NCBI GenBank assembly: GCA_030390025.1
Contig: CM059430.1
Span: forward strand, 32,736,001 to 32,800,000
From: Squalus acanthias
Lineage: Eukaryota
Length of the DNA: 64,000 nt
Direction of reading: 5' to 3'
Of this stretch, positions 1-64,000 are shown piece by piece. The position numbers and the translations under genes are program-made. How positions within the stretch are numbered: the stretch's first letter is position 1; each line of letters starts with the position of its first letter. The notes under the pieces were generated by a model. The model was not told the DNA's origin. It did no database searches and saw nothing but the letters and a program-made list of their open reading frames with translations.

Positions 1-218
1 ATGATCTGGGATAATAGAAGAGTTGTTATCTCACTTCAGATGCTTCCAGTGGCATTCATACATACTATGTTGGGGGGGACCAAATTCATGCATACATAGC
101 ATGAGATGCTCTGCCTGGGCTTCCCTCCACCAGAGCAGCAGCCAGTTTAACTGTATTTATATAGCACCTTTCATGATCTTTCATGACCCTGTGTAATAAA
201 GATGTCATCATAGAGATA

Positions 219-403
219 TGATGTGGAGATGCCAGCGTTGGACTGGGGTGGACAAAAGTGAGAAGTCGCACAACACCAGGTTATAGTCCAACAGTTTTAT
301 TTGAAATCACAAGCTTTCGGAGCGCTGCTCCTTCGTCCTGACGAAAGCTTGTGATTTCAAATAAAGCTGTTGGACTATAACCTGGTGTTGTGCGACTTCT
401 CAC
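219..403. mobile_element. Small palindromic Penelope-derived element, copy 1 (tail-to-tail terminal repeat with hammerhead remnants)
   Basis: About 60-bp inverted arms (258-319 / 342-403). The centre reads GACGAAGGAGCAGCGCTCCGAAAGCTT on the minus strand and CTGACGAAAGCTT on the plus strand. Flanked by direct repeat CATAGAGATA (209-218, 404-413). Confidence 0.8.
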
Positions 404-3065
404 CATAGAGATAGATGTGGAACTGAGATATTTTTTTAAAACAACCAAAATAATTTTTTTTGGCTAGTCACCTACACTGGTAAAGAACCTTGTATCCCTA
501 TGGTAAAATATTTAGCTGGGAATATGCAGCTAATCTAGAATGAGATTAACCCACTTTGTTATCTATCTGGGCCATCATAAACACCCTACTTAAGCCTGTG
601 ATGGGGTTGTCTACTTATTCTTCAGTTCTTCCATGTATCTTGCTCATGCAGTAGCAGATAGACTTCCTGTTGTGGTTCGCATGGAGGAAAATATCACAAT
701 TGAAAAAGACGCTTGCTCTCTAGCTGAAGAAGAAATTCTTACAGAAGTGGTCTTCCTTCTCAAAGCGCTGCCAACAGTGCACTAATATAAAGCCATTTCA
801 CTAGATTAGCTTTGCTGAGCTTTCCTTGGAAAGACTAGTCACAGGGCAAGCAAAGCAGTACCCTACAGAACGGTTATTGCAACCTCTTCACCATGGGCTG
901 GGTGATGCCTTGATCTGGCTTTGGCATCAACCCAACACCCTAAAGGAGTTAACCTTACAGTCAAATCCCCTAGGTCTTCTTCATACTGATGCTGGTTTAA
1001 CATGACACTAGATCTCTACACACCTCAGGAAGTCCCACTCAACAATTGCATTCTTGTACAAGAAATCCAGGTTCTCTGGATAACATTGAAATGACAACAA
1101 ATAAGGTTTGGAATTCATATTTGTTTCTGTTTGCATAACCTTGCATTACATTGTTGTTTGCTGTATGTGTGTATGCTCCCCTTTTAAAATAGAAAAAGCT
1201 TTACATTTTTCTTAAATAAAACAAATTTAAGTGATGCACAGGAGAGAAATATATTTTGCTAAAAACATTTGTGCTCACATAACTATTAGTCAGACATTTC
1301 CAGTAGTCTCTACAATATCTGGTGAAGATCTGCTGGTCTTTGACTCACCTTTAGCATTCCTATAATTTTGGGTCCTTTCCAAATCGAAGAATTGCTTACT
1401 GTGTCATGTCCAAAGTGACCACAAACCTCCACATGCCAAACTTTGTAAAAGATTTTGATAGAAACTTTCAGATTTTTGAAGGCAATCATCCAGGGCATTC
1501 AAGTGTTCATATCACATAAATGGCATTTGTCCTATTTTGATGCCTACTGCATTTCCTAAAGATTTTAATATAATGGTAAAATCAGTTCGATGGGGGCATT
1601 ACCTCATCATATATGCTTTTCCCTAAGGATCAATAAGCTTATTTATCATTTTTCAATGGTTACAGAATAATTTATTTTTAAAAACCTACACAGTTAACAC
1701 ACAACAGATCTCAGCCCCTGAAGATTAATTTCTTCAAAAAGGTTACCTGTTCTCTAAAACCCAACATGCAGGGGGGCCTGTTGTGTAAAGCCACCTTGAA
1801 CGTAGTTCTGGAATTGTCATTAAATCTACTATAGAATTTTCAACTTTTTTGTATGTTTACTATTTGGAGCGGTGAGGCTCTGACTCACCCCGATCATTGT
1901 ACTGTGCTACACATGTGGCCTGTGAGCTACTGGTGCATTTATAGTGTTTGTTATTTTAATTCAGAAGTATATTTTGTGATGTTACATAAGTTCTGTTCTC
2001 TAAAGCCTAAAACTAGGATGAACTCAGATACATTCTCTGAGGATGACTCAGTCCAAGCCCGGCCAAAAAATATGATATTCAGTCAAATGCAGATTTAACT
2101 TAACTTGGATCACTTTTATTCAGCATGATCTGTCTTTTGACAAACTAATGCATGTACAGATGAAGTAGGACAATTATCCAGGTTTTGCACATTCTGCACA
2201 GTTTCAATGACATTTGCTTTGTATCATAAGAAAAAGGCACTTCTAGCTGTCTCAGGGCTTCTGGTGGGAGCTTGAAAAGAGTCCTTGGGATGCTTAGAAT
2301 TTTAATCTTTGACTACAAATCTATGTGTTAGTGTTTGTTTCCATAGTGACAAATTGTGCCCTGTACCTGGTTCCGAGAGGGATTTGTACCTGATGTTTTG
2401 CCTGTATTTTGTCTGTGCATTCATCCTTAGAGGTGATGGAAAATATCCCTCTGAATAGCTGGTTGTTGGTACGTTTGGGTTCACAGAACAGCTGACCTTT
2501 TTGGTGAAGCTCAGATGGAATGAGATTTTGGCAGAGAGTGCAATTCTTTTTTTCTACTTGTGAATGTGGGACTTAGGATTGGGGGGAGTTAGTCCTAATT
2601 AAGCTTTTCAAAGACTTTTTGGTAGTTTTTTTTTTAACCTGACTTCTAAGGGGAGGAGTTAAAGCCATCCTGAAATCTGCTGTTATGGGAGAATGACTCG
2701 ATGCAGTGACTGTGCTATATACACCTATACATTTACATTAGAAAGGGAGGGGTGGAAAAAAAGGCACTGCAATCTCTTCACTGTTCTAAATGTTCAAAAA
2801 TTGCTTCTGTAGAAACAAAAGTTGCTAAACTTTGCAAGGAGGTGAAAGAGTTAAAATATTTGGTCGATTGTGATGTTTTCTTTGGCAGATTTGTAGCTGT
2901 TTCTCTGAATACTTGCAGCTGCATCTAGTTCACATTATAATTCTTTTAAAACTACTAACTGTTTTTCTTGTTTTGAGTCAAATTAACTGTTCTCAGGTAC
3001 CTGAGGACATTTCTTGGCTTCTCAACAGTTCATCTGATATTTCTATCTCTACCAGTCTGAAAAAC

Positions 3066-3150
3066 GTGAGAAGTCGCACGACACCAGGTTATAGTCCAAC
3101 AGTTTTATTTGAAATCACAAGCTTTCGGAGCTGCTGCACCTTGATCTCCG
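3066..3150. mobile_element. Small Penelope-derived element, copy 2 (single arm)
   Basis: Same arm sequence GTGAGAAGTCGCAC...AAGCTTTCGG; 13-bp TSD CAGTCTGAAAAAC (3053-3065, 3151-3163). Confidence 0.8.
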
Positions 3151-3429
3151 CAGTCTGAAAAACATTCACAAAGCCGGAAAGGAAAGGAAGGACAGGGTTA
3201 CATCAGCTGCAATCTCCAGAATAATTAAGTACAATGGTAAGTAATAGAGCCTTGCGTTTTAGAGACTCCATTCTGAGACATGCTGGTAATGAGATGTGCA
3301 GAGGAAGGTCATTTCAGTAGGGCAACAATGTGGACTCTGGGAGTAGCATTAAGGATATAGATAGTAGGGTAGATAGTAGTTTACAAATGATGAACCACTA
3401 AAGGTGTGCTTTGATATCTTGATTTTTAT

Positions 3430-4908
3430 TTTAATTTTCTTCTCAGGATATGCACAACAATGGAAAAGCCACATTTTTATTGCCCATTCTTAGTTGCCTT
3501 AAGAAGGTGGTCATGGATCGTCTCCTTGAACCACTGCAGTTGCTTTGCTGATGGTGCTGCCACAATGGTGTTGGCTCAGCAATGATGTAGGAGTGGCAGT
3601 ATATGTTCAAGTCAGGATAGTGTGTGATTTGGAGGAGAACTGGCGTTTCAATGATATTACTGATCTTATCCTGCCTGGTGGTAGAAGTTAGGAGCTGCTG
3701 TTGAAGTAACCTTGATAAATTGCTGTAGTGTATCCTGTAGATATTACATACTGCAGCCACAGTGTGCCAGTAATGGAGGGTAGCTATTGAGTCCAGTGGT
3801 AGGAGCACCAGACAAGCAAGCTACTCTATGCTGGATGGTACAGAGCGGAGTGTTGTTGCACCTGCACCCAAACAGACGACCAATGTTCCCTCTAAAATTT
3901 TGTTGTTGTGCGTGGCCAGATTTTCTCAATGCGCAATACCTTTAAATTTTTTGTGCGGCCACTGCGTGGTATCTGAGAGCTTGTGCGTGGTCTGCGCTGT
4001 ACCTTCAGGATTGCTGCACGCCCGCGGGCAGCTTCGAGGAAACATTGCAGGTGACTGGTGAGTATTCCATCAGACTCCTGATTTGTGCCTTGTAGATGGT
4101 GGAGAGGCTTTCAGGGGTTCAGAGGAGAGCCAATTGTTACAGTGCACCCAGCCTCTGACCGGCTCGTGTAGCCATATTGTTTATATGGTTGGACCAGTTA
4201 AACTTCTGATCATTGGTGACCTCCAGGATGTTGATGGTGGTGCCATTGAAGATCAGGGGAGGTAGTTGGGCGTTTTTTTGTTGAAGTTAGTCATTACCTG
4301 GTGCTTATGTTATCTGGCATGTGTCAGATCTTACTGCAGACTGGCAGGGCTGCTTCATTATTGGAGGAGTTGTAAATACAGTTGAACACTCTAGAATCAT
4401 CAGTGAACTGCTCACATATGACCTTATGATGGAGGCAAGGTCACTGTAGAAACAGCTGAAGATTGTTGGGCAAAGAGCATTCCTGGAGCAACGTACTGAG
4501 GCTTCAATGATTGAAATCCAACAGCCACAATCATCTTCCTTTGTGTCAGGTATGACTGCAGCTTTGACCTCCCAGTTTTGCTAGGGCTCCTGGGTATCAG
4601 ACTCGGTCATACCCTGCCTTGATGTTGAGGACTGCTACTCTCACCTCACTTATGGCATTCAACTCTTGCATGCATGCCTGGATCAAGGATATGACAAGAT
4701 TTGAAGCCGACAGCTTCTGGAAGAACCTGAACTGAGCATCAGCGAGCAGTGAGCTGTTGCTTGATGGCAGTGTTGATGATTCCTTCCATTATTTTACTGA
4801 TTACTAGAAGGACGTGGATAGGGTGGTAATTGACCTGGTTATATTTGCCTTAATTTTTGTGGATAAGACATACCTACACAATTTTTAACATTGTTGGGTA
4901 AATGCCAG
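3430..4908 (-). mobile_element. Degenerate 5'-truncated LINE (RT and 3' tail), same family as 56379-59613
   Basis: ORF 3443-3808 (HTVAAVCNIYRIHYSNLSRLLQQ) matches ORF 56631-56960 (RTVAAVCTIYKMHCSNSPRLLRQ); colinear nucleotide similarity. Confidence 0.85.
3881..4047. mobile_element. hAT-like MITE (167 bp) nested in the LINE
   Basis: TIR CAATGTTCCCTC / GAGGAAACATTG; imperfect 8-bp TSD CAGACGAC / CAGGTGAC. Confidence 0.65.
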
Positions 4909-4987
4909 AACAAAATAACAGTCAATTACATATTTTAGAACTAGAGTCATAACCATTACATAACTGTGCTAATGCATTATTTCACTA

Positions 4988-5935
4988 GCACAAATTTCCT
5001 GTGGCAGGGCAATGAATGGCGCCCGCTAGTCGTTAGGCTTGTCTTGGTCCGATTAATGTCGACAATATTTTGCCCTGCTGGAAGTGAGAGATGGAAATGA
5101 CCCGGTGCCCTCTACCAGGCATCTGGGATCTGCATGAACAGGGCAAGCAACTGTGTATCTCCTTAACCAATCAGATTAAAAGTTTCTGAAATTATCAGCG
5201 CAAGGACTGAGAAGGAAGTGTAAGTTAGAATGGGTCAATTCAATGTCAAATCAGCTACAGAAAGAGAGACCAAGAGAAAAAAGGGACAGAAAGAAAAAGT
5301 GAAAAAAATTTTTTTTTTAAAAACCTCTGACAACAATTAATACGAGAAGTTGCACAACACCAGGTTATAGTCCAACAGATTTATTTAAAATTACAAGCTT
5401 TCAGAGCGCTGCTCCTTCGTCATTGTAACTTTACCTGAGGAAGGGGCGACAGCTCCAAAAGCTTGTAATTTTAAATAAATCTGTTGGACTATAACCTGGC
5501 GTTGTGCGACTTCTCATTTTTGTCCACCCCAGTCCAACGCCGGCATCTCCGCATCATGACAATTAATACCTGAAGGAATGAGACTCCACACTTGTAATAG
5601 TTAGTTTTCAGTGCCAGAGAGGTTGACTAGCAGTAATCAACACTTACCACATGTTAAAAGGGTACTTAAACTTGAAATGACTTGACTTAACTTTCTGTGG
5701 TGAGTTTACTTCGTATCTACTGCACAACTACAGTAATTTCACACCACTCAATGCATTTGAATGGGGAGCCGTTTTCGCGAAGCTAACTGCGGACTGGCGT
5801 ATCTCGGACAGCAACTTTTCGATTTCCATGTTTAATTGTGCATCTGCCCTCGCCTGAAGTTGCTGTGACATTTACACATAAATAACGGCAAGCGTTATTA
5901 GCCTCACCATTATTTTGGCAGCAAAATTTGGGCCA
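4988..5935. mobile_element. Old Harbinger-like non-autonomous TIR element
   Basis: Right end CAGCAAAATTTGGGCC resembles the GGSCC..AATT termini of other MITEs here; left end degenerate. Confidence 0.4.
5344..5558. mobile_element. Small palindromic Penelope-derived element, copy 3
   Basis: Inverted arms about 5344-5402 / 5458-5515; hammerhead-like CTGAGGA-AGGGGCGACAGCTCC-AAAAGCTT; 11-bp TSD ACAATTAATAC (5333-5343, 5559-5569). Confidence 0.85.
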
Positions 5936-5989
5936 TTATGTATAAATAGTTCAATTGTCAGAAAAGTGGAGACAAGTATAAAACAGCAG

Positions 5990-6690
5990 AGGACATTTAA
6001 AGCCAGTATTAGGAATGCAAAAATGGAATTAGAACTAAAAGATAGTGCACAATTGCAGCAGTGATGGCAAAGCTTTCTTCAGCTAGAATTCAAAACTCAA
6101 TCGAGTGCTGCATTGATCCTTTGAAGAGTTTGTCAGGACAGGTTAGATATGAAGATAAAGATACAGCTGAAGAGCTAACTAGATACTTAGCATCATCATA
6201 AGTGAAAACTGATGCAATGTACTCCGTCTTACAGTATAGAGTCATAGCTAAAATTACTTCTTTATAAGTAAATGGGCAAATGGTTTTAGTTAAGGTTAAT
6301 GTGCTTGCAATTGATGGTGCTGCAGATCTCAATGCCATTTACCCCAGAGTGCTCAGGGACATGGGGAGGTATCATATGTGGGCCACTGGCTCATCTATTC
6401 AATAGCTCATTGACGTCCAGGTAAGAAAGCAGACCCAACGTAGGCCTGTGAGTTTAACTTCAGTATTTGGAAGGCTGTTAGAAAGTATTGTGCAGAATGT
6501 GATTGATTGACCACTTTGAGAGTTTGGCAGTTGTTAAAAATACCAAGCATGGTTTTAGGAAACGCAACTTCTGTCTCAGTAACCTGACTGAGTTCTTTGA
6601 GGTATTAACTGGAATGGTGGAATGAGATAGTCTGGTTGATACTGTATACCTCAACTTCCAAAAAGCACTTGAAGTACCACACGGACAACT
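5990..6690 (+). mobile_element. Highly degenerate CR1 LINE ORF2 fragment
   Basis: Remnants of RPVSLTS, QHGF, NLTEFFE and YLNFQKA coding motifs. Confidence 0.6.
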
Positions 6691-7900
6691 ATTAGGAACA
6701 TAGGAATTACTAGATAATCTAGTTCATCGTCTTTTCTAGTGAAAAATGTAAATTGTTGACCCTTTAGCACTGACTCCCCAACCAAAGGAAATAGTCTTTC
6801 CTTATTCACCCTATCAAAATCCTTCAGCATTTTTAAACTCTCTATGAAATCTCCTCTTAGCTGCCTTCTGCTCCAGTGGAAATAATCCCAGTATCTCGAG
6901 CCTTTCCTCATAACTATAATTTCTCATCCCTGATGAATCATTGGGCCAAAAATTCGGCACTTGCCGGGTGAGTACGCACTGTGTACTCACCCGTAAGGCC
7001 TCCTGAAGTGCCGGTTTCCTGCATGCACTGCGCATGCGTGGGAAACCGGAACTTCCGGTCTCGTGAAGGGAGGGGTTGAGAGGTGAACCACGTGTGCGGG
7101 AGAGGCTGCGCGTGCGCAGCAAACTTACGTTTTTTTTCAGGTTTCTCCGGGAGGTAAGTATGGAAGAAGCTGCGCTTTTAAAAAGGAGGCGCAAGACCCG
7201 TTTTTAACAAGGTAAGTGGTTAATTAATTACAATTTTAAAAAAATTTCAACAGGTTTATCTTTTTTAGATACTTTAAAGAAAGGTAAGTTTATTTTTAGC
7301 ACTGTTAAAAAGTATTTTAATTTTGTCAAATTTAAATTTTTGTTTAAAGTAGTTAATTTATTTAACTTAGTTATTTTAAAAGTGTGATGGTTTTTAAAAA
7401 AAAATTATTTGAAGTTTAGGTGTTGTTTTGGGGCCGATTTCAATTCATAGATGTGACAGGTCTTCCTGTCAAATCTATGAATGAAAGATGGTCTGCTGCC
7501 ATTGGCTCTCCATGGCCCACGTGATCCCAGGGGACGCATCGCACTAACTACGCCCCTGGGATACACAAGCACTGCGCGCCGGCAGCTGCAGGAGGCCCAG
7601 GAGCTGAAGTCCACGTGGGCCCAGAGGTCAACGGCAGGCACGGTAGGTAGGTGCGCGCGGGATCCTTGCACCTGCGGTAAGCCAGGGAGCCTAATTTCTG
7701 GGCCTATGTTTTACGCTCTCAATGACTCAAATGTCCTTTCTATAATGGAGTTCCCAAAACTGGACACTGTATTTTAACTGTGGCCGAACTATTGCCTTGT
7801 TCAAATGTATCATTATCTATTTGTTCTTGAATTCTAGGCCCCTACTTATAAAACCAAAAATGCTTTTGACCATTCTTCTGGCTTTATCTACACTCACAGA
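6691..7900 (-). mobile_element. CR1 LINE 3' fragment interrupted by MITE-A
   Basis: ORF remnants YEERLEILGLFPLEQ and RRQLRGDFIE; similarity resumes after 7705. Confidence 0.7.
6943..7704 (+). mobile_element. MITE-A copy 1 (Harbinger-like, about 760 bp)
   Basis: TIR GGGCCAAAAATT / AATTTCTGGGCC; homologous to 19951-20671 and 48001-48752. Confidence 0.85.
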
Positions 7901-7904
7901 AGAA

Positions 7905-8070
7905 TAATTAGAAAAAATTGACACCAAGCCAAAGAAGGAAATATTAGGAGGGGTGATTAAAACCGTGGTCGAAGTGATGGGTATTAAGGGAGGCCTTCAA
8001 AAAGGAGAGGAAAGTACAGAGACCGAGAGGTATAGGGAGGCAATTCCAGAGCTTCGGGTATAGAGGGGTG
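7905..8070 (-). mobile_element. L2 LINE 3' fragment
   Basis: Similar to the L2 3' ends at 24480 and 30207 (AATTGACACCAAGCC...AGGGAGGCAATTCCAGAGC). Confidence 0.6.
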
Positions 8071-8439
8071 ATATAAAGTCCGCTAGGCAGTCAGTTCCAC
8101 ATTTAAATTTATTTTTCACTGTAATTATGAAAAATTGTACAATAGTGGACTTTGCCCCTCTAACGACAGAGTATAATCACCATTGGCTACTGAGGGAAAT
8201 TCAACTCTTTTGCTTTTAATATTTTTGTTCCATGTGTCAGAAAGAAGTTGTATAAATTGAACAAAATATGAGTGTTGACTTATATCACAATAAATCAATT
8301 CAGAGAGTAAGCAACTGCCCCTTCAGCATCTCCCCACAATTTATTTTATTGGAAGTCTTTACTCCTTTTTATTTATTCACTATATGCACGAGTTAATTCT
8401 GTTGAGACAAAAAGGTATATAACAAGGATATATGACAAG

Positions 8440-9800
8440 CATCTGTTAGGTACCAGATGAATTCAACAGGCATATTTGACAGAATAAGGTCATTATGATG
8501 CATAAAGGCTGGAAAAATCTGGGTCATAAGTATACAATGAATGAAACCGAATTAGCAGAAGAGATTTAGAAAGCGACCTGGGAATGATAGTAGACGTATC
8601 ACTTTAACTTTCAGGGAGAAATTTTCCTCCATGATCTCGCCCAAAATCGGGGATGGTGGGGGGTGGGAGAAAGTGGCAGAGAATGCTGGAAAACTCAAGC
8701 GGTGAGGCTAACTGTTGCCTCGCTGCCCAACTGGGATCTCCCTCCCCTCCCTACCAGACTGCTATGGCCTACTTCTTCCTTGGCTGTCATGCATAAATGG
8801 CAGTAGGGGCACGGGGCCCAGGGTCCTCGCGGATTTTTCTGATCTCCACCACACTTGCCTCCGGTTCCCATGGCTGCCATGTGGAAGGTGGCGGTAGACC
8901 CCAGCAAGTGGCAGTAAATTTCCAAATGAAGAGACCATGTAGTGGTCTGCTCTCCTCCAAGACAGCCCCAGAGATTTACTGGCTGATGACCTTGATCTCA
9001 AGCTAGGCCTTCAGTGGGAGGTGTAGTTTTGATCTTCAGGGCACACCTGCCCTTTCAAGTCCTTCATCGGATCGTCAGTGTCCCTGCTGCAGCATCACGG
9101 GAATTTCCTCACTGTTATTGGCAGGCTCCCTCTTGACAGCAAGAATCCCACTGGGAGCCCAGCAAGCATTTCTAATGAACCCTGACCAAGAAAAATGGGT
9201 CGGGGCTCAGGCAAAACGGTGCCCCAAAAATGAGAATCCAGGTCTCCTGTCTAGAGACTGTGGCAAAACAATGAAAAGAGCTATTAGAATGTTCGAATAT
9301 ACAGCCGGAATAGTAGAATCCAAGGCTACAGAAGTTCTGGTAATGTTTTACATGTGCTAATCAAACCACACAAAGTATTGAGTTCATTTTTGGTCACCAT
9401 GCCACAATACAAATATATATGTATTGGAGAGGGTACAGAGAACAAGGCTGATTCGAAGCAAAAAAAAGTGAATGAACTGTAAGGAAATATTAGATAAAGT
9501 TAATCTTTACACTCTAATGTAAAAGGTAGTTAAGAGGCGACCCCATCAAAATATACTAAATATTGTACATAAAAGTAAACCCAGATTATTACTCAGAAAA
9601 GTAGGACCAAAGGACACAAATGGTAAAGAAGATATTAAGAAAAACTTCTTTACTCAGAGTAGCAGCTGCTTGAAATGGTTTGCCACATTGGGTAGTAGAG
9701 ACAAAACACTGGGTTTGTTCAAGATACATTGGATTTTATGGTGGGGATGTTAGAGGAGCTAAATGGTATTTTCTTATCTCTGTTTCTTCTCATGTTCTTA
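8440..9800 (+). mobile_element. Degenerate CR1 3' region interrupted by a TIR element at about 8614-9244
   Basis: CR1 C-terminal remnants (FWSP, LERVQR, KNFFTQ). The GC-richer insert has degenerate GGGAGAAATTTTC / GAGAATCCAGGTC ends. Confidence 0.55.
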
Positions 9801-10663
9801 ACATTGTGCCCATTATTTAAATATTGCATCCATTCTGTGTCCTCATGCTTACTGTTTAGATCTTAAATGTAAAGATAACAATATTTTAAAATGTGATGGA
9901 AAATTGCACAGCAACAGTTAACTTGATTCACATTGTGAAATGACACCATGATGTCATTGAGTGCTGTGGGGTTATAAATACAACATTAAAGCTGAAGTCA
10001 GTATTTTGATCTTGTATCATACCTTACCACAGAGATGAACAATGCAATGGTATAAATCAAAGTACTGTATTTAGAAGAATGCCAAGCATCGATGTATAAT
10101 CACTGACGCAATGGTAGTTAATTTGATAACATATCACCACACAATAATATTTCATGAGTACTTTAATATATACTTCAACAAAAGGCAAATGTTGGTTGGG
10201 TGATCATGTGGCATCCTAAAGAGGCACTGCTTTCATTTCATCAGTGTCTGCATTTGGACGGAGATTTGAACCAGACTGAAAACCTGAAGTACCCTGAATT
10301 GGGGTGCATGGTCTCCATAATGCTCAGCATCAATTTGAAGGGTTGGCATGTGTCTAATTTATGTGCCACCTGGTGATAGTCTGGCAGTGAATTACATCTG
10401 ATTTTTGGCATTCCGGTGGGTGTCTGCAGGGTTTAATCTGTCTAAAATCCTAGCAGTCTAGTTGTAATCTTGAGGTGTGGGGGGTGGGGCATTGCATGTG
10501 CTTAATCTGTCTGGTGGTGGAGTGGGGTTTGGGGGGGGGGGGGGGGGGTGGTGGTGGTGGTGGAAAGAAAGGAGGAGGACTATACCCATCTTATGCCCTA
10601 GTAATGCTGGAGGCAATATATGCCTCATTTATTTGTGGTTCAGTCTTTTTTAAATAGTCAAGA

Positions 10664-12318
10664 TGTAAGGTTTCCAAAATTTACAGATCCCCAAAACCTA
10701 AGGAAAAAGGACTTTGGAACTACTTCAGAGTGATAAAAACGCATTTGGGCCTAACCTAAGGAATTTAAGACCAAAAACCAAGTTTTGGCATTTTAAAAAC
10801 ATGTCTGGGCCTGTAAAGGGACAAGGAGGTGGGGTCGACCCCTGTAAAAGCAGTTTGGCTATTGCAGTTATTTACACTGCCTGGGGAACCAGGATGACCT
10901 CACTCAAGCCCCAGCTGGCATTAACATTTGAATAGACCCAGGGAAAAGACAGTCCCACCCAAAATACAGGCCCCATCAAAACCGATTACAGGGCCCATCA
11001 GAAACATGCATAATAAAAACCACTCAGACCCATTCTATAGAAAGACCGAGTCCAGCCTAAAAAACCAAACACGAAACCAATCACCAGTGATCAACCACGG
11101 AAATCGTCAGGATGCGAGTCATCCCAAAAACCATTTCACACTTACAGAGCAGTTACTGGTAACGAGCCCGCCAACACCTTATAAAGAGTAAGACAAGATT
11201 TGGCGCGCAGATAAGGCCATGTTCAATGGGTGAGATTGAAGGCCTGTTCAAAACCAGTTAACACGCTAGTAAAGTCGTTACCGTTGATGAGCCCACCAAA
11301 ACCAGACAATGAACTGAGCAGATTTGGCGGGCAGATAAGGCCACTTCAATTTGGTATAATTGAAGGCCTGTTAAGCGGTTCGACAGTCGGGTCATCAGCA
11401 TCACACACACAGTCGAGTGTGGAGACAAGGAGCATCATCACAGACCCAAGTCGAGCTGGAAGCGAGTCGGCATCGCTCACCACTCAGACACACCTGAGTC
11501 CACCTCGTGAAGATACCACCTCGACGGACCTCCAACAACGGTCCTAACACAGTCACCCGGAGCAACAAGCCAAAAAGCCACCAATGGCTCCACAAGGTCG
11601 ACCGACAGACTAGACAAGGCCTAAAACCATTGTGGAAACCAAAGGCCTCACAAAACCAACAACCGCATGTTACCCCCAACTGACCGGGTGATAGCAGGCC
11701 ACCGCGACCAACAAAGACCAACTCAAGGGAAGAAAACCCGAAGAACCGCAAAGTTTCCACTCTACAAACTACTCCTGACTTACCCCAGGGTAAGATTTTC
11801 CCAAAGACTCTAAACCCTATTGCTAACCAAAAGAAATTGGGTACTCACCAGATAAATCCAAACCGACATCCTACCGCATCAGCGGACTCGCGAAGACTGA
11901 CCAGATACGCAGGTGAAGTCCTCTACCGCGTACGGGGTACGGCAGACACTAACCGCCATAAACAACGAACCCCAAAACCGCGATTTAGCCGAACTGTCAA
12001 AGGATTGGTGAGCATTATCCCTGGTCCTTCAAAACCTAACTTAGCTAGGAAAGTGGGGTTGGGAGGGGTGAAGTATTGTTCTACTGTCATTTCCCTCGCT
12101 TGTACCGAAGTGTTCCCCATCTTTAGAGTGTTAAGAGTGTTATTATTTGTGTTTTACCTTTTTAATAAAGATTGAAGTTCTTTCATCAAACTCAGTTGTC
12201 TGCTGCACCTTTTATCACAACCCCCAAATAAGTCCAAGGTCTAGAACCAAGGGAGTGGGAGCGATTCGAACCGCTCAGAAGTCAGAGGTGAAGCTGACAC
12301 AAACCACCACCCCCTACA
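10664..12318 (+). mobile_element. Solo LTR A (1655 bp), ERV- or Gypsy-type
   Basis: TGTAAGG...CCCTACA termini; AATAAA at 12164; homologous to 61196-62879; AGAT flanks both sides (left copy overlaps the first T). Confidence 0.85.
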
Positions 12319-15300
12319 AGATTTAGTTAAGCACAAATGATGTAAATAATTAAATAATACAATTTTATAAAACACTTATGAGGATATTCTGGTGAATCTT
12401 TGAATATGTAAAAACTAAATCAATTTTATATTCCCAAACATTTGAAAATACATCCTGCAGTATGAATTTCTATATACCTACACATATATCACAAAGAGAT
12501 GACTTTTGAAATATGTCCAAACAACAACTTGCACTGACATAGTGCCTTTAACGTCGTAAAATGTCCCAAGGTGCTTATGTCCATTATTATATATACCTAG
12601 TTCAAATATATAATGAACATGATATATGCATTTAATAAAATGAAATTTCACAAGATTTATAATTAATATAATTTAACTAAATCACAATTTTCAATAATGT
12701 AAACTTTAAAGTCTCTACCTCGGTTATAATTTTTACCAACCAATCTACCTGTGACATGAAATAGGACTGAAACTTTGTTTAAAAACTGGGCATTGCCAAT
12801 GTAAATTAGGTGTTAATTGTTGATCTGAAGCAGGTTGTCACAGAGTTAACCTTAACCTGCTGTTGGGAGGACTGAAGCCCTGAAGCAACCTCATTTAAAT
12901 ATGCCAGATTGAGTATGCAGATTTCCCATTTAAAGATTCTTTAGTCACACGCTTTATGTGCTAGTATGCAGTATGGCTCCTGTTCCACTCTGTTTATTCT
13001 TAGCAAGGCCCCAGATACTGAAAACCCCATCAAATAAGAATTTAGTAGATAAGACTAATAAGAGAGTCATTCAAAACACCTGGATGTAGTGCAGATGGAG
13101 CAATTGCTATCTCCAGTATTACCAATTAAATCCCGCCCTTCCATATGGTCAGCTTCGATGGCCTTGATTTTGAGTCCCTGCCTGCTCTCAAAAACAGTGC
13201 AAGTCAACATGTTGCATATGCAGTTTTACACTGAGTACTTTGTGTTTCTGCTTATCTGTCAGTTTGCTCTCATTTTTGGAGAACATATGGTCAACTGCGG
13301 TAGTTTAGAAAGTCCTATAATGATGATAGAATTTGCCAAAACTGATGTGCCCCTTTCCATGGAAATACTACATTATACCCAGTACAGCAGTTAGTAAAAC
13401 AACATATTGTTGAGGTCATGATTCTTCCATCACATAGCTAGCAGGTCTTTGCCGGGTATAGTCAAAAAAGTCAGAGGCAATTAAAATAATTTCCACAATA
13501 GGAATGCTTTATTAGACACTTAAGGTGCACAATAATAAAGAAAATCAGTGATGTTTTGTGTTTCTTAATTGTAGGTGTAATGTGGAAAACCATTTCCTCT
13601 GTCCCTAAGTGTCGGCAGTCTAATTTCTATAAGGCTCTGTGGATTTCTATGTTGTCATCCTGTGGTCCCTAAAGTTTCGGCCTTTAAGCCACCACTAGCA
13701 GTGGTGCTGTGTACCTTCTTGTTTCTGCTTAGGCTAATCAGTTCATACTGAGTCAGTGTGTCTTCAAGTATCATGTGTGCTTGAGAAAATGTACCATGTC
13801 ACTTACATATTCTTCAGGTTTTATTCTTGGCAAAGTGCACAGTATAGAAGTGCTGGTGCATTGCTTCTGTCTGTTCTCATTATTGGGTCTTTGTGTTTCT
13901 TTCTGCCTGTCCTCGTCTATTCCAACCATTCGGTGAAACTATGCAGTGCTGTCTTAAGACCTGCCCACCTGTCCTTTGTCTCCTGTATTAGGCAGAGCTA
14001 GTTAGTTGAAAGGAACTGAAAGCTAGTGGGTGTTGGATCTGCCTAGTGCAAGATATTCACCGCTAATTGCTAGTCCTAACAGGCACAATTAGCCACTACA
14101 AGCCCTCCGAGATGGCCCTGGGATTCTCTCAGGTAACAGCCGTCACTAGATAAAGGCTGAAATATGCTCCATTTATAGAGAGATTTGCAGACAAAGATGT
14201 CACATTCTGCCAATTATATGCTACTACTATACATAGAGTAACTTCCAAGATAAACTGCATATATTTATTCTGCTTTAACAGGAGATTCCCCCCCCTCAAT
14301 TCTAACTTTTTAAAAACCTTTTAATTAGTGTGAACCTATCCTTATCATTTCCTCCCAGCTGAATGAACATTCTGATAACACAATATTTATAGTTACCTGA
14401 TAATAAATCATTTCATGATGTACAGATCACCAATTTTTAATTCAGTTCTCAAAAAAGTACAAGTAAAGCCGCACAATTTAAAAAATATATATATTTAGTG
14501 ATGTATCATTTGCAGAAAAGACTAATTATAAATGCAATTGCTATGAAAGATAATCACCCTGATCTGATTACCCACCAACACTGGCACAACCTCCGTTATG
14601 AAGTCACATATTTTAGCCTGACTTATATGCTGGCATTAAATTTTATTTTGCTGTTAAGTTTTTAATCACAGAACAATTAAAATATAGCAGCTGCCACCCT
14701 GTGCTCTATTCATTCTCCATATTAAAGATACCAGGGCAAATAATGTTGTCTGCACCTGTGCACTACTTTCTTCTCCGTGTTCAAGATTGACGAGGAATGT
14801 TCCCTGTTTGCTTCTTCCACCCTGTGATGCTCCATATGGAGATTCTCAAGGAAATGGCCACACCTTGCTTCTGTGTAAGACCTCCTTCCCCACAATGGAA
14901 ATTCCCAAGGAATGACCACTCGCCCTGACTGGTAACAAGTACAGAAATCATTTCATAAGAATAATTTTGAAGAGCAAAAGAAAATGCAGCTTTGTTGTCC
15001 ATTTTCTAAAACACTGCTGCCTTATTCACCTCCCTGGCTTATGCTGTGAATCCGCTGGTGTGCACCTGGACTGTCAGATCAGGGCATCAAGAGTGGTGTC
15101 TTACTCCAAATCTTACCAGTATAACCTCACTAAACTTGTACAGACATTTGGGATCAACAAGCTTTAAACCCAATTTAGTATAAGGAACAAATTGGATATT
15201 TCACTCGCTCCAGCCAAACTGCACTGGATTCAAGTTAAGTGGCTTCCAACTAGGCAAATTGTTGGAACATTATTGTGATACCTTCACTTTAAAAAGAAAA

Positions 15301-15929
15301 CAGCAGAGTGAGATTGCTCAGGTACAAGGGTGGGCTCTAAGTACCTCCATTTAAGAATAACCAATACAGTGAGATTGCACGAGTTTAAGGGCTCCTCTTG
15401 TCTGGTGATCACACCACAGCTCAAACAGTAATCATGGAAAAACTTGGGAACCAGAGGATTCTGACTTCCCAGCTAGAGGAAATTGCTTGGTGGTAGGTTG
15501 TCCTATGGAAAATTAAAGCAAGGAACTTGGGCAAAAATAAAATTGAGGCAAAAAAGTTTACTGCTTTATCATATATGTGGAGCATAAACACCAATGGATC
15601 TATGGCCTGTTTCTGCGCTCTAAATAATTTGTAATATGGTTTAAAAGATGTAAATATCTGTAAACCATAAATCCATAAGAGTATGAGTACAGCATAGGTA
15701 GCAATTTGAGGTATACATATTTTATTTATTTATTCAGAGGCAGATATTCGGAGTGCCAGGAGAAAAGCTACTTTAGATAGTTCTGAGGCATTAATGCTTA
15801 CACTTATTTCATAGTTACCAACGGTCCATTGTTTGAGAAGATGTTCAATGATTCTAGCCCCCATTTGCCATGTTGTGACACGGCCGAGAAATCAATTGTT
15901 TGCCGAAATCCCCCCATAATGCCTGCAGT

Positions 15930-16238
15930 CCCAGAAACTTCCTCCTTGCGCTGCTACCTCTGGTGTCCCTCAAGGATCTATCTTTGGCCCCCTCCTATTT
16001 CTCATCTACATGCTGCCCCTCGGTGACATCATCCAAGAACACAGCGTCAGTTTTCAAATGTACACTGATGACACTTTACCTCACCACCACCTCTCTCGAC
16101 CCCTCCACTGCCTCTAAATTGTCAGACTGCTTGTCCGACATCCAGTACTGGATGAGCAGAAATTTCCTCCAACTAAATATTGGGAAGACCAAAGCCATTG
16201 TCTTCAGTCTCCGCCAAACACACTGTTCCCTAGCCACA
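15930..16238 (+). mobile_element. L2 LINE RT fragment
   Basis: GVPQGS, YTDD-like motif and WMSRNFLQLNIGKT. Confidence 0.75.
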
Positions 16239-16288
16239 GGTCCAGAAGCTCAGAAAAGAGAGAGTGCGACAACAAGGAGTGGATTAAA

Positions 16289-16545
16289 ATGGCAGGAGGA
16301 GCAGCACTGGGGGTGTTTGCTGTGACCAAAGCCCCAAGATTCTCCGAAGCTTCGGCAGAGGTAAGGGCAATAAGAGATGAGCTCCTTGGCACTTTGGCAT
16401 CTAACAACAGCAACCCCTCAAAGGGTAGTCCAAGCAGTTTGGGGAAAAGTGGCTCAAGCAATCAAATCCCACCTCAGCCACCCCATGAATGGCAATATAG
16501 TGCCAGAAATGTTTTAAGGACTTCATAAAGTTGGCTAACGTAAGT
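16289..16545 (+). pseudogene. Degenerate Harbinger Myb/SANT gene exon
   Basis: KAPRFSEAS..EV...RDEL motif, parallel to 30892-31140 and 43138-43366; ends at a GTAAGT donor near 16540. Confidence 0.5.
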
Positions 16546-18421
16546 GAATTCACAAATACCCATACTGATCATGAAATAATGTTGGAAGCGTAACTCACCA
16601 CCACACTACCCATGTCCACACAGTGTAAAAAAGAGATGAAGGAGACAGTTAATACTGCACAAGCAGTAGATTTTCAAAATCGTTATCTTCTTTGCTGTCC
16701 TTGCTATAGTTCCTGCCTACAGTATATAACGGTTACAATCCCGCTCATTAGCAATGGGAGCTGAGAGGAGAAATGGACTTGCTCCAACGCATTAGCAGCC
16801 AGACTCCGATAAGAGAGGGGCCCAGTCTGCACTAAGTCTGTCAGTAAATACTAAGCATTTTGGGAGACCAGTCACTCTGCCTTTCAGTGAGAAACACTGA
16901 TGGTTGGCATGTATGTTGGATCTGGGCCTAGGCTATGTCTAAATGGTCCCCTAGTTAAAGAATGGCAGATGGCTGTATAGCCAACTATGAAGGTGCAGGG
17001 AGCACAGAAGGCCTGTTAATTGTATCTATAACAAACCTTGATGGACCTGTATCAGTGTCAGAAGATTCTGGTTCTGTAGAGGCATTCAGAGGCAAAGCCG
17101 ATGTGGCGCATGTGCTTGATGGAATAGAAATGCTAACCTGTGAGCTCACATGTGGCACTGGAGGAAGGCATCACTTCCTGATGGCTGCTGATCTATGTGA
17201 GCATAGAATTGTGAACATCTGAGGTTTCAGATTCCCTTTGTCATGGTTGCCTCTATCTGTTTTCAAAGAAAATTGCAGCTAGCTATGAATTAATTTTGAA
17301 GTTTGTACTCCAAAGCCTTAGTAACATCAATGGAAGCATTTGCAAGAGATACTCCTAATGCATCATAATTGAGGTCTCCAATGTAGATGCCTCTGAGGTT
17401 GCCATATTTCCAATACGGACTGCAGTGGGGATGACTGGTACTCCATGACCTCACTCATATGGGATATAGCAGTGAATATCTGGGAGTTGGGACTTCTGCT
17501 CACTATCCAGACCACTTTTTTCAATGTCACGTATAAGCAGGCAATTAACTTCTTAATACTGTTATAGGAACAGGAGTCGGCCGCTGAGCTCCTCAAGCCT
17601 GTTCCGCCATTCAATGAGATCATGGCTGATCTGCGACCTAACTCCGTATACCCGCCTTTGGCCCATATCCCTTAGATTTTTGTTAACCAAAGGTATTATC
17701 AATCTCTGATTTAAAAATTAACAATTGATCTAGCATTAATTGGCATTTGCGGGAAGACCGTGCCAAACTTCTACCACCCTTTGTGTGTAGAAGTGTTTCC
17801 TAATTTCACTCCTGAAAGGTCTGGCCCTAATTTTTAGACTATACCCCCTAATCCTAGATTTCCCAATCAGTGGAAATAGTTTCTCTCTCTCTACCCTCTC
17901 TATCTACCCTATCTGTTCCCCCTAATATCTTAAAAACTTCGATCAGATCACCCCTTAACTTTCTAAATTCTACGGAATACAACCCTAATTTGTGTAATCT
18001 CTCCTCGTAATTTAACCCTTGAAGTCCGGGTATCATTCTGGTAAACCGACGCTGCACTCCCTCCAAGGCCAAAATATCCTTCCTAAGGTGTGGTGCCCAG
18101 AACTGCTCACAGTACTCCAGGTGTGGTCTAACCAGGGTTTTGTACAGCTGCAGCATAATTTCTACCCCTTTGTATTCTAGTCCTCTAGATATAAAGGCCA
18201 GCATTCCATTAGCCTTTTTGATTACTTTTTGTATCTGTTCATGACATTTTAATGATTTATGTACCTAGACCCCCAAGTCTCTTTGGACTTCCACTGTTTT
18301 TTAGCTTTTCACCACTTAAAAAGTACTCTGCTCTATCCTTTTAAAGTCCAAAGTGGATGACCTCACATTTGCCTACATTGAAATCCATTTGCCACAGTTT
18401 TGCCCATTCAATTAATCTGTC

Positions 18422-19164
18422 ATAAGAACATAAGAACATAAGAAATAGGAGCAGGAGTAGACCAATCGGCCCCTCGAGCCTGCTCCGCCATTCAATGAGA
18501 TCATGGCTGATCTGATCCAACCTCAACTCTAAAGAACACAAGAAGTAGGAGCAGGACCAGGCCACTCGGCCCCTGGGCCCGCTCCGCACCCACAGGGCCT
18601 TGACCGATCCGAACTCAAACTCATGTCCAATTTCCAGCCCGCTCCCCGTAACCCCTAATTCCCTTTACTTCTAGGAAACGGTCTATTTCTGTTTTAAATT
18701 TATTTAATGAAGTAGCTTCCACAGCTTCCTGGGGTAGCAAATTCCACAGACCCACTACCCTCTGAGTGAAAAAGTTTCTCCTCATCTCAGTTTTGAAAGA
18801 GCAGCCCCTTATTCTAAGATTATGTCCCCTAGTTCTAGTTTCACCCATCATTGGGAACATCCTCACCGCGTCCACCCGATCAAGCCCCTTCACAATCTTA
18901 TATGTTTCAATAAGATCGCCTCTCATTCTTCTGAACTCCAATGAGTAGAGTCCCAATCTACACAACCTCTCCTCGTATGTCCACCCCCTCATCCCCGGAA
19001 TTAACCAAGTGAACCTTCTTTGTACTGCCTCGAGAGCAAGTATGTCTTTTCTTAAGTATGGACACCAAAACTGTATGCAGTACTCCAGGTGCGGTCTCAC
19101 CAATACCCTATACAACTGCAGCAATACCTCCCTGTTTTTATATTCTATCCCCCTAGCAATAAAA
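18422..19164 (-). mobile_element. Younger CR1 3' fragment nested in the previous CR1, with two tandem 3' tails
   Basis: (ATAAGAAC)n tail at 18422; host sequence ATTAATCTGTC|GATATCCC rejoins across the insert. Confidence 0.8.
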
Positions 19165-19490
19165 TCGATATCCCTTTGTAATTTTATGCTTTCATCTACA
19201 ATGCCGCCTATCTTTGTGTCATTGGCAAATTTGGATATGTGGCTTTCTATGCCATCATCTAAGTCGTTAATAAATACTGTGAATGGTTTAGGCCCCAAAA
19301 CAGATCTCTGTGGGACACCACTAGTCACATTCTGCCAATTAAGGTACCTACCCATTATCCCTACTCTCTGTCTCCTGCCGCTCAGCCAATTTCCTAACCA
19401 AGTCAATAATTTGCCTTCAGTTCCATGGGCTTCTACCTTAGCTAACAGTCTCTTATGAGGGACTTTATCAAATGCCTTCTGGAAGTCCAT

Positions 19491-19594
19491 ATAAATAACA
19501 TCCATAGACATTCCCCAGTCCACTACCTTAGTCACCTCCTCAATAAATAACATCCATAGACATTCCCCAGTCCACTACCTTAGTCACCTCCTCA
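19491..19594. repeat. 52-bp tandem duplication in CR1 RT
   Basis: ATAAATAACATCC...CACCTCCTCA occurs at 19491-19542 and again at 19543-19594. Confidence 0.9.
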
Positions 19595-19950
19595 AAAAAT
19601 TCAATCAGGTTTGTCAGGCATGACCTATCTTTCACAAATCCATGCTGGCTCTGTTTGATCAACTGAAAATTTTTTGAAGTGTTCAGACACCCTATCCTTA
19701 ATTATAGACTCTAGCAATTTCCCGACAACAGATGTTAAGCTAACTTGTCTATAATTTCCTGGTTTCCCCCTCGCTATTCTTAAATAGCGGAGTGACATGC
19801 GCAAATTTCTAATCTAAAGGAACGGTTCCTGAATCGAGAGAACTTTGAAAGATTATAGTTGGGGCATCTCTAATGTGCTCGCATACTTCCTTTAATACCC
19901 TGGGATGGAAACCATCTGGTCCTGGGGATTTGTCACTCTTTAGTGCCATT

Positions 19951-20671
19951 GGGCCAGAAATTTGGGTCTCCACGGGTGAGTACGTGCAGCGTACTCACCC
20001 GTAGACCCAATGAAAGTGCCGGTTTCGCGCATGCGCTGGAAACCGGAACTTCCGTTCCCTTGAAGGAAGGGGTTCGGAGGTCAACTGCGTGTGCCGGAGA
20101 GGCAGCGCGCACGCATCAGACTTCCGTTTTTTTTTTCAGGTTTCTGTGTGAGGGTAAGTCCCCAGCAGCTGTGCGGGGAGAAAGCAGGCGCAAGGCCTGC
20201 TTTTAACAAGGTAAGTGGTGAATTAACTAAAATTAAAACATTTTTTCCACAGGTTTATTATTTTTAAATACTTTAAAGAAAGGTAAGTTTATTTTTAGCC
20301 CCGTTAAAAACTGTAATTAATTTTTTCAAAGATTTAAATTATTGTTTAAAATAGTTATTTTGTGTAATTTATAGTTACTTTAAAAATGTGATTTAAAAAA
20401 AAAAAATTATTTGAAGTTTTAGTGAGGTTTTGGGGCCGATCTCTATGAATGGAGATTCCCTGCTCCGATTGGCTCTCCATGGCCCACGTGATCCCAGGGG
20501 ACGCTTCGAACTAACTGCGCCCCTGGGATACGCAGGCACTGCACACCGGCAGCTGGAGGAGGCCCAGGATCGGAATTGCACGTGGGCCCACAGCACAACA
20601 GCAGGCGCGCTAGGTAAGTGCAGGTTGGGGGCTTGCACCCGCGGGAAGCCTCCGACCCGAATTTCTGGTCC
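19951..20671 (+). mobile_element. MITE-A copy 2
   Basis: TIR GGGCCAGAAATT / AATTTCTGGTCC; 3-bp TSD ATT; interrupts CR1 ORF2. Confidence 0.9.
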
Positions 20672-21877
20672 ATTATTTTCTTCATTACTGTTTTACTTAC
20701 GTTAATTTTATTGAGTCCCTGTTCCTGATTAAATATTAGTTTCCTTGGGATTTCCGGCATGCTATCCTCTTCCTCTACTGTAAATACTGATGTGAAGTAA
20801 TTATTCAACATGTCCGCCATTTCCTTATTATCATTAAGAATATCACCACTTTCAGTTTTTAAGAGGCCAACATTGCTCCTGACTACCCTCTTTTTCTGAA
20901 TATAATTATAAAAATTCTTTGTGTTGATTTTGATATCCCTTGCAAGTTTCTTTTCATACTCCCTTTTTGGAGCTCTTACTCTTTGTTTTGTGACCCTTTG
21001 CTGTTCTTTGTATCTTTCCAATTCGCCAGGATCTGTGCTATTTTTTGTATGTTTTTTCTTTTAGTTTTACGCTGTCCCTTACCTCTTTAGTCTTCAATGG
21101 CTGGGTTTTTTTTGGCAAGTAGAGCACTTGCCCCTCGGGGGTATAAATTGGTTCTATATCACATTAAATTCATTTTTGAACATCTCCCACTGATCTTCTG
21201 TCGTTTTACCCATTAATAGATTTTCCCAGTTTACTGTGGACAGTCTCTGTCTCATCCTGTTGAAGTCAGCCTTACCTAAATCTAGAATCTTAGTAGCTGT
21301 TTCACGTTTCTCCCTTTCAAACGCTACGTTGAACTCAATCATGTTATGATCGCTATTGGATAAATGTTCATGCACCGTTAGGCTGTTAACTAAATCTAAA
21401 TCTAAATCTAACTCTAAGTCCTTGTGTTGTATGTACCTTCATTTGAAAGCAGGCCAACTGAGAAGAAAGAAAGAACCTGCATATATACAACGCTTTATCT
21501 TGCCCTTTGCAGCCAACAATTATCTTATAAAGTGCGGTCACTGCTACAAACTGTTGTTGAAGCAGAATCCATAAGTTGTTTGAAAAGGGAATTAGATAGT
21601 TGCTTGTAAAAGTGGACTAGTAAAGGTTACGGGAAGCGAGTGGGAGAATGAGATTAGGTAAGGTACTCATGTAGAGAAAAAAACCACCAGTATAGACTTT
21701 ATGGGCTTGATGGCCTGCTGCTGTGCTTATTTATGTTACAATACACCTATACAAACAACTTCCTGTAATGAGCAACTAAATACAATCTCCTGTTAAACTT
21801 TAAGATATATTTTCTGTCTGCAAACTCAGCTTCACGTTACCAGACAAAAAACAATTGACTTCATAGAATCATAGATT

Positions 21878-23083
21878 CTATAGAAGTAATGGAGAGGGTT
21901 GATGAAGGTAGTGCAGTTGATGTTGTGTATATGGACTTTCAAAGGTGTTTGACAAAGTACCACACAATAGACTTGTTAGCAAAATTGAAGTCCATGGGAT
22001 TAAAGGGACAGTGGCAGTGTGGATACGAAATTGGTTAAGGGACAGAAAGCAGAGAGTAGTGGTGAACGGTTGTTTTTCAGACTGGAGGAAAGTATACAGT
22101 GGTGTTCCCCAGGAGTCACTATTAAGACCACTGCTCTTTTTGATATATATTACTGACCTGGACTTGGGTATGCAGGGTATAACTTCAAAGTGTGCAGATG
22201 ACATGATACTCGGAAATGTAGTAAACAATAAGGAGGTTAGTAACAGACTTCAGGAGGAAATAGATAGACTGGTGAAATGGGCAGACAGATGGCAGATGCA
22301 ATTTAATGTGAAGTGATGCATTTTGGTAGGAAGAATGAGGAGAGACAATATCAACTAAATGTTACAATTTTAAAGGGAGTGCAGGAACAGAGAGACTGGG
22401 CGTGTATGTACACAAATCTTTGAAGGTGGCAGGACAAGTTGAGAAGACTGTCTAAAAAAGCATATAGGATTTTTGACTTAATTAACAAAGGCATAGAATG
22501 CAAAAGCAAGGAAGTAATGCTAAACTTACAGGTCTCAGCTGGAGTATTGTTCAATTCTGGGCACCACACTTTAGGAAGAATGTCAAGACCTTAGAGAGGG
22601 TATAGAAGAGATTTACTAGAATGGTACCAGGGATCAGGGACTTCAGTTATATGGAGAGACTGGAGAAGCTGGGGTTGTTCTCCTTAGAACAGAGAAAGTT
22701 AAGAGAAGATTTAACAGTGGTGTTCAAAATCTTGAATGGTTTTGATAGAGTAACTAGGAGAAACTGTTTCCAGTGGCAGAAGGGTCAGTAACCAGAGGAT
22801 ACAGATTTAAGGTGATTGGCAAAAGAACCAGAGGCAACATGAGGAAACATTTTTTACACAGCGAGTTGATATGATCTGGAATGCACTGCCTGAAAGGGTG
22901 ATGGAAGCAGATTCAATCGTAACATTTAAAAGTGAATTAGATAAATACCTGAAAGGAAAAAAATTACAGGGCTATGGGGAAATAGCAGGGAGTGGGACTA
23001 GTTGGATAGCTCTTTCAAAGAGCTGGCACAGACATGATGGGCCGAATGGCCTCCTTCTGTGCTGTATTATTCTATGATTCTAT
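21878..23083 (+). mobile_element. CR1 LINE 3' half
   Basis: FDKVPHNRL, GVPQES, CADD motifs; (TTCTATGA)n tail. Confidence 0.9.
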
Positions 23084-24479
23084 AAGAGCAGTGAAGATTG
23101 AGGCACGATGTATTGCCTCCTTTGTTGACCAAGCATTTCTATGGTCCTCTATTGTAGGCAGTGCTATCAAACTGTTATTTAAAAAAAAAAGTTTTAAAAT
23201 TTGATGTGTTACTTCACTACGGGAAACCATTCCGTTTCACTAAAACACAGAGTTCTGCGCGCATTCTATATAGTCACCTTTTTTCTTGTTGCTTACTGAC
23301 GGAGTTACCTTCACTTCCAAAGTTCAATTGTCTCATTTCCACTTTTACAGTGATGTCTTTGAATAATTTCAACTTACTTCCCATTAACGATCTTAAATTA
23401 CACGTGGGAGTAGAATTGACAGCAACATACATACCAACTTACAAGATCCGGAAAAGCTGATGAACAGCTTCAAAAACAGCTGACAACTCAAAAACCAATG
23501 CACAACTGAAAAGCAGCACCCAATAAGGCCTAATACCAAGGCAACTGAATAAATTAAATTCCTTGTTATTGCTTTGGATTTCAGGATTTTCGTTAGCATT
23601 GTGGGATCAAATTCTGCAATTCAATTTATTTCTGTGAATATAAAACCCAATTGCTTAACATGTGAAATACAAAAAGAAGTATTCTGTATAATGTGCAGTA
23701 GGACATGAACTATGACTTAAACTGCAGCTATACCCATATTTCATCAGTTGTATTATAGGGGGAAACTGAAGTACACAAAATTGGAATTTTTAGTAGTGGT
23801 GGATTTAGACATTTTTGAAGGGGGAAGTGAGCTCAGACGGTCTAAAATTTATTTCCCAAGAGGAATCTGGGGCAGACCCCCAAGGAATTTTGATTTTTAA
23901 TATTTTTTTTGAGGTGTACTGCGACTTAGCTGGACTATTGCAGAATGTTATGCTCCAGTTATCTTTTAATAATCATGCAGATCATGAATTTGGGACTTGT
24001 CTTGATGGGGCCAAAGGGCAAGTGGATATTCCAACCTGCCCCACTTCTAGCAGCGCACAGGAGCATGTGAATTTCCACCTATCAATTCTTAGAGCCAAAA
24101 TCATTTACAGGAATCATTTGCCTTGCTTTCAAAATGTAAATAAAAACCAAACCTTGGTCAAAGCATTGTTACTGACAGTTAGATTTGAACTTGCAGCGTT
24201 AAGGGTAAACAAGCAATAATGATCAAGTATTTCTTACTTTATAGCATTCTCTATGTAATTGATGCAAATAAGCAAAGTACTGGGAGCTCGAAAAGAAATT
24301 GATGCTTCATGGCTCAACCACGAAACTGCAAGTGATCAGCTGAACCTGACAACAGAGGTTAAGTACCCAGGGACAACGAGATAGCCCGTCAACAACTCCA
24401 ATCTCCCCGTGCCATCCCAAACACTTGTCACCTGTGGGCAGTCACCGACTTGAGCAGCAAACAAAGCCAATACCAGCGC

Positions 24480-25308
24480 AACAACAACTTGTAATTTTAT
24501 AGCCCGGTTAACTTAATGAAACGTCCCAAGGTGCTTCACAGGAGCGATTATCAAACACAATTTGACGCCAAGCCACAAAAGCAGATATTAGGGCAGACGT
24601 AGGTTTTAAGGAGCGTCTTAAAGGAGGAAAGAGAGGTAGCGAGGTTTAGGGAGGGAATTCCAGAGCTTAGAGCCCTGGCAGCTGAAGGCACGGCCGCCAG
24701 TGGTGGAACGATTAAAGCAGGGGATGTTCAGGAGACCAGAATCAGAGGAGCGCAAATATAGCAGAGGATTGTAGGGCTGGAGGAGGTTACAGAGATAGGG
24801 AGGGGCGAGGCCACGGAGGGATTTGTAAACCAGGATGAGAATTTTAAAATCGAGGCGTTGCTTAACCGGGAGCCAATATAGGTCAGTGAGCACAGGGGTG
24901 ATGGGTGAACGGGACTTGGTGCGGGTTAGGACACGGGCAGCAGAGTTTTAGACTACCTCACGTTTATGGAGGGTAGAAAGTGGGAGGCCGGCCAGGAGTG
25001 CGTTGAAATAGTCAAATATAGAGGTAACAAAGGCATGGATGAGGGTTTCAGCAACAGATGAGCTGAGGCAGGGACGGAGTCGGGCGAGGTTACGGAGGTG
25101 GAAATAAGCGGTCTTCGTGATGGCGCGGATCTGTGGTGGGAAGCTCATCTCGGGGTCAAATACGACACCAAGGTTGCGAACAGTCTGGTTCAACCTCAGA
25201 CAGTTGCCAGGGAGAGGATGGAGTCGGTGGCTAGGGAATGGAGTTTGTGGTGGGGCCTGAAGACAATGGCTTTGGTCTTCTCAATATTTAGTTGGAGGAA
25301 ATTTCCTT
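24480..25308 (-). mobile_element. L2 LINE 3' part
   Basis: ORFs 24618-24893 (LYWLPVKQRLDFKIL) and 24948-25193 (RNLGVVFD, ETLIHAFVTS); (TTG)n tail. Confidence 0.9.
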
Positions 25309-25774
25309 GTGTTCGCACTCTCTCTCTTCTGAGCTTCTGGACCTGTAAACTGCAGCTGCCTTTTAACTGCTGTCGCTAAACCTTATTCCTTTCCCTCTCA
25401 GAGGCATTCAACCAATCAGGAGAAAAATTTACACTTTAAATCCACTCTGCCTATTAAATTATCTCCCCCCCCGCCCCCCCCCGCCCCCCCAAAGGAAAAT
25501 GGCAGCAGCTACTGGTGAGATCTTCAGCTCCTCCATGGCCCTGGAACATTCAAGTTCATGGCCTAGAAACCCAATGGCATTGTACCTGTTTTTCAGGCAC
25601 TAAACAGCAGCTAAGCATCCAATATGGCAGACAGAGGTGTGCACGCTCATTACACCGCACAAGAGCACCACCCGCCGTATTGGATCGGGCTTCTCCATAG
25701 ACGTCCATGGCGTTAGCCAGAACTATTTAAAATGATGAATAAAATATTCAAATTACGGGCATAGGTTTGTTATA

Positions 25775-26953
25775 TGTAGGGGGTGGTGTGTAGGGTCAGT
25801 TTCACCTCTGACTCAATGAGCGGTTTGAATCGCTCCCACGCCCCTGGTTCTAGACCTTGGACTTATTTAGGGGTTGTGAATAAAGGTGCAGTAGACAACA
25901 GGTTTGATGAAAGAACACAACACAAACACTCTTATCACTCTAAAGGTGGGGAACACTTCGGTACAAGCGAGGGTAATAACATTAGAAGAATACTTCACCC
26001 CTCCCAATCCCACTTCACTAGCTAGGTTGGACTCTGGAGAACCAGGGATAATACTCACCAAACGAATCCTTGACAGTTTAGAGTTAGGGTTTAGAGTCTT
26101 TTGAGTAAAAGGTTTCGTATGGCCCTTGTTGCCGCGAGGTGTCCAATGGTCACTGAGGCAGTCGCTCTGGTTTCTTCTTGCGTGTCGGTCTGCTTGTGAA
26201 GTTGTTGGCCTTCTTTGTTGAACTTCTTGCTGTAACTCTGCCTCTGTTTAAACTGTCTTCTTCTGAGCTGTGGAACTGCCTTCTTGCAGAACTGTGGAAA
26301 CTGCCTTCTGCCTGCTTGTCCTGAACTCTGTTCAACACAGGCTTTCAATTCTGTTGAACTTGAAACTCTTTACTGGAGAACTTCAACTGTTGTAACTGCT
26401 TGATGGGCCTTCAATTATACTAAATTGAAGTGGCCTTGTCAAAATCAAATCCTGGTCATTGTAAGACCTTGTTAACCGTAACAACTTTACTAAGTGTCAA
26501 ATGGCTTGCGTCCTGTCGATCTCTTCGGTTGATTACAGGTGATTGGTTTTGTGTTTTGGGTTTCTAGGCTGGACTCGGGTTTTTCTATAGAATGTTCCTG
26601 AGCGATTTGAATTATGCATGGTTTGATGGGTCTGTGTTTTGGGTGGGGCTGCCTTCTCGCAGGGCCTATTGTCCAAATGTTAATGCTTGCTGGGGTTTGA
26701 GTGAGGTCATCCCGATTCCCAGACAATGCAATTTAACTGCAATACCCAAAACTGCTATTACAGAGGTTGAACCCACCTCCTGTGCAGCCTTTTCTCCCTT
26801 ACAGGTCCAGACATGTCTTTTTAAAATGCCAAAACTTGGTTTTTGGTCTTAAATTCCTTATGTTAGGCCCAAATACATTTTTATCACTCTGGGATAGTTC
26901 CAAAGTCCTTTTTCCTTAGGTTTTGGGGATCTGCAAATTTTGGAAACCTTACA
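25775..26953 (-). mobile_element. Solo LTR B (1179 bp), diverged subfamily of LTR A/C
   Basis: Reverse complement TGTAAGGTTTCC...CCCCTACA; 4-bp TSD TATA. Confidence 0.85.
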
Positions 26954-27173
26954 TATAGGACTTTTTTTCTGATATTGGTCTGCCCCAGAGATGGACTTGC
27001 CACATGAAGGGTCATTCAGTAACACTATTTAAAGGGCTCATCCACTACTTACAGGTTAGTTGCTGGTTTGTTATTTGAGACTGCTGGTTAACTCTGTGCA
27101 TTTTGTGGCTTGTTTTCTGACTGAAAACTTAAGCCTGACTGCTGAAAAAGATTTGGCTGCCTTCTAAACAGTT

Positions 27174-27958
27174 GGGCCTGCAGTTTCCTCCATATTTGCA
27201 CTCAAAATTGTGCTAGTTTTGCAAAGTGAATTTTTTGCTCAAGTTTTCGCTCAATCTCATTTGCATATCACAGAACGTAAAATTTACCATGAACCAGCAC
27301 AATCGTAATTTTCTAATTAAATTTTGCATTAAAAAATATTCCTTTGATATATTTAAGAGTGGTAACTTGGTGCAGCTTTATAAATACAGCTGAAAATGGA
27401 TTTGGCCCCAAAGTAAAATGTTTAGTCCACCACCTGTGAGTAACCGGATTTTAAATAACTGAAAATGACTTTAAAAAACTATACAGAACCATTTACTAGT
27501 TACATTGATGTACAACAGTCAGTTTTAGTAAATTTAAAAAAATTAAAAGGTTTTAAAACATGCCAGTGAGTGTCCCTGCGCCTAAATAAAAACCAACATA
27601 ATTTTAAGAGCCTCCTCGAAGACCTGCAAACGGGCGCAATTAGCGGAAACTCGCAGTGGTGATTAATTCAATATGGGGGTGTGGCCAGTTTTGTGGGCGG
27701 GGCCGGCTTCTAGTGCAATGTTTTTTAAACTAGCGCAAACAGAGCGTGGAAACTCAAAGAAGAAACATACTGGTGTGGATTCAGCATTTCCTTGGGTCCT
27801 GATTGTTTACACTGATTTCCACTGAATTATGCTCATTTTAAGCTCGGGCGCATTCTAATGAAATTGAGAAGATACTTGGGGCGTAACTTGACATCAGCGA
27901 TTGGGTGCTTTTTCAGGTCTAACTTTCGGGTTGCACCCAAGGAGGAAACTCCAAGCCT
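27174..27958. mobile_element. Harbinger-like MITE (about 785 bp)
   Basis: 18-bp TIR GGGCCTGCAGTTTCCTCC / GGAGGAAACTCCAAGCCT. Confidence 0.7.
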
Positions 27959-27970
27959 CATTCTGCAGTC

Positions 27971-29028
27971 ATGGGCTGCCTTTAGGGCTGGAGGAGGGCG
28001 AACAGCAAGGAAGGCAGGAGAGAGCAGGAGCAGCTTACAGAGAGAGGAGGAGGGCTCTACAGAGGAGGCCATATCCACAGCTGGTCTTCAGGGAGCACTT
28101 CTCCTACCTGAACTTCACTGAGGAGCAATGACTCCGATGCCGCTGCTTCACAAAGCAGTCTATCACCGAGCTATGTCACCTGCTGCAGCAACAACTTGTA
28201 TACAGGACATGGACAGCACAGCCTGTGGCTGTCAAGGTCACCGTGGCCCTTCACTTTTGTGCAACAGGCTCCTTTCAGGCTGCAGCAGATGACATCAGCA
28301 ACATCTCACTGTTCGCAATCCACCACTGTATCAGCAGAAGGAACATCTACATCTCTTTCTAAATGGACAGAGCAAAGCAAGATGATTAGACTTCGCCCAC
28401 GGTGCACGCTTACCTATGGTCCAAGGTATCATAGACTGCATCTACATTGCCTTGCGTGCTCCCAATCACCAGCCTGGCTTCTTTCTCAATAGAAAGAGAT
28501 TCCACTCCCTCAGTGTCCAGCTGGTGTGTGACCACAGGCAGCGTATCGTGTCGCTCTGTGCCCAGTTTTTGGCAGTAGTCATGATTCATTCGTCATGCGC
28601 CAGTCCTCTGTGCCGCCTTTATTCCAACCAGGCCGTCTGGTTGCTGGCTGGCTACTGGGAGACGAGGGCTATCCCTCTGAGACATGGCTCATAACTCCTG
28701 TCAGGAACCCTGGCACAGACACAGAGCTGGAATACAATAAGAGCCATGCTGCCGCCACGAACGTCGCCGAACAGATAGTCAGCATCCTCAAACAACACTT
28801 TTCTGCTGCCTGGACTGTTCTGGAGAAGCTTTGCAGTATAGCCCTGAGCGGGGATCTAGATTTGCCGTCATCTGCTGCATGCTCCATAACTTTGCCATTG
28901 TGAGGGACCGGCCTGGGCAGAAAAAAGTGCAGCAGGAGGAGGAGCAGGGAGAGACGTATGAAGAGGAGGAGCATAGGCTGCATTGGCCACCAGTGCCTTT
29001 AGAACTAATCCAAAAACGCCTCACATGA
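27971..29028 (+). pseudogene. Harbinger (HARBI1-like) DDE transposase, frameshifted
   Basis: QGIIDCIYIALRAP, NRKRFHSLSVQLVCD, WLLGDEGYP, YNKSHAA and CCMLHNFAI motifs spread across frames. Confidence 0.9.
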
Positions 29029-30206
29029 ACCATTCCTTCCATCCCCAATACACCAACAGTTCTGCATTTCTTAGCATCACCATCCTTATTACCCCCTCCA
29101 ACTGCCTTCCTTCTGTCCAGCCTTATGGGTCTTACTCTCACTTCACTACAAATAGAACCACCAGCACCAAATTCATACCAGAAAATAATTTATCTAACAA
29201 CTCAATTCCATCTTTGTCAAATATTTAACAGTAATAATTAAGAATCACCCTTGTGCCAGTCTTGTGTGCTCGTTTACCTGTCCTAGTGCTCCTATGAGGT
29301 GTATCCACAGTGGTTACCACTTGGGAGGTGGAAGTCAGCTGAGCTTCTGTTGAGGTCACTTCAGACGGCCGTGGTGGGAGACCTCGAGAAGCTCTGGGCC
29401 TTGAGTGCCTGGCTGGAGACAGGAGCTGATGTCTGTGCTGGTGCTTCGGAGGGTTGAAGCAAATGCTGGTGCTTCTTCAGGAGGATTGTCCTCCACCGAG
29501 TAATGTTCTGTAGGCTCCAGGAGCATCTTGGTGTGAGCTTGGGCAGTCTGGCCCAGCTGGCTTTGTGGCACTAATAAGGGTACTGGCGGAGTGGGTGGCA
29601 AGGGAGCAGGCATGCTGTCGTCCTGAGAGGGAACAGAAGGTGCCTCTCCCATGGAGCCAAGGCCACTCTCCTGGGATTGTGCCTTATCACTACTACGGCT
29701 CTGCGGGAAACCAGAGTGCAGGAGTGATGCGACTCTAGAAGCCCAGGTCGAACATGGCCCCCAAAGCCAAGACAGCAGCTGTCTGAACTTCTATGGCAGC
29801 AGAATGAGCTGGCATGGAAGCTGTCAGCAGAGGCTCCATCATGGTGAACCTAGGAAAAGGGGAAAGGGCAAGGGTCAGCATAGCACGGAAAGGCTAGCCA
29901 GTAGCAAATGATTGGCAGCACTATACTGCACCAGTTTGCCACATTGCCTGAATGTGTGAATGCTTGAGGAAAGAGAATAGGTACAAGTAACAGCAGACAC
30001 CCTGCTGAGCATGGTCGCCAGCCTCCTTACTCTGCCTGCTCCCAAAATGTCCATTGTTGCCTCCTCCAACTAAGTGAGGGCCAGGAGAGAGTTTGGCCCT
30101 CCCCGGTTTTGGTCCTCTCCCTGTTTTTGTGAGCCAGCTTCTCCTACAGAAACAGAGGGAGCGAGCTAGTGAGAGCTTGTTGTAAAGGGCTGTGCATGTG
30201 TGAGGC

Positions 30207-30556
30207 AACAACAACAACAACTTACATTTATATAGCGCCTTTAATGTAGTAAAACCTCCCAAGGCGCTTCACAGGAGCGTGATCAAACAAAATTTGACAC
30301 CAAGCCACATAAGGAGATATTCGGGCAGATGACCAAAAGCTTGGTCAAAGAGGTGGGTTTTAAGGAGAGCTTAAAGGAGGAAAGAGAGGTCAAGAAATGG
30401 AGAGGTTTTGGGGAGGGAATTCCTGAGCTTGGGGCCTCAGCAGCTGAAGGCACAGCCGCCAATGGTGGAGGGGTTAAAAATCGGGATGCCTAAGAAGCCA
30501 GAGTTGGAGGAGTGCAGATATCTTGGAGGGTTGTAGGGCTGGAGGAGGTAACAGGC
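30207..30556 (-). mobile_element. L2 LINE 3' fragment
   Basis: (CAA)n tail; LQPYNPPRYLHSSNSG motif. Confidence 0.85.
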
Positions 30557-30891
30557 AGCTTCATATCGTGTGCATGCTGAGAGGGAGAAGTGCCAACTTG
30601 TGAGTAGGATGGGGAAGTGGGCATGTATAAGAAATTGGCTCCAGTGCAAAGTGGGAAAGCAGTCAGCAGACCAATGAAGTGCTTGGCAGTTGCTATCGGA
30701 TGTAAGCGGAATGCTGTTACTGCCTGTTGTAAGGGCAGCAGCAATGGGTGAGTGTTTGATTGGAATGAGGAGACTTAGTACTGTGTAATCTTGTGATTGG
30801 TGGAGTAGCACATGGTACAAGGGAGGGAAGTGTTTGGAGTGCTCGGGGTTAGGGGATGTGGTGTGGCCAGGTGTAATGCCGAGAAATAGAG

Positions 30892-31140
30892 CTAGAAAGA
30901 CCCTTGCTGTCCGGGACAGGTTGATGAAGCGTTTCCGGTACTGAACCCATGTGCTGGGGGTGATGGTGTGGTGTTGACATTGTCTGCCCCCTCGCTGTAG
31001 TCCTGCTGCAGCATCTGTTTCGGCACCTTTCTGTCATCTGAAGGGAATATGACCTGTCTACGTGCCTTCACCTGCTCCACTAGCACTTCTACCTCTGTAT
31101 CTGAGAAGTAAGGTGCTTTTGCCTGATGTGCAAAAGCCTC
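30892..31140 (-). pseudogene. Harbinger Myb/SANT-like DNA-binding protein, first exon remnant
   Basis: AKAPYFSDTEVEVLVEQVKARRQVIFPSD, typical of Harbinger ORF2/NAIF1-like proteins. Confidence 0.75.
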
Positions 31141-33343
31141 CGAGCATTGATTTGAACGACGTCTCACAAGAGATGCATTTGCGAGCCCGCCAGAAATCCC
31201 TCCCTCCCTGAGATCGGTGAGATGAAAACCGGATGTGTTCTACAACGGGTGGATGATTTGCTCTGCCAGGCGATGAAGATGAGAATTTACCCCAGTGGAT
31301 CTGAACACAGACAAAAATGCTATGTACTAAAGCAAGCACTCCTTCAAAAATGTAGGCATGATAATTATCTTAAAATCTTAATTACTTTGGTTAAATTGTG
31401 AATTATAAATTTAAAATATGAAATAATATAACAGCAGAGAGAAAGGTCTAAGCCTATTCATTTTATGCAATTGGTAACCAGTTCTTAAATGTTTTATCAC
31501 ATCAAAACATTTATACTGTTAAAACCATTTAAATGTCAAATATTCCATTTCCCAGGAAGTATAAGGTATAAAATTTTCAGTACGAGTACAAAAATATTTC
31601 AAGTTAAGCAGCCACTTGTGAACACCTGTCAAGCCGCAGTACTCTTATGTGTGTCCTTCATATCCTACAATGGTACTTACAGACAAAATGAATGTAGTAG
31701 ATGTAGACAAAATGATGCTGTAACACACTTAAAGAAAGCTTTTATACCAGTGGCAATTCCCTCAGTATAACAGTAACACTGCAGGCATAAAATGAGTGAG
31801 TTGTAGTCTCCAGCGTTTCCAAACCTCGGGTAGTGACATTCAGAGTTGGAAGATAAAGACAGCTTGATCGCTTCAGAGAAATGCCTTATGATATGTGCTG
31901 ATATAATTACCTAGTCTTTATTGGCAATTTACTTTCTGCTTTTAGGGACATTTTAGAGCAAATGTAGTTTTCTTCCTTCAAAGAAACGTAGTGGTATTTC
32001 TTTTTTCCCTTGGGTTAAGGCAAAAATTGAGTTGCAGGGTCATTAGATATGTGACATTGTTATAATATGCCTTATGTCATTGAAAACTTAGCATACCATA
32101 CTACTAAATGGAGACAGTCTTTCTACTGACTTTAGTATTTAGAAATGCTCACATTAATAGATCATGTTTATTGGATATTCATTGTAATAGTGTTACAGTA
32201 TGCATTTCTCATTTTGGTTAAAATCTTTTAAGTGCTATGTCGGAATCCTCAAGATGACTGGCTGTCTTTAGAACAGGAATCATCAGCATGTTTGGAAATA
32301 TCTTCATTTCACTGCAACTAGCCAATCAGTCCAAGGCTCTGTTCCACAGCGAGTGCCTGTTTCTGACTGAGGCCAGCTCACCCACCAGGTAGTCATCAGT
32401 GGTACTGTTATAATACTGAAAACTGTGAAGAGCTGATTTGACCGCGATTATGCACCACATTAGAGAACAGGTCCTGTCGAGCCTGTTCCAAGGCTGGATG
32501 GACTGCGACCCTTTATATATTTCAAATGAAGTGTTCCATTGGGTCACAGTTCCGTCACTGGCTATGTTCTCTCATCGTTTGACCAGAAACACTTTATTAT
32601 TTGAAATTCTGTTTGAGAGCATTTTTTTGTACGATTGTATAATCTTCAGCAGTAGTGGTGTTTAACAAAACGTGCCTGGTGAATCTCCTTTGTTAAATAA
32701 ACATTTGGATACGGTGGCACAATTCCTGTTGAGTGCATCGAGGCTGAGAATATGTCGACACTGGAGCAGCATCGAGTAGACTGGCAGGGACATGTAAAGG
32801 GTGGGTGTCCAAAAAAAAAAAATTGCAAGAAAGGCTTGGAGACGAATGCTGACATTCAGGCAGTGCAAGAGTGAGAGCAGAGAGTTAAATACATCCGTGA
32901 TAGTCAAGAACAGACAGTGCAGCTGTATGGAGTTATTGAAATCAGTGTTAAGGCACTCGGGCGAATAACTATATCTTAACCCTCTTCCACTTAGGAATTT
33001 TCCAGTGTGACCTCCCTGGTTCCTAGGATTTAGAGTTAACTGAATGTTCCCATATATCTCTGCCAAGATCAAGTCAATAAAAATTCTCCAAATGTCTAAT
33101 TGTAACAACCAGTATCATAGCTGTACTTGCAGTGAAGCAAAGTTAAAAGCACTGTAATTGATTCTAAAATGTACAAAAGGATGTGACCATGCGAAGATTT
33201 CTGTTGCTGTTTTGAGCATACATGCCAATCCTGAAAACTAGTAAAAGTTCAGCAATAGATTCAACAAACCAACGCACCCCCCAAAAACTCAGGCTTGCCT
33301 TTGAGTATAGGGTTATAACATATGAGAACTGTAGTGGGTAATT

Positions 33344-34002
33344 ACATAGAATTTACAGCACAGAAACAGGCCATTAATGCTCCACATGAGCCTCCCCCCA
33401 CTCTGTTTACTTCATCTCACCCTATCAGCATAATCTTCTATTCCTTTCTCCCTCATGTAATTATCTAGCTTTCCCTTAAATGCAAATATGCTATTTGCAT
33501 TAACTACTCCACCTTCTCACCACGCTGAGTAAAGTGGTCATAGGCTCTTTGTAACTTAAGTATCAGGTATACCCAATGTTCATCACTTATATTGAAGGGA
33601 AAAAGAACTAAAGTACACATAGAGCATTTTGCAGCAGTGACAGATATAAACATTTCTGAAGGAGGTGCATACATGCCAACTGCCCACATTTTGCATGGAT
33701 GGTCAGTGTTGCGCCCAGGTCCAGGGCATCCGAGTTCAGGTTTCAAAATCAGTGCGGAGCTGAGTCCCAGCTGCTCCTCCACTGAAATTTTCAGGTTCCC
33801 CACTCTCCTGTTTTGCCTCTCCAGTCTAGGAACAATGAAGTCAATTGTAATTTCAGCTCTGCAGTAAATAAAAAGTAAGAACCTGTGCATTGAGATTGAG
33901 CTGCAGTGGCCGATGGGACAGTTCAAAGAGTGGAGAATCATAGAATCATACTGCACAGAAGGAGGCCATTTGGCCCATCGTGCCTGTGCCGGCTCTTTGA
34001 AA
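33344..34002 (-). repeat. Two short CR1 3' tail fragments (about 33344-33520 and 33935-34002)
   Basis: (CATAGAAT)n...CAGAAGGAGGCCATT(T)GGCCCATCG tail motifs. Confidence 0.6.
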
Positions 34003-37000
34003 AACAAATTATACCAAATTGCTTCAATTGTGGGATGACTCATCACTGTTACTTTTTTAGACCATCAGCCTTTCTCCCATGATGTTGCTCACAGCTCGCC
34101 TGGGGTCTTGAAAATGGCTGTGATGTTCAGCTGCTATCCTGGCTTGTTCTTCTAAGGCCACTGCACTGAAAAGGCAAATTCAGGTAATTGTTGTTACTTA
34201 TAAAGGGCTGAGGTCAATCAGAGGGCAGTCGTGTCCGCTTGCAAGCTTCAGGTCGATGTCTGGCTTTTTTTTCTAATTTCTAACAAAGCTTGGCACTTTA
34301 CTGTGTGATGTGCAATGTGCACTGAACATGCATTACATAATGGATGATGGGGGAATTTCTGCTGGGATTCCCTGGAAGTGCGGCGTAAACAAAGTTACGG
34401 CAATGAGCGGGAGAACCTCAGCGGAAATCCGGCCCCAAGATATACGTCAACATCACACACACATTCAGCAGCCATTTTCCACATAGCAGTTTTATGATTG
34501 GCTCCCAGTACTGCAAGCACATGATCCTAGAATATTGATTTAAATATAGAGACTGACCTAAATTAAAGGCTGGACTATTCTAGTAAAACAGGATCAGAAT
34601 TCTGGAGTGTAAGTGTCGACACTCTGTTGAATGAGGCACAGACCCAGGCTCTGCCATCACAGAGCTGCGAGCAAACAGCTTGTTTCCCAGTGCATTATAT
34701 GTCCCTGTTTATTCAAATTGAATTCATTAACTTGCAAATTTTGGGATGTTATCTCAATGGCTGGATAATTTGTTAATTATTCATCAAAATCCTGAAGAAT
34801 ATAGAACACACAGGAGTCTTGTTGAGATGTCAAGCAACAATTGGCCACAGAAGTGATGACTGAAGATAAGGTGACCACTAACATACCTGTTCAATTGTTT
34901 GGTTAGAATCGTCTGTCAAAATTCGCCAGTCCATCTATTTGCCTGATGGCAAGATTGTTTTCAAGTCCTGATTAAACTGATTTAATTCAACAAGAAATGT
35001 TTTTTTTTAAATTCCACTATGTGTTGTGACATATGTACATGGAATTTTAAACCTAATAATGCAATAAAAGGGTTCATTCCACATGGAGGGGCAGATCAGG
35101 CGATTTTGACACATCTGTGTAAATAGAGCCAGAGTGTGAAAGAGTTAATTTGCAATGTTCAAATTTTGAGTAATTGTTTTAGTGTTAAGGTAGCTTGCAA
35201 TTTCTCTGTTAATAGTATGAGAATAATTTGAATTATTTGTAATTTATAGAAGCTGTGGTAATTTAATCTGAATTCATTCAATATGCTTAATCAGTCATGG
35301 TTATTTAATACATTTCCTCAACCTCTCACTGAACAAGAAGCTGTGACTGAATATCTAGCTGTTTCTCCTTACCCTCAAACAAAAACCTGTTGTTGTGGCA
35401 TGCAGCACATTACATTTCATGAATGCTAGAAACATGCAACACTAAACTATGTGTATAGAATTGGCGAATGAGGTTACCGTGATCATCAAATTCAGATTTT
35501 AAAGATTTTTCTTCCATTCTGTGTTTGATGAGAACTGAGCTCCTGACAGGTGAAGCAGAAAGTCATTTTTCAACTGAAATGCCAAGTAGCTGTACATCAT
35601 TTATATTCTGTCAAAAATTAACCAATAAACATGCGAATGGTTCCTTGCAAAAGCACAGTATGTACTGTGCTGATCGTGACTTTTTGGGGGGGCTTATGAT
35701 TCTTTTTTACAGAAAGTAACTCATTAAGATCTTCAGTGAGATGCCATCATTGCCCCACGAAAAGAAGCATGCCATTCACCTTTTTCGTTTTGTAATGTTT
35801 ATTACAATGTATAAAGGAGGGGGTTGGGACTGGAGAAAGAGAAAATTCTTCTACAGTGGACCCCTTCTACATATAACATGCCAGGTTATACAAAAAGAAC
35901 TTCAAACCAAGCTTGATGTAGTAGGATTGAATGCAGCAGTACAATATCCACACTGGGACTTGGTCAAAATTGCCCAATGTAAATGAGTTTTAACGTTATT
36001 TTGTGCGGAGTATGGTGAGGGTCAGAGGTAAAGCTGAGCTCACAGCACAGGCCCCATAATTCAGTCTCAATGCCAATGTCAGAATGATGTCCCCTAGAGA
36101 TTGTTTCCATTTCTATCATTAACCCTTTCAATTGTACCCCTCAATGCTGGGACCACTAAATTTGGGGTCGTCATACATTGTGTATTCATTTTGCTAGTGC
36201 CTTTATGGATTCACTAAGAAGAAATCTCATCTTTCTCTGGAATGTATTCCAACCCAGGTGATCAAATGAGACCAAATTGAAATGCAGTGACTTTACAACT
36301 GCACCCATAATGTTGAATCCAGGTGTGCCTCCACTGGTGACTTGATTGTGGTCCTTCCTTTGGTGCCAGTTTGGTGATTTCCAGACATCACTGAAATAGG
36401 CCAAAGCCTACTGAGGTTAAAAAGAAAACTGTGAATGCTGGAAACCTGTGGAAAGAAAATGCTCGATTTGCACAATAGGTTGAGAGAAAAGCATTTCAGG
36501 TGTAAACTCCATCGGAACTCGTATTTGTGTTCTGATGAGGAGTTCCACCAATAACATTATAATTGATCTTTCTCTTTTTATTTCAAAGGCTTTCTGATTT
36601 GGATTCACTTATGTTGGTGAACCAGGACCAATACCATCACTGGAAAATGTACAATCAGGGGACATTATGTCACAGCGTCCTGGCATGCTCGTGTAAATGT
36701 GTTGCTTCATTGAGCTCTGCAGTGCTGGCAATCACTGCCATGGTGCAAAGGTTTCACTGCCCCTCAGCCTGCGCCATTTGAGTGCAGTTTGGCATTTTCA
36801 AACAAGAAAAGTCTATTGCATCGCAGATCAATTGGAATGTAGTCCGAAGACAGCGTGTAAACCCGTTAAATTTCACTTTTAAAAGAAACAATTTTATGTA
36901 CTTAACTCCCCTCATTCAGTCAGTGAAAATGACACTGTTTAATAAAGCACGAGATGTTATTAATGGAGAACATATTAGTATTTTTTAATCACATGCAGCA

Positions 37001-38584
37001 GTACAAATTCAGGTCCTCAAAATGTATTTGAATGAATTGGCATTTTGGATCCCTTCAGTTGTTTAAAAAAGAGAGAGAAATAGCGTTTTAGAAAAGGGGA
37101 CTTGTATTGTTTGGTTGAAGAAGACAACATTTCCCTTGCTACATATATCTGTAATTAGAGAGCAGTGGCATTGGTATTCTTTTGGATGATTCTATCCGAC
37201 AACTCTATTAATGGGGGTCAAGTCTTGAAAATAATTCAAGACAGACCTTTACTGAAATGTATAGACTAGCCCTAAGCCACACCTTTCAATCATATAATTC
37301 TCATTTCAGACCTTGACATCCTAGTTCATGTTTGAAAAAAGTCTAAGTTCCATGTCAGTGGCTGACTGTGCAGCTGAATATCCGTCCTGCTTAAATCTGC
37401 TGGCAAATAGCTGGAGGTGACATAACCTTTCATGTAATACTGCTGTGTACATATACAAATAATTGAGGCTCTTGACCCTGTCGACGTACATACAACTGTA
37501 AGTACAAACCTGACATTTTGATACTAAGCGTAGCCTTTTCACTTGTTATTTTCTGTTTCAATAAACCATTGTGGGTTATAAAATGAAAGAAGGAAACATG
37601 ACTGATTAATGCTGTCAAAGAAAGGTAGTTACGAGAAAGCTAACAGCTTTTTTAGTGAATATTTCCAAAATGATATGAAGACTTCGAGTGTACTTTGAAC
37701 AACTTAACAGCTAAATTTAAAAAAACCTCCAAAGTTGTAAAGCATCCATTTAACCTTAAAAAAAACTGATGGTTTTGACCAAACTGGGTTTCTGCTGCTT
37801 AATATATATTTTTCGAGTTAAAATTTGCGTACAAACAATGCAACAAAAGGAGAGATGAAACATGAACATTTATCAATGCAAACAGTTCATATTGAATAAA
37901 CATGAGTAAAAATCTAAAACTGCTTTGAAAGCTCTCAAAAAGTTGCATTTAGAATAAACGAACACCCTCTACTCACTCCATCTCCAACACAGCATATCCA
38001 TGGCAAATAATTACCATGATTTTTATGCAACAAGGTCATTTTGATCAGTCATTGAACCAACTGCTGTGAGCGTCACAGTCTCCTGAGTGGTTTTATCCAC
38101 TCATGAAAACTGGTAAAAAATCTTAAGCACGATTCATGGAAAAAGGGGGTGAGTGGCCTTGTGCGTGTGCAAAATTGCTGCTGAAGGTCAGGAGCACACG
38201 GGAGCCAGGTAAAATTGCAGCTGATGTGTGACAGTACAGGCACAGAGTGATTGCCATACTGGCAGCTGCTCTAAGTGTGCTTCTCGTCACGCAGGAAACT
38301 ACATGTTGAAGAGCATTAGGTATGGAAATGTTTCGAAATGTTCAGAAAGGCCGATGCAGAGCAAGGTCCCGTGAGGCTACACTGAGATTGCCAGGCAGGG
38401 CACCAATGTAGGAAAGAATAGGAATAACTAACATAGACCAGCATTCAGTTTTAGAGGTTGCTTGAATTTTTAAAGCTAGATGATCTGTATCCCTCTACAG
38501 AGACCAGTAACAGGACTACACATTATCTATATTTCTTTAAATGCATCAGCCTATAATCTGTGTTGCAGCCTTTGGACACCCATG

Positions 38585-38773
38585 TTTTTTAAAAATTCAT
38601 TAATGGGATCAGGGCGTCGCTGGCAATGCCAGCATTTATTGCCCATCCCTAGTTGCCCTTGAGAAGGTTGTGGTGAGCCGCCTTCTTGAACCGCTGCAGT
38701 CCGTGTGGTGATGGTACTCCCACAGTGCTGTTAGGTAGGGAGTTCCAGGATTTTGACCCAGCGATGATGAAGG
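38585..38773 (-). mobile_element. 3' tail fragment of the tRNA-headed LINE family
   Basis: Closely matches 56381-56569. Confidence 0.85.
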
Positions 38774-41307
38774 TGGGTTTAATTAATGGTTTAATTCCAT
38801 TTAGATAACTTCTTTGTTTAAGTTTACTAAATAAATTAGGAATTTAAAAATAATACACTTTTTATTCACACTTTTCTGCTCATTTTTGTCCTTTTAACCA
38901 TGAAATAATTCAACCTTTGTATTCAAGTGTGATGTAACTTCATGTAATTAATATAACAGTGGAAGATTTTACCTGCATAATAACAGTCACTCCACTTCAA
39001 AAGTACCACATTGTGTGAGGCACATAAGATGTTGTAGTGTAATAAGGTACTAAATAAATGCAGATATTGTTGTATTCTAAGAGTAGTGACTCAGGAATCT
39101 GATTACTCATGACAAATGCTGTTGGATTCATAAGCCCTACGTACACCGAAAAAGACAAAATGTGGAAAATTCTGCTGAACTATCAGGGATCAGTGTCAAC
39201 AAATGTTGGATTAACAAGTCATCACTGGATTTGCTTGAACAAAACAAGTTGGTTTGATTTGGTCTGAAGCGATGTGCCTGTCTTCACTCTGGTCACAATG
39301 GAATTGCAGGTTCCTTGGAGATATGCCGTTTTTGAATGAGGCTCTGAGAACACTATTTTTAACCACGCACTCAATTCTTTAACTGCCAAACAGCCTATTT
39401 TTACATTTCACAAACATTTGCCTAATCACACCTTCTTTACTTCAATTAGATTCATTCTTCCCCTGCATTAGCTGCTCCATAAAGCCATTCATGTCAATTG
39501 CTGTAAAGGTAACTTAAGTAATGCATTCTCTTAATATAATAAATGGTTTATTAAAAAAAAAATTGGTATTACTTATTGAGAGCAAACAATTCAATTCAAT
39601 TCAAATCATTCAATTAATCGCTATTTAAGCTATCTCTATAAAATCATGATTTTAATAGTTTTGGTACCTCTGCTCCAGCAGTAACTAAAAGGACACTGAA
39701 ATATCTAAATGCTGGTCTTATTGAATGAATGACTGTCTGTAAGGTCCAATTACCAGCCCCCTGGATAGAGAGACAATATCCATCAGGCTTCCAATTACTG
39801 TAAATTGGTCAGAAATGTGTCAATAACAAGTAATCTGCCTCTGCATAGCATCCTGATCCCTCCTCCAACCTAATAATGACCACTTGCTTGTTTACAGTCA
39901 CCAGAATACATTCCTAAAGGTGTTCCTGAATGGCTGTTAGTTCAGCAGCTACCATTTTGGAAAAACGTCTTTTCTCCAAACCTAAAAATGTTCTTTTTGT
40001 TTCTTCCAGGCATGACAATATCATATGTGTCGATTCTTCTGGAATTATGTGAATTCACTGCCTACAAACCAAGATATAGGAGAAGAGCTATTGTTCAGTT
40101 CAATATCAGCCAATACACACCAAGCTAGGACAATGCTGTTGACCAAAACAATCTGAGTTGGTGTGTTGTAGGTGTAATTTCATGCTATTCTGGAAATGAG
40201 TTTGATGCATTCTTCCCCAGTACAAAAATTGGTTCCCTTTTGTTTCATGGCTTAATGGGGCTCCACTACTTCTACATAACAATCTTTTGAATTTCATTTA
40301 TTCAGTTGTTACAGAGAGTGAAATTTCACTCGCATTCTTAATACACAAACAGAAGGACAACAGCTCTGGTTCAAATCAAATTTCCTTCAAACAGAAAGAA
40401 AATACCTGCAACATATTAACACTCATGATCGATTTCCCGTTAGAAAACAATGGGCACTGCACAAAGAATATAATTAGGGTTCTGTGAAGCACTTAAATGA
40501 ATATTTTATATGTATATTTCTGTCAAGTGAATTGAAAATAAAATACCATTTCCTTTTACTTATATCCAATTGTATTTCTTCCTTTCACACAACAACGTTT
40601 AGCTGAAAATTGCTGCAACACGAATAATATCTTCAAATGTATTTTGCAAGATTACAAATTTACTGCATTTATTGCAAAAACAGTCATTCTTCCTTACAGC
40701 CTCTAGGACTGTAGTGAAAAGTATTTCTGATATGCTACCAAAATAAGGCCTATTAAAACTATGATAATAATATTACTTTATTATTTATAAGTCTTTTAAT
40801 TGCAGTTGAATGAATACCAGCGAGGCTGCTGTGAGTTCAATATGAATACTTCTTTGGTAAATGATCCCAGCTACATAACATCAGATAGCTCCATTCAGAT
40901 CAGGCTGCAGGATCTTTGAATGCAGTTCCTGATGTGGAAAATAAAACCTGGGGAAAGAATTTCTTTATTTTTGAAACTAGATTTTAATATTTGTCTTTCA
41001 AGTTCTAAAGTTCCAATGACGTAGATTTAGTAAATTATTCCCTAGAAGTGGTGTTAAAGAATATCCATGCTTTACATCCTTGTCATAACCAACTTCATTG
41101 CATGCCAGATGTCTACTATGGATAAATGTATATTCAGTTTTGAATTTGGAAAGTTGAAGAATTCAGGTCCTTGGGATTAAAATGTCACTGTAAGGAGGGA
41201 GAAACTTTGCTATGGAATGCGACACATATCTATACCAGCACCAGACCACCAGACATCAGTCACGATCTATCTCCTAATAGTCCAAACTCTCAGGGATCGG
41301 ACACATA

Positions 41308-42015
41308 GGGAAGACTTGCAGTTTGGGTGGCAGATGGGGCACGATATCGGCAATGCGCCTGCGACGCCCGCCCAATGCGGCAGTCGGGAGGTCCGAACTA
41401 CTTCCAGTTTTGGGCCACATTAACATTTTGTGGACGGGCTACGGGCACCAAATGGACGTACCACTGCTGCTCGCTGGTTTCCTGCACCGGAAAATCGGCC
41501 GGTTACTGCACACATCTAATCGGCAGGTAAGGTCTGTTGGGGTGGGGTGGCGGTAGCGGATGCTGGGTGGGGGCAAGAACAGGCTGGCAGTGGGCTGGAA
41601 GATTTTTGTGGGGTCCAGAGAAGCACTCCTGCTCCTCCTGGCTCCACAAAAGTCTTTTAAAAAAAAAACTAAAATCATACCTTTTTGGAGAGGCCTGCAG
41701 CAGTCCCTTTAAAGAATTGCCAGTTAGGCCTCTCAATGCTTCGAGAAAATGGCACTGGCATGCTCCGGCATACGCTGCCCATTTTTTCTTTCAAAGTTGT
41801 AATTAGGGTCCTATAACAGATGTAGGACCCCGATGTGTATAACAAAACAGCCTCCCGCCTGTTTTGGGTAGGAACATTGGGCGCCCATTTAAAAGCCTGC
41901 CTGAAAGTTGATTCAGGTGGGCAGATGGGTGCACAAGGTCTCCACCAGACTGTTAACTGCCAGTTGCTCATTATCCAGGCGAGAAATGGGCGACCAGCAA
42001 TTGAAATTCTCTCCC
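41308..42015. mobile_element. Harbinger-like MITE (about 710 bp)
   Basis: Degenerate TIR GGGAAGACTTGCAGTT / CAATTGAAATTCTCTCCC; GC-rich island in AT-rich flanks. Confidence 0.5.
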
Positions 42016-42626
42016 ACGCCACACATACATACATACACTAGAGTGAGTTGGTAGAAACCACTCCGATCCACGACAATATCAATGCAAGTAATAACTCTTG
42101 GGGCAGACACCCATCATATTTAAACTTGTAGGTGTGACAGAAAATGACTGCATGTTATCGAAGGACATTGTCATTCTGCACATCGGCAGTACAATTGATG
42201 TTAAATAGACAAGCAAAATGCTCTTGAATATTCATTGCACCAATTCAGAAATGTCTAAAGTAATATGCATTAGACCAATTTAGACCAGTTCAAAATTAGC
42301 ACTTGCGAGTAGCTACTGATCCCTATTATTTATATGTACTATGAATATTGGTTATGTTAAATACTTTCTTATTTTGCAGCTTTAATTGAAAGCTATATTT
42401 TAAAACAAAACAGTACTTTTTAACATTTTTCTATAAATTAAAAATTGGTAAGTTTGAGATCCAAAATTTGAAATGTTCATCGTTTATATGTCATAATTTG
42501 TTGTTATTTTGTGTTACTGGTACAGTAGAATCACACAGCGACAGCCCTTAGAACTGACTTCTACCACTTTTAAAGATCTGTTGAAATCACTGACTTAGAA
42601 AGATCTTAAAGGGATGAAAGATAAAA

Positions 42627-42790
42627 GGGGTGATTTTAACCTTGTCTGCCCAACAGAAACCAGGGGCATGCAGATGAGGCCCAGGAGTTAAAATTGCCCA
42701 GGCCTAATGTTGCCGAGGTCAGGGGGCTGTGGCGCTTGCCCTGGTCCCCACCCACCCACCCGATTCCCACTCTGGGTTAAAATCAGGCCT
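42627..42790. mobile_element. Mini-MITE (about 165 bp)
   Basis: TIR GGGGTGATTTTAACC / GGTTAAAATCAGGCC; AAA on both flanks. Confidence 0.55.
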
Positions 42791-43137
42791 AAAGTGATTA
42801 GGTGCACGGTCACCATACATGTGAACATCCTTGAAACCCAGGCCGGAATTTTCATGTTCGCGTCGGGTTGGGTGCGTGCGTGCGGCATAGCGGGTCCGAA
42901 ACGTGACGTTTTCAGCTTCGCGCTGCTCAGAGCGACTTTTACCCAATGGCCCCAATTGAAAGAGTCAATTGCGGGTTTCCCGGCCCTATTAAATGTTGCG
43001 GGTCTGATGACATCATCGATGACTCGTTTCCAGCACTTATATTTAAAGCAGCCTTGCACTGAACTCACTTGAAGGTTTCCAGAGGAGGGTGGAAGGTGTG
43101 AAAGAAAGGCCACAGGAGAGATAAAACTTTTCAAACC

Positions 43138-43856
43138 TGGATAGCCAAAGGCAGAGGGCTGCACCCCGGCTCTCAGATTCTTCCTTGTGGAGGCTGCCAG
43201 AGCATGCAGGGAGGTCCTCTTCCCTGCTGACAGGCAAAGGAGGCCTCCACAAGCTACAAAGAGAGCTTGGCTGGATATAGCTGCGGAGGTCAGCAGCAGG
43301 GATGTGGTCAGGAGGACCTGGGTACAGTGCAGGAAGCGCTTCAATGATCTTATGAGGTCAGGAAAGGTGAGTGCAAAGCCACACTCACCCTCATCCTGAA
43401 GTGCCTGTCAACACATCTCCATCACTCTGCCTTCCCAAGCCTGCTCCTGCACATCATTCCTTACACCAACATACCTTGCACGTCCACCTATCCCTCTCTC
43501 TGTCTATGTACATACTCACATCGCCATCTGACTAACCACCCCTCACACTCACCCTCATCCTAAAGCAATCATAGCAAGTAACACCACAGAAGGAGGCCAT
43601 TTGACATTGGCATCCCAATCCTTCCTGAGTCACCCTCTACAGATGTAACTCATTCCATCACTCTCACTCAAACTTCTCGCCTTTCCCTCCTTGCAGGAGA
43701 AGAGAGCCCACAACAACAGGGAGAGGGAGAGAACCAGAGGTGGTCCTCCAGTGATTGCACACCTCACAGCAGCAGAGGAGGCGGCTCTGGAAATTTCAGG
43801 AGTTCGAGAGACGCTGGTGGTGGGAGACGGAGAGAGGGGCACATCCCAGCAACCTG
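43138..43856 (+). pseudogene. Harbinger Myb/SANT gene with two exons (43138-43366, 43697-43856); element left end near 42841
   Basis: KRAWLDIAAEVSS...RRTWVQCRKRFNDLMRSGK | GTGAGT intron TTGCAG | EKRAHNNRERERTRGGPP. Confidence 0.85.
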
Positions 43857-43947
43857 GTGACAGATTCACGTCTCATCAAGCCACATGGCATACAACAGGC
43901 ACCCATATGGTGACTGATGTCAGCAGCCAGTGAAATGTCATCATGTG

Positions 43948-44071
43948 TGTAATATATGTGGGTAGAACAAATGAAGGACAGAGACACGATGAGTTGCTAG
44001 TCAAGGTGCTTGTTTACTAGGTCAGAGTGAACTGAGCATGCTCATACTAAACCATGTGATAATACATTACA
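43948..44071 (-). repeat. 3' LTR (124 bp) of the Gypsy element
   Basis: TGTAAT...ATTACA termini, immediately preceded on the minus strand by the purine tract AAGGGGAAGCAG. Confidence 0.75.
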
Positions 44072-44123
44072 CTGCTTCCCCTTAAAAGAAAATGTACATA
44101 TTCCCCTCTCAAATACAACAGAA

Positions 44124-45365
44124 CTATGCTCCCACCTTTCCATGTACCACATAACAAAAACTGGCTTTTTTTTCTTTTAAATCAACTACAAATGCTACAA
44201 ATGAACTACAAATCCAGTTTAATCCAGGTTTGCGGAGCCTTCCTGATCTCCTTACAAAAGGTTTTTGTGTTGAACCAATTTTCGGGCTGTTTTGTTCTGG
44301 TTCCGAACTCAAAGATGATCCTGTTTCTATCTCAGATTTGTTTGAACCTGGTACTTCAGTTTCTGAAGTTTGAATGCACTCGAACTCATGATCAAGTGGT
44401 TCAAGATCACATCTTGGCTTATCTCTAGCAGAGATCATTTGATCTACAAGAACACTTCGGATGTTGTCACCAATTTCAACCAAATATCTATTGGTTCCAC
44501 CAACCTCTACTATGGTTCCTATATCCCACTTGTGTGAACTCGACTTGCCAGGGGGACTGGGAACACGAATACACTTGTTTTGTCTGAAACTGCATTCTTT
44601 CTGATGGCTGTCATAATAACATTTCTGACTCAACTGTTTCTGTTCAACTCGTGAGGCCAAATTTGGATGAACAAGACTCAATCGTGTTCTCAATCTCCTC
44701 TTCATCAAGAGTTCTGCTGGAGTATATCCAGTTGTAGTGTACGGAGTAGTTCTGTACTTCAGCAAGAAATTTGCCAAACGTTGCTTCATGCTGAGTCACG
44801 AACAACCCTGCAACACTTGCTTCTTGAGAGCTTCTATTACTATTTTGACTGACCTTTTGGCTGCTCCGTTTGAAGCTGGATGATATGGTGGAACGAGGGT
44901 TTGTTTGATGCCGTTCCATTTCATGAACTCTTGGAATAGAGCAGAATGGAACTGAGGGCCATTGTCAGAAACAAGCTCTTCAGGTAAACCATGACACGCG
45001 AAGATAGACCTCAACTCATCTATGGTATGTTCAGTTGTAGTATTTGAACCCATGTGTTTCACTTCAATCCACTTTGAGTGACTATCTATAAGTACCATGA
45101 AATAATCATTTGCTTTCTCACAGAAGTCTACATGTACTCTCTGAAAAGGTCTACTTGGCCATGACCAGGGTTGTAGTGGAGTTTTGGGTGATTTGTTTCT
45201 GCAATTTTGGCAAACGCTGCATTTGCTGACAAGTGATTCAAGATCGCTGTCCAATCCAGGCCAGTAAACAAAGCTTCTTGCAATTGATTTCATACTGACG
45301 ATCCCTGGATGTTCAGTATGAAGTTCAGCCAGAATTCTATCTTTTAAAGAAGTAGGTACCACCAC
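44124..45365 (-). pseudogene. Gypsy integrase
   Basis: ORFs 44796-45365 and 44124-44789 with HHCC and DDE motifs. Confidence 0.9.
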
Positions 45366-45472
45366 TCTGTTTCCCCACTTGATAAACCTTGCTCACAAGA
45401 CAATTCAGTACGACGGTTATGGAATGGTTTCAACTCTGTGTCCAGACACTGATCAGTCAAGGTGTCTTCACA

Positions 45473-47793
45473 GAATCATAAAATCATAGAAAGTTACAGC
45501 ACGGAAGGAGGCCATTTCGGCCCATCATGTCCGCGCCGGCCAACAAAGAGCTATCCAGCCTAATCCCACTTCCCAGCTCTTGGTCTGTAGCCCTGCAGGT
45601 TAGAGCATCCCAAGTGCACATCTAAGTACTTTTTAAATGTAGTTAGGGTTCCTGCCTCTACCACCCTTTCAGGCAGTAAGTTCCAGACCCCCACAACCCT
45701 CTGGGTGAAGAAATTTCCCCTCAAATCACCTCTAAACCTTCCACCAATTACTTTAAATCTGTGTCCCCTGGTTTTTGACCCCTCTGCTAAGGGAAATGGG
45801 TCCTTTCTATCCACTTTATCTATGCCCCTCATAATTTTATACACCTCATTAAGGTCTCCCCTCAGCCTCCTCTGTTCCAAGGAAAACAGACCCAGCCTAT
45901 CCAGTCTTTTCTCATAGCTAAGATTCTCTACTCCCGGCAACATCCTTGTAAATCTCCTCTGTACCCTCTCTAGTGCAATCACATCTTTCCTGTAATGTGG
46001 TGACCAGAACTGCACGCAGTACGCTAGCTGAGGCCTAACTAGTGTTTTATACAGTTGAAGCATAACCCCCCTGCTCTTGTATTCTATGCCACGGCTAATA
46101 AAGGCAAGCATTCCATATGCCTTCTTAACCACCTTATCTACCTGGCCTGCTACCTTCAGGGATCTGTGGACATGCACGCCAAGGTCCCTTTGTTCCTCTA
46201 CACTACTCAGTGTCCTACCATTAAATGTGTATTCCCTTTCCTTGGTAGCCCTCCCCAAATGCATTACCTCACACTTCTCCGGATTGAATTCCATTTGCCA
46301 CTGTTCTGCCCACCTGACCAATTTATTGATATCTTCCCGCAGTCTACAGCTTCCTTCTTCAGTATCAACCACACAGCCAATTTTAGTATCATCTGCAAAA
46401 TTCTTAATCATACCCCCTATATTCAAGTCCAGATCATTGATATATACCACAAAAAGCAAGGGACCTAGTACTGAGCCCTGCGGAACCCCACTGGAAATAG
46501 CCTTCCAGTCACAAAAGCACCCATCAACCATTACCCTCTGCTTCCTGTCTCCGAGCCAGTTTTGAATCCAACTTGACACTTTGTCCTGGATCCCATGGGC
46601 TTTTAACTTCGTGACCAGTCTTCCATGTGTAACCTTATCAAAAGCCTTCCTAAAGTCCATATAGACTACATCAAATGCACTACCCTCATCTACCCTCCTT
46701 GTTACCTCCTCAAAAAATTCAATCAAGTTTGTTAGACACGACCTTCCCTTAACAAATCCGTGCTGACTATCCTTGATTAATCCGTGTCTTTCTAATGAAG
46801 ATTTATCCTGTCCTTCAGAATTCTTTCCAATAATTTTCCCACCACCGAGGTTAGGCTGACTGGCCTGTAATTACTCGGTCTATCCTTTTCTCCCTTTTGA
46901 AACAAGGGTACCGCATTAGCAGTCCTCCAGTCCTCCGGCACCACTCCTGAAGCCAGCGAGGATTGAAAAATGATGGTCAAGGCCTCTGCTATTTCCTCTT
47001 TTGCTTCGCTTAACAGCCTGGGATACATTTAATCTGGGCCTGGGGATTTATCCACTTTTAAAGCTGCTAAACCCCTTAATACTTCCTCTCTCACTATGTT
47101 TATTTCATCTAATATTCCACACTCCTCCCCCCTGATAGCAATGTCTGCTTCGCCCCTGTCCTTTGTGAAAACAGACGCAAAGTATTCATTAAGAACCCTA
47201 CCGACATCTCCCGCCTCCACACACAGATTAACCTCATGATCTCTACTAGGCCCTACCCTTTCTTTAGTTATCCTCTTACTCTTAATATATTTATAAAACA
47301 TCTTTGGGTTTTTCTTGATTTTACTTGCCAAGAATTTTCATGCTCTCTCTTTGCTTTCCTTTTTAATTGCACCCCTGCACTTTCTGTACTCCTCTAAAGA
47401 TTCTGGAGTATTTAGCCCTGTCATACGCCTCCCTTTTTTTCTTTATCCTACCCTGTATGTCCCTAGACATCCAGGGGGCTCTAGATTTGTGAGTCCCACG
47501 TTTTTTCTTTAAGGGCACATATTTGGACTGAACGCTTCGGATCTCCTCCTTGAATGCCTCCCACTGCTCTGACACTGATTTACCTTCACAAGTAGCTGTT
47601 TCCAGTCCACTATGGCTAAATCCCCTCTGAGCTTAACAAAATTTGCTTTTCCCCAATTTAGAATTTTTATTCCTGGTCTATCCATGTCCTTTTCCATAAC
47701 TACCTTAAATCTAACAGAATTATGGTCACTAGCACCAAAATGCTCCCCCACTGATACGCCTTCTACCTGTCCAGCTTCATTCCCTAAAACTAA
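45473..47793 (-). mobile_element. CR1 LINE (5'-truncated) inserted in the Gypsy
   Basis: 388-aa ORF 45560-46726 with FADD; imperfect TSD GTGTCTTCACA / GTGTTTTCATA. Confidence 0.92.
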
Positions 47794-48000
47794 GTGTTTT
47801 CATACACTTTTTCAGTACTGAGTCCTTTTGAGTCTCATTTGCAATCTCAGTTGCATTCACAGGAATGTCTTTGTCAACTGCACCGAGCGTGAAAATCTCA
47901 CCTTCACTCCCAACACATGAGTCTTCAAGTGGCAACCTGGACAAGGCATCAGTGATTGCGTTTTGCTTTGAAGTGTGATATTCAATCGTGTAGTCATATT

Positions 48001-48752
48001 GGCCTAGAAATTCGATTCGGAGGCTTGCTGCGGGGGTAAGGATCGCGCGCTCTTACCCACCGCGCCGGCCGTTGTGTTTTGGGCCCACAGGAACTTCGGG
48101 TCCTGGGCCTCTCCCAAGAGCCGGCGCGCAGTGCTTGCGTGTTCCAGGGGCGCAGTTAGTGCGATGCGACACCTGGGATCATGTGGGCCATGGAGAGCCA
48201 ATGGCAGCAGACCATCTTTCATTCATAGATTTGACAGGAGACCTGTCAAATCTGTGAATTGAAATCAGCCCCAAAAGAACAGCTAAACCTCAAATAATTT
48301 TTTTTTAAAAACCATCACATTAATAAAATAACTATAGTTAAATAAATTAACCACTTTAAACAAAAATTTAAATAAAAAAAAAATTAAAATACTTTTTAAA
48401 AGTTATAAAAATAAACTTACCTTTCTTTAAAGTCTCTAAAAATGATAAACCTGTTGAAAAAAATTTAAAATTATACTTAATTAACTACTTACCTTGTTCA
48501 AAAGGGGCCTTACGCCTCCTTTATGCTTGCGTAGAATCTTCCATACTTACCCTCGCGTTGAAACCTGAAAAAAAAACCTAAGTGTGCTGTGTGCGCGCAG
48601 CCTCTAGTGCGCCTAGGAACCACCCCCTTCGCCATACCGGAAGTGCCGGTTTCCCGCGCATGCGCAGTGCATGCAGGAAACCGGCACTTCGGGAACGAAT
48701 ACGGGTGAGTACGCACTGAGTACTCACCCGAGAACGGCCGAATTTTTGGGCC
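48001..48752 (-). mobile_element. MITE-A copy 3
   Basis: TIR GGCCTAGAAATTCG / CGAATTTTTGGGCC; TSD ATT; interrupts Gypsy pol. Confidence 0.9.
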
Positions 48753-49626
48753 ATTGTGACAACAACACTGCCCAACATTGCATTCTTGATGCAGCCATTG
48801 CAGGGATGGCAGATTTGGGCCCCAATATTGCTAGGAGCGATTTGTGATCGGTTATCAGGGTAAACTTTCTGCCAATCAGGAACTGTTGGAATTTCTTGAT
48901 TCCAAACACTATGGCGAGTGCTTTCTTTTCAATTTGCGCGTAGTTTCTTTTGCTCTTTGTGAGGGTTCGCGATGCGAACGAGATTGGTTTCTCTTGGCCG
49001 TCATCCATTTCGTGGCTTATGACAGCTCCCACACCATAGCTAGAAGCATCACACGCTAACTTAAGCTACTTGGAGGCGGTATCAGCAGCGGCAGTACTTA
49101 AAACAACGGGAGACCAGGCAGCGTGGATCTAATTGGAGGCGGTATCAGAGGCGGCAGAACCTTCGACGATTTCAAAAAAACAAGGAGTGACGTCACAGGA
49201 CAGCAGGTAGGTGATTGGTTGGTGAGTATTAAGGGTTATTTTTTCTCTCTAAACTAGGACAGTGGTTTAAACTAGGTGCGGGAAACTACAAAGTACTGTA
49301 TTAAATTTATAGCTTAACTAGTTACACTAATTAATATAACTATAAATAATCATTGAATAAAGACTTTAACTAATTGTCTGCAAAGAGTGGGATTAAATAG
49401 AGTGGACTTGAATAGAGTGTTTTATTTGGAAAGAGTGGGAATTTGGAGAAGAGGAGGAAGGAGTTGTTGCTTTTTGCCTACACTACTTGTAGTGCTTTGT
49501 GTTATAGGTAGATATTTAATTTCAGTACCCTTAACTTAAGCTAGATCAAGTAAGTAGTCAAGAAACTACCTGTAAACTAAGTTACCTAATCACAAATTTA
49601 ATTAAATAGAACAAGGTCATATAGGG

Positions 49627-51160
49627 ATGGCAGTGCAGGTGGTGGGCCGCAACTGCAGCATGTGGGAGTTTGTGGAGAGCGTTGTGGTCCTGGACAACCA
49701 CGTTTGCAGTAAGTGCCTGCATCTTGAGGAAATTCAGCTCAGAGTTTTTGAGCTGGAGTCTGAGGTGCAGACATTGCAGGGCATCAGGGATGGGGAGAGT
49801 TACCTGGACACTTTGATCCAGGAGGCAGTTAGGTTAGGTAGTGGTACAGGTCTGGTTAGTGGTCAGGGACAGGAGGGTGTGACTGCAACTCAAGCAGGTA
49901 AGGGGACCCCAGGTGCAGTGCTGGAGGAGCCTCAGCCTTTGAGCTTGTCCAACAGGTATGAGGTTCTTGCTCCCTGTGTGGATGAGGGAAAAGCCTGCAG
50001 GATGGATGAGCAAGCTGATCATGGTACCATGGTGCAGGAGGCCATTCAAGTTGGGGGAGTGAAAGGGAATGTAGTTGTGGTAGGGGACAGTATAGTCAGG
50101 GGGATAGATACTGTTCTCTGCAGCCGCGACTGAGAGTTCCAAAGATTGTGTTGCCTGCCCGGTGCCAGAGTTAAAGACATCTCCTCGCGGCTGGAGAAGA
50201 ACATGGAGTGGGAGGGGGAGGATCCAGTTGTCATGGTCCATTAAGGAACCAATGACATAGGACCATGTACAGCAGGCACCTCAAAGCACTGCTGCCTCCG
50301 CAAGATCCTGCAAATCCATTGGCAGGATAGGCGCACCAACGTCAGTGCTCTCGCTCAGGCCAACATCCCCAGCATCGAAGCTTTGACCACGCTCGATCAG
50401 CTCCGATGGATGGGCCACATCGTCCGTATGCCTGATACGAGACTCCAAAAACAAGCTCTACTCGGAGCTCCGACACGGCAAGTGAGACCCAGATGGGCAG
50501 AGGAAACGCTTCAAGGACACCCTCAAAGCCTTCTTGAAAAAGTGCAACATCCCCACCAACACCTGGGAATCCCGGCCCAAGACCGCACAAAGTGGAGGAG
50601 AAGCATCCGGGAAGGCGCCGAACACCTCGAGTCTCTTCGCCGGGAGCAAGCGGAAGCCAAGCAGAAGGAGCGCACGTCAACCCAAGCACCCCACCCACCC
50701 GCTCCTTCAACCACCGTCTGCCCCACCTGTGACAGAGACTGTAGGTCCCGCATTGGACTCATCAGTCACCTGAGAACTCATTTTTAGTGTGGAAGCAAGT
50801 TATCCTCGGTTCCGAGGGACTGCCTAAGAAGAAGAAGAAGGTAGAACTAGGAATGAGGTTCTGCTGAGGGAGTTTAAGGAGCTAGGATCCAAATTAAAAA
50901 GTAGAACCTCAAAGGTAATAATCTCTGGATTGTTACCTGAGCCACACACAAATTGGCATAGGGACAAACAGATTAGAGTTTAAATGCATGGCTCAAAGAG
51001 TGGTGTGGGAGGAAGGGGTTTCAGTTCATGGGGCACTGGCGCCAGTACTGGGGAAAGAGGGAGCTGTTCCGTTGGGACAGGGCTCCACTTAAACTGGGCT
51101 GGGACCAGTGTCCTGGTGAACTGAATAACTAGGGCAGTAGACAGGGCTTTAAACTAATGA
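49627..51160 (+). pseudogene. CR1 ORF1 (zinc finger, coiled coil, SGNH esterase)
   Basis: CSMW..CSKC, LESEVQTL heptads, VVVGDSIVRGID; premature TGA at 50131 and an RTE insertion. Confidence 0.85.
50262..50840 (+). mobile_element. RTE-clade LINE 3' fragment
   Basis: QLRWMGHIVRMPDTRL, CPTCDRDCRSRIGLISHLRTH; (AAG)n tail. Confidence 0.88.
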
Positions 51161-51602
51161 AGGGGTTGGGGGGGGGGGGGGGGGGCGCGGGAGGATTCAG
51201 GAAAGAGTAAATTTAAAAGCAGCGAGAGAAAAGTCAAAGCTCTAGAGCAGAGTAGAGTTTTGGGTAAAAATAAGCAGAGTGGGTCAGGAAGGGAGCGAGA
51301 GTAACAAAGGTAATAAGGCATCAGTGACTAAGGTGACATCAGGGAAAAATAGAAATAAGTCAAAGCTAAAGGCACTATATCTGAATGCGTGAAGCATTCG
51401 CAACAAAATAGATGAATTAATAGTGCAGAGAGAAATTAACAAGTTTGATCTAAAAGCCATAACGGAGACGTGGTTGCAAAGTAGCCAAGGTTGGGAATTA
51501 AATATTCCAGGATACTTAACTTTTAGTAAGAGATAGGCAAAACGGAAAAGGAGGATGTGTAGCCCTGATAATAAAGGATGGGATAAAGACAGTAGAGAGA
51601 AA

Positions 51603-52397
51603 GGGGGAAAAATTCAGCTGCTTGCGCCTCCCGTTAGCGCCTTAAGAGGGCGCTAATGGGGCGTAAAGCAGCTAACGCCCGGGCGCAGCGCCGCCCACGC
51701 CTCCCGAAAAATTCAGCGGGAGGTTAGCGGCGGCGCCAGCCGGTAGCGCCCTGTGGCGCTGCGCCGCCGGCGATGACGTCATCGCCGTGCGCAGCACCCC
51801 GCTCGCGCTCCAGCCGCGATCTTCAGTCGCGCCCCCTGATTTACCGCCAGACGCTATGTCCGACGGGTTCAGGGAGGCGTACGTGCGGCCGGGGCGGCGA
51901 TATTTAAAGGGGAGGTGGCAGGCGGCCATTTTTGTTGCTGGCCGCCTGCCAGCACCTGCCCCCGTTGCTGTCCCCGGCCCCCGTGAAGCCCCCCCACAGT
52001 GAAGTGCCGGCTGCGCTCCAAGAGCCCGGCACTTCTCTTGAGTGCCGGGCTCTTTTGCCGGCACTCCCGATCCCTGGGGGCCCAGCTGGGCCCCGGTTCG
52101 CGCTGCGCAGGGTCCCTCCCCTTTAAGAAGGGGAGGAAGGCCTGCAATACCGCGGCGCGACGTGCCGCAGCGCGTGGCGCTGCGGCACGTAGCGCGTGGC
52201 GCTGCGGCACGTAGCGCCAGGATATTCCCTCGCAGCGCCCCAAGAGGGATGCGGGGTGCTTCCAGTGGCGCCCCGCTTCCCTCTTGGGGCGCAACCACTG
52301 AAGTTCTGGCGCGGGGCCACTAATTTTTTCGGGGCGCTAAAAGTAGCGCCCCGGCGAGGTTAGCGCCCCAAATGGGGCGCGACTCAATTTTTAGCCC
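51603..52397. mobile_element. GC/CpG-rich Harbinger-like MITE (795 bp)
   Basis: TIR GGGGGAAAAATT / AATTTTTAGCCC; 3-bp TSD AAA; host CR1 reads GAGAGAAA|GGATC across it. Confidence 0.85.
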
Positions 52398-52700
52398 AAA
52401 GGATCTTAGCTCTGAAAATCAAGAAGTAGAATCAGTTTGGGTGGAGCTAAGAAATAGCAAGGGGCAGAAAACATTGGTGGGAGTTGTTTATAGGCCCCCA
52501 AATAGTAATTGTAATGTAGAGTATAAATCAGGAAATTAGAGGCGCATGTAACAAGGGTAATACAGTAATCATGGGGGACTTTAATTTACATATAGACTGG
52601 GCAAACCAAATTTGCAGTAATAGTGTGGAGGACGAATTCATAGAATGTATGCAAGATAGTTTTCTAGATCAGTATGTTGAGGAACCAAGTAGGGAACAGG

Positions 52701-55700
52701 CCACATATCTTTCACAGCCACATATCTTTCCTCAGCAACTGTCTCCGGCTCCGACTTACTCCACGTGGATTCCAACTGAAATTCCACCCTTCGTGTTTTG
52801 GATCCACCCAGGACTACAGATATCTCCAAGATATTCAGCGTTCCTCGAACCACTGCTCTCGCCGTATCCTGAGATCCACGCTGAATGCCATGCAATGCCA
52901 CGTGAACACTCTCGACCTCTCTCTTCAGCAGCACCGACTCACTCTATCTCAAAGCTGTCCTGGTCCGCAGTTCCATTTCATCCTTCGCCTCATCCGGCGC
53001 TTTAACAAAAAACTTTATTTCTTCCTTTCAGGTGTCAAGGATCGCAAGATTCAACAACTCTTGGACACCAACGCCCCTCTGGAACCTTCTTCCCCTTCAC
53101 TTTCCTCTGGCCCTATCCCTTCTCCCAATCTCACCCACTGCTGCGTTTTCACTATCCCCTCTGACCTTCCCCTCTCTGACCCCGAACGATTAGTCCTTAG
53201 CAAAGGCCTGAGCTTCATCCCCTTACGCCTCCACCTCAATGAATTTCGAGCTCGGCATGATGCTGAGCTCTTTTTCCGCCTGCCTTCATCTCCGTGCCCA
53301 CTTCTTTGGCCAGGAGTCTTCCCCCCGCACAGCTGACCCTTTCTCCCGCTTTCAGAATTCTCGTTCTACCTGGACCCCTCCCTCTTGCCTCTGAACCTCT
53401 CTAGATCTTTTCATTGCAAACTGCCGGCGTGACATTGGCCGTCTCCGTTTCTCTGCTCCACTCACTCACTCCAACCTACCTCCCTCTGAACTTGCAGCAC
53501 TCCATTCTCTCAGATCCAACCCTAACATTGTCATTAAACCTGCTGACAAGGGTGGTGCTGTTGTTGTTTGGCGTACCGACCTCTACCTAGCGGAAACTGA
53601 ACGCCAACTCTCCGACACCTCCTCCTACCTCCGCCTGGACCATGACCCCACTACCGAACATCAAGCCACCGTTTCCAAGACTGTCACTGACCTCATCTCC
53701 TCTGGAGATCTTCCCCCCACGACTGCCAACCTCATAGTTCCCCAACCCCGCACAGCCAGCTTCTACCTCCTTCCCAAGATCCACAAACAGGACTGCCCTG
53801 GTAGACCCATCGTTTCAGCCTGTTCTTGCCTCACAGAACTTATCTCTTCCTATCTCGACTCTATTTTTTCTCCCCTTGTCCAGTCTCTTCCCACCTACAT
53901 CCGCTACTCTTCTGACGCCCTCCGCCACTTTAACAGTCTCCTGGCCCCAACAGCCTCCTTTTCACTATGGACGTACAATCCCTCTACATCTCCATCCCCC
54001 ACCAGATGGCCTGAGGGAGCTCCGCTTCTTCCTTGAACAGAGGCCCAACCAGTCCCCATCCACCACCACCCTCCTCCGCCTGGCTGAACTTGTTCTCACA
54101 TTGAACAACTTCTCCTTTGACTCCACTCACTTCCTCCAAATCAAAGGTGTTGCTATGGGAACCCGCATGGGTCCTAGCTATGCCTGCCTTTTCGTGGGAT
54201 ATGTGGAACATTCTCTGTTCCAGTCCTACTCAGGTCCCCTCCCTCACCTCTTTTTCTGGTACATTGATGACTGTATCGGTGCCGTTTCCTGCTCTCGCCC
54301 TGAACTAGATAATTTCATTCACTTTGCTTCCAATTTCCACCCTTCCCTCACCTTCACATGGTCCATCTCCGACTCTTCCCTTCCCTTCCTCGACTTCTCC
54401 GTCTCCAGCCCTGGGGATAGGTTATTGACAAACATTTACTACAAGCCCACTGACTCCCACAGCTACCTGGACTACACTTCCTCCCACCTCGCTTCCTGTA
54501 AGGACTCTATTCCATTCTCCCAGTTTCTCCGTCTCCGCCGCATCTGCTCTGATGATGCCACCTTCCATATCAGTGCTTCGACATATCTTCCTTTTTCCTC
54601 AACCGAGGATTCCCCTCTACTGTGGTTGACACGGCCCTTGACCGTGTCCGTTCTATCTCCCGCACTTCTGCCCTCACCCCTGCCCCTCCCTCCCTCCCGG
54701 AACCACAAGAGAGATCCCCTTGTCCTCACCTTTCACCCCACCAGCCTCCACATTCAATGAATCATCCTCCGCCATTTCCGCCACCTCCAGCGTGATACCA
54801 CCACCAAACACATCTTCCCCTCACCTCCCCTTTCAGCATTCCGAAGGGACCGCTCCCTCCGCGACACCCTGGTCCACTCCTCTATCACCCCCAACACCCC
54901 TTCCCCTTCGCCCGGCACCTTCCCGTGCAAGCGCAGGAGATGCAACACATGCCCTTATACCTCCCCCCTTCCCACTGCCCAGGGCCCCAAACACCCCTTC
55001 CAGGTGAAACAGCGATTTACTTGTACTTCTTGCAATTTAGTATACTGTATTCGCTGCTCACGATGCGGTCTCCTCCACATTGGGGAGACCAAACGTAGAT
55101 TGGGTGACCACTTTGCGGAACACCTCCGTTCAGTCCGTAAGGGGGACCCCGAGCTTCCGGTCGCCTGTCACTTTAATTCTCCGCTCCACTCCCACTCAGA
55201 TCTCACCCTCCTCGGTCTCTTGCATTGTTCCACTGAAGCTCAGCGTAAGCTCGAGGAACAGCGCCTCATCTTTCGATTAGGCACTTTACAACCTTCTGGA
55301 CTCAACATAGAGTTGACCAATTTCAGATCATAACCTCGGCCCCTATCATATATATATTTTTTATCCACACCTTTTGTTTGTGTCTTTTCTTCTCTCCCAC
55401 ATGGCAGCTGTCTTTCATTCTGCCAGCGCAATTTACACTTCATCTAGAGCCATCCTTTGTTTCTTAACCTGTCCCATTACCATCTCCTTTTGCCTTGAAT
55501 ATCTCTTAATGTCTCTTAACCTCTCCTGCCTTCTATCCTATCACTGACCTTCCCTTTTGTTCTTTCATCCCCTCCCCACTTTCCCAGCTCCTACACTTTC
55601 TTAAAAATCTGTTCCATTTCCTGCTTTTTTCAGATTCTGATGAAAGGTTATCGACCTGAAACGTTAACTCTGTTTCTCTCTTCACAGATGCTGCCTGACC

Positions 55701-55770
55701 TGCTGAGTATCTCCAGCATTTTCTGTTTTTATTTCAGATTTCCAGCATCTGCAGTATTTTCTTTTTGTAT
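52701..55770 (+). mobile_element. Penelope-like element (RT, Cys-rich linker, GIY-YIG; Neptune-like), frameshifted
   Basis: KPADKGG, GVAMGTRMGPSYA, YIDD, CKRRRCNTC, LVYCIRC...HIGET; 11-bp TSD TAGGGAACAGG (52690-52700, 55771-55781). Confidence 0.93.
55631..55672 (+). ncRNA. Minimal type I hammerhead ribozyme in the Penelope 3' repeat
   Basis: CAGATT-CTGATGA-A-AGGT-TATCG-ACCT-GAAA-CGTTA-ACTCTG: core, stem II, palindromic AACGTT, stem I. Confidence 0.75.
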
Positions 55771-56630
55771 TAGGGAACAGGTTACTTTAGATCTAGTATT
55801 GTGCAATGAGAAAGAGTTAATTAATTACCTTGTAGTAAAGGGGCCTTTAGGGAAGAGTGACCCTAATATGATAGAATTTTATATTGAGTTTGAAAGTGAT
55901 TTAGTTAAATCCGAAACTAGGGTCTTAAATCTAAACAAAGAAAACTACGTAGGTATGAGGGGCGAGATGGCTAAGGTAGATTGGGAAACTACATTAAAAG
56001 GTATGACGGTGGAGAAGCAATGGCTTGTATTTAAAGAATGAATACATAATTTACAACAAATATACATTCCCTTAAGGCACAAAAACCCCACAGGAAAAGT
56101 GGTCCAACTGTGGCTAACAAGAAAAGTTAAAGATAGTATTCGATCAAAGGAAGAGGCTTATAATGTTGCCAAAAAGAGTAGTAAGCCTGAGGATTGGGAG
56201 GATATTAGAATTCAGCAAAGGAGGACCAAGAAATTGATAAAGAAAGGGAAAATAGAATGAGAGTAAACTAGTGAGAGACATAAAAACAGACTGTAAAAGC
56301 TTCGAAAGGGATGTAAAAAGGAAAAGATTACCAAAAGTAAATGTGGGTTCCTTACAGGCTGAGACAGGAGGAAATTATTATTTTTTTAAAATTTATTTAT
56401 GGAAACTGGGCGTCGCTGGCAATGCCAGCATTTATTACCCATCCCTAGATGCCCTTGAGAAGGTGGTGGTGAGCCGCCTTCTTGAACCGCTGCAGTCCGT
56501 GTGGTGATGGTACTCCCACAGTGCTGTTAGAGAGGGAGTCCCAGGATTTTGAACCAGCGACGATGAAGGATCGGCGATATACTTCTAAGTCAGGATGGTG
56601 TGTGACTTGGAGGGGAACTTGGAGGTGGTG

Positions 56631-59280
56631 TTATTCCCATGTGCCTGCTGCCCTTGTCCTTCTAGGTAGAAGAGGTCGCGGGTTTGGGAGGTGCTGCCGA
56701 AGAAGCCTTGGCGAGTTGCTGCAGTGCATCTTGTAGATGGTACACACTGCAGCTACGGTACGCCGGTGGTGGAGGGAATGAATGTTTAAGGTGGTGGATG
56801 GGGTGTCAATCAAGCGGGCTGCTTTGTCCTGGATGGTGTCGAGCTTCTTGAGTGTTGTTGGAGCTGCACTCATCCAGGCAAGTAGAGAGTATTCCATCAC
56901 ACTCCTTACTTGTGCCTTGTAGATGGTGGAAAGGCTTTGGGGAGTCAGGAGGTGAGACACTCACCGCAGAATACCTAGTCTCTGACCTGCTCTTGTTGCC
57001 ACAGTGTTTATGTGGCTGGTCCAGTTAAGTTTCTGGTTAATGATGACGCCCAGGATGTTGATAGTGGGGGATTCGGCGATGTTCATGCCATTGAATGTCA
57101 AGGGGAGGTGGTTAGACTCTCGCTTGTTGGAGATAGTCATAGCCTGGCACTTCTGTGGCACGAATGTTACCTGCCACTTATCAGCCCAAGCCTGAACGTC
57201 GTCCAGGTCTTGCTGCATTTGGGCATGGACTGCTTCATTATCTGTGGAGTTGTGAATGGCGCTGAACACTGTGCAGTCATCAGCGAACATCCCCATTTCT
57301 GACCTTATGTTGGAGGGAAGGTGATTGATGAAGCAGTTGAAGATGGTTGGGCCTAGGACACTGACCTGAAGAACTCCTGCAGCGATGTCCTGGGGCTGTG
57401 ATGATTGACCTTCAACCACCACAACCATCTTCCTTTGTGCTAGGTATGACTCCAGCCAGTGGCGCGTTTTCCCCCTGATTCCCATTGACTTCAGTTTTAC
57501 TAGGGCTCCTTGATGACAGACTCGGTCAAATGCTGCCTTGATGTCAAGGGCAGTCACTCTCACCTCACCTCTGGAATTCAGCTCCTTTGTCCATGTTTGG
57601 ACCAAGGCTGTAATGAAGTCAGGAGCCGAGTGGTCTTGGCGGAATCCAAACTAGGCATCAGTGAGTAAGTGCCGCTTGATAGCACTGTCGATGACACCTT
57701 CCATCACTTTGCTGATGATTGAGAGTAGACTGATGGGGCGGTAATTGGCAGGGTTGAATTTGTCCTGCTTTCTGTGGACAGGACATACCTGGGCAGTTTT
57801 CCACATTGTTGGATAGATGCCAGTGTTGTAGCTGTACTGGAACAGCTTGGCTAGAGGCGCGGCTAGTTCTGGAGCACAAGTCTTTAGCACGATAGCCGGG
57901 ATGTTGTCGGGGCCCATAGCCTTTGCTATATCCAGTGTGCTCAGCCGTTTCTTGATATCACGTGGAGTGAATCGAATTGGCTGAAGACTGGCTTCTGTGA
58001 TGGTGGGGACCTCGGGAGTAGGCTGATATGGATCATCCACTCGTCACTTCTAGCTGAAGTTGGTCACGTGCTGGGCTCCACCATCATTGAGGATGGGGAT
58101 ATTCTTGGAGCCTCCTCCTCCTGTTAGTTGCTTAATGGTCCACCACCATTCACGACTGGATGTGGCAGGACTGCAGAGCTTTGATCTGATACGTTGATTG
58201 TGGGATCGCTTAGCCCTGTCTATTGCATGCTGCCTCCACTTTTTAGCATGCAGGTAGTCCTGTGTTGCAGCTTCCCCAGGTTGGCACCTCATTTTTAGGT
58301 ACGCCTGGTGCTGCTCTTCTACACTCGTTGTTGAACCAGGGTTGGTCCCCTGGCTTGATGGTAATGGTAGAGTGAGGGATATGCCGAGCCATGAGGTTAC
58401 AGATTATGGTGGAATACAATTCTGCTGCTGCCCCACAGCGCCTCATGGATGCCCAGTTTCAAGCTGCTAGATCTGTTCTGAATCTATCTCATTTAGCACG
58501 GTGGTAGTGCTACACAACACGATGGAGGGTGTTCTCAGTGTGAAGATGGGACTTCGTCTCCGCAATGACTGTGCGGTGGTCACTGCTACCAATGCAGTCA
58601 TGGACTGCATCTGCGATAGGTAGATTGGTGAGGACGAGGACAAGTAGGTTTTTCCCTCGTGTTGGTTCACTCATCACCTGTCGCAGGCCCAGACTCGCAG
58701 TTATGTCCTTCCGGTCTTGGCCAACTCGGTCAGTAGTGGTGCTACCGAGCCACTCTTGGTGATGGACATTGAAGTCCCCCACCCAGCGTACATTCTGTGC
58801 CCTTGCTACTCTCAGTGCTTCTTCCAAGTGTTGTTCAACATGGAGGAGTACTGATTCATCAGCTGAGGGAGGGCAGTAGGTGGTAATCAGCAGGAGGTTT
58901 CCTTGCCCATGCTTGACCTGAAGCCATGAGACTTCATGGGGTCCGGAGTCAATGTTGAGGACTCCCAGGGCCACTCCTCCCTGACTGTATACCACTGTGC
59001 CACCACCCCTGGTGGGTCTGTCCTGCCGGTGAGACAGGACATACCCAGGGATGGTGATGGAGGAGTTCAGGATATTAGCTGAAAGGTATGATTCTGTGAG
59101 TATGACTATGTCAGGCTGTTGCTTGACTAGTCTGTGGGACAGCTCTCCCAATTTTGGCACAAGTCCCCAGATGTTGGTGAGGATGACTTTGCAGGGTTGA
59201 TTGGGCTGGGTGTGCCGTTGCCAGTACCGAGGTCAATGCCGGGTGGTCCATCTGGTTTCATTCTTATTATTTTGTTTCAT
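56631..59280 (-). pseudogene. APE endonuclease-reverse transcriptase ORF of the tRNA-headed LINE
   Basis: In-frame ATG at 59280; LTNIWGL, LTES, GDFN, SSDH, NYRPISLL, DIKAAFD, FADD; a few stops and frameshifts. Confidence 0.9.
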
Positions 59281-59522
59281 AGCGGTTAGTTACAACTGAG
59301 TGACTTGCTAGGCCATTTCAGAGGGCAGTTAAGAGTCAACCACATTGCTGTGGGTCTGGAGTCACATATAGGCCAGACCAGGTAAGGACGGCAGATTTCT
59401 TCAGGACATTAGTGAACCAGATGGGTTTTTACGACAATCCAATAGTTTCACGTTACCATTACTGATACTAGCTTTTTTTATTCCAGATTTATTTAATTAA
59501 CTGAATTTAAATTGCCCAACTG

Positions 59523-59613
59523 CCTTGGTGGGATTTGAACTCACGTCTCTGGATCATAAGTCCAGGCCTCTGGATTACTAGCCCAGTGACATTACCACTA
59601 CGCTACCATTCCC
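59523..59613 (-). promoter_or_regulatory. tRNA-derived internal Pol III promoter
   Basis: A box TAGCGTAGTGG (59605-59595) starting at about +9; B box GTTCAAATC (59540-59532). Confidence 0.85.
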
Positions 59614-61195
59614 TTTTATAATAGGGAATAAGGAAATGGCAGAGAAATTAAACAAATACTTTGTGTCTGTCTTCGCGGAAGAAGACGCAAAAAACTTCCC
59701 GGAAATAGTGGAGAACCAAGGCTCTAGCAAGATTAAGGAACTGAAAGAAATTAGTATTAGTAAAAAAAATAGTACTGGAGAAATTAATGGGACTGAAAGC
59801 CAATAAATCCCCTGGACCTGATGGCCTACATCCTAGGGTTTTGAAAGAGGTGGCTATAGAGATAGTGGATGCATTGGTTGTCATTTTCCAAAATTCCATA
59901 GATTCTGGAACGGTTCCCATGGATTGGAAGGTAGCAAATGTAACCCCACTACTTAAGAAAGGAAGGAGAGAGAAAACGGGGAACTACAGACCAGTTAGCC
60001 TGACATCAATAGTCGGGAAAATGCTAGAATCTATTATTAAGGACGTGGTAACAGGGCACTTAGAAAATAATAATAGGATTGGGCAGAGTCAACACGGATT
60101 TATGAAAGGAAAATCGTGTTTGACAAATCTGTTAGAGTTTTTTGAGGTTGTAACTAGCAGAATAGATAAGGGGGAACCAGTGGATGTGGTGTATTTGGAT
60201 TTTCAGAAGGCATTCGATAAGGCGCCACACAAGAGGTTATTAAACAAAATTAGGGCTCATGGGATTGGAGCATGGATTGAGGATTGGCTAACGGACAGAA
60301 AACAGAGAGTAGGAATAAACGGGTCATTTTCAGGTTGGCAGGCTGTAACTAATGGGGTACCACAAGGATAAGAGCTTAAGCCTCAGCTATTCACAGTCTA
60401 CATCAATGATTTGGATGAGGGGACCAAATGTAATATATCCAAGTTTGCTGATGATACAAAGCTGGGTGGGAATGTAAGTTGTGAGGAGGATGCAAGGAGG
60501 CGTCAAGGGGATATAGACAGGCTAAGTGAGTGGGCAAGAACATGGCAAATGGAATATAATGTGGAGAAATGTAAAGTTACCACTTTGGTAGGAAAAATAG
60601 AAAAGCCGAGTATTTTTTAAATGGTGAGAGATTGGGAAATGTTGGTGTTCAGAGGGACCTGGGTGTCCTTGTACACGAATCACTGAAAGGTAACATGCAG
60701 GTACAGCAAGCAATTAGAAAAGCAAATGGTATGTTGGCCTTAATTACAAGAGGATTTGAGTATAAGAGTAAAGACGTCTTACTGCAGTTATATAGGGCCC
60801 TGGTGAGACCACACCTGGAGTATTGTGTACAGTTTTGGAGTTCTTTGAGGATGTAACAAGCAGGGCGGACAAGGGTGAACCAGTGGATGTAGTGTATTTG
60901 GATTTCCAGAAGGCATTCGATAAGGTGCCACATAAAAGGTTACTGCAAAAGATAAGAGCTCACAGAGCTGGGGTAATATATTAGCATGGATAGAGAATTG
61001 GCTAACTAACAGAAAGCAGAGAGTCGGGATAAATGGGTCATTTTCTGGTTGGCAAACAGGTGCCACAAGGATCGGTGCTGGGGCCCCAACTATTTACAAT
61101 CTACATTAATGACTTGGATGAAGGGATCGAGTGTAATGTAGCCAAGTTTGCGGATGATACAAAGATGGGTGGAAAAGCAAGTTGTGCAGAGGACT

Positions 61196-62879
61196 TGTAA
61201 GGTTTCCAAAATTTGCAGATCCCCAAAACCTAAGGAAAAAGGACTTTGGAACTACCTCAGAGTGATGAAAATGCATTTGGGCCTAACCTAAGGAATATAA
61301 GACCAAAAACCAAGTTTTGGCATTTTAAAAAACATGTCTGGGCCTATAAAGGGAGAAAAGGCTGTGAAAGAAGGTGGGTTCAACCTCTGTAAAAAGCAGT
61401 TTTGGTTATTGCAGTTAATTGCACTGTCTGGGGAACCGGGATGACCCTACTCAAGCCCCAGCAGGCAGTAACATTTTGACAATAGACCCTGGGAGAAGAC
61501 AGTCCCACACAAAATAACAGGCCCCATCAAACCGATTACAGGTCCCATCAGAAAACTTGCATAATACAAATCACTCAGGACCAGTCTATAGAAAAGACTG
61601 AGTCCAGCCTAGAAACCCAAAACACGAAACCAATCACCAGTGATCAGCCAAGGAGATCGACAGGATGCAAACCATCCCAAAACCCAGTTGACACTTACAG
61701 AGCAGTTACTGGTAACAGGCCCGCCAAAATTCAGACAATGAACTGAGTAGATTTGGCGGGTAGATAAGGCCATGTTCAATGGGTGAGATTGAAGGCCTGT
61801 TAAAAACCCAGTTAACGTGCTAGTAAGTCGTTACCGATTTACGAGCCCGCCAAAAACCAGACAATGAACTGAGTAGATTTGGCGGGTAGATAAGGCCACT
61901 TCAATTTAGTATAATTGAAGGCCCATCAAGCAGTTCAAGGTCAAGCAGTCGAGCAGTCAGTCGCAACCGGTGGTCATCAGAAGAAGAAGAAACCAGGAAG
62001 AAGAAAACCCGAGCTGGAAGCGAGTCGGCATCGCTCACCACTCAGACACACCTGAGTCCAGCTCGTGAAGATACCACCTCGACGGACCTCCAACAACGGT
62101 CCCAACACAGTCACCCGGAGCAACAAGCAGCAACAAGTCACCGACGGCTCCACGAGGTTGACCGACACACGAAACAAGGCCTAAAGCCATCGCGGAAACC
62201 AAAGGCCTCACGAAACCAACAACCGCGCATTACCCCCAACTGACCGGGTAATAGCAGGCCAGCGCGACCAACAAAGACCAACTCCAGGGAAGAAAACCCG
62301 AAGAACCGCAAAGTTTCCACTCTACAAACTACTCCTGACTTACCCCTGGGTAAGATTTTCCCCAAAGACTCTAAACCCTACTGCTAAACCAAAGAAATTG
62401 GGTACTCACCAGATAAATCCATAACGACATCCTACCGCATCAGCGAACTCGCAAAGACTGACCAGAGACTCAGGTGAAGTCCTCTACCGCGTACGGGGTA
62501 CGGCAGACACCAACCGCCATAAACAGCGAACCCCAAAACTGCGATTTAGCCGAACTGTCAAAGGATTGGTGAGCATTATCCCTGGTCCTTCAAAACCTAA
62601 CTTAGATAGTAAAGTGGGGTTGGGAGGGGTGAAGTATTGTTCTACTGTCATTTCCCTCGCTTGTACTGAAGTGTTCCCCACCTTTAGAGTGTTAAGAGTG
62701 TTATTATTTGTGTCTTACCTTTTTAATAAAGATTGAAGTTCTTTCATCAAACTCAGTTGTCTGCTGCACCTTTTATCACAACCCCCAAATAAGTCCAAGG
62801 TCTAGAACCAAGGGAGTGGGAGCGATTCGAACCGCTCAGAAGTCAGAGGTAAAGCTGACACAAACCACCACCCCCTACA
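61196..62879 (+). mobile_element. Solo LTR C (1684 bp)
   Basis: TGTAAGG...CCCTACA; 4-bp TSD GACT; homologous to LTR A. Confidence 0.9.
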
Positions 62880-63175
62880 GACTCAAATCTGCAAAGGGAT
62901 TTAGACAGGCTAGGTGAGTGGGCAAACATTTGGCAGATGGAGTATAATGTGGGAAAGTCCGAGGTTATCCACTTTGGCAGGAAAAATAAAAAAGCAAACT
63001 ATAATGGAGAGAGATTACAAAATGCTACAGTTCAGAGGGACCTGTGGGTCCTTGTGCATGAAACACAAAATGTTAGCATGCAGGTACAGCAAGTAATCAA
63101 AAAGGCAAATGGAATGTTGGCCATTATTTCAAGGGGGTTGGAGTATAAAAGCAGGGAAGTCCTGCTACAACTGTA

Positions 63176-63946
63176 ACATAACATAGAAGATAGGAGCAGG
63201 AGTAGGCCATTCAGCCCCTCGAGCCTGCTCCACCATTCAATGAGATCATGGCTGATCATCCAAATTCAGTACCCTGTCCCTGCCTTCTCCCCATATCCCT
63301 TGATCCCTTTAGCTTTAAGAAATATATCTAACTCCTTCTTGAATATATTTAATGAATTGGCCTCTACTGCCTTCTGTGGTAGAGAATTCCACAGGTTCAC
63401 CACTCTCTGGGTGAAGAAATTCCTCCTCATCTCAGTCCTAAATGGCTTACCCCTTATCCTTAGACTGTGACCCCTGGTTCTGGACTCCCCGGCCATCGGG
63501 AACATCCTTCCTGCATTGAGTCTGTCTAGTCCTGTTAGAATTTTATAAGTTTCAATGAGATCCCCACTCATTCTTCTAAACTCCAGCGAGTATAAGCCCA
63601 ATCGACCCAATCTCTCCTCATACGTCATTCCTGCCATCCCAGGTATCAGCCTGGTGAATCTTCGCTGCACTCCCTCCATGGCAAGAACATCCTTCCTCAG
63701 ATAAGGCGACCAAAACTGCACACAATACTCAAAGTGTGGTCTCACCAAGGCCCTGTACAACTGCAGCAAGACATCCTTGTTCCTGTACTCGAACCCTTTC
63801 GCTACGAAGGCCAACATACCATTTGCCTTCTTAACCGCCTGCTGCACCTGCATGCTTACCTTCAGCGACTGGTGCACAAGGACACCCAGGTCTCGTTGCA
63901 CTTCCCCTTCTCCCAATCTATTGCCATTCAGATAATAATCTGCTTT
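63176..63946 (-). mobile_element. CR1 3' fragment
   Basis: ORF 63266-63916; TSD ACTGTA (63170-63175, 63947-63952). Confidence 0.9.
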
Positions 63947-64000
63947 ACTGTACTTTGGTCTCCTTATTTAAGGAAGGACATACTTGCATTGGAGGCAGTT

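Follow-up and report, generated by a model that had tools for sequence, protein, structure and literature searches.

The 64,000-nt stretch of Squalus acanthias DNA analysed here (the window) carries a dead retrotransposon copy, which we tentatively regard as that of an autonomous single-ORF Zenon-type LINE with a tRNA-derived head that RNA polymerase III (Pol III) likely transcribes, and with an AUG-less reading frame entered via a predicted IRES-like structure at the 3′ end of its conserved body. This combined reading, drawn from sequence comparisons, is given a probability slightly below one half (ca. 0.47). The constituents are located in the window as follows:

56379–59613, minus strand: whole element, a near full-length, decayed copy of a 3.3-kb single-ORF Zenon-type LINE
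59520–59613, minus strand: tRNA-derived head with a doubled anticodon-like arm (59586–59570 and 59565–59549), from the Rfam tRNA model, below gathering score
59595–59605, minus strand: putative Pol III A box, from the sequence; kept in four subfamilies and five published consensuses (the latter by eye)
59532–59540, minus strand: putative Pol III B box, from the sequence; kept likewise in four subfamilies and five published consensuses (the latter by eye)
59296–59440, minus strand: conserved body common to the element and the short SINEs of the genome; near-identical in five elasmobranch consensuses (by eye)
59296–59321, minus strand: 3′ hairpin of the body, from the fold of copy L059 and subfamily comparison
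59311–59305, minus strand: 7-nt hairpin loop with AGC at loop positions 3–5 (predicted anticodon mimic)
59281–59283, minus strand: frame-setting GCT codon, 12 nt 3′ of the hairpin; predicted partner of the loop AGC
59194–59280, minus strand: basic (Lys/Arg-rich) N-terminal extension in the endonuclease frame
58510–59193, minus strand: APE endonuclease (EN) domain (Pfam PF14529, E 9e-10; PF03372, E 1e-6)
56964–57650, minus strand: reverse transcriptase (RT) domain with FADD at 57287–57276 (Pfam PF00078, E 1e-24)
56379–56530, minus strand: ORF end (family stop 56447–56445), short 3′ UTR and A-rich tail, common to the SINEs
55800–56378, plus strand: host CR1 ORF2, left flank of the insertion; a 3–4 bp duplication ends at 56378
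59614–60371, plus strand: host CR1 ORF2, right flank of the insertion

The architecture proposed in the initial annotation agrees in its outline with the sequence, namely the minus-strand course of the element from 59613 to 56379, the A box at 59605–59595 and the B box at 59540–59532, and an EN-RT ORF behind the head, both Pfam domains being found downstream of it. As it had stated, host DNA and an A-tail are both absent between head and ORF, and comparison with an uninterrupted CR1 copy confirmed that the host CR1 reads across the insertion and revealed the flanking duplication of 3–4 bp. The window copy diverges by 3.3% from the column majority of the family and is dead, with eight deletions and nine in-frame stops; an ARAGORN scan of the window yielded no tRNA gene.

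The fusion of head and ORF is a real family rather than a single-locus event. Exact matches to the head-ORF junction amount to 2,685 + 294, compared with none for the reversed-sequence controls, and 35 of 40 sampled matches continue into the ORF. In the own-genome search all of the best 40 matches, which were scored, span the head-EN junction; all 29 head-anchored loci continue into the leader, and 15 of 29 EN-anchored loci extend to nt 1–4, the remaining 14 ending at 14 different points. Neither an ORF1 nor an alternative shared 5′ end was found among the 29 EN-anchored loci; full-length copies with ORF1 and a conventional 5′ UTR, which the initial annotation had named as evidence against a real family, are likewise absent from them, and the many genomic copies with the same head-leader-EN junction are what it had named as support for one. 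In thousands of copies the head, the body, the EN-RT frame of 971 codons and the poly-A tail move together as a unit. That the parts met here by chance, or through a single template switch, is refuted by the recurrence of the junction in these copies and also in other species, nothing having been found in its favour. Target site duplications were uninformative as a sign of unit insertion (none of 24 with at least 6 bp; mean 3.2 versus 2.7 in the null). The headed subfamilies range in divergence from 2.9% in the youngest up to 7.7% in older ones, and all sampled copies are decayed by about 3% or more, with 1 of 28 devoid of in-frame stops.

With an APE-type EN and an RT in one ORF, no ORF1 and a poly-A tail, the family corresponds to the Zenon elements, which universally lack ORF1 (Stuart et al. 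2026, PMC13343379). The missing ORF1, correctly recognised beforehand for the window copy and true of the family, is therefore not the unusual trait it was held to be. Nor is the element undescribed, as had been supposed: the consensus, head included, stands in the supplement of that study as SquAca_Zenon-1 (3,314 nt), and the putative Zenon identity rests on its first 400 nt matching the window family by eye. By eye, this head recurs together with the body, the hairpin and the GCT in the CarCar, RhiTyp, ScyCan and HypSab Zenon-1 consensuses, and the published elasmobranch Zenon LINEs are like the window family in their single APE-RT ORF, absent ORF1, poly-A tail and length of ~3.3 kb. In the main text of PMC13343379 there is no discussion of the head, of the lack of an AUG, of the hairpin or of a link to SINEs; the terms ‘tRNA’, ‘IRES’ and ‘start codon’ are absent from it, and SINE occurs only in a reference title.

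The single open frame of 971 codons is present in four subfamilies and has evolved under purifying selection, with pN/pS values of 0.14–0.49 between subfamilies (P = 1.6e-9 for the oldest versus the youngest). One open frame in four subfamilies and the low pN/pS argue for an autonomous element, as anticipated in the initial annotation. The headed form might alternatively be a non-autonomous chimera of a SINE 5′ part and an ORF1-less LINE body, which a conventional partner with a different 5′ end copies in trans. SINE and LINE RNAs are well known to undergo template switching (PMC4824008, PMC5499810), the sampled SINE copies with 10.9% divergence are older than the youngest LINE subfamily (2.9%), and a rare partner could be missed among the best 40 matches scored. 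However, such a chimera is largely refuted by the purifying selection that the ORF shows between subfamilies bearing the head; moreover, the 29 EN-anchored loci offer no other 5′ end, headed subfamilies are as old as 7.7%, and the head is present in all five published elasmobranch Zenon-1 consensuses. We consider it highly improbable.

The first in-frame Met of the family is codon 285. The in-frame ATG at 59280, previously taken as the ORF start, proved to be a copy-specific product of CpG decay of ACG (28 copies carry ACG 18 times, ACA five times and ATG three times) and is followed by a TGA at 59235 which is also specific to the window copy. From the GCT codon on, the frame is shown to be under purifying selection. 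The leader from GCT to EN is most often 99 nt long, and its length is divisible by three in 26 of 35 copies of the young type and in 13 of 16 of the old type; its substitutions are distributed as 5 synonymous to 2 non-synonymous in the EN frame versus 1/6 and 1/5 in the other two frames. In young subfamilies a stop codon lies three codons upstream of GCT. An out-of-frame ATG ca. 20 nt downstream was rejected as a start because it reads ATA in older subfamilies and its frame is unconserved.

A Pol III RNA might also be translated from a near-cognate start codon, or by reinitiation or frameshifting from a short upstream ORF in the body, the hairpin then serving another role such as RT binding. 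The body carries upstream ATGs, one of which opens a 19-codon ORF ending just before GCT in the youngest subfamily; the codon 3′ of GCT is ACG in young copies, and AUG-independent reinitiation is known for ORF2 of L1. However, this codon reads ACA in the older subfamilies and in most of the other species, and AAA in the ray. A stop cuts off an upstream TTG in young copies, and the 11-nt linker of the whale-shark consensus shifts it out of frame there (by eye), so both near-cognate candidates were rejected. The end of the upstream ORF furthermore varies among subfamilies and species, and the complementarity between loop and codon recurs in two metagenome relatives (L189 and L203). We therefore regard such an entry as rather unlikely.

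The preferred entry via the hairpin is based on its 7-nt loop carrying AGC, followed after a 12-nt linker by GCT as the first codon of the frame. Loop and codon are complementary in a geometry as in pseudoknot I of the dicistrovirus intergenic region (IGR) IRES, and a corresponding AGC-GCT pairing is predicted. By eye, all five elasmobranch consensuses retain the hairpin as well as the GCT, and the hairpin appears in the fold of copy L059. It was first proposed from shark copies alone and then found in metagenome relatives; L189 and L203 contain, directly before the ORF, hairpins with different stems, the same loop AGC and a GCT start, at linker lengths of 11 and 13 nt. These two were the only matches to a hairpin descriptor in 581,932 bases, compared with 0.4 expected by chance per set, the loop pattern of the descriptor having been written after both were seen. 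The stems covary among sharks, L189 and L203, and loop and codon are invariant, so that there is no compensatory change within the loop-codon pair. The support from outside the sharks comes from two related elements. The body folds no more stably than its shuffled versions (z 0.09), the Rfam IRES models do not match the 5′ regions of shark copies, L189 and L203, and no convincing PKII or PKIII pairing could be built (alternative pairings being possible), the published L1.1 motifs not lying in a defensible position.

Dicistrovirus IGR (type 6) IRESs start at non-AUG codons, and their 3′-terminal stem-loop pairs with an in-frame triplet past a short single-stranded linker (PMC10516663, PMC3517527, bioRxiv 10.1101/2024.04.17.590008). 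The same arrangement is found here as a sequence pattern, with an AUG-less frame set right after the structure and a loop complementary to an in-frame triplet in sharks, L189 and L203. In contrast to the type 6 variable loop of 6–10 nt plus up to two paired nucleotides, the linker measures 11–13 nt in the window family and its relatives; type 6 IRESs are moreover known from RNA viruses, and the window module has no sequence or Rfam match to them. Type 6 IRESs have no sequence similarity to cellular mRNA elements (bioRxiv 10.1101/2024.04.17.590008), a three-pair anticodon-codon helix suffices in the CrPV IRES (PMC3517527), and such IRESs in non-LTR elements were raised as a possibility only (Luke et al. 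2013, PMC3894237). The hairpin before the frame is predicted to start translation in the manner of certain IRESs of insect viruses; this would account for the translation of an RNA that is likely a Pol III product.

In a quick tree without named Zenon references the RT grouped with invertebrate-type single-ORF proteins, far from the host CR1. Of 92 metagenome/MAG loci, L189 and L203 alone are closely related and include a 5′ end; loci at greater distance have ATG or 2A-like starts and no hairpin match. L189 and L203 lack A and B boxes, contain TTTT runs and carry a Met before the EN domain, at differing places. The relative P0005 is annotated with a Met directly before A-T-K, and an AUG start may therefore exist in that lineage (the codon itself was not seen). 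Searches with EN against longer proteins yielded two weak matches, prokaryote genome contigs contained distant relatives only, and viral contigs neither a protein relative nor a match to a 25-nt body motif. Since invertebrate-type relatives carry the hairpin/GCT module without the head, the module looks older than the tRNA head, which would have made the capture of a Pol III promoter viable.

The head of the window copy matches the Rfam tRNA model with 24.5 bits (E 0.008, below gathering score), and that of the natural copy L049 covers model positions 7–64 with a 22-nt insertion duplicating the anticodon arm. Four subfamilies maintain both boxes, as do, by eye, the five elasmobranch consensuses, in which the intervening sequence has changed; 91 distinct heads begin at the same GGG within unrelated flanks, and G is depleted at position −1 of full-length copies (9 of 91). 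Sense-strand TTTT occurs at 0.10/kb in the element versus 3.84/kb in the host CR1 pieces, a deficit not significant against synonymous-codon shuffle nulls (P 0.06–0.26; five copies; element with 19–20% T). Of the headless relatives, L189 has seven TTTT in its ORF, and L266 is likewise TTTT-poor (one seen, four expected). The kept boxes and the lack of sense-strand TTTT suggest that the headed LINE is likely transcribed by Pol III.

The RNA might instead stem from Pol II or host read-through, the head being a passenger that was captured and retained for structural reasons or for the stability of the RNA, with the hairpin/GCT module still the place where translation starts. L189 and L203 have this start together with TTTT runs and no boxes, hence the lineage gets by without Pol III; the TTTT deficit is also statistically weak. 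On the other hand, both boxes persist in the subfamilies and consensuses, full-length copies start exactly at the tRNA-like +1 with few G at −1, and the same head drives short SINEs. Such an origin of the RNA appears unlikely to us.

For the preferred Pol III-driven LINE we propose the following scenario: The A and B boxes would be used by TFIIIC and Pol III, which would read the 3.3 kb, TTTT-free until genomic T-runs downstream. Cap-dependent scanning would be closed to this uncapped RNA; the loop AGC would pair with the downstream GCU as in pseudoknot I of type 6 IRESs, and decoding would begin at the codon after GCU without initiator tRNA. The EN-RT protein would then bind the tail in cis and insert copies by target-primed reverse transcription, and deletions during reverse transcription would give rise to SINEs of head, body and tail.

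The short SINEs of the genome have head, body and tail all in common with the LINE, joined at many different points. They apparently arose repeatedly by internal deletion of the LINE, and the earlier suggestion of a parent of such SINEs is thereby supported. Their body is presumably the Deu domain, as in SacSINE1. The layout is that of the Deu-SINEs SacSINE1 and LmeSINE1, with tRNA head, conserved body and LINE-type tail in ~400–460 bp (Luchetti et al. 2017, PMC5499810; Nishihara et al. 2016, PMC4824008). Those are described as non-coding, with a tail from L2-2_CM (78.6%) and a body of unknown function, whereas in the window family the same head and body form the 5′ end of a coding LINE from which deletion yields SINEs. 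The bipartite derivatives Bov-B/Bov-A/Bov-tA and those of RTE and Vingi likewise draw SINE middle and tail from the two ends, 5′ and 3′, of a single LINE (Kojima 2018, PMC5786205). There, however, the small-RNA head was added after deletion, whereas here it sits on the autonomous element, which belongs to a CR1-group clade; PMC5786205 gives only RTE, Ingi, Vingi and R2 as makers of such derivatives and states that SINEs cannot encode protein.

The reason for the conservation of SINE central domains is an open question (PMC4824008), for which the hairpin/GCT module offers a concrete candidate answer in ribosome recruitment to uncapped RNA. Extending this, the element could be a Pol III-transcribed coding retrotransposon translating its uncapped RNA via a dicistrovirus-like, factor-independent IRES, and the SINE Deu domain, including that of amniote AmnSINE1, the remnant of this ribosome-binding module, derived from the 5′ ends of Zenon LINEs; we put this forward as a possibility at clearly less than even odds. 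If true, one among the unexplained, highly conserved SINE domains would gain a function, and animal genomes would harbour a type 6-like IRES. The hairpin/GCT module itself, if active, would extend type 6-like IRESs beyond RNA viruses and amount to a natural way of expressing protein from Pol III transcripts. New is the putative frame start at a GCT 12 nt past a hairpin with the complementary loop AGC, the consensus and the missing ORF1 being known; the literature search, with Repbase, Dfam and subscription journals outside its scope, turned up neither a tRNA-headed LINE nor a Deu/LINE IRES.

Compared with tRNA-derived SINEs (SINE2) the element has the head with A and B boxes but is not short and non-coding, comprising 3.3 kb with a selected frame of 971 codons. 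SINEs and LINEs are told apart by promoter type and coding capacity, a divide which a headed autonomous LINE would blur. The SINE head was retained across sharks and a ray and SINEs were shed by deletion; the LINE would thereby be named as parent to a family of Deu-type SINEs.

On the minus strand from 59613, the window element (56379..59613) opens with a tRNA-like head, which an AT-rich spacer separates from a conserved body; a basic leader, an APE endonuclease (EN), a reverse transcriptase (RT) and an A-rich tail follow. This agrees with the initial annotation of a head with A and B boxes ahead of an EN-RT ORF.

Features of the element
59605-59595, minus strand, A box of the head
59540-59532, minus strand, B box of the head
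ends at 56379, minus strand, A-rich tail

Alignment to an uninterrupted CR1 copy indicated that the host CR1 continues across the element with a 3-4 bp duplication. The window element is thus one insertion, and the earlier view that the whole block occupies one site of host CR1 ORF2 holds. The copy carries in-frame stops (TGA at 59235 and 8 others) and 8 deletions. The window also contains a further piece of this family, from the 3′ part (38585-38773, minus strand, 93% identity), an old sequence related to the RT region (4060-4908, minus strand, 67% identity) and, at 52668-55333 on the plus strand, a broken RT ORF, its RT piece without Pfam match, followed by a GIY-YIG-like segment; the latter presumably resembles a Penelope-like element.

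The headed LINE is a real family with a fixed head-leader-EN junction, as had been proposed. In its own genome, 40/40 scored matches (best 40 of 7,647 candidates) span nearly the whole junction query, and exact 22-nt junction patterns occur at 2,685 places for the young and 294 for the old type (reversed controls, 0). With a head-only query, 29/29 other loci continue into the leader. With an EN-only query, 15/29 other loci extend to head nt 1-4 (2 of them interrupted) and the remaining 14 stop at 14 scattered points within unrelated DNA; a second shared 5′ end, as conventional full-length copies elsewhere would produce, was not found among these 29 loci. Forty young-type matches, taken from the top of the match list in chromosome order, were sorted into 35 LINEs, 18 of which extend to nt 1-10, 3 SINEs and 2 unclear cases. 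Of 38 fetched regions, 27 contain near full-length copies, which together with the window copy deviate by 2.8% from the column majority and have one open frame in common. Sequencing runs under six organism labels contain 0.48-0.72 of the junction's words; contigs from three of these labels span the whole element, and those from one join body to EN. Heptranchias and Heterodontus shark proteins match the element at 72-83%.

Several observations concern the surroundings of the copies. Four heads (L051, L066, L117, L120) follow a 3′ piece of the element itself, a repeated first 20 nt or an inverted part. At 116-118 Mb of one source-genome chromosome (G000 C3; L313-L319), SINE copies and truncated LINE copies are found repeatedly in nearly identical form, which suggests a segmental or tandem repeat array. 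Bases flanking 91 heads show an excess of A at -2 (48/91) and of C at -1 (28/91) and a deficit of G, reflecting either a target preference or untemplated addition.

Elasmobranch Zenon LINEs, all without ORF1 and all with poly-A tails, are described in PMC13343379. Compared by eye, the 400 nt given for the supplementary consensus SquAca_Zenon-1 correspond to the element family, and head and body recur in the consensuses of white shark, whale shark, catshark and stingray. The element and its missing ORF1 are therefore already known, and the head is in print in the supplement without discussion in the main text, where tRNA, IRES and start codon do not occur. A literature search, with Repbase, Dfam, subscription papers, the bioRxiv supplements and the PMC5499810 supplement outside its scope, returned no description of Pol III transcription or a pseudoknot-type start of such a LINE.

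The predicted autonomy of the headed LINE is all but established from its coding sequence. The four subfamilies, which diverge from their respective column majorities by 7.7, 5.0, 3.9 and 2.9%, have no majority stop codon in the ORF, and their fixed differences yield pN/pS values of 0.14-0.49 (oldest versus youngest: 42 synonymous, 34 non-synonymous, P 1.6e-9). The closest database proteins are single APE-RT ORFs of 930-985 aa (40-43% identity) on 3-4 kb contigs; the host CR1 is distant from the element and these relatives in a quick tree.

The in-frame ATG previously taken as ORF start is not that of the family, as this codon is ACG in 18/28, ACA in 5/28 and ATG in only 3/28 copies. The first in-frame methionine in all four subfamilies is codon 285, beyond the EN domain. 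The frame-setting GCT (59281-59283) sits 12 nt 3′ of the body's last hairpin, its distance to EN is a multiple of three in 26/35 young-type and 13/16 old-type measurable copies, and leader changes are mostly synonymous in the EN frame only. A stop three codons upstream of GCT in the young subfamilies and a linker one base shorter in the published whale-shark consensus (by eye) preclude a start upstream of GCT, as judged from these sequences. A non-AUG start is close to demonstrated. Codons 1-284 (leader and EN domain) contain zero methionines in the four subfamilies versus 14-17 in the remainder of the ORF, a gap not seen in relatives. In a few copies, such as L088 and L098, a 14-nt leader deletion between short direct repeats brings a downstream out-of-frame ATG into the EN frame; the deletion may reflect recurrent decay, or these copies may be a minor variant that starts at AUG.

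The 7-nt hairpin loop carries AGC at positions 3-5, complementary to the downstream GCT. This layout is the same as that of pseudoknot I in the dicistrovirus IGR IRES, where a stem-loop pairs with an in-frame triplet (PMC10516663) and three base pairs suffice (PMC3517527). The complementarity was first noted from shark copies alone, and two metagenome relatives, L189 and L203 (53-56% to protein P0008), were fetched afterwards; their stems differ, while the loop AGC is the same, the linkers measure 11 and 13 nt and the start is GCT-ACA. Among 92 loci totalling 581,932 bases, they alone matched (0.4 matches per set expected by chance) a search pattern whose loop part was composed after both had been seen. 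Against a pseudoknot-type start counts the related protein P0005, annotated as Met-Ala-Thr-Lys. Other points against it are that no Rfam IRES model matched the 5′ regions of element or relatives, the body fold did not differ from shuffles (z 0.09), and neither a resolved PKII in the element nor a compensatory change in the loop-codon pair was found. On balance, we somewhat favour a pseudoknot-type start. L189 (450-660) and L203 (368-500) have in common a 130-nt structured 5′ UTR core with a possible nested pseudoknot and an 11-nt loop that does not vary; in size this core is close to type 6c IRESs. The L189 5′ UTR has two hairpins beyond this core.

Transcription of the headed LINE by Pol III is likely, judging from the head. 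The A and B boxes are retained in four subfamilies and five species (the latter by eye) despite changes in the intervening sequence, and 91 distinct heads begin at an identical GGG. No TTTT is common to the majority of copies over 3.3 kb (runs of A4, 15; C4, 11; G4, 9), and TTTT density is 0.10 per kb in the element versus 3.84 in host CR1 pieces. Since codon-shuffle nulls expect only ~2 (P 0.06-0.26), this scarcity permits Pol III but does not prove it. Pol III transcription combined with a pseudoknot-type start would have a probability of roughly 0.47. In published Zenon-1 heads, viewed by eye, the second arm's stem is kept via two-sided changes between species, so that the fold of the head also seems to be selected. 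L189 and L203 have TTTT runs and lack the A/B head, suggesting that the hairpin/GCT translation module is older than the tRNA head.

The genome further contains short head+body+tail elements (10.9% diverged, sample n=29), presumably SacSINE1, and the conserved body we take to be the Deu domain. L2-2_CM is given as tail partner in PMC5499810, and bivalve Deu SINEs with CR1-Zenon tails are known (PMC11481361). Head-to-tail joints lie at ~12 different point pairs (BLAST ends, 30 old-type junction loci), and three young-type SINEs retain the first LINE codons and then jump to the tail. Repeated loss of internal sequence from the headed LINE, the route suspected earlier, explains both features, and the shedding of SINEs is as good as shown. 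Several joints of the codon-then-tail kind are also present in contigs from other organisms.

Follow-up and report, generated by a model that had tools for sequence, protein, structure and literature searches.

Depletion of T runs on the sense strand of a tRNA-headed Zenon LINE in Squalus acanthias: circumstantial support for transcription by RNA polymerase III

Introduction

LINEs are viewed as products of RNA polymerase II (Pol II), and SINEs as non-coding products of RNA polymerase III (Pol III). tRNA-derived SINEs with a Deu domain, including SacSINE1, have been described in sharks, chimaera and coelacanth (PMC5499810, PMC4824008). In the available parts of these papers, the SacSINE1 tail is assigned to L2-2_CM (78.6%) by tail homology only (PMC5499810), and the function of the conserved SINE body domain is stated to be unknown (PMC4824008). 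The Zenon LINEs of elasmobranchs are represented, in the available part of the source, by SquAca_Zenon-1, -2 and -3 and by the Zenon-1 consensuses CarCar, RhiTyp, ScyCan and HypSab (Stuart et al. 2026, PMC13343379).

The degenerate sequences T3VT2, T2VT3, T3VT, TVT3 and T2VT2 have been assayed as Pol III terminators, according to the accessible text of PMC3141230. In the T+ SINEs B2, Dip and Ves, the terminator is described as regrowing, with the T run lengthening while the A tail shortens (PMC8466645, available part). Literature searches, run outside subscription papers and Repbase, yielded no title or abstract dealing with a tRNA-headed or Pol III-transcribed LINE. Here we analyze a Zenon LINE in a 64,000-nucleotide stretch of Squalus acanthias DNA (the window), which a preliminary description had reported to lack Pol III terminators on its sense strand.

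Results

Anatomy and identity of the element

The flanking sequence shows that the Zenon LINE copy is inserted in a plus-strand CR1 fragment. Its features are as follows.

56381 to 59613, minus strand: whole Zenon-type LINE copy, decayed, with about 3.3% substitutions relative to the family majority
59520 to 59613, minus strand: tRNA-like SINE-type head, with its 5' end at 59613
59595 to 59605, minus strand: Pol III A-box-like motif, named from the sequence
59531 to 59540, minus strand: Pol III B-box-like motif, named from the sequence
59293 to 59519, minus strand: SINE body, common to the short SINE form of the genome, from comparison with SINE loci
56445 to 59289, minus strand: single endonuclease and reverse transcriptase frame, broken in this copy by stops and indels
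56392 to 56444, minus strand: 3' UTR including AATAAA (56439-56429 region), common with the SINE tail
56381 to 56391, minus strand: tail, in which sense TTTT, the first sense T4 in 3.2 kb, precedes a short run of A
56392 to 59613, minus strand: stretch that has no sense T4 and contains 6 T3 runs and 2 windows of four T in five

As in Zenon LINEs of the CR1 group, an APE endonuclease and a reverse transcriptase lie within one frame, where Pfam places Exo_endo_phos(_2) within 58513-59232 and RVT_1 within 56964-57650. The frame of the family majority has 973 codons. ORF1 is absent: about 330 nt lie upstream of the frame, and the family majority contains no other frame longer than 150 aa. Most copies carry short A tails. 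The motifs in the head were named after the A-box and B-box consensus, and the body is presumably the Deu domain of SacSINE1. The head has the 5' position and the A and B boxes of a SINE2 of the Deu type, and its Rfam tRNA match (24.5 bits, E 0.064, 59520-59584) is below the gathering score of 29; ARAGORN called no tRNA in the head. Taken as a whole, the first 468 nt at the 5' end showed no special folding stability (z = 0.44). Tested against the definition of a tRNA-derived SINE as short and non-coding, the element is 3.3 kb long and its frame is under purifying selection.

Over the first 400 nt, SquAca_Zenon-1 is nearly letter-identical by eye to our subfamily majorities, and because of this match, rather than a reverse transcriptase tree, we regard the family as the Zenon LINE already published (PMC13343379, consensus seen over that stretch). 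By eye, a tRNA-like head stands at the start of 7 of 7 elasmobranch consensuses, which represent four shark species and one ray, and similar A-box- and B-box-like motifs occur in the published consensuses of five elasmobranch species, as far as these are available (PMC13343379).

The family in the Squalus genome

Thirty copies fetched from the 3.7-Gb genome differ by 2-5% from their own majority. A 24-letter pattern across the body-to-frame junction has 2,336 exact matches in the genome, a lower bound on the copies, and a control pattern has 0. All 29 of the other best head matches, picked by likeness to this copy, continue past the junction. Among copies picked on the head motif, 38 of 39 have identical first bases and unrelated flanks; the 11 copies with both ends showed no consistent target-site duplications.

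Shared variants comprised 54 synonymous and 43 non-synonymous changes, compared with 1022 and 3022 among rare variants (P=4e-10). From this excess of silent changes among shared variants, it follows that the source elements used the protein. The six subfamily majorities, into which 80 of 115 long copies fall, are no more than 65 nt apart and belong to one lineage, so that the sample is effectively one sequence.

The short SINE form consists of the first ~334 nt and the last ~75 nt of the LINE. All 25 fetched SINE loci fit this layout: each follows the majority as far as nt 333-340, where the 3' tail takes over. The short-form junction has 58 exact matches in the genome, and the joint is also present in contigs of other organisms. 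Several different junctions were seen among the short forms (L339-L363), all of them breaking directly after the SINE body, which suggests either that internal deletions of the LINE have recurred or that an older SINE has decayed.

The window holds two more pieces of the same Zenon family, a young 3' fragment at 38585-38786 (minus strand) and a piece at 3476-4908 (minus strand) with about 24% divergence, most likely an old copy. A head-less sister family was sought in this genome with old copies, and the searches gave the same family again. Elsewhere in the window, integrase-like frames at 44127-45392 (minus strand) are of the LTR retrotransposon type by motif, and 11404-12172 and 61890-62736 are similar copies of one repeat with short frames.

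Sense-strand run counts

The plus strand between 56392 and 59613 had been described as having no AAAA, about six AAA runs and roughly a dozen TTTT runs. Our counts agree: 0 runs of at least four A, exactly 6 of at least three A, and 11 of at least four T, which include all five cited positions. Since the element is on the minus strand, its RNA is without U4. The flanking AAAA stand at 59689 and at 56388, the latter being the sense TTTT within the 3' tail of this copy, and the 3301-b gap between them is the longest AAAA-free gap in the window (the next is 2596 b). That second gap, 53007-55603, was considered as a like signal and rejected: it is due to the A-poor strand of a Penelope-like element, in which T3 numbered 13 against 14.2 expected. 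Among the 287 other overlapping 3.2-kb tiles, taken from both strands of the whole window with minus-strand tiles overlapping the element excluded, none was T4-free, and the lowest observed-to-expected ratio of windows with four T in five was 0.85, compared with 0.13 for the element.

In 75,207 b from 30 copies of the family we found 7 sense T4 and 301 A4, and 16 of 30 near-full copies are still T4-free; a larger set of 126 copies had 35 sense T4 in 300,829 b. The preliminary description had also contrasted the element with neighbouring CR1 elements. Its example of TTTT near 60136 is present, but the comparison is confounded by T content (0.249 vs 0.188).

Depletion compared with null models

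The absence of sense T4 was significant when compared with base shuffles (P=0.007), but not with dinucleotide, codon-order or synonymous-codon shuffles (P=0.16-0.22; dinucleotide 0.17). A comparison with a composition- and codon-matched null had been set beforehand as a check on the proposed signature, and on this count the zero matches the codon- and dinucleotide-matched nulls; the T4 count was dropped as the decisive statistic because it is not significant against matched nulls.

Several run statistics were tried, and shorter and interrupted runs behaved differently from T4. The 6 sense T3 runs compare with 22.6 expected from base shuffles (P<0.0005) and 11.8 from dinucleotide shuffles (P=0.02). 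In the frame, 5 T3 were found against 11.4 expected under synonymous-codon shuffling, with protein and codon usage held fixed (P=0.0045); G3, C3 and A3 in the frame were not depleted under the same shuffling. Windows with four T in five numbered 1, compared with 5.8 under the matched null (P=0.008) and 9.5 for base shuffles (P=0.001), and windows with four A, C or G in five had no comparable deficit.

For degenerate terminators, whose classes were picked after the T3 result was known, the sense strand of the whole majority contains 0 T4, 0 TVT3, 0 T3VT and 1 T2VT2, and the antisense strand 8 TVT3, 15 T3VT and 19 T2VT2. Thus, of the degenerate classes in the available part of PMC3141230, only the single T2VT2 is left in the family majority, which otherwise has no internal run of at least four T and no degenerate terminator on the sense strand, as a Pol III unit would; one small subfamily majority carries a TVT3.

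The use of TTT and TTC for phenylalanine, another check proposed at the outset, pointed in the same direction. TTT was used at 0 of 13 sites before A or C, compared with 94 of 342 comparable T/C sites (P=0.017), and all 3 TTT Phe codons stand before G. The Phe content of the protein is 1.8%, compared with a mean of 3.5% in homologues, 2 of 97 being as low (97 of the 120 listed homologues, those of 800 aa or more). The remaining Phe residues are nearly all in conserved columns. Another protein match, the shark gene model P0118 ('aldo-keto reductase-like'), has 71% identity to the LINE protein over a third of the query and is likely exonised or mis-annotated.

Shared variants gave no signal of a terminator purge in a test that was underpowered. 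C>T changes at a frequency of at least 5% were found at 1 of 13 T4-creating sites, 4 of 39 sites creating four T in five, and 38 of 482 other sites, and two R>T variants that make such windows are common (18/112 and 24/98).

Comparison with other families

A further check proposed at the outset was whether Pol II-driven LINEs of similar composition show equal depletion, and the proposed signature passed it: in the same genome, an RTE family has equal or lower T and no depletion. The observed-to-expected ratio of TT was 0.71 for the element, compared with 1.01 for RTE (T=0.186), 1.11 for Penelope-like and 1.16 for CR1 elements. Four RTE copies (T=0.18-0.19) each have 1-3 T4, and their 6-14 windows of four T in five are as expected; six copies of the Zenon family have 1-4 such windows against 13-15 expected. 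None of these three retroelement families of the genome is depleted to the degree of the element. The RTE control came from a 3' fragment of an RTE-type LINE with a T-poor sense strand, at 50245-50784 of the window (plus strand). A young reverse transcriptase element at 52668-55333 (plus strand), about 95% identical to many copies and with a majority frame of about 925 codons, is by motif what we take to be the Penelope-like one.

The run counts would look no different under selection of any other kind against U tracts. U tracts could thus be avoided at the RNA level, whichever polymerase is used, through U-rich binding proteins, small-RNA silencing, cryptic cleavage-polyadenylation or slippage of the reverse transcriptase, and a Pol II transcript, given the two AATAAA in its 5' part, could pay a cost for U-rich elements further downstream. 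However, the RTE, CR1 and Penelope-like elements share the host and show no depletion, and we consider avoidance at the RNA level distinctly improbable.

Comparison with relatives

The frames of relatives were compared in 107 of the 151 fetched loci, those with a frame of at least 500 aa; the fetched relatives are mostly AT-rich and 28-41% identical, and the closest ones (40-44%) are not among the compared DNA. None of the 107 was T4-free, and their ratio for four T in five had a median of 1.14 and a minimum of 0.69, compared with about 0.11-0.13 for the element. The minimum belongs to L268, a partly depleted relative (T 0.20, TT 0.80, Phe 2.2%, one T4) and the sole one with a long frame whose T drops as far as 0.20. 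The contig of L268, which has just 33 b upstream of the frame, shows no head. tRNA-like heads were found on relatives neither by BLAST (151 loci) nor by Rfam (20 loci), ARAGORN at a relaxed threshold made nine calls in 8 of 151 loci, and no headed relatives were found in the viral collection. Dozens of animal CR1-group LINE contigs (L268-L338) lie within bacterial genome bins of symbionts, where they are most likely host contamination.

By eye, the seven headed elasmobranch consensuses have no TTTT in their first 400 nt, and hagfish Zenon-1, which is without a head, has several T4 runs in its first 400 nt; this contrast, seen over that part of the consensuses, is weak evidence because the stretch is common to a SINE.

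These comparisons bear on the possibility that the T pattern is a compositional legacy, part inherited from a T-poor, Phe-poor, GC-rich Zenon ancestor and part chance, with the SINE body serving as a Pol II promoter or 5' UTR. The agreement of the T4 zero with matched nulls, the partial depletion of L268, the equally Phe-poor homologues and the missing sign of an ongoing purge in the underpowered variant test are all consistent with such a legacy, and the available text of PMC5786205 assumes that Pol II makes bipartite LINEs. On the other hand, depletion remains with protein and codon usage held fixed, the element lies far below the minimum among the 107 relatives, and the flanks of the copies before the first G are unrelated. 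We judge a compositional legacy unlikely.

The 3' tail

By a rough parse, the tails of the copies have 1-9 T before short A runs, with at least four T in 12 of 71 tails, including that of this copy. These tails look like the regrowing terminators of T+ SINEs (PMC8466645), but the T runs before the A tail may arise after insertion or by neutral decay.

Translation start

The first in-frame Met of the family majority is codon 287, which lies past the endonuclease, and 6 of 6 subfamily majorities lack an earlier one. By comparison, 37 of 39 scorable relatives have an in-frame Met at or before the start of the endonuclease. Nine ATGs are present in the first ~370 nt, and every one of them either lies in another frame or soon runs into a stop. 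A start at the out-of-frame AUG near 59261 followed by a -1 frameshift is disfavoured because ATA replaces it in 6 of 28 copies, which form a diagnosable older subfamily, and because the long frame is preserved across the linker in 27 of 28. The frame opens at 59278-59286 (minus strand) with an A-T-K-type motif and then a basic stretch. The homologue P0013 starts with M-A-T-K, hinting that the motif may mark an AUG-less start; third positions in the A-T-K region vary by eye between the published shark consensuses, as far as available. The absence of AUG would fit cap-independent, non-AUG translation, which a Pol III RNA without a cap would require.

The uniform start, the missing AUG and the kept tRNA-like fold could also be accounted for without a long Pol III transcript, if Pol II read through from host promoters and RNase P-type processing cut the RNA at the 5' side of the tRNA-like head, leaving a precise 5' end on an uncapped RNA. 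The R2 RNA, which is freed by a ribozyme, is a parallel. However, read-through with processing gives no reason for a T-specific and sense-specific depletion, and splice donors, acceptors and pyrimidine tracts, signals that a Pol II transcript could avoid, are not depleted on the sense strand. We regard it as quite unlikely.

Discussion

The anatomy of the element, its copy number, the purifying selection on its frame and the depletion are established, and the depletion is confirmed to be real, strand-specific and T-specific. The preliminary description took the absence of T runs as support for Pol III transcription. As far as T4 is concerned, this argument fails; the TTT runs, the degenerate terminators, the Phe codons and the low Phe content lend it partial support. 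The support for Pol III is circumstantial and comes from one source lineage.

On balance, the element is probably a Pol III-made, self-coding LINE, with transcription driven by the head behind the depletion of T runs. Pol III would initiate at the head's first G and cross 3.3 kb, and source variants with T4 or degenerate terminators would be lost. Reading of 3.3 kb by Pol III would account for why TTT codons are avoided and why Phe has been cut back largely to conserved positions. Transcription would end either at a T run that grows within the A tail or somewhere in the flanking sequence, and polyadenylation via the 3' AATAAA may follow, like that of mammalian T+ SINEs. The uncapped RNA would be translated without AUG from a start directly after the SINE body. 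The resulting protein would reverse-transcribe the RNA in the usual target-primed way, and would mobilise the short head-and-tail SINE form as well. As to origin, a Zenon frame that entered an elasmobranch ancestor probably took over a Deu-type SINE head already resident there, though the order may have been the reverse. To our knowledge, there is no natural precedent for a 3.3-kb translated Pol III RNA, which counts against Pol III transcription of the element.

A bolder proposal, which we consider doubtful, is an 'autonomous SINE': a coding Pol III retrotransposon predating the shark-ray split, with terminator-avoiding recoding that includes the loss of Phe, and with the Deu-type body as an internal ribosome entry element for the AUG-less, uncapped RNA. 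If true, this role of the Deu-type body would give the long-unexplained central domain of SINEs a testable function, and one construct would make both the role of the SINE body domain and the translation of an uncapped AUG-less RNA testable. A natural 3.3-kb Pol III RNA encoding its own transposition enzymes would blur the line between LINEs and SINEs, and a protein sequence would have been moulded by a transcription terminator.

Comparison with known systems

The element resembles several described systems, each in part. Like the T+ SINEs B2, Dip and Ves, it has AATAAA near the 3' end and a spread of T1-T9 before short A tails; unlike the candidate LINE, those SINEs are short, non-coding and mammalian, and their polyadenylation has been proven experimentally (PMC8466645, available part). 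It shares with SacSINE1 and the Deu SINEs a tRNA head with A and B boxes, a conserved body and a LINE-type tail, but these are non-coding, whereas the Zenon element has the 973-codon frame under purifying selection (PMC5499810, PMC4824008, available parts). As with Persaeus, the SIDE of Zenon in Lepidoptera, a Zenon LINE yields short, internally deleted copies; unlike the Squalus short form, Persaeus lacks both homology to tRNA and a Pol III promoter in the accessible account (PMC6740152).

The closest system is the elasmobranch Zenon LINEs of PMC13343379, which in the available part of that paper likewise have no ORF1, a single APE-RT frame, an A tail and a length of about 3.3 kb. The word 'tRNA' is absent from its main text and the readable part of its supplement, and 'polymerase III' from its main text, and the parts available do not describe the head, the terminator depletion or the missing AUG. 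The Zenon LINE clade and a published consensus are known, and the analysis adds a description of the head, the depletion and a useful but circumstantial case for Pol III.
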